From Dimorphilus gyrociliatus (Eukaryota; Animalia; Annelida): 64,000 nucleotides of DNA. Under the pieces are notes generated by a model. That model made no database searches. It had not been told where the DNA came from and saw only the letters and a program-made list of their open reading frames with translations. Position numbers and translations under genes: made by a program. Below, one piece after another: positions 1 through 64,000 of this stretch. The DNA lies in assembly GCA_904063045.1 (NCBI GenBank), contig CAJFCJ010000004.1, forward strand, positions 1,171,713 through 1,235,712, given 5' to 3'. Each line of letters opens with the position of its first letter. Positions within the stretch are counted from its first letter, which is position 1.

Positions 1-120
1 TTTCAAATATTCATTCAATTTACACCGTTTTAAGTAACTAACGAAACAAGAAAAACAACTTCGATCCTTACAATTCTAATTGATTCGTAAAGAATAATTG
101 CAACATTAAAAAAGAATATA

Positions 121-146
121 AGAGAGAGAGAGAAAGAAAGAGAGAG
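121..146 (+). repeat. (AG)n microsatellite
   Basis: Directly visible, intronic next to the donor at 152. Confidence 0.85.
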
Positions 147-152
147 TCTTAC

Positions 153-2604
153 TTATGCATGACACTCTTCAGTTCGTCAGCTGTTATCTTGCCAGATCTA
201 TCCTTATCGAACATTCTGAAAGCAGCCATAAGCTGTTCTTCTTGTTCATCCTTATTATCATCTCCGCAATACGAAGTCATCAAAAAGACAAATTCATCAA
301 ATTCGATTTGTCCACTTTCTGTCCACATGAGAAGAATAATCATTATTCCTTTTTACCCTTAGGAAACAACTAAAGAATACTTTCACCCCCTATACAATTG
401 CGTAATACAATGTATTTATTAACCTTACATTAATCTGTTATATAGCATATACACGTAATATACTAATGGACGAATATAGGAAAAGCAATAAAGATGACAA
501 AAACTAGGTTTTCTTGCTTTTCTTGGTAGAAAAATAGTGATTCATTTCCATTAATAAAAGGCATATAAGCTGGATTGTTATTACTTTTTAACGTGGCGCT
601 TTTGAACAAAGTTGAATATGAAACGTAAGTGCTATTAATTAACATCAATATTTTAATATGCAGTTTTTTGTACTTTTTCATTTATATTTATACTTTTTCT
701 CTTGCAAAAAAGTAGCCTGTAAAATTTTCAAATCCATTTTCATTGTACAATGCTTTTTATTTAACTAGGCACGCCAAGTTTGTAAAATAAACACTTTTAA
801 AGAGTTTCCGCTCTAAATAAGCTTTATATGAAAAACAAGAGGGAGAGAGCGAGAGAAATAAAGAAGTATAGAAGGGGTGGGGGGAGGGAAAGGGAGGGAG
901 AGAGGGGGGAAAGAGATTGTAGAAAAAACAGTTATTTTATTTACTAAGATAGCAGTTTCTTTCCAGGCTTAAAGGAAGAGTAATAGTAATATAAAGAAAA
1001 ACTAAAACTGAAATAGCTTGCAGTTTGGAGATCTTAACTGTCTGAGCTTTTTATTTATAGCCTTTATTTACTACGACAACCGGACAAAATCTACCAAAAA
1101 AAGAATGTTAATAGGACAGAAAAAGATAGAGACTAAGACAAACACGAATAGTAACTGTCTACTTTCATTAATGATTGAGATTTTTATTATTAGACAATGA
1201 AATTTAGCAAACTTGCTCATATAACATTAATTGACCATAGTCAAAATTTTACATACATAAGCTCTAATTAGTTTAGATTTTATTCCAGTTTTTATTAAAT
1301 ATTCAAATTTCTATACGCTTATATTCAGGAAATTTTGTCCAATTGCATAGAATGGTAACGAAAATTTTATGCAAAATGTATAAAACCCGCAATATTCTCC
1401 TATTGTAAAATGATAATACGACTAAAATGCCAGAGCGTTTCGCCATCATCGGACTGTGGCGTCCTAAAAGTGGTTCATGTGAAAAAGCGTGATGAGATGT
1501 CTAGATTATTATAGATCAGCTCTTTTCGTTCCTTGTTTTTTGCATGAAATATCGAAATAATCTTAATTGACATTATAGATTCCATTTATTGATGCTCTAT
1601 TTTGTAATTATATAATAAAAAGATGAGATTTTAATGACATTTCTAGAGAAATTGCTATCAATTAGAATTTATCTAATTGGATAAATAAAGAAAGCTAATT
1701 TCGCTAGTCATCCGTATGATGACTAATTAAACGAAGTATAAACTTTTGATACTAATTACAAACACTTCAGCTCTTACGATACTCGTGTTTTTTCTATATA
1801 AATATATCTCTTTCGAATTCCTATATTCTATAGACAAGAAAAGAAAATATTCATTCATTCTTTTATTGCAAAAGTTTTTTTTTTATAAAAAAACCTCGTT
1901 TTGTATATATACAATATATATCTGTATAAAAGAACTTATTTGACCAAAAGATGGCAGTATATTGAGGGAAAAAAATCATTTTATGATAAAATTTTACTGT
2001 AAAATTTAAAAAAAAACTGGAAAACTAGACTCATACAAACCATCTCTATCGTGTTCTCTTATGATGTCCTTCAATTCTGCTTCCGTAGGGTAAATATCCA
2101 AATTCCTCATTACAGTTCCCAATTCTTCGATTGAAATAGCTCCATTGCCGTCTTTATCAAACATGGAAAATGCTGCTTTGTATTCTGTAAAAGAGAATAA
2201 TGAAATATATTGCTTTTTGTATAATTGTTTATATAAAACACACATATACATGCACTCTAATCTACATAGACTTTTACGTATAAAATTATCATTAAAAAAG
2301 TACATATATGAGTGTTCATATAATAATATATATGTGCAGCATAACGTACAGTATATATTCTAATATATCTATATATATATATATATTTCCCTTATTTATA
2401 TTTATAGAAAATGAACGCTTTTCCGAGCTGTATATTAATGCTATCGAATGGCATTTTGTCTCATAATAAAATACGAATATAAACCTTGCAATTGTTCTTC
2501 TGTTAAATGCTTCCTTAAATCGGCCTGAAAAGAAAATGAAAACGTGAGAAAAAGTTATATAAACTTCTATTAAAATGGGATAGAATAATATTTTTACTAA
2601 CCAT
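153..2604 (-). CDS. Calmodulin-like EF-hand protein (3'-partial; final exon(s) lie left of the window)
   Basis: Exons 2604-2602 (ATG only, then GTTAGT), 2524-2485, 2184-2041, 318-153; all junctions GT-AG and phase-consistent (0,1,1,2). Translation [117 protein letters not shown](K/N)... with three canonical EF loops ([36 protein letters not shown]). In-frame TGA upstream of the ATG. Too divergent to be calmodulin itself. Confidence 0.93.
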
Positions 2605-2765
2605 GTTGTAAGCGTAAAACGCCGCAGCCCACAGACAAGTGACGCCTCATCAGATATGCGTTCAGAATCGATCGCTAGCGTCACCTTGGACCGCGTTATA
2701 TTATTGCCAGGCAAATATATGCGCTTTTTAATGAAGTCTATTCTTTTATGAGCAACTTTTGCAAG
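2605..2765 (-). other. 5' UTR portion of the ATG-bearing exon of the calmodulin-like gene
   Basis: GC-richer segment bounded by acceptor ttttaaattccag (AG at 2767-2766) and ending in ATG|GTTAGT; implies a further upstream non-coding exon. Confidence 0.55.
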
Positions 2766-3540
2766 CTGGAATTTAAAACACGATAAAATAGATGTCACAA
2801 TCCTCTTAGGTCCTTCACAGTATTCGTTCTTTCACGGAACGTAATTGAATGTAATTTCCAAATCAGGGTATTAATTTTTTTCCAATTTTCCCCCAAAAAG
2901 TAGGCCAAAACTGGCTAAAAACGTCATACTTATTCAACAATCATTACTTGCGAGACGTAATACTAAATGATCTAATTAGGTAACCATTTTACAACGAAAA
3001 TATATTTTCCAATGAGATGGCTCTTATACGCTATGATTCTTGTTTCTAGAGCTAATGACATCTTTATTGCATCAAAGGTTCCCTAAAAGAAAAGAGTTTG
3101 GGGTAAATATCATAAAAGTCGTACAGGCCTTTTAACTAATGTTGATATACTACACTGATATGTTAAAATTGGAATTATTGATCTCATTTAAGAAATCAAT
3201 TTCATATTTCACTAATATTCATAATGAAAGTTTTTTTTTATATTCGGATGGATGACAAAAGAGAGAATGGAAGAAAGAAAGAAAATAGGACTAGTCTATC
3301 GATACTTTTGTCTTCAATAGTCATAGAATTTCCCAGGAAATTTCATTCTAGACGGTATATGGTTGGAATAAAACTTATGTCGATTATTGTTATTCAATAT
3401 ATAAATGCTAACACTCGGTTTCTTTGATTCGTTGCCGGTATTTCAAAGGTAATAAGAGAAAGAAAATAGAAATAATTTCTAAGCAGCTTTTAATCTAAAA
3501 TCCTTTTATTGAAATTAAAAGGCAAAAAAGAAGAAAAAGA

Positions 3541-3597
3541 CAGAGATAGGCAGAGAGAGAAGGAGAGAGACAGAGACAGATAGACAGACAAACTGAG

Positions 3598-3632
<35 letters not shown>

Positions 3633-3640
3633 AGGAGGGA
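3541..3640 (+). repeat. (GA)n / GACA-rich purine microsatellite tract
   Basis: Directly visible; perfect (AG)n core ~3601-3629. Confidence 0.9.
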
Positions 3641-5934
3641 GGGATATTCATAAAATGACTGTTCTTTCTCAAAATTATAGTCAATTGAGAAAATATTCAC
3701 AAGATTATGTTGCAGTATAGAAAAGAACAAAAATAATCTTTATTCTTTAAGACAATAGATATCTTGTAATTAAGCTAGTAGGACACCTTATAAACTCGTC
3801 ATAAGAGTCTTTTTATTGATGTCGTTAATGGCCTAATAAAAAAACACAAGAGTTTAACAACTTTTATTAATGAATAGGAAACGTATTCAGAGTAATTTAT
3901 GCAAATACTTTACTTAGATATTGAATTGATTAATCTTTTGCCTCATTATCTCAGAATATTTTGTAAAGCCCCAAATATAAATCGATAATACTATGTTGAA
4001 GAACAATTTATGCTGATGATAAGCGTCTATTAATTGCATCTTTTGAACAATAATTGACACGGAAATCGTATTTTTTATCATAATTGTTTTCATAAACATC
4101 TCAGACTCTAATCAATTATTTTAGCGCCGATCAAGAATTTATATGAAAAAAATCGATAGCTGTCATTGATCGCTCTTTTGTATTTAACCAAAAGTTATGA
4201 AAGAAATTTTTTCCAATGCCATGAGACTCTTCTACATATGAATCCTTTTCTCTTTTTACTGTATTCTCTCTTTTTGTCCTCTCAATTATTCTCTATTTTC
4301 TCTCCTTCTTTCCTTGCTTTTCTTTTTTGCAGTGTAAAATGTTTTGTGTAGGCAAACGCAACATATCTATTGATCTTTTGTGGAAAAAGAATAATTTCCT
4401 AAAGTATCTCATATAAATTAAGCACAAAATAACCTGAATTTTGCAAAGGAAATATACAGAGGGAAAAAAATTGCATGCTGCGCAACCAAGTTCTCAGAGG
4501 ACTTGTTCCAACTGCAATACTGCAATGCGCTAACGCTGTCCGCATTTCCAACAATGCGGGCGTCGTATTGCAGTCGGTTTTTAGCGTGAATCTCAGGGGA
4601 AGAATGTAAAGCGTTTCTTTTTTATTAGGTCTAGTGTATTTTACAATATGTGTAGTACAGTAGATAGAGTATCTGGTGAAAAATACGTTTAGTTATAGGT
4701 GCCTAATATAAAAGACTGGGATGTAAATTTATTTTGTATATTATCTTCTATATAATAATAAGCATATATATATGTAAATGCATATGTTTATATCGCCTTT
4801 ATGCATATATAATGAGAGAGCAATGACAATTAACATTGGAAAACGGCATATTTGTTTATTACTGAATAAATAACTGATAAAAATACAGTATAAAGAAAGT
4901 CAATAAAACAGTTACAGTTGTTTGGCTGCTGTAAAAAGCAATATGAATCCATAAATATAAATAAAAAAATAAAAAAAATGTTTAATATCATTATTTGAAT
5001 TTTTTTTTGCTGTAGACGGAGAGAATAAAGTACTGCAATTTTTTTTTAATGTCCTTACATGATTATATCCCAAGTGAAGAGAGGCACATATAGACAGGAA
5101 ACAAACTTCAAGAAAGTTGGGGTTAATTCATATCAACTTACTCAACTTATTAGGAAATTCCATTTTGCTACTGAAATTAAATATTTGCTCTCATTTAACC
5201 TTAATAGGAAGTACACTCTAAAATTGTTTACTTGATATCCTTGATAATATAACTAACATGTACTTTTTGAGGGTATTGAAATTACATCAAATTACTCACA
5301 ACAACATACCATATAATTAATTATTTCTTACAATCATATGATTAAATATATAAATTAATACCTAGCGTTAATGAAATTTTCCGTCTAGTCTTTAAATCAA
5401 TTCCCAATATTCTATTATTCTTTGAATACTATTTACAGAATCATTCATATAAACAAGACACAAAGAAATTGTATGTATGAATATAAATGTTTTTTGGTTG
5501 CTAATAATTATTCCTTTTTTTTATATAAACAAAAGAAAAATTTATTTAAAGAATAGTTTCGCATGCATGAATAGCATATTGGAATTCGTTAAGCGCGCTA
5601 ATGATTCCCGAAAAGGCAATAACAAAAGGAATAACTTAATGAGTTTCTTTTCGAATGGATAAATCCTTTGTGATGTTTAAGAAATTGTCTTTGAATAAGA
5701 TTTATAACCTCGTAAAGACAAACGAAGACAAAAAAAAGGGAACTTTCTTTTTTCATTATTATTTTATTTATATGGAAATATATAGAATTATTTTAATAAA
5801 TAATAAAACAAATAATAATTGTATTACATCACTTTTTTTTTAATTTGTTTTATCGAAATATATAGACTTGGTTTTATTTAAAGACTTTCATGTATTCCAC
5901 TGCAAATACAGTGTATTACAATAGATATTATTGC

Positions 5935-5960
5935 ATATATATATATATATATATATATAT
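5935..5960. repeat. (TA)n microsatellite
   Basis: Directly visible. Confidence 0.9.
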
Positions 5961-6429
5961 CATAGAAATTTTTCATATTAAATAATAAATATTATTGAAT
6001 TTTAAATAATCCTCAATAAATTTATACAGTTTTACGTAGATCGTAGGGGGTGGGAGTTCCCTGTTTAGCTCATAACTTAGCTGAAATATAATAAAAGCTA
6101 CTTTTCTGTTATAGCTCGTTCATTTGTTAAATAATTTATTGACCTAGTTTAATAAATAGATAAGGTATACGAACAATTAAATATAAATAACCTTATTAAA
6201 AATGAGATGATGAGTTACTCTTTATACTCTTTGAAAAGAATAATGAAAGTATTTGGCAATCAATGATATAATGTTAATTAATTGGTCAATTTGGTTAAGT
6301 ATATCCCAAGAAAATGTAATGGCATTTTATTTACTTTAGCAATATTTACAGTGAATCATGTAGAGCGATTTTACACGATTAAAATAAAGAGAGTAAGAGA
6401 GCAGGGTAGCACTAAGTAGACGCAAAGCG

Positions 6430-6510
6430 AGTGAGGGAAAGAGCGAGGAGAAACAGAAATAGAGATAGAAAAGAGGTAGTGAAGGAAAGAGAGAGAGAGA
6501 AGTAGAGGAG

Positions 6511-6555
<45 letters not shown>

Positions 6556-6610
6556 GAATAGATAGACAGAGAGAGAGAGGGAGAGAGAGGGAGAGAAAGA
6601 GAAAGATTGG
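6430..6610 (+). repeat. Compound (GA)n/(GATA)n microsatellite
   Basis: About 11 TAGA units at 6511-6554 flanked by GA-rich tracts. Confidence 0.92.
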
Positions 6611-7417
6611 GGAAGGAATGGGGGGCACGATGGTGGTAATGGACAAGTCATACTACTTTGACGTCTTTGAAAGCTAACTTAATTTTTACAAACTTCTACT
6701 TTCTTTGCTAATGATTAAGATACATAAAAATGTCAAAAATCACTTTTAGGACAATGTTAAATATTTTATGTAGTTTTTCAATGACATTGTGGAATTTTTT
6801 TTCCCGATATTACAATTAGTGTAATCCAGAAATAAATGAGTTTCGTATATAACCTCTGGTTGTATCATATCGTATATCGTTAGTGTTGGTTTACTTTTAT
6901 TCATAATTCTTGTCATTTGTGTGTACCATGAAAAAGGAGTTTCGTTAGAACAGAGATAAAGAGGAAACAGAAGAGAGAAATGTAGATAGGCAGAGTGAGG
7001 GTAAAAAAGACGGAAGAGCTAGAGAATAGTTTAAAAAAAAAAAAGACAAATAGATAACAAGCTTGAAAAGAGCAAGATAGAAAGTGAAAGAATATTGTTT
7101 AAGCCGTGAGTGGCTCCATCTTTCGTATTTTTAGACGTTGACTTTGAAACCTTCACCAAATAGAAACTTACACATTCCTCTATATAGTAACGGGAATCGC
7201 GAATTTTCGGATAAATAAAGAATATTGTGCCAAATAGAACAAAGACGTGTTTGTAACAATAAAGTAAATAAGTTTAAAAATGTCTTTTATATAGAAAATC
7301 TCAAACGCATCTTGACTCTTTAATCATTTCTTCCTTGTACGGATTTTCTTTCTATTCTGAAAGATATCTAATGTTTCCTTAATACTTTTATGTCGCGTCT
7401 AGTTGACTATTCCTTTA

Positions 7418-7419
<2 letters not shown>

Positions 7420-7452
<33 letters not shown>
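7420..7452. repeat. (TA)n microsatellite
   Basis: Directly visible. Confidence 0.9.
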
Positions 7453-7454
<2 letters not shown>

Positions 7455-10366
7455 GATTAATAAAATTTATACAGCCCAGTTCATATTAGTATACGATATA
7501 TGATAAATGCTTATACATTTTTTAGACATACCTTTCGTAATATCTTTCAATACTATGCAATTGCTAAATAGCAACACAAATAATTAGTTTTAACAGATTC
7601 TGCAACATATTCAATACACTAAAAAGGTATATAAATAATTTAAATCTATCTTTCTTAAACACAATGTTAATAAAATTTTATAGCAGACAGCCAATAATTT
7701 ACTCACTGGGAAGGAATTTTAAATATTGATATAATTAAAAAACGTTAGCTAATATTATACAAAGAAAATTCCCTGTAAGTATTATTATTATAGTTTTCTA
7801 GTAAGCTTCTTGCATTCTAAACGATTCTTTAATTAAATATATCGTATTAATGTGAGAAATTTGATAATGTTTATTTATTTTCTGTATATAAAGGAGTGAA
7901 AGTTAAATGTATTGATATTTAACGCATGAAGAATGCATGTTTATTATCATTGTAACATTTTACAAACTGAATGTAAAGTAAAACGTTATCAGTGACAAAA
8001 TACTTCTACTTCCCCTCTAAAATTTCTATAAGACGGTATAACTAATCATTTTAGACCTTGGAATTATTATTTCATAAGGTTTTTTCCAGTTCAGCTCAAT
8101 GAGCAATAAAACTTGCTCTCTTATGGAATTATTCAATAAAATTCAATTAATGTAAACCTTGAAAGTTTACTTGATACATTTTTTTCTTCTAATATCTTAA
8201 AATATCTTTTTCTATTTTTTGTTTGTTAAAATAAATCCATATATAGTTTTATTTTTAAGAAAAAGCAATTCATATAAACGTGTCTCTAGCTTTTTTCATA
8301 AGGGAAACTTTTTCATTGAAATATATATATATATATATATACTGTATATATAAACAATTGAGATAGATAAGGAGAATAAGTGTAACAAACTAAAGTTTTA
8401 CAGCTTAGCGCATTTTTTAAATTTTATCTCATTTTAGTATTCTTTATGTGTTGAATGATTTTATTTATATGTTTACAATACTTTAGAAAGAAATCTGTTT
8501 TTTATAAATCCACAACCAATTCTTCTTAAAGGAGTTCCTATTGGATTTTTTTGCTATTTATTAGCCACATGTAATTGTGCATATGTGCATATAATATCTT
8601 CAGAAATAAACGTATAAATATGCTCTAATACTGAATATAAAAGATAGGTGTCGTCATTGGTACTGGTATTTAAAGCATTGCAAATATGCAAGGATGTTTG
8701 ACGTTTAATTGATAGGCTTATAATTTTCAAATCAATCTTTTCGAACAGCTTGCGAAATATAAACGATTGACAAAAATATATTGTACATGTTGTATGTTAC
8801 TAGTATTTCTTTTTTAATATAAGTATCCTAGATAATATATTCAAGGAGATGGCAGCACTAGGAATTACGAGGGAAGGGGGGAGAGAGGGAGGGTAGTGAA
8901 AGAGCTACTTACATGTGTACAGTGGAAAAAAATCGAACAAGGTTATTGATAAAAGCTAATTAATTATGTATAACTATATTTAACCTTTAATGACAGTATT
9001 AGTAAGAGTTATGTTGTAATTAAGATGAGCAAACACCTATCGCTTGGCTAATAATTCCATATTGAATATGATTACTGGTTGATGAAAAATGCAAGAGAAT
9101 TTAAAGATTATAGAGCAATATTTTTGACCCTATCTAACTGAATCTATTTATCCTGATATAATATATGTTCCTTTTAATGTCTAGGCAATAAGCCTTTTTA
9201 CCAATTCGTTTATCATATAGCTATCTCCTGTCTGTTCCCAACGTTTTTCCATAATAAGAAACGGAAACGGAAAGTAATCGTAAATGGCTGTCGATATATG
9301 TGGTAGGAATATACTAGAGAAGAGACTAATTAACTATTGCTCGAGGGAATAATATAAAATAAATTTAAGAGATGAGGGAGTGTTGATGAGAACTTTTTAA
9401 TTTAGAAATATTAACTATTTTCTTTTCCATGTTAAAAACGTATAATGACGAAATTAATAAAAAATTAATTATCTGTTAACCTCTCTCCTTCACTTGATTT
9501 AAGATTTCCCATTAGCTAATAAAACAGTCTAATTTATATTAAAATTAATTTGCTTCTAGACGAAAAAAGAAAGGGAAGAAAACCTTTAAAAATCTCTTTC
9601 AAAAGGCATAAAATTTTTGAAGAAACGAAATTAGAAGGAACACTTTGCAAATGTTCTGCAGGGTTTGAAAATTTTGCCTCGAAGTAACCTTTTTTATAAG
9701 AAAAACAATCCTATTTTTTTCTATAAAAAGTATATTCTAGGAGATAAATTATTGAGATTCGAACATCGGATGAGAATCTACGCTAAGACTTTTATATTTT
9801 GATAAGAAGATCTTTGTAGATTACAAATATTTATTACTAGCTTTCCGGAGTGTTAAATAGATAACGATCAAACTTATATTATTACATGAGCATGCATCCA
9901 ATTAGCAGTTAAAATTAAATGGGGAATTAATAAATAGATATGTTGAAATGATTATTTAGTTAAATTTATATGCTGACCATCGTCTGAAACCAGAAGGGAA
10001 TAAAGTCGAAGGGAAGGATTTTAACATTTTCACTTTAGTCTATTCAAATGTTGAAACATCTTCACTTAGAGGAAAATTCAATTAAAGATCTACCTGTGTA
10101 TTCTCCACTTGGATTCTCTCCATAGATTGCCTACTTTCATTCATTTATCTTTTCCCATATTAGGAAATTCTTTTAATGTAAGAATTTATCGAAGAGATAA
10201 GAAATTTTTAGATTTCTTATCTATTATCAGGAAGTTCAACAAATTGAGAAAATGTAAAAGGAGGATAAGATAGATTAAATCATTCGAATATTTATAAGAA
10301 CTTTTCATGGAGATTTACACCAACAGGTTGCAAGAATATTCCAGTATATACAACTAATTTGCATAC

Positions 10367-10510
10367 ATATCCAGCTCGATTGACGTCGAGTAAAGGCGAG
10401 GCGGGCGTAAAGGACGCTCTCCGTGACGGCACACAAGCTCGAGACGGTCTCCATCAAGCCGAATTTGTTCCGCCTCAATCAACCAGCCGCCAACTTTTTC
10501 ATCCATTATA
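10367..10510 (-). CDS. Orphan coding-like exon (MDEKVGGWLIEAEQIRLDGDRLELVCRHGERPLRPPRLYSTSIELD...), product unknown
   Basis: Acceptor ttttttttgtag| at 10511, donor |GTATGC at 10366, 144 nt, GC-rich, only one open frame, ATG (10506) in ataATGG context; upstream donor GTAAGG at 10727. Downstream partner exon not established. Confidence 0.5.
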
Positions 10511-10759
10511 CTACAAAAAAAAATATATAGAATAAAAGAAGACAAAGACACAGAAGGCTTATAGAAAGAGGTGAATTCCATATTTGAAGAGAAAAATAGC
10601 AATGTTAGTAGAAGTGTTGCAAAGGGCTCAATGACGTAATAACTCAAGATTCTGATGCGACTCAAATTTCAAAATATACACTTCCTAGAGACTGTTCATT
10701 TGTAAATTTTAAAACATGTACCCTTACGATTTTGATTTAGTAATAGAGATAAAGAATTA

Positions 10760-11000
10760 AACAGTAGATATATGGAAAGGGCTAAATCTCGTCTCCGCCG
10801 AACCGAACACCGTACAAGGCCGCCTCGCCGTAATTCTATTACGTTTTTCATCATCGCCAAAGTCGGCCCTCTTCCGCCCAATCCTGTCCGCGCAATGATT
10901 CACGGCACGGGGGCCAAGTGACATTTTCCTGGAAGCATCTGTCGTTAGGTTGCTGACAGCTGCCATTATTGGCGGGGCGTTAGACAGTCGATCAGGTGCA
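10760..11000 (-). promoter_or_regulatory. GC-rich promoter-like island (CCAAT and GC boxes)
   Basis: CCGCCCAAT (~10874-10882) and ATTGGCGGGGCG (~10968-10979) in a CpG-rich island within AT-rich DNA, directly upstream of the 10727 donor and the 10510 exon. Confidence 0.45.
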
Positions 11001-11538
11001 CACACCGTCCCAACTAGTCTCAAGGGTCGACTTGTTAATGTCTTGTTTGTTTTGTAGAGCCGCCATAGTCGAATGCTATTGTTTCTATTCTTTTCATTCG
11101 TTTATTTATTCTTTGTTAAAATTGATGGAGTCTAGTTGAAAATTTCGTCAAGTAATTATCCCCAATGTCTTGAAATTCGCATTAGAATAAGAAACAATCA
11201 TAACTAGCCTACAATACCATTTAGTTGGTATTTTATCAATGAAAAAAGAAAAAGATATGCTACGATCTTTAAATTCATGGATAACTTTTGATTGACCCAT
11301 TAAAAAAATGTGTGTAAAAATATTTTCGCTAGTTTTATTCAATTGAGAAGAGAAAACGAGGAGAGAAAGAGGAAGGTTTATATTGTAATAAATTGTAAAA
11401 TAATAATAGTAAAAGGCTGTAAGTAAGGAGGATAAATTAAAGAATAAAAGAAACAAAGTTGAATAGATAGATTTATTCAAAAAATTCTGTATTGCTTTTG
11501 TATTATATTGAAAACGAATTGAACGCATATAGATGTAC

Positions 11539-11542
<4 letters not shown>

Positions 11543-11598
<56 letters not shown>

Positions 11599-11702
11599 GG
11601 ATTATTATATGCTTTGAGACATTTAAAATAAAAATAAAAGGAAACAACATGCAACTTTTAATGTATACATCAAAATATTCACACTTACTGTTATATACAT
11701 TT

Positions 11703-11790
<88 letters not shown>

Positions 11791-11915
11791 ATTCATTTGT
11801 TCTTTAATTTAAAAATACTTGCACACTCAGAAAATGACTAGAATTCTTTATAACTATTTAAACATACATGTATAAATATATATAATTATATATTTAATTA
11901 TATATATATATATTT
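11543..11915. repeat. Cluster of long (TA)n microsatellites downstream of Prop
   Basis: Near-perfect runs at ~11543-11596 and ~11707-11792, degenerate to ~11915. Confidence 0.92.
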
Positions 11916-12160
11916 ATCTTTGTTATATATAAACAAATGTTCTTATATAGTTTTTATATATTTAATATAAGAATATTTGGATTTACATGTATTTTTTTCT
12001 CTGTATATACATATCTTTTTGTGATATATGTGTAAGAGCACGAAAGCACCGATTATACATACGTTGTACACTTACATTTTCTGTCAAAACCAAACACCAA
12101 ATTTAATCTATAGTTTAAAGCTTGAAACTTTTTTCTTGATAAAAATATAGCATAAGCAGT

Positions 12161-15100
12161 CTAAGTTTGATACTGCAGCATGGCATTAGTAAAACTGGAA
12201 TGAGCATTATTCATCCGTAAAGCCGTTAAAGATTTGTTATACCAATCCTCTTCGTGCGATTCCTGAAGTAAAAAACGTTTAAGATTAATTATGTTAGTAA
12301 TATTGAAAAATTAACGCTTAATATTTAATTAAGGAGTTTGATAAACTAACAAGCGTCCTAAGCGAGACAATTTCCTTAATTTTCTTTAATTCTGTTTATT
12401 TTTCTCAGCCAGTAAAGTGGCTTTTAAAATAGAATTACTTTGAAAAATGCTAATTCTAATGATTGATCTAGCGTTAAATGAATGACATTAAATAGTGATC
12501 GATTTTTTAAGACGCCGATATGCAGAACGTCTTTCGAAATAATGATAAAAGGCGTTGATTGGCTGTTGTACGGGGGAAATTGAATTATTAGCTGTTTTTG
12601 AATGGGTTTAATTTTTATTATTTGTTACAAGGTTAAACTAGATGAATTTCTTATCTATAACATAATTATATGCTTTTGCATCAACTGTATGACTAAGCTA
12701 TGGGTATTTGTTGAAAAACATAATTAAATAAAGCCATCCTTATACTTTCTCCGCAAGAACGTAAAGTAACTTCCTTGACTTTATTCAGTGAAATAATTTT
12801 TTTTCTGGCAATGCTCTACTATATAGAAAAGACTCTTTTTCCTATTAATTCCTATCTCCTTATACCTATTACTTTGCATGTACTCACCAAGTTGACGTTG
12901 AACTCAGCCGGCATACTAAACTGCTGCATTTGCCTAGCCATAGCCGCACCGGGACTAACGCTAGTCGGTGGCGCAGTCATTGCTGTGGCTGATGCACTAC
13001 AAGCCGCCATTCCAGTTGAAGCCGCCCCAAATTGATAATTCACCTGAGGGTACCTGTTCGTCGCCATTTGAGCCCCGTGGTAAGGGTAGGCAGCACTGGG
13101 CCTATTTGTCGGAGGGTATAAATTCATGTTGCGAGCCATCATACCATTTGCACAAGATGGAATCATAGGGGCAGCAGCAGAGTGTAATTGTTTAGCGAGT
13201 TGCTTCTCTTGTTTTCTATACTTAGCTCTTCGATTTTGGAACCATACCTTTACAGAAGAAAAGAAGAAAATTATGAAGTAAGACGACGAAAGGAAGCATA
13301 TAGGGGAAACTTTTAGCCGCGAGGGCGAAATCAAAAGCGCGTTCGACCCTGAACGCTTCTTGAACAAGTTCAAAGCCGCGTTTGGCGTAACTACGCATCT
13401 GTCAAGTTTTTCTTTGTTGTTCTCTTTTTAAAAGAGTTGTTAATTATGTATATTGTTGTAATTATTTGTTTTGTTTACTATCGTACACAACCGCGATAAT
13501 CCCAAGAGCTAATCTCCGGAGATAATCTTTTGCGGTCTATATATTTTAATACTCTGGGCAATCAATTCTCACCAATTTGTCTTCCGAACAGAACATGTGC
13601 CGTCTGCTACTGCAATCTGTCCCGACATTTTTAGGTGCCACTCCCACTTTTGCTGTCGCAAAATCTCTGCATTGTACAATCGAGCATTATGTACAATGTA
13701 ACTGGGAGGCAGCATGCTAGTTACATGGAGAAGGCGGAGTAAGATGGAACTTAATTAACTTTTCTAAGACTGTTTCAAATAATATTTGATGTTGCCGACC
13801 AGAAACTTTAAGATCTAGTTAACAGTTGTATTTAATGTAATAATTGCTGAGAACTAAAATTTATATGCAATGAGAAGAAATAAAGGTTAAATTCTACTAA
13901 ATTATTTATATAGAATTTGTCAGTTAAAGTATAAAAAAAACAGACAAAATTACATAGATAATCACTTGTTAAATAAAATTTCCTATCGTTTTAACCCTTT
14001 AATTGTTTTATTTATTTACTATACAACTTAATAATAAAATATTGAAAGGGTAAAAAATCTCATCTGAACTTCTGTAGACGACGATCTTTTTAAGATCTAA
14101 ACTAATAAAATGGTAAGAGTTTGAAATGTTTTTTAAATGAAACATCATTATAAATAATTAAAAGAGTGTTTTTTATTAATTAATTGAATATTAATTATAT
14201 TTAATATATATTAAAGAATTGTCCATATATATTTATATATATACACTGTATGCTTTGTTTTTGTTGTTGCTAATGTTGAAACATTAAATTATCTTTCTCT
14301 ATACATTCGTTAAAAAGTGTTGCAGGTGCGCGCTTCTTCTATTGCTGCTTAATTATCAATACACTTTTAACGAAGCGAGTACCATCGTCAACCTTTGACC
14401 TTGACCCAATACGACTCGGATATCGATATGCGGACATGGCTTGCCGGATTATATTACGCCGGCAAAAATAGCCTCATTGCGCCGTTAATATATTGAGTTA
14501 GGGCGGCTTTGCGAGTATAGGGCGCGATTTTTTTCTATTTTCACTCTCTTGATATATATGAAGAACGTCTGTTTATCTTTTTTCCTTTTTTATTTACAAA
14601 CAAATATATTAGTTCAAGCTTGTTAATCCTACACGTGTTAGTCGCGTGTACATTCCGTGTAAATTAGGCGATTATTAACGCTTTCTTCAAAGTACAAAAG
14701 AACACACAAACACGCGTGCGCTCACACATACAAACAAGCTCAAATATATATTTTTATATACTGTATATACATACTTAAATACTTTCATTCAGCGGACAAA
14801 CAAATTTGATTTTTTGATAGTTTTATAATATAGATTGTAAATATCTATAATGAACTTATATTGATAAATGACACATTTATATCAACCTATTTTGCGAATT
14901 TATTTACAAAGTACACATAATCTAGTGAAGTAATTTAAAACACTACTTTATTCCTTATAGAGTATAATTTATTCTCTTAATGAATTGTTTAGTATGATGA
15001 ATAAATTAACCTATTTTTAATCTTTTTATTGTTATTTCTTTATAAACTTAGGCCTGATTTACTTATTTGTTAATATAAATGGACTAAAATACAGCCTATA

Positions 15101-18100
15101 TGTGTCTATACATCTCGATATTCTTTATATAGATATAAAATATCTACACATTTTCAATATAATTTGCACTTTTTATTGTCTACATAATTTAAATATGTTT
15201 ATACTGCTACCCTTGTTTGTACAAAGAGGGATCTGATTATACTGTAAGCTTTTAAGACAAGTAATATAAAATAAATGTTTATGAGCTCACGTACATTCAT
15301 ATTTATATATATAGATATCCTTATAAGAGTAAAAAAAGTCTGGAAAATAATCTGTTAAAAATGCATGGCGTGGCAAAAAGAACGCTCTTGCTAATTCGCG
15401 CCGCTTCGTTGTGCAAATTGAATTTGGCGCGAGGCCCCTAAAGCACTTAGTTTGCCAGTCTTCGACCAGAACCGAGTATTTACGTAATTTTTAAACAAAT
15501 AGTCCGACCATTTTTTTTCCTGGTTTGTCTTTAAAAAATTTTGATGTTTAATACAATTATTAAATCTTGATAGAAATATGTTAAATGAAGATTAAAAGTA
15601 GCTATCTAGTCTGAATAATTATTGTACTTGATATAAAAGATATCTATATATATATATATATGTACTCTTTATATCTTTTCCTCCTGTCGTATATTTAATC
15701 TGGTAGTTATTCATCTGTACACTGTTGAAGTACTTGAAGCTACTTTGATCGTTGCATGGTTTTCCGGATTATCCCCTCAATGTATAATTATTGTTGATAT
15801 TGTGTGCGAAACGATTGTTATAGATTGACTTTAAGTAACAATATAGTGTTATTTGTTTGTTAAACAATGTTTAAATTTTGATTGTTAATAGTTTAAATAA
15901 AGAAATTGAAATAAAAGAAATTAAGGAGATAATATAAATTAGAATTCTTCTTTTAATGGATTCTTCTTCTTGATTTGGAGACAAAGAAGTCTCTTTTTTA
16001 TATAAAGTATTGCCATTTTCCTTTAAAATATCCAGTATTTTATTAAATAAATCGTATACAAAGTTCTTTTCGTTCCTTTTGGGTGTAAAATATTGAAGGC
16101 AAAATATTAGATTGACCCTGTTAATGGATATGCATCAGATACATAAACTATATATACTTCTGTTCTTTATAAGGTGTTGACATCATTATGAGCCCCTTTC
16201 CTTAAACTGCGTACACCTATCAAACTGAATTTATTAACATTGTTACGTGGTTATAGACGGTTAAAAAACGCAATTAATTTAGCTCCTTTATGAAATTACG
16301 TGGTTTTTCGCATTATCTACAGTCGATTAATATTCATCGATGCTACATTGTCGCCGATTTTTTTCTCTCCACCACGTTGCCGTAAGAGAATACGATGCGC
16401 CAGATGCGACGTTTCGCTACATGATAAAAGTGTAGGGGAGAGACGCCCCGCTCGAAAAATATAGCGGCAGATTTGAGCCGTGGGTAGCTCAATTAGTGTT
16501 TGGTAATGGACGGGTTTTTTTACTTGCTTATGTATACATTTATAGACTGTCTAAAATCATTTCTGGTACGAAAGTGAATGTACTTAATAAACGTAAAATA
16601 AAACTATAGAAAACATTTGAATAGAGAATTAATATGAACATATATAATATATATGTTTTTCATTTATATCTTATTGAATTCAATATTCTCTGACTGATTT
16701 CTTTATCTTTAAATGATTAGGTGATGTGACATTTTATGGGGAGATTTTTCATTAAACCCTTTAAAATTTTCATCAAGAATGCTTGCAATATCAAATTTGA
16801 GGACAATTATAACTCTATCTTTTTTAAAATTGCTTAATTTGGCATATATTGTATGGAGTTACATTGTATATCACGCATCTTTCATATATAGAACACGACA
16901 GGTATTATTTTATCTTTTATAATTTTGCTAGAATGGTAGAAGCAAAAAAGCAACAAGCGTAATTTTCCCCCTTCTCCCCCTTGTTTTGTCGTGATTGAAA
17001 AACAAGATACGCTTAAGCGCTTTTTACATCAAAGGCGTTCAGAACTTGTTCAGAGATTAATTTTCAAAGTATTTTAGGAACTAACCTGAATACGAGCTTC
17101 GTTCAATTTTGTAATTCTTGCCAATTCCTCCCGACAATAAATATCTGGATAGTGACTTTTCGAAAAGGCCGACTCAAGTTCTTGGAGTTGTTCCTGAGTG
17201 AACGTAGTTCGATGACGTCGCCTTGCCGGAGTAGGACAGGTAGCCGGGTTATGTCCACCACTGCTTCCTGTCTGGTTAGACGGTAGAGAATCTGTTGGTT
17301 TTAGCTTTTTGAATGCCCCGTCTCCGCCTGTTGTACAAACAAAAAAAAATATCTTTAATAGAGAGTAATTTATTTTCCAAATTTAGACAATCCCTTTCTT
17401 TAAAAATAATCGTTTTTATTTGTACAATGTCGACCTCATTTTGCATTAAGATATTCGTTTTTTTTTCTCAAATGCATTTTGTCACTCAGGCGGTGTTTGT
17501 TTCCAGCTGCTTCTTTTTTCTTTATTTGATATTCACTTACTTCAATTTTTTTTCACTTCGCTCCCGTCGATTCCCGTCTCAAAGATTAAAAGTAAATTGA
17601 GGAAAATAGTTTTCCTTCAGCTATACTATTATATATAAATCCCCTATAATGCGACTTTTCTGTAGAATCCACATATAAGGCCTGCTAAAGGCCAAGACCT
17701 GCCTGGAATGACAAACACTGGCCCCCGGAGGCCTTTGGGCGTTCGTTTAGAGAATTTAGCTAAGCTTCTCATCAGAGAATGTTAATGATCATCTTGATTA
17801 CATTCATCCGAATTTACTCGCTTAACGCAAATTCAATTTATTATACAGTCTACGGATACGTCTTGGTCATTTTCTATTATTATTGCCTACTTTCGGCAAT
17901 CTCTTTGATCTTTGACTAATTTCGTATTTCAAGTCCAAACAAAAATTTTTAAGGATACGAAATATATACTAGACGCATATGTATTATATATACAAGAGAA
18001 ACTAACTGGATCTAGCGTGACCTAATTTGCGTCGTCATGGAGACGAAATTCCTACGCACGCTCGGAAACTTCCGCAATATACTGTTTTCCACGTTAGAAA

Positions 18101-19158
18101 AAATATAGGCTTACAAATTTGTTAGCGTGAAAAATTATTTTAATCATAGAATAAATAAATATTGGTAATTTTAGAATAAGTTAAAGGGTTCTAACATTCA
18201 TAATCTTTATTATATATAGAATATGAGAATGTTACTGCAAAAGAAATGAATAGAAAACTGCAAAATTTACAATTTTGGGTTGATTGTTATTTTTATTATT
18301 ATTATATAATTGAAATTCACTTATAAATTTAAAGGATTGTGCTAATCTAACTTATAAAAACTCGTTCTTTATTAGCTTCTGTTTCCTATAATAAAGTCTT
18401 ACTGAAGGGAGACGCCTAGCAGAAATAGAAACTCTCCCTAGGATTTGTTTAAAAATCAGAGCTACATATAACTTAGGTGATTTAAGAGAAAAAGAAATCA
18501 TATGTAAAGTAAAAATACCATTTAATTCCGTCAAACTTCTAGCAACTGCACTGACGGCATTTGAAGGCAAAGCGTGTTCCAAGTAAGCGGAAGAAGGAAG
18601 TGTAGAAGCGAAGGACGAAATATCCTCCACTTTCCTCTTTTCACCGTTTGGAGAATCCGACACATTCTTAGATTCCATTCTTCCTTAAGTTAGAAGTTTT
18701 TTATTTTCACAACTAAATCGGTTGACGAGTCGGCGAAAATTGATAAAACTCAACTGTCACGAGCTGTAGAGTAATGAAATTGTAGGAAAACGGCTTTATT
18801 TTCCATCGGCGCCCCTGCAGCCAATCAGCAGTTTCCCTTATGTTGATTAGAATATGATCAGCATAGACTCCACCCACAACGCGTTCTTTCCCTTTTTTAT
18901 TGATTAATTTTGATGATTTTTCACAGAAATCTCTAATAATTAACAATAAAAGATTTCTTCAAGTCTCTTCAATGAAACTGAACATGTTATGAATAGAAAG
19001 AAAGCCAAAAAACTGGCAGACATTTTGCAAAAGTGTTCATCCACGTCAATCATAATTTTTTTTCCTTCTTTCATGTTGGCATACTTGTAGGCAGATTGCT
19101 GCAAATCGAGAGGAGGAAAAATGGATGACCAAGAATATAGGCCTAATTCTTGGAGCAT
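12161..19158 (-). CDS. Prop: Prop-family (PROP1 / Drosophila CG32532-like) paired-class Q50 homeobox transcription factor
   Basis: Exons 19158-19085 (putative first), 18679-18519, 17327-17086, 13247-12888, 12262-12161 (TAG); 939 nt = 312 aa (287 aa if the ATG at 18678 is used). Homeodomain [46 protein letters not shown]|[17 protein letters not shown] with the typical PRD-class phase-0 intron between codons 46/47; C-terminus [14 protein letters not shown]...LQYQT* matches the tail I recall from protostome Prop proteins. The last four exons are firm; the first is less certain. Confidence 0.93.
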
Positions 19159-19164
19159 TGTCGA

Positions 19165-19240
19165 ATGACGGTACCGGAAGTGACGCTCGAGGCGAGGCCG
19201 TCTCTCGTCGACCGGAAATGATTGTTTGATTGGCAACACG
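19165..19240 (-). promoter_or_regulatory. Putative Prop proximal promoter (2 Ets sites + CCAAT box)
   Basis: ACCGGAAGTG 19173-19182, ACCGGAAATG 19211-19220 and ATTGG 19229-19233 immediately upstream of the ATG at 19158. Confidence 0.5.
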
Positions 19241-19779
19241 AGAATTGTCTCTTTGTCACTACTTTGTCGTCTTTTATGTTAGGATTTTAGCGATTTTTTT
19301 CAGCCTTACTCCCGCCTCTAATTGGATTTTGTTTCGCGCCTAAGTTCCGTATCGATTTTGTTTGTTTTAAAGAAGATCCTTCTTGAAAAATGTATGTAAA
19401 AAAATTCTCGTAGAGAAATCTTATTTGACACATTTTGGCCATGATTAATGAAAACTAATTGAAATAAATCAATTTACGACGATTGGTTATTAGGAAGTCT
19501 AATTAAGGAGTTAATTTCAAATGCTGAAAATATGGCCTTGTCATAAGCTTTTGATTGTTTATAATGTATAAAATAATCGTGCAGAATCGAATATTTTACT
19601 ACACATGTTATAAATTAATTTAGACATACTTAACCTAAAAGTTCAAACTAATTCATTTCTTTATTAAACCTTTTCCAATCCCAAGTATGACCCATGATTT
19701 TCTGTGCAACGCATATCATATCTTTAAGCTTTTGTGTATAAACATTTCAATATAAATGTTTCCAACAGTATTAAAATCA

Positions 19780-20035
19780 AAGACAATCACGTGACCCGGA
19801 AAAGAGCTTTTACAAGGATTAAACACTGTTATACAAGCGACACGTGTAATTAGAGATAAAGAAAATGAACCATATATTACGGACAGTCGGCTATTTAAGA
19901 GGATTATCAGGAGTACGAGATGACGTCATATGACAGGCGACAGTCACGAATTGAACATCTATGCTAACACCTGTCCAACTCACGCCTGCTTACATCTTCA
20001 TCATTTAATTACAAGCTAATTACAGGTGACGCTTT
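19780..20035. promoter_or_regulatory. Putative enhancer upstream of Prop
   Basis: Dense motif cluster: CACGTG 19788 and 19841, TGACGTCA (CRE) 19921, TGACAG 19931, CACCTG/CAGGTG E-boxes, several TAATTA; GC-richer than flanks and non-coding. Confidence 0.4.
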
Positions 20036-23000
20036 CTACCTCTCTTCATCCGCTTTTCCAGTCAGTCTACTATTTTCTTCTTTTATCTTTTTGGGAGGTA
20101 GTCTCGACTTTCTGTTAGTTTTTTATTAAATTTCCATTATATATATATATATATATATTCCTACTTTGCGAGACCTTTGTAGATGTTACAACTCTGAAAT
20201 ACTTGTGGTCAAATGTCCCGATAAATAAGGAAGTGTTTCTTTTTTGACCCTAATATCAACATCTGTCAACAAATAGAACCTATGCAAAAGGTTCCGTATA
20301 TAAAAATTATTAAGTAAAAATACTTGTAATAAGGTCGTAAATCGAAATAGTACTTGCCAAAAAATAAATTGACTTATTCGATGAAAAAAATGATCATCTG
20401 GTGCTTTTTATGTCGTACTTGAAAAGGAAATTTTCAGCTAATTAAACGACTTTATAATCATCTATTTCTAGTAAATACAGGGAAAATAAGTAATTTTCTT
20501 CTTATATACAAAAGATCAGGGCACAGTTGGAAAAAGTGGTTAATTTCATAAAATAAGTATTTTCCTCATGTAGTTTACTAATCGTTTAATTTGCTGGTTA
20601 CAGGAAATTTCCTATTATTAATTATATAAAATTAATTTAGATTAAACTTGAAACTTTAAAGGTTTTTTTTTATTATGCTTAAGCTAAATTCAGAATTAAA
20701 TAGAAAATTAGTTGAATAACAGTGAGTAACACGGTTAAAAATCCGCGAAATAGGATATAAAACAGCAAATTTTCTCGCTTTAACATGTTGGGTTTTGTAA
20801 TACCCGTGTGTCTAGGTTATAACATGTGTATACAGAGATTATTACTAATCTATAGAAACGTCTATTCAAAATTAAATATCTAATCCATTCTTTTTTCTTA
20901 TATAACGCAATACATATGTAAATAAGCGTTATAAAATTATACTTTCCGTCTACATTGTGCTTTCCGTAAAAGAATTGTCTTTACAAAGAAAAATAAAGCG
21001 ATATATAAAGATATATCTAAATTCGTTCATCATGTTATTTGTATCAGTTGTCAACATCTTTCTAAATGCATGTAAAAATAAATAGCTATTTATATTATCC
21101 TTAGAATACGTTGTATACTACATAACCAATTCATTAACTATATACACACATATAAACATGCATATACGCTTTTGTAGATGATGTGTCTTGCATATTAAAT
21201 GGGTGGTATCACATATTTTCCATACAAATCTACATATATATGTATATATAAGTATAAATATAGTAGGAGAGAGAGAAAGAGCGAGTGAAGGAAAGAGAGA
21301 AGAGTATATATGTTTTTTTTATTAAAATCCGTATAAGTGAAATAGTCCACAAGGTATCAGAAAAAATGCATCATAATCTGCATATCATTCTAAACGAATG
21401 CGAGGCGGGTCGCTTGAGAAAATAGCGATATAAATTCGTTACGGAATATCGATAAACACATTGTTAGCTAGTAATTTTGCCAATTTGTCCATTTTACGCG
21501 CCTTTATTCGCTAATCGACACTGCGATATTCGATTATTCGCCGACCTTTAACTGTCAGGTGTGTACTGAAAGGTCAGAGATTTTTCAGAAATTTCTTAAT
21601 TTGAAAATGTGCCCCATATTCTGGAAATATTTAAATGATAGCGCTATCTGGTGTCTAAATTGACAAGTGCCCATGTTTAAATCATTCAACAATTATAATT
21701 TATCGGAAAACCGTTTAGAAGTATATTTTCAACCATTTATCTTTAAATTCCATTCAGTCTTATCCACTATCATTACGCAAATGAACAAAAGACAAAATGA
21801 TACCTACAGAAGCAATATTCTATAAAGTGACATCTATTGTCAATTCGAGAAAAATTCGACGTTTGTAAGAAAACAAGCTTAAATCATAAAAGTCGTTAAG
21901 ATAGATTTTCTTAAAACAGAGTTTAATAACAGAAAACAATAAAGAAATATTTAAATATAATTTAAAATAAAACACTGACAAGTTACATTTATGAATAATG
22001 AGGAAAATTTCATTTAATAGTTTTTACAAATATTCTAGTTTTGTTATTAAAGCGTTTAACATATTTTTAATAGATTTTTACATTAAATATCAAGCGAATT
22101 CTAATGAAAATGAAGAAGAAGATATAAATATTTATATTTGGCTAAATATTGATTTATTTGGCAGAGAAAACAGAGAGTTTTTCGAGCTGTTTATAGTTTG
22201 GAAAATCAACTTTGCTGATTTATATGGTTGTCTACACAATATAGCATATTCATTGGAATTTGTATAACTACTAGTTTATTCTCTAATCTATCTTGATAAA
22301 GAATTTTATAAACTGAATATTCTTTATTTAAACGACAAGCTTAATAAATTCCTTAATATATACAATTGGTATGGTCAAAAGTAAAAAGAATAAAACTCTA
22401 GTGTGGAATACATTTAATATTTAAAATTCTGTTTATCTAATCTATAATTGAAGATTTTATCTATATATACAGTATATATATACAGTAAATTTACTATCAA
22501 TATCTTGGAACAATGCTGAAAGGCAGTTTTTCCAGTCCTCTTCCCAAGTGATTTTTATGAATATTTGCTTTAAACGTTATTGTCTTGTGCTAAAACTAAA
22601 AATATAGAACGTCACAGCATCCAAAAATATATTTTAGTGTTTGCCTCTTAAATATTTAATTTTCCTTTTGGAATGTTTTGCGAAAATACGTAGAGAGTTG
22701 GCGCAAATTATTTAAAATGCTAGATTCCATGTCTGTTAATCATTGTCACTAATTTAATACCGAGTAGTAATTTATATAAGTAAGAAGATTTGAAAATTAA
22801 ATATCAAAGACAATACTTTCTCAAGACCCGTATGAAAAGTATACTTCAATTTGTACTCGAGAAGATTAAAGGGAGTTGACAAACCGGACGTCTTTAAAAG
22901 TTAAAAAAGGAAATTTTTCGTCCGCGATATGACGTCGCTGATCACTAGACTGTTACTATTAAATAGTGCACTTTCTAAATAATATTTGTTTTGGAGAATT

Positions 23001-26000
23001 TAAGCCTTTTAACAAAGATAATTTTTTTAGACTTCTCCTAATGACGACATTCCTATTGTTGGGATGGAGTTAATGAATGTCTTTAGGATAATAGGATAAA
23101 CAAAATACTTTTTGCGCTTATATCTTAATAAACATTATCACAGAAAGCAATCAGTTTGTATGGTAACAGGATTATTTGTCGATTGGTCAAAGTTCGCAAT
23201 CTTTAGAAGAAAATTTGTTTTGTGCAGATTAAATAGAACGGCTACAACGATTAGACGGAAGTGTATATATAAGAGAAGAGGAATTCTATCACACTTAGGA
23301 AGATGTTATCAAGCGAGTAAAAGGAACTAGATAGATCGAATTTATCAAGGTGGATATAGGAGTGATAAATTTTTATATAGATTGTATACGGTTTATTTAT
23401 TTTCTTATTCACTTTTTTTTACTTTTATCTAATTTCTATTATAACTATATTTTTAAAAGGAATAAAGAAAACCCAATCAGTATAATAGAAACAAATAGTT
23501 TGCAAAGGGAAAAAATATCAAAAAGTCTCTCTTTTCAACGAGTTTTCAAGTATTTTCTTTGAGGGGGCTTAAGGTATTTAGGCTTTTAATGTCTTCGCTC
23601 AGTTAATATATACTATATATATTCAAATTTATGCTATAGATACATATATATTATTGAGAATATACTTGTAAGTTCTTTTTACTTTGGTAAAGAAGCTAAA
23701 AAAGTATGGAATTTTGGACAAGAACGAAATCGGTTCCTATAAATTCCGACACGGATTAATAAAATATAGAAGAGAGTTTGTTAGGCTACGATTGAAAAGC
23801 AAACGAGCGTTCCAAAGATAAGTGAGGCGAATAGCAATAGCCATGAGCGATAATGAGCGAAGAGGCTGACATTTTCGCGCTTCACCGACCCGTTCGTCGC
23901 CGGAATCAAACGGACAATTTGTAGCCTTTAGGAAGAAGGAGAATGCAATTGCAGCCGCCTATTTGCACTTGAATTGGGCAATTTGTAAACGTCTATACGG
24001 ACTTTATGAGCAATTTTCCACTAAGCAAATGGCGTTAGAGGCGGCGGTAAGTGGATAAAGAAGGGCGTGGCTTAGCTCTTTTCTTCCAACAGCGCCCACT
24101 ATCGGTCGCTTAGAGGTAGCGGACGTATTAATTTTCGTCCATTGTCCCGTTGGTTATTGGTTAATGGGAGCGCAGTGGTGGGCAGTAATGGAATATGCCC
24201 GTCGGGCAATTAACTCTATATGTATTTAATATAAGGCAGTAGGGAATACATACAATCTATATTTTTTCTCTTTCTCCTAATAAATTCTAAATAGAGTACG
24301 AAAATAACTTTAAACTTATGCCTAATTGCTTAATTGTTGGATAATAGAGAAAGAAAAAAAGGAAATTCAAATGGGAAAAGACATTGCCAAGAGCGTTTAA
24401 GCGTGCGACAAGTAAAAGAAGAATATACTGCAAACGGAAAACTTGCCACAAAAGAAAGAAAACAGAAATAGGGATTGACCTCATTCGTTGAACATTAGCA
24501 AGTCAGTTGTCAAAAAAGAAAGAAAGAATACTATATTACTCTTTATTTAATACTAAAGGTCGGACTTCATTAATGTATCCTATTCTCTTATCATGTTTTA
24601 AGTAGAATTACACGATTCCTTGCATTCGTCTTTTCGTCAGAATATTCTAAACATGTACATACTTTTTCGTTGTTTGTTATTTTTTTGCCCCTTTTACCTT
24701 TTTCCCTTTTCATAAACATTCATATTCCAGAAAGGAGAAAAGATTACATTATATATTTATTTATTATATATTACTATGAAAAAAAAAAGCTTTTAGTTCA
24801 TCTTCCCTGACAATTTGGAGGAATTTATCGAGCGTCACTGAAGAGAGCTGTCTCTCTCGTCTTTTGCTGAGTATTTCTATTCTCCTAATAACGCGACAGA
24901 TTGACAAACTTACTCGCCTCGTAAATACGGATGGGCAACTATTAAATCTATCATTAGCTAGCAACGGGCGTCATGCTGAGAAGAAGAGTAATTTTTAAAG
25001 AGGTTGTAACCATTAACTCATCTCTTTAATTAGCTGAATAATAATATAATAATTAGATTATTACAAACTTATTATTGAGACATAGAACGCTTTAAAATTA
25101 TCTTTGCTTGCTATAAATTACTAAATTTCCATTATTTGCAAATAATAATTTTCAGTCAGTCTTTCATATTTCCCAAATACAGAGCGCCATCTTTAGGTTC
25201 CAGCTCCTGCTTGTTTAGAATCACAGCTCTGTTTGAAATCCTATAAGAACAACAGAAAAATGAGCAGATGATAGTTATATATTTTTGATATATGATTAAT
25301 AGCTTATAAAGAATTTTGTATTATTTTTATTTCATTGAAAAGTAATAGTAGTTTATTTATTTACAACCGCAAACACGCGCTTATTCATATCCGACCTGTA
25401 AAGTATTTACGTAGCAACACTTTGCAATAGAAATATAATAGGTTTTCCTCTCTTTTACAAACTCTAGTAATGGCATGAGCGAAGAAAAAACTTCGAAATT
25501 ACTCGTTAATAAACAATTTGAAACATGAATTTCATTCCTTCATCGGAAATAGAATAGACGACTCAATTGTTAAAGTATCCATCCGTCGTAAATACACAAC
25601 TTTGATTATTGTATATAAAACGGTCACTAGAGCATCTAGTTTCTTTAACTGATTTTGGCAGATAAATAAGGAAAAGTTCCCCAAAGGAAGAAGTTTAGAT
25701 CTCTCTAACGTCTTTCGATCGTCTTAAATCTCTGGTAATTCTAATAAATTGCTTTAAATCGGATTCTTTTTTGCAGGGAATAGAACACTTGCACACGCTA
25801 TACATACAAATAAATACTAATAATATATAGAGTGCATATTCTCCGTTATCTAATAAATGGAAATGAATGTTTTGCAATAGAGTCGTTAATTCATTTTTAT
25901 CAACGTTTGTCAAACATTTAACTTTTTATCATTATTTTAATAAAATAAATATCACTATAAGACTAATTGATTAGATATAACATTTACTATGTAAATTTTA

Positions 26001-29000
26001 AACATTTTCAAACATTTAGAAACGTTTCAACACCAAAAAGAAAACAAAGTTGATATAAGAAAAGCCAGACTTTTTGGAATAAGAGAGAAACTACTCCTTT
26101 TTATTTCTATAAACATAAGCCAAACAGTCTTTTTATTTATGTTTTTTAATAGAAATAAATGATCCCATTTTCTAAACTATAAAATAAACTTTCGGCGAAG
26201 ATTATCATAAAAAATTTGTCTTAAAAAATTTGGATGTTTTCTATTAGAGCGATAAAAGAACTATTAATAATTTTTTTTATCAACCTGGTTTAGTTGGATT
26301 TAGACTAAATATATTGTTATTTATGTAACAGAAAATAATCATTTCATAGCGAATATGGAAGATTATATCGAAATGAATTTTATTATATTACAGATAAAAG
26401 AATAAACACTGTGATTAAAGAATTTAGTTTGTAACATTTCTACCGCAGTTAGCCTAATTTTTCATTTTGAGAATGTTCTGTATAATATCATTCATTAATG
26501 AGTCACTTATCTTAATCACGCCTTCACCAGACAACTACCCTAGATGATGTAACGAAGCAAACTGCTCTTTGAAAGTGTGAATCATTATAGCTAAGAGAGA
26601 AATTCGAAAAAGGATATACTGTTGATCTAAGTAATAAAATTACAGTTGAAAACTCCCTGGATTCTTCCTTAGTAGATGAAAATCTAAACAAAAAATTGTA
26701 ACAGTTTCTTTAAATAACAAGGGTCTTGACCAGATATAAACTAAAGACTGTTTATACACCAGAAGATCATTCTGAGAGTTAAAGATAACATGCAGCTCTT
26801 CTTAGTCATTGAACTAACCGTTAGGAAGAATAGTATAAAGTTTTGAAAAAAAGAAATTTTTTCCCCCTTTCCCTCTACCTCTCTCAACCCTTTTCCGCCC
26901 ATCTAGTAATCTCTCCTTCTCCTAACCCATTCTCTGCTATTAATACACTTATTTCTAAGTACAATCTGAATAAATAAACTTTACGAATATCTTCATCTAT
27001 ACTATTTTATTTTGATTTTTTCCCTCTTTAAACGATTATATTAGTACAAGGAAACCTTATTTATTGAAAGAGTAGTAATTTCTTAGTAAAATATAATAAA
27101 ATGGAAAAATTCTTCTGAAAAAAAAGCGGAGATTTTCAATTATCTAAAGGAAATGAGGCAGTTCGATAAAAAATTTGGGAAGAATCTAAAGAGTTTGTCT
27201 TCTTTCATAGACCATTTTTAGAACATTGCCTTAAAGAAAATCGAATCATACATAAGATTTTATAAGAAAGATAGACAAGTTGATATTTCAATTTCGTAAT
27301 AAATTATATTCTTTGTATATTTCGGTATAACAATTATAATTATTATAAAGGTATATCATTTTTATATATAGCTTTATATATTTCTTTAAACATGTATAAA
27401 TAATATAAATGTAATAACAGTTGAACGTTTTGTTTGTTTATATGAATAGAAAAGATTTTCATTAACAATGTACAATATATTTTTTAATGCATATTCTGAC
27501 AAAAATTAAATGTATGTAGCCTCTTTTTTCGCTCTCTCACTCTTTTAAAAAAATATCTAACGACATTAAATTTTCCCAGTCATAAAGATAAATGTCTTCT
27601 TTCTTGTTATCAGTTTTCTTATTTTTCTTCTTTGAATTTGTCTATAAAAAAAAACATACTATCTTCCATGACTAATCTACCATCGCTCCATATTTGGAAA
27701 GACTTTGGGAAGATATGTGCAGTTGGAATGTCTGCAGGGGCTGAAAGGTGAAATTCATGAGTCAAAAGCATTTATACATAAGATTGAGATGGCACTACAG
27801 GGATGTTAAGAGAGGGTTCACAGATGGCGCTTTCGTTTTCAAAAAAAAGTAACAGATAAGAAAAAAGGAACTAAAAAATTTATTAGAGGAAGGAAAGCTG
27901 TTTCTAATTCGTTTATCAGGAAACACGGACGCATTAAGGCGAAACCATGCTTGATCTACCTAGCATGAAGATGACCTAAACCTTAAAGGCGAGCGGATTA
28001 GAACCCTAATCCAAACGATTTATCCAAAAAAATGACCTATAATCTTCGTATAAAGTTTACATAAGCGTAATTATAGCTGTTGCCGGACTGACATCATTTC
28101 TAGATCATAATAATTTTCCATTGAGTTATTATAAATCTATCTTGATATATTTATAAAACATTTGTATAATATTTACTAAAAATAAATAACTATAACTATC
28201 AAAAATAATTGCTTAAAATTAATTAAGTTGAACATAGTTTCTTGAGTGATTTCTGCTAATTTACTCTTAGTTTATAAAAGAAAAACTAACCATACTAAAA
28301 GATGGGAAAACTTATCAGTAGGTAGAAGCAGTTGATCTGATATTTCTAGGAATTTAACCATCTTCTTTTGAGAATACACCTGAGGTCACTTGCCCCCAGT
28401 GAAACGTCATGTAAAATGAATAATGAAATGATTAACGAGGTAAGAAAGAGCTGTCTTATTGAATAAAATACCATTCAGATACGCAAAACTAGCTTATCTA
28501 CCGAGAAATGGATAGTTTTTCCCAATGTCTGCAACTGATAAGGCAAATAAGGTTTTAGTGTTGATTTCAGAAGTTTTTGCTACGATAAAGCATTGCAAAT
28601 TTGTATATAATAAAATAAAAGTTTGTTCGTCAAACAAATAACTTGACCTTAAAACAACTTAGACAATAATTTACTTTTACTAATAGAACTTGCCTGTGTA
28701 AGCAAATTGCAAATACCTACAGCAGAAATGTACTTATTATGCTTTGTACTGTTTTCTGGGTCAGACGATCTGGAATCGTTTGCAGTTTTTGTATTTTAGA
28801 AAAGCGTTTTATGATGCCGTTAGAAGATTTCCGTGTGAAAAAAAAACTTTGATTCTTAGTATCGATAGTGAGAAAAATTTCTGAGATTCTATCTGAAATT
28901 TTAGACGGATTTTGTAAAACTTTGCTAAAAGTTCCTTGAAATTCTATTATATATAAATACACTAATAGCTTTAATATATTCATAATTATGCTAATTTCCA

Positions 29001-29495
29001 TATTATAGCTATATAAATAATTTATAATTTATTCTATTATTCTATTAACTTTCTATTACTTGTATATATTTCTTTACATTGTTTATACTTCTCCTTTTCC
29101 TATATTATCGTTCTCATTATTTCTATTTTCTAATATGTTTTTATTATTTCTTTTATATTATTTCTTTTGTTCAGTCTCGCTATTATTTCTTCTATCATAA
29201 TATTAACAACAGCATCAATAACAAACGCAACAACGATTGCTATTATCACTATGTCTGCTATCTCATATGAATTTCTTATTATTTATAGATAAAAATTGAA
29301 TGATAAATTATTTAATTAATGTTAATTTATGACCTTTTAATGATGATATAAGAATACATAAAAGTGAAAAAACTCTTGATTAAGGTGAATAGAATATTAC
29401 GGATTTGTTTTTAGTTGTCTTGATAATATAAATACCTAAATTAGCTGTTAGAAATAACGTAAAAAGATTCATTATATAAATAAACAAACTTGTTT

Positions 29496-30206
29496 CTATG
29501 TTATACTGGCTGAATCGTCATATTCATCAGCTGGTCTTCCACCATGTATTGGTTTATTTTTGTAGTTATCCCAAAGTGCTGCCACGATATCAGCAACAAC
29601 CAAATCTGTTGAATTCTTTCCTACTAATTTTAATACAAATATTCCATCTTGTCTTAAATAAGTTTCTGCAAATTTATAGCTTAATTTTCTTTCTCTTTCA
29701 TTATCCCTTTGAATTTTATCCATAACTTTTAAATGTCTTCTAATATATCGAACTCTACTGTATCTCATACCAATGAAAACTAACCATCTCAGAAAACTAA
29801 CTGCAGTCGCTGTAGAAACGAAAACGAACCAAAACCACAGAAAAATGTAGATTTTTTCGTTGAAAAGATTTATGGGTAGAACGCATTGTACCGTATGCCT
29901 ATGGAAATTTCCCATTTGCCTGATTTCGAAATCACACAATGTTACACGTGGAAACCTTCTAGACGCTGTCCAATCTCGTCCATAAAATAATTCTCTAATA
30001 ATTTCAAATCCGTACAGATGATAGTCTGTTCCTAAGAAGCCGTTGAGCATGAATAACTGAGCTATTACGTTGACAAAGTATAATATTTTCGACGACATGT
30101 AAAGTGCTACTAAATAATTTCCGTATCTTTTTATAAGGTACATTGGTCAGTGATTATTTCACAAGTTACTAGATTAAATGTATAGAGTTTATATATAAAT
30201 AAACAA

Positions 30207-30238
<32 letters not shown>

Positions 30239-31436
30239 GTGTGTATCTTTAAATAAACAAGTCAATTTATTCGCTAATTAACTTTTTATGTTATCTTAAT
30301 ACCACTAATTAGATGATTTTAGTACTATCATAATACTGAAGAAAAAATTGGTCCGTTATTTACTTGTTTCATCTTTTTAAGCAGAAAAATATTACTCAAT
30401 CCTATAAAATCAGTCATGAAAGAGAGCTTTCAACATATAAAAATCCTTAGAGTTTTTTAGCTTCAGAAACTTTTGAACTCTTTTTAAATAGGTCAGTTTT
30501 GAAAAAAAAATTGAAAATGATGAATGAAAAAATGAATTGATTTATATCCTTCATATAAACAATCATACAATTTAAATTATAGAAGGAAACTTTCAATTTA
30601 ACATATAAATAAGGATAAAAGAAGAACTTGAGAAAAAGTAAGGGATTATAAAGTTTTTTGAGGAGAGAAAAGTTAAAAATTATTACAAGTTTAATATTTC
30701 AGATGAGAAAAAACAGGAAAGGATTAAATTTCTCCAACCTTTTTACTTTGGGAATAATTTTAGAGTAGCGAAATCAAAACATTTTCATTTTTAATGGGAA
30801 TTTTCAAAGTTTTAACCTTTTCAATCTCTATTAAACTTGACAAATAATCACCGACCTATTGCCGCATATCAGGCATAGATGTCTCGATAAGAAATGTTTA
30901 CAAGCAACACAACAACCTCCCCTATATTCCCTTTGGTATTCCAGGTAATGATCCAGGTGTCTTATCATATACTTTATCGTTTTATCTCTTCGTTCAGGAT
31001 AAAGAGCATTCTGTATAGTTTCGGATGACTCCACCAAATTATGAATATTAATACCTGATCGGCTACTAAATACTCTCCAGATAACGCAAGGCAGAAAGAA
31101 GAGAAATCCCTGCACTAATAAAACTATAGGAATCCATTGGTAGTAACCTATACGTTCTTTTAAGTTTCCCGTTCCAGCCATAACCCTGTCAGGAATATAA
31201 TACGTATTCGAAATCCAACAAACTTTATTGGCAAACTCCTCATGATTACTCGTAAAGTACGCAGGACACCAACAATGAATAGGATTTCCAACATATTGAG
31301 TCGTTGAGACAACAACGGTGAATATAACCAGAAATACAACTGTGTATCGATGATTTAACTTATCTATTAGGTCGTCATCGTTCCTTAAATTTGCCTTTGT
31401 AATTTTTCCAACTGTGGTGAACAAACCGTCCATCAT
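29496..31436 (-). CDS. inx: Innexin (invertebrate gap-junction protein), 403 aa
   Basis: Exons 31436-30856 and 30126-29496 joined in phase 2 (AG|A = Arg); 1212 nt. Hallmarks: DDxxDxLNxxYT, QYVGNPIHCWCP, CWISNTY, YYQWIP, FPRVTLCDF, QCVLPINLFNEKIYIFLWFW; four hydrophobic segments and two Cys pairs in extracellular loops. Paralog not assignable. Confidence 0.97.
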
Positions 31437-34400
31437 TGCTATGCATTTGAGATGTATACCGTAAGAGAGGCGGTTTGGTTTTATTTTAGCCCCAGCTAGG
31501 TGCTGGCCTATAAGTTTAGGTTTTTTGGATGTTAGCCAAAATTTTGCAGCTGTCTACTGCAAAGTGGTGCTGTTGAGCGGTTTCCGACGGGCCTTTTTCT
31601 AGGTGCAATGCGTTGGTGGGAGGTTAAAGGTTGGATTAGGGTGATTAATATGTTAAGTATACTTAAAAAGTGATCATTAGAATTGGTATTACTTTTAAAG
31701 CCGTCTGCTTAGCTTCAATGAGTTACCAAGGTGAATGACTTATGTTACCGATGCTGAAAAGTTTATAGGGAAGTTACTTGGGTGCAGTAACTCAAGAATC
31801 CATTTCCAATTTTTTTATAAACGTCATGAGAATCCTTGGGAGAAGTACACAAATGTTTACATTCCACTTTTATTCAATTACCCATTCAAAGAAAGATGCT
31901 TCAAACATATCCATTCTAATACATACAGTACAACATGTGTAAAGTTTGTATTAATCTGAAATAGGCCTAGGAAGAGAAACTAAAAAATTATTAGTTTCAA
32001 CTAAAGAAACATTTTCTTCTTTTTTAAATTAAAGAGGAAACATATGTAAAGTTCGTTGAGATTATAGGAGTATTCTGACGTAAGTTAACCTAAGCATCAA
32101 AGTAATGAAAATGAAGAACAGCTTACAATAAGTTTAGAATTTAGTAACATTGAAAAAAGTTAATAACTAGTTTATATCTGATCCAATACAAAGTATCAAA
32201 TATAAGAAAACTTATCAATTATCAATTTAGACTTAACTCAAAAAGATAGCCTAACTAAACTGTTAATTTAAAGATTTCTCACCATCTTGTACACCTTATC
32301 AAGATCAATGGAAACCTATACGTTTAGAGATAGACCTCATAAACTATATTATAAGATCTTTCACAGTCTTTAGACTTTTTATAACACTATAAACAATAAA
32401 ATTCCATTCTATAAATAGTATCCCGAAAACTTTCCATTTGTAAGTATAATCATAAAGCGTAAAAGAGTATGGTCATAACCCCTGTAAATTTGAGTTGAAT
32501 AACAGACTTGTAAGTGAAATGCTAATGAGAATAGCTTACTTTTTAAATGCCTAACGTTATATTTGATTAGTAAATTATATAAAATTTATGAGAGCATATG
32601 CAATTATCGGAATACAATAAATATTGTATAAAGGTCATCTATAGTGAGACGTTAGTTTTGATTGTAAAATGATGAATGAGATGCTTTTTGTTTCTTGATA
32701 TTACAAGTGGAATATTTATTTAATAAATTCAAAATCTCGTTCTGCCTCTTATAATAATTAATAGTCTTAGAAGTTACATTGATGTAATTGGCTCAATTCT
32801 TTAAATTTAGCATTAAACGATAATGTAGAATAAAAACTACTAAAAGGCAGGTTTAAAATACGGCGAATGTACATTCTTTTACTTCTGATATCTTTATGAG
32901 TTTCCTAAGTATCCTTCCATCTGATAAATGAAAAGGAGTAATCATTTTTTAGCTAAAACTTTCCTTGCAATTATTGTCTATTTTTTTAAGCTGATTCCAT
33001 TGGGGAATCTAGGAATTCTTGGAAAGATATGTTTTTGTGTTTATTAAAATATAAAGGAAATCATTGATTTATCCTATCACATAATTGAAAATATTAAATC
33101 AAGGTGTTGGATACAACTTAAACTAGTCTTAAATGTCAGATTATTTAATCGGAAGTGGTAAGTCAGCCTGCAGGTAAATATCACCAATTGAAGAGCTTCC
33201 GACAAAGCGAACCTTTTATTCCATCTTGTACATCACTTTGAGCTGCTTTCACGCGATTATGATAACAGATAACTACCCAAAACCGTCTGAAAAAAAACAC
33301 GCACGCCGCTTTTTCGATAGTAACCGGTGAGAACGATACAAAGTTGAGGTGATAAGGGAAAATTTTTAGTCTATTACTAAAAATCCAAGAATTTTCCCTG
33401 TAAAAGTTGATTTTTTTTTACATGAAGAACCAGGATTCCAGTCTACCGATTTCACTTTCCAGTCAGAAATAGCCAAATATTTTTCTTCGCTCCCTTTTTT
33501 CAACACTTTCAAAAATAAACTGACCACACAAAAACTACAAGGAAAAAAGAGAAAAGCTAGATTTGCTGATAGATGCTGACGATTTTTCTCTTTACTTAAA
33601 TTATTTTTTTTTAAAAAACAGAAGGAGAACTTTTTACTTTAAATGAAAAAGCTTTTTATACTAAACTAATTTTTTTCAATGGTTTAAATGAAAACATAAA
33701 AGTAAATCTGCAAACGGACTAATTTGCTTTGCAGTTCGAAACGAGTAAGCCCAATTTTATTCCGTCAATCAACGACTTGCCGAATTCTAGTAGGTTGTTT
33801 TTTTTCCCTGTTGAAGTGTTATATAATTTGAAATGTTTACTTTCCAGTCGCCTTTGAAAAAGACTTGAAAGAAAAAGAAAAGGAAATGCAATACATGATA
33901 TCTTTTCCTTTTCAGATGGGAGAAAATGTTTCATTAGCTCAAGCCGGAAAAAGGTCAAGGTATCAGCCCGACTACGTAGAAATCTTTCAGTGCAGCAAAG
34001 AAACTAAATTTCGTAATATTGCATTTGGCAATAAATATCTTCTGCAATGAATTAGGGTCTAGACGCTAAGTTTGTTGTTTATATAGGTGCGAGCTGCTTC
34101 TGAGTGTATTATTATAGTAGGCTTTAGGGTTTAAATTTTACGAAAGGTATGTAGAAAATTTTTCAAGGATCTTCCCTACTTTACACTCTCCTAAGCTTTT
34201 TAAAAAAGAAATGCAACTTTTCCTCCTAAACTTTCTAAAGTTTTAACTAAAAGAAGAACCTGTATAAATGTATTAGCGATTAGCTAAGAATTTATAAATA
34301 GTTTACAAATCTAGCAATGAGAAAATAAAGAGAAAAAATAAAACAATAATAAATTCCAGCGATTTTTCTCTACTAATAATCTATTTTTCAATTTATTAAA

Positions 34401-36571
34401 TAAACACCATAAATATATTGTTGACTTTCTGTCTAATTGAAAGAATTACCTCGAATTATATATATAAAAAGAAAACATTAGAGTCCAAGGTTTAACCTTC
34501 GATTCAAAAAAGAAATCTGGTTAACATTAAAATGGAATTTTTTTTATTTATCCAATGAAAAAAATTATTTTGAAACTTTTACATTTGTTTCTTATTTCTC
34601 TTTTTCTATGACCTTAGTAAATGTTAGTGATCGCTTTAAAAGAATAATAAAATGAAAATTTATACTACTTATAATTCTCCCTTTGAAATCGTTAAGGTTA
34701 AATTATTCCATATGAACATTTGAATACTTTTTTTATTTTTGAATGAAAGAAAAAGGTTTCTCTAATTGTTGAACCTGTCAATCAGCTTCAAATGGACCCA
34801 TTAGGCCTAAAAATAAACAAACAAAAAGCTAAACCACCAGTCGATTCAACTGTAGTGTTTGACATGAAGTTTGTAAAGTTAAAAGTGTTTTGCAGTCTGT
34901 TTATACGTGTAAGAACAGCAATAGGCTATATCCTTGTTGAGATTTCATCTTTTTCACTTTTCTCTTTCTTTTTTCACTTTTTCTTAAGATTGTTGAAAGA
35001 AAAACTAAAAGCTTTTTTATAGGAATATTTTTGGAAGGATAAAATAAATAATTATCCTTTCTTTCTTTCTTATTGTAAACATTATTTTACTATGGTCGAT
35101 GAACTTGGAAAAGCGAACTAGTTACTTAACCAAGAGTCCATTTGTTCTGATAAAGTTGAAAAATTTCAATTTGAAACCTATTAATACAATTGTAGGAGAG
35201 GAAAGCTTTCTTCTACAGCTATATATTACCTTCTTCGCTGACTTCTTTATTTTTTATACTCAATTTTTATTAATTTATTCTCCTAATTAATTTAATAAAG
35301 TATCATAGAAAAATGTATGAAAAAATTAGTATTATAAATTATTGCCAATATTTTAACTATTTCTAATTAATGTTCTAATAAAATTTATTTGATTTTTTTG
35401 AAAATATACTGTTTTAAGGTTTAGATCATTTTGTTTTATTTATATTGAGATAAAGCCAAAAGTTCTAAGCCTATTAGAAAAGTTAGTAGAAACAATATTT
35501 CAAATATTACAATAGGCTGTAATTGATGGGAAATTGAATAGTTGTTGACGCAAGGCGTATGTAAAAGTGGAATCAAGCTGCGCAAAACACCTGTGCAGAC
35601 AAGGGTGGGGCTTTTCAAAGTGTAAGTTGAGTAATTTATTATGGTCAGCGACTGTTTTACGTTCTGTTTCCTATACTCAGTGGTTTTTGTTTCAATTTAA
35701 ACAGTTTCTTTATATACCTTTTACTTCTTTAATAACTTTCATTTTGTTATTTTTTCTCCTCATTTTCTTAGTAAATTGTTATCAATTCTTGTTTTTATTT
35801 CGCTTTTATATAGTTAGGAATTCTAATTCATAGAGATACTACACTTGGCAGGAAAGTTGTTGGAGAAAAATTCACCGGAGATACTAGTGACATCTCTTGC
35901 GTAAGATAAAAATATAATTATGCAAGTTTATCTATAAAATACGTATCATGTATCATAAGAATGTCTTTTCAAGAAGATAGAAAAAAACTGAGAGGAAGCT
36001 CTTAAATACATTCTCTAAAGGGATCAGGGCCAGAAAATTTGTGGGACAAAAGGAGGTACTTAAGTCTATTTTTTAGATTACTTACATTTACTAATTGAAC
36101 AAGCTTTTTCCTATTGTGCCCGGTTTTTTTCATAAAAAGAAAGTAGAAAGGAAAGAGTTTCATATTTTTTTTCTAAAAGAATATCTATTTCAGATTTATT
36201 ATTAACTTAAATGTAACTTTAAAATTACTTTTATTATCATTAGAAAACAGTTTACATTTTCAAAAAAGCATAATTAATAAATGTTGTATTGTTTATCTGA
36301 TACTGGATATTGATCGTAGGAAAGTATCTTATCTTTCCAAGTCACGAAAAGGAATGTGAGCCAGAGACATGTTACCAGAAAGGAAAGCGTTTGGAAGGAA
36401 GGAAAGTGAACAAGATATGAAAAGGAGTAGGGAGGAGAGGGGGGGAGGGAGGCAGGGAGGAAGAGAAAGGACGTAAGATGTTAATAGTCAAGTGCAGTGA
36501 TGTGTATTTTTTTTTACAAACAAACTTTCAGTGTAGTAGTCAGAATAAATTGGACCTTTTCTTTACTTCGC

Positions 36572-39476
36572 TTAACGGCAAATAAACCTTAAGTTATTTA
36601 TAGCTCTAGTACTCTGATTATCGTAGTTTTTTGAAAAGGATATTTGAATTGCGAAAACTTCTTTATTAGCCTCACATTTGACAATGTGATAAAGGCCTAA
36701 ATCATTATCTCCGCCACAATGTGGTAGGATTTCTGTTATCATATCCGAATTAACAGACATTTTTAGTGCCTTAAGAGAATCTTCTTCGTTACACGATAAC
36801 AGTGTTGAGTTTGAAGTTTGATTAACTCCAGGCAAAAATTGCTTTATTAAATATTTTCCTGTACTTGTTAAGCACGCGATACCCATGTTGTACACAGCTT
36901 GAATAGTGTAGTTTAAATTGTTTGAAAAATTCTGTTTATGCTATTTTTCATAGAGATTATATAGGAGAAAAAAAAGTTAAAAATAAAATCTAGTCATTTA
37001 AAAAGCTATACGAACTGTAAAGATAGCCTTTAGAGTGAAATTTTTGGGGCATTCTAACCATTTAGACAAGTTTTCAGCTTTTTTATCTTGGAAAACTGAT
37101 TCTATGGGACCTTAAAAATAAAAAAGAAACTCTATTACATTGCTCTTCAGGGCGGCCGGTAAAAAAGACTGTTTACCTATTTCACAAAGACGTCCGTAAG
37201 TATTATTGTTACAAGAGCAATTGAAGCCTCCATTAGTAGGTGTACAGCGTCCATTATTTGAGCAAGGATTGGGACTACATATATCTTAAAAAAGCATATT
37301 GCTTTTATTAACATGTTAATAAAATTACTGATGTTTAATTACTCTTTTCGCATAAGTCTCCATAAAATCCTTGTAGGCAAGAGCAATTAAATTTTCCTTC
37401 CGGTTTTCTCATGCATGTTCCATTATTTTCGCATGGGTTTACGCCACAAGAATCTATCATTAAAGAAGACTATAAAAGTGTCATATAATATTACAAAATA
37501 TAAAAAATTACCATTTTTACATAATCTTCCAAAATAGCCGTCTGGGCAAGAACATTTAAATCCGATCTCATCTGACGTCCTATTACATGTTGCATTATTT
37601 TTACACGGATTTTGTTTGCAAAACTCTGTTATTTTTTGAAAAGGCTCAAATAAATTATCTATAAATAATCCTCTCGAAAAATACTGTACCATATTCGCAG
37701 TTTACTCCAAAAAATGGCTGAGGACATGTACATTTGTATCCTTTCGTAGTTTGACTACAAACTCCTCCATTTTGACACGGATTTGACTCACACTTATCTA
37801 TAAAATTACAAAATATACTAATAAATAATATCTAAACTTAAAAGTAATATTACAATATTCGCAATGTAATCCGGTGAAATCAGCCATACAGGAGCAATTA
37901 TATCCTCCTAGTCCCGGTATACAACTTCCACCATGTTGACATGGATTCGATGAACAAGAATCTTTTTACGTTTATGTTTAAAAAGGGAGGCATTTTTTTA
38001 AAATAGTGACAAATGATAAGCTTAAAATAAAACATTGTTACAGTTTTGACATCTATTTCCAACAAAACCGGGAAGGCAGTTACATGTGAAGTTTCCCCCT
38101 GGTAAACCAAGACAACTACCATTGTTGCAAGGATTGGGATTGCAGGCGTCTAAAAGACATTTTTTATTTTTCCTTTAGTAATTGACTAGAGAAAATTAAC
38201 TCCATTATCATTAATAACTCTTTTTTACCGTGGTTGCAAATCTCTCCGGAGAAACCATCGTAACATCCACATTGAAAGTGGGGATAGTCTAATCTAATGC
38301 AGTATCCACCAACTCTACTACAATTATGATTGTCGCATGCGTCTGATGAGTAAAAGAAGCTCGGTGAATGAAATTTTCTAATTTTTTAAAATTAATTAGG
38401 AATTAAGACCTAGTTCGCAACTTGAGCCAATGAAGCCTCTCGAACAATCGCATCCGTAAAGGTTAGCATTCTCTGTTGCTAATTTCTTGACACATTTTTG
38501 CCGATTATAGCAAGGACTTGGGTTACACACATCTATAAGTACAGACGGAATCTAATTTCTCTGTATTATATGAATAAATTTCATTATCAACAAAGACATA
38601 AATACTGACTATCATGGCAATTCACTCCTTTATATCCCGGTTCTATACAGGTACAATTATACTTGTAATCTTTACTTAAATCAATTTGGCAAATTCCGGA
38701 ATGTTGGCAAGGATTTGGGCTACAAGGACTTCTTTCGCAGTGATCTCCTAAAGTATAGCTGGGACATTGACAAATGAAATTTGCCCCATTTGAATCTGTT
38801 CTAACGCAGGTTCCTCCATTTAGGCAGGGTGTAGGGTTGCAGCCATCTGTAAAAGAAGAATAAGAAAGTTGATTACTTTAGTGTATTTCTGAAAATATAT
38901 ATTTTAGCTTTGTTTATTTTTTTGGTTAGCGCTTAAACCTCGTTCGCATGATCTTCCGTAGAATCCCGTTAGACAGGCACATGAGAAACCGTGAGGTAAC
39001 GAAGGTACTCTGGTACATGTTGCTCCATTCTGGCAAGGAGACGGATTACAAGGGTCATTTTGGCAATTTTCTCCTTTATAGCCAATTTTGCAATCACACT
39101 TGTAGCCGTTTTCAGAATCCACTTTCCTGCAAGTTCCACCATTTTTGCAGGGTAAGAAATCGCAGTAATCTATAAGATTTTAGAGCAAAATCATTTTCGG
39201 CCATTAATAAGTAATAGCATTAATTATACTTATATTATTCAAAGTATTTCCAACTGACAGCGATTCTAAGGCTTGAGTTTGTAAATTGTCAGGGTCAAAA
39301 GTACCAATTTTTATGCAAGCATCATAATTTTTATCACAACTGAACAAATCATTATTCGTCGATGAAACTTTTGTAAATTTAAAAAAGCTTCCAAAAGTTT
39401 TCTGATTATTAGAATATCTTACAAATAGAGAAAGAAATCCAAAAAGGATAACAAGGTATGAAAAGGTGTAATTCAT
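36572..39476 (-). CDS. Secreted multi-EGF-repeat protein (12 EGF-like domains, no transmembrane segment), about 644 aa
   Basis: Exons 39476-39230, 39169-38939, 38846-38610, 38532-38410, 38342-38229, 38149-38042, 37961-37854, 37797-37690, 37625-37512, 37453-37343, 37284-37177, 36897-36572 (sum 1935 nt); all 11 introns GT-AG phase 1. Signal-peptide-like N-terminus ([19 protein letters not shown]), repeats such as [12 protein letters not shown]...[15 protein letters not shown], and a ~108-aa Cys-containing C-terminal domain. Confidence 0.92.
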
Positions 39477-42400
39477 CTTTACGAAAGTTGAAAACTGACA
39501 AATAGACTAGTCAAATATAGGATCGAAATCAATGAGCAGACCGATTATTACTAGGAACTTAGGAAGAGATTACTGTAATTTAATATACACTCCTTTCTTC
39601 TTTTGAAAATAAAAAAATGATATTATGAATTGAATTTTGATCACTTTTTTGTTTAAAGTTCTGTAACATGTTTTATTTATTGACAGTTCTATTCTTCTTA
39701 TTTATAGTTCCAGAAATATAAATATAAACTTAGAGTGAATGTCAAGGGTAGAATAATTATAATTGCCCTTCATTGTATAAGTCGAATGATTAATCAATCG
39801 ATGACGTAATAAATTCCATTTTATGTGATTGAATAAAAGGGATTATTTACTTTAAACTATATTCTTTCAGCTATATGTGTTTTATTCATATAAATAAAAT
39901 AGGATTTTTAAGTAGTGTTTGCTACTTTCTTAGTTTGCAATAAAGTTAGATTTAGCTATACGATATTGCTGTTGACTCGAGTCACAAGGTTACCTCATAT
40001 AAAGATACTACTCCGATTTAAAGTAACATATATCAATAAATCTTTCATCGGCGATGTTATTATCTTAGTTCAAAAATATTTAACTATGATATATATATGT
40101 AGTCCCGTCTTCTCACATATAAATCACTTTGTTCGATAATGTCTTAGCGTGCCTCACATGCAAATTCATTTATGCAAATTGGATTGCGCAGACCTACTCA
40201 GATAACACTACAAAGTCAGAACTATCACTCAACACTTTAGCCTTTTTCTTTACTTTAGCAAAAGGATACCAAATATCTATTGGAGAAAAAGGAGGGTCGA
40301 ACAAACCAATCAATGTCTAACAATGAAAGCAGATCTTACTGCATAGGTTGTTAGTTTAACGAATTTATTCCCAAAATAACCATTAATTGCCCAATTTAGA
40401 TACTTGATATTTTTATAGTAACGCCTGGTAGATCAATTCTTATATATTTTTCAATATATCAATTTGTTCTTTTTCGGAAAACATTGATTTATCTTCGCAA
40501 CTTAAATAAAATATCAAAAGAATAACGAGACAAAAATGTTTTCCTGTAAGCTACAGTAATCAACATCAAGATTAAGATCAAGACCAAAACCAAGCACATC
40601 AAGGATAATCATTAAAATTACGCGTCATTTATAATCTAATGGAAAAAGAAAAAAAAGAAAGAAATGTTAAATCATTTCATTTCTTTTACCATTATAAATC
40701 GTAATTTTATGACACTTTTCCTTATGAATATTCATCAATCTATCATTTAAAGATAGAATATTTAGAGTGTTTACAGAATATGAATGATTTTTCATCAGTT
40801 AATACTTACTGTTTAATTGTAATAGTCAGAATATAGTTATTTATTTCTTCTATAAATAGTAAAATATATAGTACATGTAGAAAAGTGGAAGACATAGTAG
40901 TCTTTATTATTATTTTTTTTGAAACAAAAGAATCCACTTGCCTCCCACTAATATTCCTTTTACCAGTTCTGTGGGTCTACCTATCTGAAGTAAATTATAA
41001 GAAGACTTATAAATACAGATGCAGTAAAGCTACTTTATATCCAGTAGCCTAAAAAATTTCATATTTTCTTCTTGTATGCTACACAGTTTGTTTCATATGT
41101 TACCTTCACTGTGATACGAAAGAGAAGAAAGAAGGAAGGCGTTGAAGAAGGAGGGTAAGAGAAAAAGGAAAAGAAATTGAGTCTAATACTGTTCGAATAC
41201 TAACAGTTTTACTTTAAAAAACTAATAACAGAGGAAACTATAAGTAGTCATCTTTTTAAATATTTAATGAAAAGATATTGGGATAAAGGTAAAATAAAAG
41301 GAATGATATTATAAAGGCATTATAAAATTTTGTTTTTGAGAGAGTGTAGAACTGGCAGCGACCTTTTGAAAATAAGTAGAGGGGAGTTGATCCGCTAAAG
41401 TAAGACCTATTAAGTACGTACTTGTTGGTTTTTTTTTTTTGGTTTAACATATCAAAAATATACAAGAATGAAGGGAGTACTCTAATCTTTTCCATTTCAT
41501 AGTTCTTACCTTCTTATTTTTTATATAAACAAGCATTATTGTTCTTCTTTTTATTCGCTTTCCTAACAATAATACAAAAATATCGATGTTAAAAGTTTTT
41601 TACTATATTTAGTAACAATTTTTAACTTAAGAAAAAGCTGATGGCATAGAGCAGTTTTCTGAGTAGCCAACTCAATTGCGCAACGTATCAAAGGCATAGC
41701 AGAGTAGAGTGAAAGAAGAAAAGAGACTGCAGACTTGTCAACGACATCAAGCGAGACGTAAATTGAGTTGAGAGTTTGCCTGGCGAGATTCACTGCCTGC
41801 AACTTGGAAGTTTATTGCTCTGATTTTATTCTCTTACACTTATCTATTTTGTATAACATTTTATTCAACATTTTCAATCAGTCTCCAAGGACTTTACAAG
41901 TTATTTTGATTGACTTTTAAGCTGACAGTAACGTTTTTTGTTCCAAATGAGTCTTTTTATACTTTTTTTCTATTTTTTAATTTTGCATTGTATTAATTAA
42001 AAGGTAGAGACAGTTTTGATAAATGCCGCTTCCTCATTTTTTCCCCGTCTATATTTAAAAGTAGAAAGAAAATAGTGTCTAGATTAATTACAGAATAGAC
42101 GAACAGATAAAATGACAGACAGAAGGAAGGAGAAACGTAACAATATTCAATTTTAGATAAAAGGTAGTCCCACTAGTATGTTGAAACATCTGTTTCGCTT
42201 TCGATTGATGAAACATAAACAAAAAACAAAAAAAAGGGAAAATCTGCGAAAATATAATAACTTTGTCCCTAAGAATATTTAATAAGATAATTTATAGTTA
42301 GAGAAAAGAAGTGTGATGATATGTTATATGAGGTGTTTAATAATGTAGTCCTTTATTTATTCTTTCTATTCCCTTTGAATTCGGTTTAAAATATACTAAA

Positions 42401-45400
42401 CAAAGATAGTGTTTTTCATCAACAATTTCCAACGAAACTAAGAATCGAAAGAGAAAAGTATTCAATAAAGAGAATAATTAAAGATACTTAAAAATAAAAC
42501 AGTAAAATCTCTCTTCCTACTATATGAATAACCATAATTAAATACAAATAGAAACAAAGCTTCCCTTTACAATTGAATCTTAATAATAAACATATCTCTG
42601 TCCTTATTTTGTTAATATTTAAAAATAGTAAGAAAGCCAAGTCGTATCCTTTTTGCCGTAGGTTATATCACTTTGTTAGTGCATTTCATGATCAACTAAC
42701 TTTACTATAACATACTGTGTTTACAGAGTCCGCACGAAGACAACATTTATCATGAGTTTTATTTGCATTCTTGGCATGTTTATTTTAAATTTTCCAGCTA
42801 ATATTATTCTTTTTTTTATAAGCTACTAGACATTGAACTATCCTCTATTCCTGGCCTCATACTGATCCCTTTCGCCAGAAACACAGTATAAGCATATAGA
42901 CGAAAAGAGTTTATATTCAATAATTTTTGTTTTTTAAAAAAAAAATATATTTGTAACTTTGATTAATATCAATAGCTTAATTTAATAATTATAATAGTTT
43001 GTTCATATTTAATTAATTGGAAAGATTATAATAGTCAGGTTTTTATATGATTAATGTACATTTCAATCAATTTACTAAAAGGTAGTAGTAAATTTTATTT
43101 ACAATATTAAAAATTTTTAAAAGGAAAGGATAGATTATTATTATAGAAATTATGATTGCAATATTGAGAAAAAGTTGCCTAAATATATTAAGGAGAAGTT
43201 GCCTTAAGGATGATGATACAAACCCTTTTAATGGTCTCAATTAATATTTCCTCAGTAATATTGTTAAATGTGTATCATTACATCATTTTGTTTAGTTCCA
43301 GTTTTATATTGTATTAGGCTTAGAAGTACTTAAATAAAGAGAAAATTTTTCTACTTTTCCCCCGTCTTTCTCACTTCTCTCTCTCTCGAGTTTTCACTCT
43401 CTTTTTTAATTCTTCCATGTGATTTATAACGCTTGATTACAGATGTAATTACTCTTCGAATTAATGAATACAATCACGCAAAGCCATGTTATTAATATCT
43501 GTAATCCGTTCACGTTGCCTTTTTCTACAGAATGTAAAGATTAACGAAAATGATCAATATGAATAGACTAATAAAATAAATTCTATTAATATAGCAATTT
43601 TCAGTTAAAAATAGTCTATTATTTCTTCTTTATTATTGAATTTTTTATGTTCTATACTGAAACTAAAAGAAAAGCTAAGCAAAGATAGTAAAAGATATAA
43701 GAAAGTGATCTTCGTATCAAGATAAAGCCAACGCCACCTAACGGCCGCCAGTTTTTTCCAGTATAGTTTTGAAGGAAAGAGGATTTTAACCGTTGTAGGC
43801 ATGCAACTTGCTGCTCGCTCGTTATTCTGATCTGCTTGACAGGTTAGTGACTTGGGAAAATTTTCCCTCTTTATAGTTTTATTTTCGTAAAAATATTTAA
43901 AAAATATTTATATTTAAGAGATTTATCTTTTACTATAAAAGTAAAATCATACGAAAAGAGCTGTTGCATATTTTTGCAAAACTTGTATTTCTAAGTGTTT
44001 TTGATTTTCTCTTTCATCTTTATTTTTAGTAGTAAATTATTATTTTCGTCTAATTTTACAGAAATCTCTCAATCTTATATAAATTGATAATAAGTAACGA
44101 ATATTATACTTGTACGCAAAGTAAGAAAGAAAGCTTTGTTATTCATTTCAATTTTATAAGTTAATACAAGAAAAAGGTTATATTGTACATTTGATGTACT
44201 TTTATCTTTTTTTTCCAATTATTTCTATCGTTTAGTTATGTTGCGAAGTTTTGTTTTGGTCTTATTGTCAACATATTCTTTACGGATAAAATGAAACGAA
44301 ACTACGCAGAACAAAAATCAATTTGATCCGTTTTTGTTCATCAACAATGTCACGCTTTTGGTCAATTGTTAGAGGAAAAATTAATGAAAATTGTAAGGAT
44401 AGCTTATAGGCAAAATATGCTCCAGTCATTTCTTTTCACCTATATTTTTTTGACTCTTTTCTCCTTTTCATTCTTTCATATTTCCTATGTATCCACCATT
44501 TTCATTTTGGCCTTATTTCCGTACTCTCCTACATATTAAAATAAAAAAGATAGAGTCCATTGAAAATAAACAAAAAACGAAGCATCACAATATTACATAC
44601 TAACGTATGAAATGTAAGTATTTATATATATATATATATATTTCGCTGTGAGCATTACAGCAGCTTGCTTTTCAATTTGCGATAATTGCATCTCGTCCTT
44701 GATTATGAAACCTTAAAAAAATAGACTTTTTTCAGCCGGAAAATTTCTAAGCATAATAGCTGTTCTACCAGTTAACCTTTAAAGTGAGAGATAATTTTGA
44801 TTAATATTAGAAGATACATATATATATATATATTGTATTTGTAAATACTTTCTACTCTATACTATACTTACGCATGTAAGAAAAGGGAATTTATATTGAA
44901 ATATGATAAATATGCTAATTTTAACAGATCAAAAAGGTAATTACTAATAAATATGTTAACAGACGCCAATTGTTCATCATAATAGTTTTATATAGTAAAA
45001 CGAAAAAGAAAAAATTTACAATGTTTGTTTAAGAGTTTTTATATTTTTTTTATTAGGATACATATATATATTTAAGTATACATAAATACATTGTTACTAC
45101 TGTTAACATTGATTACTTTGTTAACAAAGTAGAATAAATCGGATGTAATATATTGATTTATTATTGACGGAATTGACTTTTAGTATTCAGTCTTGACACA
45201 TAGTCACGCCGCAAAGCGTTGAAGGAAATTAGGATTAATAGGATTATGTTGCTACTAAATGTAAAAGTTACTAAAGTGGAAAAAAATGGATATTACAGGG
45301 CGACCTTTAAGTTTGTCAATCTTTCTCTTATCGGAAAGGAGGCCTTTACAGTTTGGTGTCTTGGAAGTGGGGCGCTATATGTTACTCATGTGAAGAAAGT

Positions 45401-47864
45401 AAAAACCTTCTAGTACATAGTAGTAATAGTAATAGTAAGAAAGCAGAACTACAAACCGGAAAGAACATCTAATTATCACTAGTACATTTGTTTAACCAAC
45501 TTTCCATTGACAAACATAAATCTGAGAAGAAAATTGACCACCTAATAAGGGAGAGATGTGAGAATGTGCTAAATCTCATGGATATTGTTAAATATTAAAA
45601 TAATATAACAATTCTATAGTTTTAATTTAAATCTTACTAGAAATAAATAAAAATGAGTATATGTAAAAGACAAATCATCCTTAAACGGTTTATCTTAGGC
45701 CGTTTTTAAATAGAATTAAGGTACGTATAAATAAATTAGGCTAAAGCTGAGTAATGGGTATGCTAAATAGGACAATGAAACTTTCAGATGTAAGGGATAA
45801 AGCGTAAATGATACAATATAGTTTTGATGTTTTCGTTATTTTTGTAGTATAGGGTCATAAATAAAGTATATATATATATATATTCAGTACTTTTTGCAAA
45901 ATATTTACTTTCATCTTGGTTAAAATAATAAATAAGATTTATAAAAAGTAAGAAATTCAAGGAAGACTGATTTTATATAATTGAATGAAATATTTTCCTT
46001 CTACAAACAGTTTTAAGAGAGCATCTAAGAGCAATATATATCTTCTTAGGTACAATCTATTTATCCCTTCATCCCGTAATTTATGTAAATTAGGTCTCGT
46101 ACAGAAATTCAGTCAATCGATCATTAAGCGACATAGACAATTCAAGGTTGTCGTGTTTGATTAATAGTAACGGCTTTTATGTGATTTTGATTAGCCGAGA
46201 ATGTTTCTTTTTCTATTTGAGCCAGAAGATCGATTACTTAAATTGACGGTAGCAGATATAGTAATACCTATAATAGGTTTGGAAACGCATAATTTCACTA
46301 CAATTAAGTGGGTGGTTCTTTTTTGTGGATTTGTACAAAAGAGGCTTTCCTATGGCATTTTTCTAACTAAACTCTTTCAAAATACTTCTATCTATAACAT
46401 ATCTATATTCTAAGGGAATCTACAATTTTTGCTCATTTATAATACTTCTTACATCAATTGTCTATCTGCTTCTTTCCTGAAATAATATATAAAGTATATA
46501 CACAGTATACTCTTCTGAAAATATTTTCCTTTTCATGAGCTTCTCTTTTATTGAGGCTAAATTAATAACCAATTATAAAAAGACTTCATTGTACTATCTA
46601 AAAGGGAATTTGAATGTAACAAAAGCCTTTAAACAATTGACTATAAATTACATCTAATTAGTTCTAATTGTAGATTGATTTGAAAGGGAGAAAGCTAAAA
46701 AAAGGAATTAAGCAAAATATTTTTCAACATATGAATTTACAAAAAATATAAGAATACTATAGTCAGAAATAAAAGAAAGTAAATGCGAATTTGAGTGGAG
46801 AAAAGACCATCTCAGACCTTTGACCATTTCAACGGTGTGCTCATTGCGTGAAAGAACATGGTAGATTAGGCTATTAAATGGAGAAGATGAGTCATTAAAG
46901 AAAACTACTATGGTATTGCTATTAAACTCACGTATCATTATTATGTAAATAATGTTAATTAAAAGAAGTTAGCTATCCTTTGTGTAGTTAGTGAAAAAGT
47001 GGAGGGAATGGAAGAAAAAAACTAAGTAATAGGATTGTGGAGTCGAAGGATCAAAAAAACCAACATTATTCGAACTGACATTCTTTTCCTCTCTAAAAAC
47101 CTGCTAAGAGAAAGTGCAAAGAGCCAAGTTACTGCTTAACATTGTACTTTAAGATACTCTATATTGACTACGTTGTATTTACTTTCTTTTGGACAAAATT
47201 AAATTATATCGTTCTTTCGCTTACTCTTTCTGCGAATAATTTATTTGCACAGATGTATAAATCTCATAAATGTATTTGTAATAAATTTTCCAGGTGAATA
47301 ACATCTTTCTCTTACTTGCCTCTCTTCGTTTCTTCACTTGTCTATCTCTATCCTCTTCCTTTCCTCTTCTCTACTCCCCTCTTCTTGTCCCTTCATCGTC
47401 TCTATCTCTTCATTTTCTTATTTATTTTAAATTGGTCAAATATAGTAGATATGTAATTCTTTTTTATTTATTTACGAGTTGTAAACAAATTTTGTTTATA
47501 ATCATCATTTTTTTATCACTATAGAGGGATTTAGTATGTTGGATTACTATAAAAGCCTATCTATTGTTATAAAGGAAGATATACAAAGATTTTAGTAATA
47601 GCAAAATATAAAAGAAAATGATCCAAACCCAACTTCAAAAGAGTATTTCTCTCTTTTGCTATTTTAAATGTCACGTATTCCCAAGCTTTTGATTATCAAA
47701 GTCTAGTATTAAGGAATATTTAAAATTTTGTAGCATTTATATGCAAACTGTGCAAACAAGATTAGCCCATCCGACAAAAACATGATCGTGTGAATTGACT
47801 GTTATTTAGATGGAAAGCGTCTATCATTTATCATCCTTTATCCTTTCACAAAATTCAGTATATT

Positions 47865-47866
47865 TA

Positions 47867-47910
<44 letters not shown>
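47865..47910. repeat. (TA)n microsatellite
   Basis: Directly visible. Confidence 0.9.
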
Positions 47911-47912
<2 letters not shown>

Positions 47913-50639
47913 TAATATAACACTCTTTATGAGGTATATCTAGGTAAGCATATTTTGCCCGACATATGTCTCAGAATCAAAGTTCGTTCAACTTTCCATA
48001 TAATAAGTATATGTGAAAATATGTTATAAGGAAGATTTGCGTATGGTATTTCAGCTCAGATAGGTCATTACGTACAAAAAAATAACTTACTAAAATAGTA
48101 TTTCTTTCCAAAAATTCAATTTGTTTGCCCTACTTTTTTCGCCTTGTTTAAGCGTCTAGCTTGCTAATTGAGATTTTTCAGATGACTAGAGGCACTCTCT
48201 GTTGACTCAGGCTACATTAAGAGAGTGCAGTGAAAATTGCGCTACTGTATAGTTTAAAAACGTCCCTTTTTCCGGCTGTATTTATTAGCTATAGCAAAGT
48301 GTCCGGGAAATTTATCGGTTGTTGCTGTAGGGCTTGTCGAAAATTGCGTGTTGATGGTTTTATGACGTTGATTTCTGGTTTCATTGTTGTGTCAAATTTA
48401 CAAGTTTTCTACAGAATTCAATTTTCTTGTTATTTAACTATTTCTTTTGAGTATTGAACAACTTTAAAAAACCAACTCTTAATTAAGATTACGAGGATAT
48501 CGCCAGCAATGAATAATAGTAAATATATTTGATTGTTTCCTATTGATTTCCCGAAAGAAGGACTCAATACAACTAATCGACGAGTTACTTTTATACTTTA
48601 GCTAAAAAAAAACAGATGGAATAAAATATAGCTTGGTGTAAACATAAGGAAAAAAGAACGTTTATAGAAACCTATTTCCTTATCCAATACTTTACAAGAA
48701 GTCAGTCAAATACCCTTTTAAGAAATCTTTCGAAAAAAGTCAAGCACATCAAAAGTCTTAGCAATCTATTATGTAGTCTAAAATTTCATGTTAAATATTT
48801 ATTGTAGTTAGTCTCTTCTCTAGTTATTTTAATATAAATAAATAAAATTAAATACTGATTACCTATCTATCTTAAAATAAGAGATACTTTGAGATTATCA
48901 TAATGTATAAGTATTTGTTTACAGACTAAACGTATTAAAAGATTATCTACATTATTCTATTAGTTCGTTCCTAGTCTCCTTTTAATAATAAATATATCAA
49001 AATAGAGATAGTTCCGAGTACAAGTAGATGCAAAAATTCCAATATGTATTGAGTATATAGAATAGTAAATACATACATATAAAGTAAATGTATATTAGAT
49101 TTGCAGAGTAAATAGCCTAGTATGCATATATATAGTATATATACTGTACATGTAAATATATTACATTCATATATTATTGGAACTACAAGAACATGTAAAT
49201 ACATATGTATAAAAATAGATTCATTACCATATATATATATACATATGAAATAGATTCAGAAGATGTAACAATATCACATATGCATATAATACTTTCAACA
49301 TGTTGTCCTACAGAACATTTCTAATTAATTAACATAGCTTTCCAAAGCGGGTATTTTGGTTTTAGTATATGAAAAATTTCTTAAAATATTTAAAATGCCG
49401 TCAAATAGTAAATTAATTTTTGAAAATATACTGCAAAACTGCAAATACTTTCAAAAATTGAATTTCATTAGAAAAATGAATCTTATAGCTAAATAAAAGT
49501 TGGTTTATTTCGAAAATTATACCTTTTCTTATGTTTTATTATATTCATAAAGAAAATACATTGGTAAGAAAAGTAAAATAAGAATTACAGACGAAAATTA
49601 AAGCAGTTTTTGTCAATAATTTACTTATCGTTTCCTTCTTTTCTTTTATGACTTTGAGAGAAGCCTTCTTGAAATATGCCATAAATTATTAAATAGTTAG
49701 ACATCTCTTAGTCTAATGGAATGTCAAAACAACTTGGGTAGCACCTAGACCCTGTTATTGATGATCAAACAAAAAAGAAAAAGAGAACCCAAGGCATTAT
49801 ATATTATCAATTGTTTCAAACCTTTGATACCTTTGTTGTACTTTTACAACTAATTGTATCAATATTTTACTTTTTAATTGCTTCTTGTCGTTATTTTCTA
49901 TTGCAAGCAATTTGAAAAATATTTTAATGCATAAGCCAAAGAATGAAAATATCCGGCGATATATAAAAAGTCTTTAAACAAACAACTCCATAAATTAGAG
50001 TATTGTAAATACCTCTCCTATCGATTACCTTATTATGTAATTCTGTTGGAGAAATATTTTCTTTCTTAAGTTTTAGCCATTTTATATACTCTTTTCCACC
50101 TGTTTGTCACCACTTACAACGAGATGTAAGAGTTCTATACCATTAAATCGTAAATTTCTTAGTAGAAAATTGATTGATAGTCTATTATCGTGCCAATTCG
50201 CCTTGCACGGAGTATTTACGGATGAGTTTTATAAAGAAAAACAAACGGTTTTATCCTAAAAATAATCTACCAAAATATATTTTTTAGTGTATATTCTTCT
50301 TCAATTGTCAAGTCTTAACATTTTCCTATAAAATATTTCCTTTTGTATTCCCCACTGTACAAAGTAAGAGGAAATCACTTCTTTTACAATTATCATTCTA
50401 AACTTTACTGTCATTCTCTTTATTATTTGCAGTTGCTTCCTTTTCTCGCTTTAAAATCTTTTACTTTTATTACTCTGGATTTTTTTTAAAAAAACAACAA
50501 AATCTTTTTGATCTATTAATAAAATATTAATTAAATCCTGTTTTTAAAGATAGATTTCACAAACAATGCATATGTACATGTATATTTCAAGGAAATATGT
50601 TTAAAGAAAAATATACTTTCATACTGAGAATAGGCAGCC

Positions 50640-50660
50640 GGGAGAGAGCCAGTAAGAGAG

Positions 50661-50696
<36 letters not shown>

Positions 50697-50795
50697 AGAG
50701 CAGGACAGTGAGAAAAAGACAAAGAGAAAGACAGAAAGAGAAAGAGAGAGAGACAGAGAGACAGAGTTGAAAAGCCTGACAGAAAGAGAGATAAA
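50640..50795 (+). repeat. (GA)n / GACA-rich purine microsatellite tract
   Basis: Perfect (AG)n core ~50664-50691 with degenerate flanks. Confidence 0.9.
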
Positions 50796-53582
50796 GAGGA
50801 AAAACAATGAAATATAACATATAAATATTATATATACAGCAAATAACTTCTGTATGTAAGTATATTTTTCTGTAATATATGTTAAGCGAATCGGCTAAGA
50901 AAATGTCACGACATTCACATTTCACAAGGATTGATGGACTGTTACTATCACCGTAAATATCCAATTTCCTGCCTACACTTAATATTCCTATCATTTCCAT
51001 CTCACCTGCCGTTACTAAGTTTTTATATCCTCCCTCTTCTATATCTCTATTTATTTCTATTTATATCTAATTCTGCCTCTTCCACCTTCTGGCCGATAAG
51101 AAGTTAAGACATCTTTCGTTTGTATCAATCTTTTTTTATTGAAAGTTTCAAGTTATTTATCAAAAAGAGCATCTTGTACAAATTTAACGAACGAGAAGAC
51201 TTGTACAAATCAGAGTGTATTTTGCTAACGTTTAGTCTTAAACGTACATACGTTTATATATATTATATATATAGCTGTGTGTATGATCTATGTAGACTGT
51301 GTGCCAAGTTTTACTCACTCTTGAGAACAATATATAAATATATATGTACAATTTGAAAACTTTCTTTATTTTGCTGTAGTCTTTATTTCGTTCTGGCAAG
51401 GCTGAATCAAAGTAGAAGGCAAAATGTCACGGGCAACTGATGACTTTTTGCGGTCGTTAATGGAAGTAAAAACTAAGAGTAGGTACTACTGAGTGGTTTT
51501 TGTCTAGAATTTTATTGCTAGTCTTCTTCAATTGGTTTGGCCTTACTTATTTTCATGAAAAATCACGTTTTCAATTTAAATGGTGATGAGTTTGTTATAG
51601 GCTGTCATCTTCTTTTTTTCTGTTTTTAAGGGATGGTTGTAATCAACTGTAATTTGTTAATATAGTACGAAAGAAGTAAGTAGATGACAATGAAAAAGTG
51701 AGATATTTATAGTAAGTAACCTAAAATTTTGCATTGTAAATTTGCTAAAAAAGGACTAAAATTTCACGCTATTTTCTTCCCACTTAACTATCTTTAGTGG
51801 AAATGTAGCCAAAAAGATTTAACAGTATCATCATATGCTGAGCTAATTTCATACCTCAGTTATCTACTAAACTAGTTTCTGAGAAAAAAATTATAACAAA
51901 TTAGAGAAGGGGAAAGGATTCTTGAAGTATAAATAAAAAAATTATAAGAAAACTGTAGATTGACAAGTTAAAAAGTAAAATTAATGAGAAAGAAGTCACC
52001 CAAACTCGTCAACAGAGAAAAGGAGCAATCATGTAGAAAAAAATTCTATAATGATGAAGAATAATTTTGACGCCTATTTCTGACCTAAAAATAATCAGAA
52101 ATGTCAAGCAAATTATTTATATAATTAGTAAGGAAAATTTTGGAAAATTTAAAGAAAGTATAGAATTTTTGTTATCTTTTAAATAACAACTTGATTAATA
52201 AACATTAAACAACTATATATAGTGTTTTATACTTTTTAAAAGACAGCAGCCATCTAAAATTAGATAAATGTAATTATTTTAATAATAATCAAATGCCTCT
52301 TAAGTAATCACAAAATTAATTATGTCCAGAAATCATATAGCAAAATCATACCACGATTTACCTGTTGAATGTAGCTATTTTCTTTTTAAAAAAATGTATA
52401 TGGCGTAACCATGGAAATGTTATGTTGATAAGAAAAAGGAAGCGAATGTCCAATTCTGAGAAATTTTGGACAATTTAATAGTTTTCTTTTTTTAAAATTG
52501 TTGTATTTCTTACTAATATCATTGGAAAAAACTGGTAAATACTTAAAGTTTTCCCAGAAATAAGGACTCTTTTAAATTTTCTTTATAATGTTCTATTATA
52601 TTTTCTACATATAGAATATACATGTATAGTTGTTTGTATGATTAAGGTTTTGTAATAAAATAGACGCTTTTTATATTTTATATATAATACAACCAGAGTG
52701 TATGATACGAAGATAAAAAATTCACCAAAGAGATAAATTAAATAAAATATTTTGGTCCATTCTTTGTAGAGAAAGAAAATTATCATATTTTTAAATTACT
52801 ATATAGAAATTGCTTTATTTCTTCCGAAATGCAGACTACTTTCATTACTCAATGTTATATAAAAAAAATTATATTTGTGTGATATTCTCTTAAATCAGGT
52901 CAACGTCTTCATTTACATCTTATATCAAGTTTATTTAACAAGAATTGAAGTATTTTTAAAATAAAGAATGTCTTTAACGAGTGAAATATGAAGGTTGAGA
53001 AGACCTTTAGCAAATAATTCAAGGATTAAGTCTTAATGTTGACATCTGTAATCAAAGTTTATTAAGAATTTCTTTTTCTATACAAGATCTTCTGTTTCAG
53101 AGAGATTTCTCTGGTTCTTTTTGCATTAAAACAAATATTTCTATTATTCCAATTGGGAGGTTAAATGGAACCAATCAAGATTCATTAGAGAGGCGTAAAA
53201 TTACTCTCTTAAATAGGTAAATGCCTAAAAAATGAGAAATTCTATTATCATTTTAGCCTGATAATCATTTATTAATAGCTTTCCCTGTAAGTTGCATCAA
53301 AGTTTCTTTCTAAGGGAGATAATCTTGGTTTCAGTACAAAGGATTGAATAATGTCATATATTTAATTGTGTAAAATGGACCATTTTGCTTGTCAAATATT
53401 TTTCATAGAAAATATGTCAAAATTGACGCATATTTTCTTTGTCCTTAATAACTGCTAACATTACTATAATAGCTGATTGCACATTGTGGTTTTCAATACG
53501 AAACTGAAAAGGAAGAATTTCCTCTATAGCTAGACTTGGGGCAAAAAAACTTATCAAATAAGAAAATTTAGATATAGATTGG

Positions 53583-53608
53583 GAGAGAGAGAGAGAGAGA
53601 GAGAGAGA
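53583..53608 (+). repeat. (GA)n microsatellite
   Basis: Directly visible. Confidence 0.9.
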
Positions 53609-54587
53609 AAGGGAGGGGTTCCAATGGGATAGAGACTGATTTAATAGGAGAAAAAAACTTAGGAGTTAAAGCTGCTTAGTAAAGGAAGGAGGGGTAGTGT
53701 AAACAGGATATAAAGATAGTAAAGAGAAGGGGTAGAGGAAGAAGAAGATGAGGAGAGTAGAGAGAAATAATTACAAGTTTACTTGTTTCTTAAATCCATG
53801 CTCACTAACAACTTTTTGAGTGATTAAGCCTTCGCCAACTTTGTCACAAAACGTCTTGAGTCTTCGTTAAGCCTACTTTTCTGACAATGCAAACAGGCGA
53901 ACAAGTGTATATTTTCCAAATTGACCCGATATATGATCCAATAGTCACTCACTCACCCTGGGGCAAAAATATAAATATACTATTATACTGATTGCAGATT
54001 CTATTCGTACGCTTTAGAAATATTTTTGTAGGAAAAGGTTTGAAAAATGTTTTTTAGACTTTGTACCACATTTTTTACTGTTTAAAAAATTCCCAAAATA
54101 TGAAAACTAATTAGTTAAAGTTTAAAGTGAAAAGCTAATTAGATGAAAGAAAAATATTATGTTGCATAATATGAAGAGAGAAGAAGAACTTGTAAAGAAG
54201 CCTTTGTCTAAAAGCGTTTAAAGGAAATATAATAAAAAGTATAATTTACCCTTGTCTCAATATAGTATCTAATTAATTTAATATAGGAAGAATATATTCT
54301 TATAATATTTATTGCTAGCATTAGGTGTAGGTTAAATCTATTTATTATATTATCAAGTCGTTAAATTTAATAGAAACGCGATAATTGACTATATTTTTGT
54401 CACTCAGACTTAATATTAACATAAATTTACAATATATACAATTTTTATAGTGCATTATTCTATTATTTTTCTATATATCATACCATTTTCCAATTTAAGA
54501 AAGATTTCGTACGCCTTGTTACTTTATTATTGTTCTATAATTAATATTTATTATTCATAAATTTATTTCTTTACAGTTTTAAAGAAA

Positions 54588-55148
54588 ATGGGAAACAATC
54601 CTTTTGCTGCTTGTGTTAAACGCGTAGAGGATGCTGTTCCGTCAAAATATAGACACTATTTAAAGGGAAGGAAAGCGGCTAAAACCGAAGAGAATTTTCT
54701 CACAAAACATCTAAGAAATTTTCAACGATCTTGTAATGATGATAAAGAATCGAGGACGTTCTTCTTTCAAAAGAGAACACCACCTAAACAAAGACGACCT
54801 GAAACTAGAACATTTAATATAGGTCCTTTTTCATTTAACACCTTACAAACCCCAGAGCCAAAACAAGAAAGGCGTAAATCATCCTTTAGTTTGCTCACCC
54901 TCCAAAAACCAGAAGAAAAGACTGAACAAAGAAGATTATCAATAGGACCGATTACCTTACAAAAACCAGAGGCCAAAGATGAGGCTAGGAGGTTGTCAAT
55001 TGGACCTGTAACACTTCTTCAAGTTCCTGACCAGAAGAGTCAACAAAGAAGGCTTAGTAGTGGGTCAATTACATCGCAAAGATCTGATAGACGACTTAGT
55101 ATAGGACCTTTTACCATGCCTACTATTGAGTTTTCAGGTTCAAAATAG
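54588..55148 (+). CDS. Orphan 186-aa basic, probably disordered protein with a tandem RRxS(IGP)...LQxP repeat array
   Basis: Single ORF directly after acceptor tttctttacag| (exon starts 54577); repeats conserved at the protein level while codons diverge; AATAAA signals downstream (~55524, 55561). The N-terminus could be extended by a phase-1 upstream exon because the frame is open from the acceptor. Confidence 0.8.
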   Translation: MGNNPFAACVKRVEDAVPSKYRHYLKGRKAAKTEENFLTKHLRNFQRSCNDDKESRTFFFQKRTPPKQRRPETRTFNIGPFSFNTLQTPEPKQERRKSSFSLLTLQKPEEKTEQRRLSIGPITLQKPEAKDEARRLSIGPVTLLQVPDQKSQQRRLSSGSITSQRSDRRLSIGPFTMPTIEFSGSK

Positions 55149-55861
55149 CTCTTTTATAAAAGAAGAAAATGTTATCACTTACCTTTTTCTTCTTCAAATT
55201 GCTATCATTTGTAAAAGTAATTCAAAGAAAAAAGAACAAAGAGAGGAAGAATTTACAAAATTTCTCCTTTTTGATTTCTCAATTATATATTTCTTATTCA
55301 TTTAATATTTTTATATTTCTATCTTCGTTCCTCTCTGTTCAATTTTTATGAAACGATTAAAAAAAGGTTTTTATTTTTTTTATATAAAAGTTGAAAACAA
55401 AGTTTTATAAGTCCCTTTTTTTTTATAAAAAAAAATGTAATAGAAAAAAAAACACTTATTGAATAATTCTATTTTTTATCTATTTTCCTTTAAAAAAAAT
55501 AACTTCTGGGCAAAAAAAGGAACAAATAAACAAATGTAAGAAAACTTTGATTTTATAATTAATAAAATAAACTTGAATAAAAGGAATAAGGATTTAAATA
55601 TTTTCTAAAGATTAGAAATTAAATATATTCACTTTGTTTTTTCCGTTTATCTTTTCTTTGACGTTTTTATACAATATTTAAAGTTAACAGCATTGAAAAA
55701 TAATTAAAATATGATTGTTTCATAATTATAAATGGATTTTCTCCATTTAGACAGTAGATGGCATTACTTGCAGAAAAGTTTATGAAAAAGCATTTTGTAT
55801 AATTAATAAAGCCCAGAGTTAATGTTTAAAATTTAAAAGAAACCAATATGTCTATGGTACA

Positions 55862-55926
55862 TATAATGTATATATGCTAATATATATATATATATATATA
55901 TACATATATACATATACTGTATATAT
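55862..55926. repeat. (TA)n/(TACA) microsatellite
   Basis: Directly visible, interrupted by CA and CTG. Confidence 0.85.
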
Positions 55927-58900
55927 TTATATATTATTCAATAAGATTATGAATATTTGTGTGCATAGTTTGTAAATATAAATAGTTGTTGTTTTGTAGG
56001 CGAGAAAAAAAATATGCCATAATGATTCCTACTTACACGAGTACGTTATTTAATATGTTTTTTTATACATGTTGGTAATAGGAAGAGTGAGAAAATACCA
56101 AGATAGATAGACAGATAAATGGAAAGAGGGAGAGAGAGAGAGAGAGAGAGAGAAAGAGTGTTTGTAATAGAAAGATGCAGACAGAGAGGGTTTCGTCAAT
56201 GGAAGAAAGGAAAACAATATATGTTCTCTATTGATTTATGAAAGTTTGAAAGCAATTCCTATAAAACTGTAATTGTTGTAAATATCTTTTTTGCCATTAT
56301 GAAAAGGTAAAAATTGAACAAGAATTGATTAAGAAATTTATTATATGAATACAATTTTTATAATAATTGATTGACAATTAAAGAATAAACAACTGATTTC
56401 AAGGATCTATAAACACTTGTCTGATTAAGTTATTTTTAAACTCTAGTTCTTTTCTTTTGCTATTCTCTACTGTGTATTTTCTTACGTAATTTGCTTACAT
56501 CTTTTAGAAATACATATTAATTTGCTATACGCATAGAAAGAATGAATTAGAGTAATAAAGATACCCAATTTTTTATATTTCTCTTTACATTATCTATCTA
56601 CTGTAAAAATATATCAAAATATTAATAAAGCAGTTAAAATTATATAAATAGGATTTATGACATCTTTAGTTAGGGAGATTCTTTTTTTGTAATCCTTAAT
56701 AGAATTAATGTATGGACAGGTATAAATTACTCTTTATGCGAAATCATATTTTCAAGTATAGTATAACGATAAACAATATATAAGGTTAAATACTCTGTCT
56801 GGTTTGACACTAAAAATGGACTTGTTGCATACCAGATACTCCTTTTTAAGGCTTAAGAGACTTTGAGTTATTTAATCTCTTATCTCCTTTTTAATATAGA
56901 ATGTATGTTTTCGGGAAAATCAACAAATATTCATTAATTTCAATATATTTTAATTAATTGAACGTTCATAAAGATTCTTTTCAACTATTGTTCATACTTT
57001 ATGAAGAAGAATCAACTTTTCTACTTGCAAAAGCTACATCAGCAAATGCAAAAAATTTACATATGCTATTCTAGAGATTAAAGGGGCGGAGAGAAGGAGG
57101 AATGCTTTTATTTTTTTTTATAGACAAAAGTTATGTCTTTTTAAAGTATTAATATTTTTAATTTTATAGGTGATTTTCAATACAAAGTAAAGGCTCTTAG
57201 CTTTAGAAATTTGTATTTTGTATTTTACCTTATAAGCTTAAAAAATAAATATTTAACGATTTCTGACTTTATATATAGAATGTATAGTTGGAATACGAAT
57301 AGGTGTTTTCAAAAGTAACTTAAAGATTAGACTTTTATATCACGTTTGACACGATTTATTCTAATATTCCATTATTGAATTTTCTTAAAATTATTTACAG
57401 AGTAAAAAATATGTGAAAATATGATGAATCTCTTTTTTTTGTATGTTTATTTATAGATGATATGACAAATATGAAAATTTTTTTCATAGTTTTTTTTATC
57501 ACTTCCTTAAATGAATATTATAATAATTACTCACTTTCTCTCAGATATCAACATAGCGAGATATGTTTAATAATGAAAATGACAATACATTAATAAATAA
57601 TTTTGCTATTCTGCCCTTTTCAACTGGTCAACTTTATCCCAAATGATCTGTCATTACTCAAATAATTCCTCAAATGTCGTTGAATAATAGAAATGTTTAC
57701 TTCGCTTATTAATGGCATCATACTAATAACCTTCGTCTGTCACTTTATTGGTAGTACAATATCTTTTTTAAGGAGATATGCAAATTGAAGATGAGTTTTA
57801 ACTTTTTATCTTCTTTAGAAGTAGAAGAAAAAAGAAATGCGATAAAATGAAATATTTAATTGATGGAAAAGTATTTCCAACTCTTTCTTTGTTTCCTTTG
57901 GTAGATCATTTCATGAGTAACTATGAAACTTTGCTGTAAAATTGCACTAGGAATAATAACTGACATGTAAAAAATATCTAGTACTAATTATTGGACAAGG
58001 AGGACACAGCATCGTATCTCTCTACCGGATAAAAAGTAAATATTACTTTAATTACATTTTGTATATAAAACAATAAGCCCTTTTTATTTTAAATATTTAA
58101 ATGAAAAGTAGTGCAAACTTAGGTCGTTGATTAAACTATTTTTACATGGAAAATGATAATTTATAGAGTTGAGTATATTCAGTCAAGTTTTAAAGAAATT
58201 AAAAACTATGATAAATTAGCTTTACATGCATTACAATTTTTAATAAATTAGGGATATCTTTGCCATTAAAAAGGATGACTAAGGGCTAATGATATATCAA
58301 CTAGTAAACTAGTATTGTCTTACATTTTTGAAAGTCAGTTATTCTATGGTTTAATAGTCTTATTTAAAGTAACATTACCATAATGGTAAAAGATTATCAA
58401 AATTTCATGAAATTCTTATCATGTTCAAAGATAGAAATGACTACAATTGCAAATGAATCCAATGATTTTAGATTAATTTATGTCCCAAATTTTAAAAAGC
58501 CAAGATATAAGAGATAATCAATTTTCACTTTTGTCACTCTTAAATAGGAAGGCATTGAAAATACTATAGAAAAAATGTTCATTATATTAAAGGACTATAG
58601 CGGAACTGGACGTCAAAGACATATGATATCCTGTAAAGAAATATATTTTCATACACTTTCATTCAAATATCTAAAATTGTGTCATTAATAACACAAATTA
58701 CTTTAGCATGAGAAATTAAATTGATAAAATTAATGAGAAATACGTGGGAAGAAAAGATATTATAGGAAAAAATTTTCTATTCCTACTCTTATTACAGATC
58801 AGGGACGATTTTAAAAGAAAAGCAAAGAGTGTTAATATTCATTCTCTATATTCTAGAAAAGACTTAAATTTCTTCCATAGTTCGGATGATACACATATGC

Positions 58901-61900
58901 GTGAACAACATATATATTTAGTTATCCTATTGGATGATATATCAGAATAGTAAAATTTATAATTTAGTTTTGTATACCAGTCTACTGAATCTGATGATAA
59001 TAGTTAATTTACTTAATTTCATCCTCCTTTCTTCCATTTAGTTGATATTTCAATATCATTTGTATAAACAAGCTATGCAAAAGAAATATTTACTTTTCTC
59101 TGTTCTCTACACACCAACGTGTCTTGTCTAGTGTTCTTTCGAAAAAAAGCTCTCACTCTACTAAACGTCTAACAACTAATGTTCAACTAAAGAAAGTTAA
59201 TCAGATTTCTTTCTTTATTAATTATTTAATAAATTTTATTTGTACCTTTTGCATTTTAATAATAAACATATATCAAATTAGGTCAATTTAAAAATATTAA
59301 ATTAATTAAAGTCAACATTATTTCATGATTTTGAATTTTGAGAATATTTACTGCACATAAATGGTGTCAAAACAAATAAAATAGACTTTATTATAGAGCT
59401 TACTATATATTATATACAGTTTTAATTATCTATGACAACTTTCATTATTCGTATACTGCATTACTAGTTTCCTCAAGGTCAATAACCTGAGACTTTTTCA
59501 ATAATCTTATGTATCAATGAATAATACAAAAATATTAATTAAAAATACTATATTTACCAATGAATTAGTTCACTGAATTAAATATTTCAAAGAAAGAGTT
59601 ATAATGGTCCTTCACATTAGTAAAAGATATAATGTACAAAGTAATATACATGTATACTGTATATACATGTATATCAATATATACAGCATGTTTTGTATAT
59701 CATTTTTTTACATAAATAAATTTATCTATATATACAGTATACATCTCTTATATACAATTTCATTATAACTTAACGTAATATAGTTGCATTTTGTACAAAT
59801 AGCAATCGAGAAGAAATACATTTATATCATATATACCGTAGGTGATCCTTATACGCTGTGTTTGTATTGAAAATGTGTGTACAAGCAGTAAAAAAACCAA
59901 TTAGTGTAATAATCTTAAAAAATTACTGGATAATAAAATATCATTTCCTTAATAATGTTACTTCTATTCTAGTTGTTTATGATAAAAATCATATTTTTTT
60001 TTACATTCTAATTACTTAACATACTCTTGATTTGTATCTATGTGCATACAAATTAAAGAAAGGAGCTCATTCTTCTAAAAATAACAAACTTCTTCGAATA
60101 TATAAGCTTTTTTTGATTAAACAGTACTTATTTTTGATTTTATTACCACATTATTCTAACTAATGATCCTTATTTTATCCAAAAATTATGCTCTTTATAG
60201 GTATGACTTATAACTAGGCCTACTGGTGCCTTATTTCTGCAGATTTCTATATATCTAATTGCTTTCGAATAATGTACTCGTCTTTAACCATTGAATGAGA
60301 GGAAACTGTAATGTTTTATTGCTAATGGTACATGTCTAGATGAGATAAATAAAGAAAAGAATGATATAGACCATAAAGATAGCAGGTTAGCGATTCCCTT
60401 GGTAGCCATTAAGATCATTTTAAGCCTTATAAAGCATTTCAATAAGATAGTTTTTAAGTAGTAAGCTATTTTAATAGAATTCTTAAAATACAACAATCAA
60501 AAGACTATTTAAATTTCATATACATATTATAGAATTAATATATAATTATTAAATGATATCAACAATGTATAGAAAATTTGTCTGCAGATCTAATTTTGCC
60601 TATGAAATGAAGAATAAATCTATTCTTCCGCCTTGACAACTTTCATACAACATAAGCATTATTTACAACAGGAGATAATGTTAAAAAATTATTCAATCAA
60701 GCATGAAAAGATATATATGTACGACATATGGTATAAAGTCAACTTTAAAGTATAGTCGTTTTAAAGATACGCTTTTAGAGGTGTAATACTTTCATTAACT
60801 TTTATTTTTGATAAATATTCATCATGAAAAAAGAAATTCATTTTAATTTTAATTATTGACATTTAAAATTAGAACGCGAAGCATATCGGCCTATTTTGCA
60901 TGACTCCCACATCGTTATTAAATATGGAAATTGCCTAAATATTGATAACTTCAAAGAATAAATTCGTTTGAAGATTCTTAAGGAACAGTTAACGCAGTCA
61001 TTCGAGCAGACAATCTATAAACTTTTATTGAAATACCGTATACAAAAAAATTATTCTTTTATATCATTTAGGTGAAATAAGACCTTCACTACAAGAGAAT
61101 ACATAAAGACAACTTTCTAATTAGTTACAGAAAACTGCAATTTACTGTATATCTAGAAAGTAGAATGATCTGTTTATAGACACTATTTATATTCTTTTTT
61201 CTCTGTCGAGTAATTTTGTTCGATTATTTTTTCTATGATTCTCTATTATTTCCACACAACGATGGAATATTAACTGCACTTTTTTTTGCGTTGTGCACTT
61301 TATCCTTCTTTCATTTCCCGTCATTACTATCATCTACTATCCATCCTTCATTTATCAAACAAGTTTTGTTCTGTTAGGAAACCTATGTACACATTTTTAA
61401 AGTCCAAGAATCTATTGATTTTCTGTTTAAAAGAGAATAGTTTAGAAGGAAAAAGGCTTTTTTGGATTATTTCGTGCTATTAATTTTGTTAAAAGTTATC
61501 TAGAGAAATAGAATAATATGATTAGAAACCCTTCCTTGATTTCTTATCAATTACTCATTGAAAAAAACTTCTTTTGAAGAATAATTGTTAGAGATGCACT
61601 TGTAATTACAGAGAAAAGAAATCAATTATCAATTTCTCGTCGTTTCTTTGTTAAGAGCATGATAAGTTGACAGATTACTATATTATTTTTTACTTCTTTT
61701 TTGGTTAAAAGCGTATGTCGTTGACTTCATATTAAATTAACATAGTGTTGCGAAACCTTACTCTTATGTGTTCTCTAATCTATCAATCAACATTTCACTT
61801 TTAACGGTTTCTTTTAAGAGTTCTTATTACCTAATTTATAAATAAGTGTGCTATCTCTTCCATTCGAAGCTCTATTATTGAATTCCGTGGTAAGAACATA

Positions 61901-63034
61901 AAAGTAGGAATTTTATACATATTTCGTTTATAATGATATTAAAAAATTCCATTGTATTGCTGAAATATAAAATAGAAAGGACTGGAAAATTTATTTTCAG
62001 TTATATATTAACTTTTAATTGATTTTTATTAAGGTTACAAAATTTCGCATAATTTTTCAATATCATTTCTTTTTTTATCATTTTTATGTAAATGACTACT
62101 ATTTTGTTTTTTTTTTTTCCATTTATTATTTTTTATACCAAACACCATCTCAAAACTTCATCATGATAGGCGTACGTGTAGGAATTTTGACATTATTTGT
62201 CTACGTTTACATATAGGTTTTGTATACCTCATGATTGACTAATAATTCAAGTAATTAGGCTATTTTCTTATTAAAATTTATTCAATTTTTTAATAGAAAT
62301 GCCCTTAGAATGTTATCTTACCTATTCCATGGCTTGAATTGATCGTCTTCTTTGTCGCTATTCTTTAAAAAACGATTTATGCTTTAATTATTATATTAAT
62401 TACTAATTCAAATAATACATATTATTAAAAATATGCATCTAGCCTGGTAAACAAAATAAGTATATACTTTTATAAGGATGACGGTAGTCCTTTTTGCAAA
62501 AGATAATGAAACATACATATATACATTGGCCATTATAAATAAATAGATGTTGTTCGAATTAGTATACAATATAAGCAGAGCATGTTGGGTAATATAAGAT
62601 TAAAGAATTATCAATGGCTAAGAAATCTATTAACATTCACATAACGTTTTAGGAATTATAACGTAAACGTATGAGCATACATAACTCTTTGGTACCGATA
62701 TTAATATGGTGATTTTAGAATACTTAATGGCTTCAATCGCTTCTGTTAAAGAAACAGTCGATATATTGTGACTTCGATAGAAAATTTTCATAGTCTAAGG
62801 ATAATTAAAAAGCTGAATGTTTACTGAAACTTTCAAGACAATTCAGAAAATGTATGTATACATTTATAGTGATTCTATCGTTGTTAGACAGATCTAAATA
62901 TAAATCTAAGATGTAAAAAAAATAAAAATACAAAAAGAGGTACAATTTAGAAATTCTAGAAAGTGACATTTAAAAAACAGCCTTGTCTTGAATTCAACAG
63001 TTTAATAAACAACTCCCACCGATGTGCTAGAATA

Positions 63035-63043
63035 TATATAAAC

Positions 63044-63080
<37 letters not shown>

Positions 63081-63087
63081 CAGTATA
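63035..63087. repeat. (TA)n microsatellite
   Basis: Directly visible, ends in TA-CAG-TA. Confidence 0.88.
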
Positions 63088-63837
63088 GTGCTATTCGTAA
63101 AAATCGTTAAGAAATCCTAATTATTCTGCATAAATTTGCTCCACGATTTCATCATAAATACAACGGGAACTCTACTGGTATAGTTTGGCTGTTTTCTTTG
63201 GATTTATTTTCATTTAATTCATTGTTACATGAACAACTAAAAGGTTTTTGAATGTTTATTTTACTGTATTATTTCAGTCTTGTATTGAAATGAAGTGTAT
63301 TATTTATTTAATGAGAGATTTTCCGTTTTATCTCCAAGTATCTAAAAGACTATGTTTTTAATATATATTGATAAAAAGACAGAGGATGCGAAAATTACAT
63401 ATATTTCATTTTTTTTCTATTAGATTACCCTTCACGTCAAAGGTAAATTTCACTTTTTGTACTTAAAAGTATAGTATTTAAGTGTATATTCTTTTACTTA
63501 TATAACAACGTGTGTCGGGACTTTTTTCATATGTGATGTAATTATCGAACAAGCAATATGTAGGTATTATTAGTATTACTTGACTTGTTATATATTTGAC
63601 GTGCTATATATAATAAAAAAATATGTATATATTTAGTTTATACTGTCAGTGATACCGTAAAGAAATAGTTAGAAAGAACTAAATATATATGTGTGCTCTA
63701 TAGATATAAAGAATTTGACGAGTACGTAACTGTATATACTCTTTTATTGTTGCTGGATAATGCTTATAAAAATATATTTTGTCATTTCGAAAACAGAGTC
63801 AATTTACAAAAGATAACTTACACGATATAATAAAAAG

Positions 63838-64000
63838 ATGGGGGATTCTTGGTTAGCTAATTCTACGAATTCTTCCAACTCTAATAATGATACTCAACAT
63901 ATGTCGTTTGCTGTAAAATGCACTGCAGATATTATTGGAAGTTTAGCAATTTTTGCTAATTTATCTTTTTTATTGGCTTTAAATTATTTAAAAGACAAAA
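63838..64000 (+). CDS. Probable class A (rhodopsin-like) GPCR, N-terminus and TM1 only (runs off window)
   Basis: Open to the window end: MGDSWLANSTNSSNSNNDTQHMSFAVKCTADIIGSLAIFANLSFLLALNYLKDK; short Asn/Ser-rich N-terminus with N-glycosylation sequons (NST, NSS, NDT), a hydrophobic helix with G-x4-(G/A)N TM1 signature, then basic residues. Confidence 0.65.
   Translation, partial: MGDSWLANSTNSSNSNNDTQHMSFAVKCTADIIGSLAIFANLSFLLALNYLKDK

Follow-up and report, generated by a model that had tools for sequence, protein, structure and literature searches.

Locus and Gene Model

An open reading frame of 186 codons, running from an ATG to a TAG stop on the forward strand, lies at positions 54588-55148 of a 64,000-nucleotide stretch (hereafter the window) of contig CAJFCJ010000004.1 from Dimorphilus gyrociliatus. 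The assembly, GCA_904063045.1, is the published genome of this annelid (PMC10735302; PMC7854359). NCBI annotates the frame as one CDS, and the exact protein is recorded at NCBI/UniRef. Coordinates below are positions in the window, and the features that define the gene model are as follows.

53765-54027, no strand assigned: conserved non-coding block of ~260 nt, ~560 nt 5′ of the ATG; ~87% identical between species including indels, vs ~46% just 5′ of the ATG
54570-54576, forward strand: pyrimidine tract and CAG, 11 nt 5′ of the ATG, likely the 3′ splice site of a 5′-UTR intron; its ACAG is kept in both species amid 46% identity
54588-55148, forward strand: full CDS for 186 aa, closed by a TAG stop; a single CDS at NCBI, dN/dS 0.019, with conservation from the ATG and a drop past the stop
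55149-55251, forward strand: first part of the 3′ UTR, patchily conserved; the alignment with ortholog contig L001 reaches 55251

The surroundings of this gene are unusually gene-poor for the compact D. gyrociliatus genome, which holds ~209 genes per Mb with a median intron of 66 bp (PMC7854359); NCBI calls no neighbor within 10 kb of the frame on either side. Across 44588-64000 (L004:1-20561) the GC content is 25-30%, and the orphan gene is the sole NCBI-called gene. Dinucleotide microsatellites of the (GA)n/(CT)n type flank it at 50531-50807 and 56050-56241, where the translated frames read as SLSLSL or RERERE runs. A tblastn search of the 64-kb window, with 55866-55937 masked, found no paralog of the protein. 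One sequencing run contains 28% of the sampled words, a fraction that fits a ~1.1-kb mRNA or low-coverage DNA alike.

The Ortholog and Selection on the Protein

A word-indexed search of 5.8 billion clusters returned a sole relative, a protein of 185 aa (P0001) that is 97% identical to the D. gyrociliatus protein and differs from it by four substitutions and one deletion in all. Two Logan contigs carry its coding sequence, L001 and L002 (SRR23372229 and SRR23372232); they are 99.9% identical to each other and represent one locus. Because both contigs are colinear with the window and carry no sign of splicing, we take them to be genomic DNA of a related worm species. Comparison of the two coding sequences by the Nei-Gojobori method gave 53.5 synonymous vs 5.5 non-synonymous differences (dS 0.67, dN 0.013, dN/dS 0.019; Fisher p = 4e-34), which indicates that the 186-aa protein is under very strong purifying selection. 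The same contrast is seen by codon position, with between-species identity of 97.6% at positions 1 and 2 and 71.5% at position 3. Identity is 46.5% over the 150 nt 5′ of the ATG and 65%, with conserved islands, over the 150 nt 3′ of the stop; conservation therefore sets in at the ATG and falls off past the stop. A partial ORF of 44 aa called on the minus strand of the ortholog contig (L001:2174-2308), 60 nt past the ortholog stop, is cut at the contig end and overlaps a conserved 3′-UTR patch; it is probably spurious.

These comparisons bear on whether the frame codes for a protein in its own right. Its isolation in AT-rich DNA, without an annotated neighbor, and an acceptor-like site directly ahead of its ATG would suit a frame that arose by chance, or an exon belonging to a larger gene. 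The excess of synonymous change at this significance is, however, hard to reconcile with chance, and the conserved interval has the ATG and the stop as its exact limits. Between the conserved ACAG and the ATG, moreover, an in-frame TAA and a frame-breaking indel of 2 nt interrupt the ortholog, so that translation truly begins at this ATG and no upstream coding exon is joined at 54570-54576. We consider the idea of a chance or partial frame scarcely credible: 54588-55148 is a real gene whose coding part is a single exon, under selection at the level of the protein.

Flanking Non-coding DNA

Trans-splicing at the acceptor-like site ahead of the ATG was rejected in favor of a cis-spliced intron in the 5′ UTR. 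The site is read as cis because, according to the genome paper, D. gyrociliatus has no spliced leaders, operons or trans-splicing (PMC7854359). A candidate for the other side of such an intron lies further upstream. The block at 53765-54027 is more conserved than the synonymous sites of the gene, while the DNA around it can barely be aligned, and its conservation stops at 54028, where both species have a GT. As a coding exon the block was rejected, with stops in all six frames. As a structured RNA it was likewise rejected: it has no Rfam match, and neither strand shows excess folding energy (z-scores of 0.39 and 0.75). It may be a promoter, an untranslated first exon, or both. An untranslated first exon ending at 54027, together with an acceptor ending at 54576, would define a 549-nt intron (54028-54576).

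Repeat Architecture and Predicted Disorder

The protein begins with a head of 68 aa and continues as six tandem units, each 14-26 aa long, with the unit consensus RRLSIGPxTLQKPExKxEx. Its parts, and the two short motifs discussed later, are laid out as follows.

54588-54791, forward strand: N-terminal head, non-repetitive, residues 1-68; low-confidence AlphaFold2 helices at residues 5-16, 19-24 and 35-50
54792-54869, forward strand: unit 0, a decayed repeat (RTFNIGP...LQTP), residues 69-94; Asn replaces the phospho-acceptor Ser, with the IGP and LQxP elements present
54870-55145, forward strand: units 1-5, residues 95-114, 115-133, 134-153, 154-167 and 168-186, each opening with RRxS
55017-55028, forward strand: LQVP, residues 144-147, a match to the LxVP pattern L-x-[VLI]-P, with LxVP present in 3% of shuffles; the last of the four LQxP elements
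55119-55136, forward strand: PTIEFS, residues 178-183, within the tail of unit 5, which diverges from the other units; fits a loose PxIxIT pattern and departs from the strict one

An earlier note on this DNA had described five RRxS motifs, with serines at positions 98, 118, 137, 157 and 171 and a spacing of 20/19/20/14 residues. The translation bears this out in every particular (the motifs start at residues 95, 115, 134, 154 and 168), as it does the placing of LQVP and PTIEFS, and to this description the decayed sixth unit and the fourfold LQxP element are additions. The RRxS array is far beyond chance, as none of 200,000 composition-preserving shuffles of the protein contained at least five such motifs. 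Units 1-5 open with RRKSS, RRLSI, RRLSI, RRLSS and RRLSI, so the residue following the serine is Ile in three of the five sites and Ser in the other two; from unit to unit, RRxS is the most invariant feature. The LQxP elements read LQTP (residue 86), LQKP (105), LQKP (124) and LQVP (144).

Three units share the heptapeptide RRLSIGP, encoded from 54930, 54987 and 55089. Any two of these copies differ in four to five of seven codons with no change of amino acid, and one of the changes is the Ser switch of TCA vs AGT. The codon strings that the earlier note gave for them, this switch included, are as it quoted them. It had argued from these strings that the peptide rather than the DNA is conserved and had called for dN/dS to be estimated across both orthologs and repeats. 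The claim holds on both scales, since the copies within the gene differ synonymously only and the two species differ as set out above. Between D. gyrociliatus and its relative, the spacers of the repeats are conserved as strongly as the RRxS sites themselves.

The protein has a predicted mass of 21.5 kDa, a pI of 10.6 and a GRAVY of -1.06. Its Atlas model has a pLDDT of 0.47 and a pTM of 0.13, and AlphaFold2, run with the two-sequence alignment, gave a mean pLDDT of 49.8, with helices, at low confidence, only within residues 5-50 and no secondary structure of any kind in residues 87-186. It is thus very basic and predicted to be intrinsically disordered. Neither a hydrophobic segment nor a signal-peptide-like N-terminus is present, the first 25 Kyte-Doolittle windows peaking at 0.8.

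Annelid neuropeptide precursors are often repetitive, and the five RR pairs at regular intervals, flanking similar peptides, could be seen as dibasic processing sites that free peptides of the LSIGP type. Such a precursor would need a signal peptide, and the protein has none; the hydrophobic N-terminal core is absent, and the start codon is fixed by the in-frame stop upstream in the ortholog. No RR pair is preceded by a Gly that could serve as amidation donor (the preceding residues are E, Q, A, Q and D), and the spacers show as much conservation as the presumed peptides do. A peptide precursor is very improbable on these grounds.

Search for Relatives

Among ~15 billion proteins, the 185-aa ortholog of the related worm is the sole relative. 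Pfam and PDB searches returned no family and no match, respectively, at E-values up to 10, and an Atlas feature search with the whole protein and with residues 1-70 gave no usable match. A scan of JGI metagenomes with the two-sequence alignment found nothing, nor did a DNA pattern scan of metagenomes with a back-translated double RRLSIGP. A literature search for the RRLSIG motif yielded unrelated acronym matches only. The orphan status claimed before these searches were made is therefore upheld, with the one ortholog as its exception.

An exhaustive phmmer search of 1.84 billion representatives returned, besides the ortholog, only two proteins with RRxS-type repeats, and both were rejected as homologs, as the matches run only through their own repeats. 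The first (P0002) has 1527 aa and carries ~30 tandem units of ~20 aa containing TLRRPSY; it is matched through that motif alone and may be a translated DNA repeat and not a real protein. The second (P0003), from a 29.9-kb contig of ENA assembly ERZ26168041, is an unnamed protein of 474 aa with ~15 tandem 14-aa units of the form GRRLSVGHIEGxNN, and it was the second-best non-self match (E = 7.5e-5). It resembles the worm protein in that RRLS-[VI]-G forms the core of a tandem array, and differs from it in its period (14 aa vs 19-20 aa), its spacers and its flanks. Because its score comes from a short repeated motif alone, this likeness is probably convergent, and the same probably applies to the first protein.

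A Candidate Array of Kinase Sites

R-R-x-S/T followed by a hydrophobic residue is the PKA consensus and a preferred site of this kinase. The array offers five RRxS motifs in a region predicted to be disordered, three of them with Ile in the following position. The best-supported reading, put forward tentatively and at somewhat less than an even chance, is that a PKA-type basophilic Ser/Thr kinase has the protein as a multisite substrate and that phosphorylation switches its repeats. A basophilic kinase would phosphorylate up to five evenly spaced serines in a graded manner, the added phosphates would neutralize the basic repeats step by step, and the loss of charge would act as a switch on their binding, whatever its target. 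Two of the five sites, with Ser in place of a hydrophobic residue after the phospho-acceptor, speak against the kinase reading. PKG and Aurora-like kinases have the same RRxS preference as PKA, and a consensus common to several kinase families does not point to PKA in particular. The earlier note had proposed the motifs as PKA sites; the fit to the consensus stands, with RRxS followed by Ile, though other basophilic kinases fit equally well. The 14-3-3 mode-1 pattern R-[ST]-x-S-x-P and the PP1 RVxF pattern [RK]-x(0,1)-[VI]-x-[FW] are absent from the protein.

The evenness of the constraint raises a different emphasis. Because the spacers are conserved as strongly as the sites, the whole unit may be a binding module in which the serines are secondary. 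The units would then serve chiefly as repeated binding elements in a structural or adaptor protein, basic and disordered, that binds microtubules, actin, membrane or nucleic acid in the style of tau/MAP or MARCKS, with RRxS as part of the binding surface and phosphorylation secondary or absent. The strongly basic and disordered character of the protein, and the regular period and composition of its units, agree with such a role. It is nonetheless RRxS itself that varies least from unit to unit, and the units show no similarity to known repeat families. This arrangement is the main rival, and we regard it as rather unlikely as the chief explanation; it largely overlaps the kinase-substrate reading and does not exclude it.

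Proposed Calcineurin Docking and a Proposed Lipid Anchor

The earlier note had gone further and proposed a switch in which PKA writes the RRxS sites and calcineurin erases them, docked through LQVP (as LxVP) and PTIEFS (as PxIxIT), perhaps at the membrane through lipidation of Gly2/Cys9. The two patterns, in their loose forms, do lie in the disordered region, and they occur together in just 0.7% of shuffles. LQVP is the fourth copy of the LQxP repeat element, with Val as a one-residue variation. The strict, ELM-type PxIxIT pattern is.P[^P]I[^P][IV][^P]; it has no match in the protein, and PTIEFS carries Phe at its fifth position. The loose form, P[^PG][ILVF][^PG][ILVF][^PG] (10.1101/632547), is met in 25% of shuffles in a version whose last position was restricted to TSHEDQNKR. 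In the human proteome, 21,791 PxIxIT-like and 13,014 LxVP-like consensus matches are described as almost exclusively non-binders (10.1101/632547). Conservation of LQVP and PTIEFS is uninformative, because the only ortholog, at 97% identity, is too close for a test of motif retention. The claim of docking had depended on loose regular expressions and is not sustained by these comparisons, so that calcineurin docking is possible without being positively favored by them.

The proposed lipid anchor fares no better. For N-myristoylation, the PROSITE PS00008-type rule requires that the initiator Met be followed by G-{EDRKHPFYW}-x(2)-[STAGCN]-{P}. The N-terminus reads MGNNPFA, in which the fifth residue counted from Gly is Phe, where the rule calls for a small residue, so that myristoylation of Gly2 is not predicted. 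A precedent for the model as a whole exists in calcimembrin/C16orf74, a small, disordered, lipidated microprotein that binds calcineurin (PMC12612047). On balance, we consider the PKA/calcineurin switch improbable for the worm protein. An extended form of it is slightly less probable again: a dinophilid-specific, wholly disordered, recently arisen and indispensable microprotein would act as a counting device. Signaling by cAMP would write its five evenly spaced PKA-type sites, calcineurin recruited to its LQVP and PTIEFS motifs would erase them, and the protein would thereby integrate cAMP and Ca2+ signals in this lineage alone, with a conserved regulatory block to itself in a gene-poor part of a compact genome.

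Significance and Comparison with Known Systems

The protein appears to be new, disordered and confined to its lineage, and its general type is a familiar one, the multisite array of basophilic kinase sites. If the kinase reading is true, it would offer a clean natural multisite phospho-switch that consists almost entirely of repeated kinase sites and is without relatives beyond a single small group of annelids. Fast evolution is the usual expectation for disordered, taxon-restricted proteins, which makes a dN/dS of 0.02 at a dS of 0.67 unusual; a young-looking gene can be held under very tight constraint.

Three known systems invite comparison. Proteins with a myristoyl/electrostatic switch of the MARCKS type likewise carry Gly2 at the N-terminus, are basic and disordered over their length, and have serines in basic clusters whose phosphorylation would cancel charge. 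They share no homology with the worm protein, in which Phe breaks the myristoylation rule and the context of the sites is PKA-type and not PKC-type. For the PKA/calcineurin model of the earlier note, the nearest functional precedent is calcimembrin, which is not homologous. It is a small, intrinsically disordered protein for which a combination of lipid anchor, phosphorylation, PxIxIT and LxVP motifs is proposed (PMC12612047). Calcimembrin has a composite, overlapping LxVP-PxIxIT motif, whereas the worm protein has two loose matches ~30 residues apart and is not predicted to be lipidated. The R domain of CFTR and the regulatory domain of NFAT are also disordered segments with several R-R-x-S sites, some of them followed by a hydrophobic residue, and graded multisite phosphorylation is presumed to be common to them and to the worm protein, with which they share no sequence homology. 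Each of these domains is part of a larger protein, whereas here the putative sites recur with the regular period of a tandem array, and this array accounts for most of an independent protein of 186 aa.
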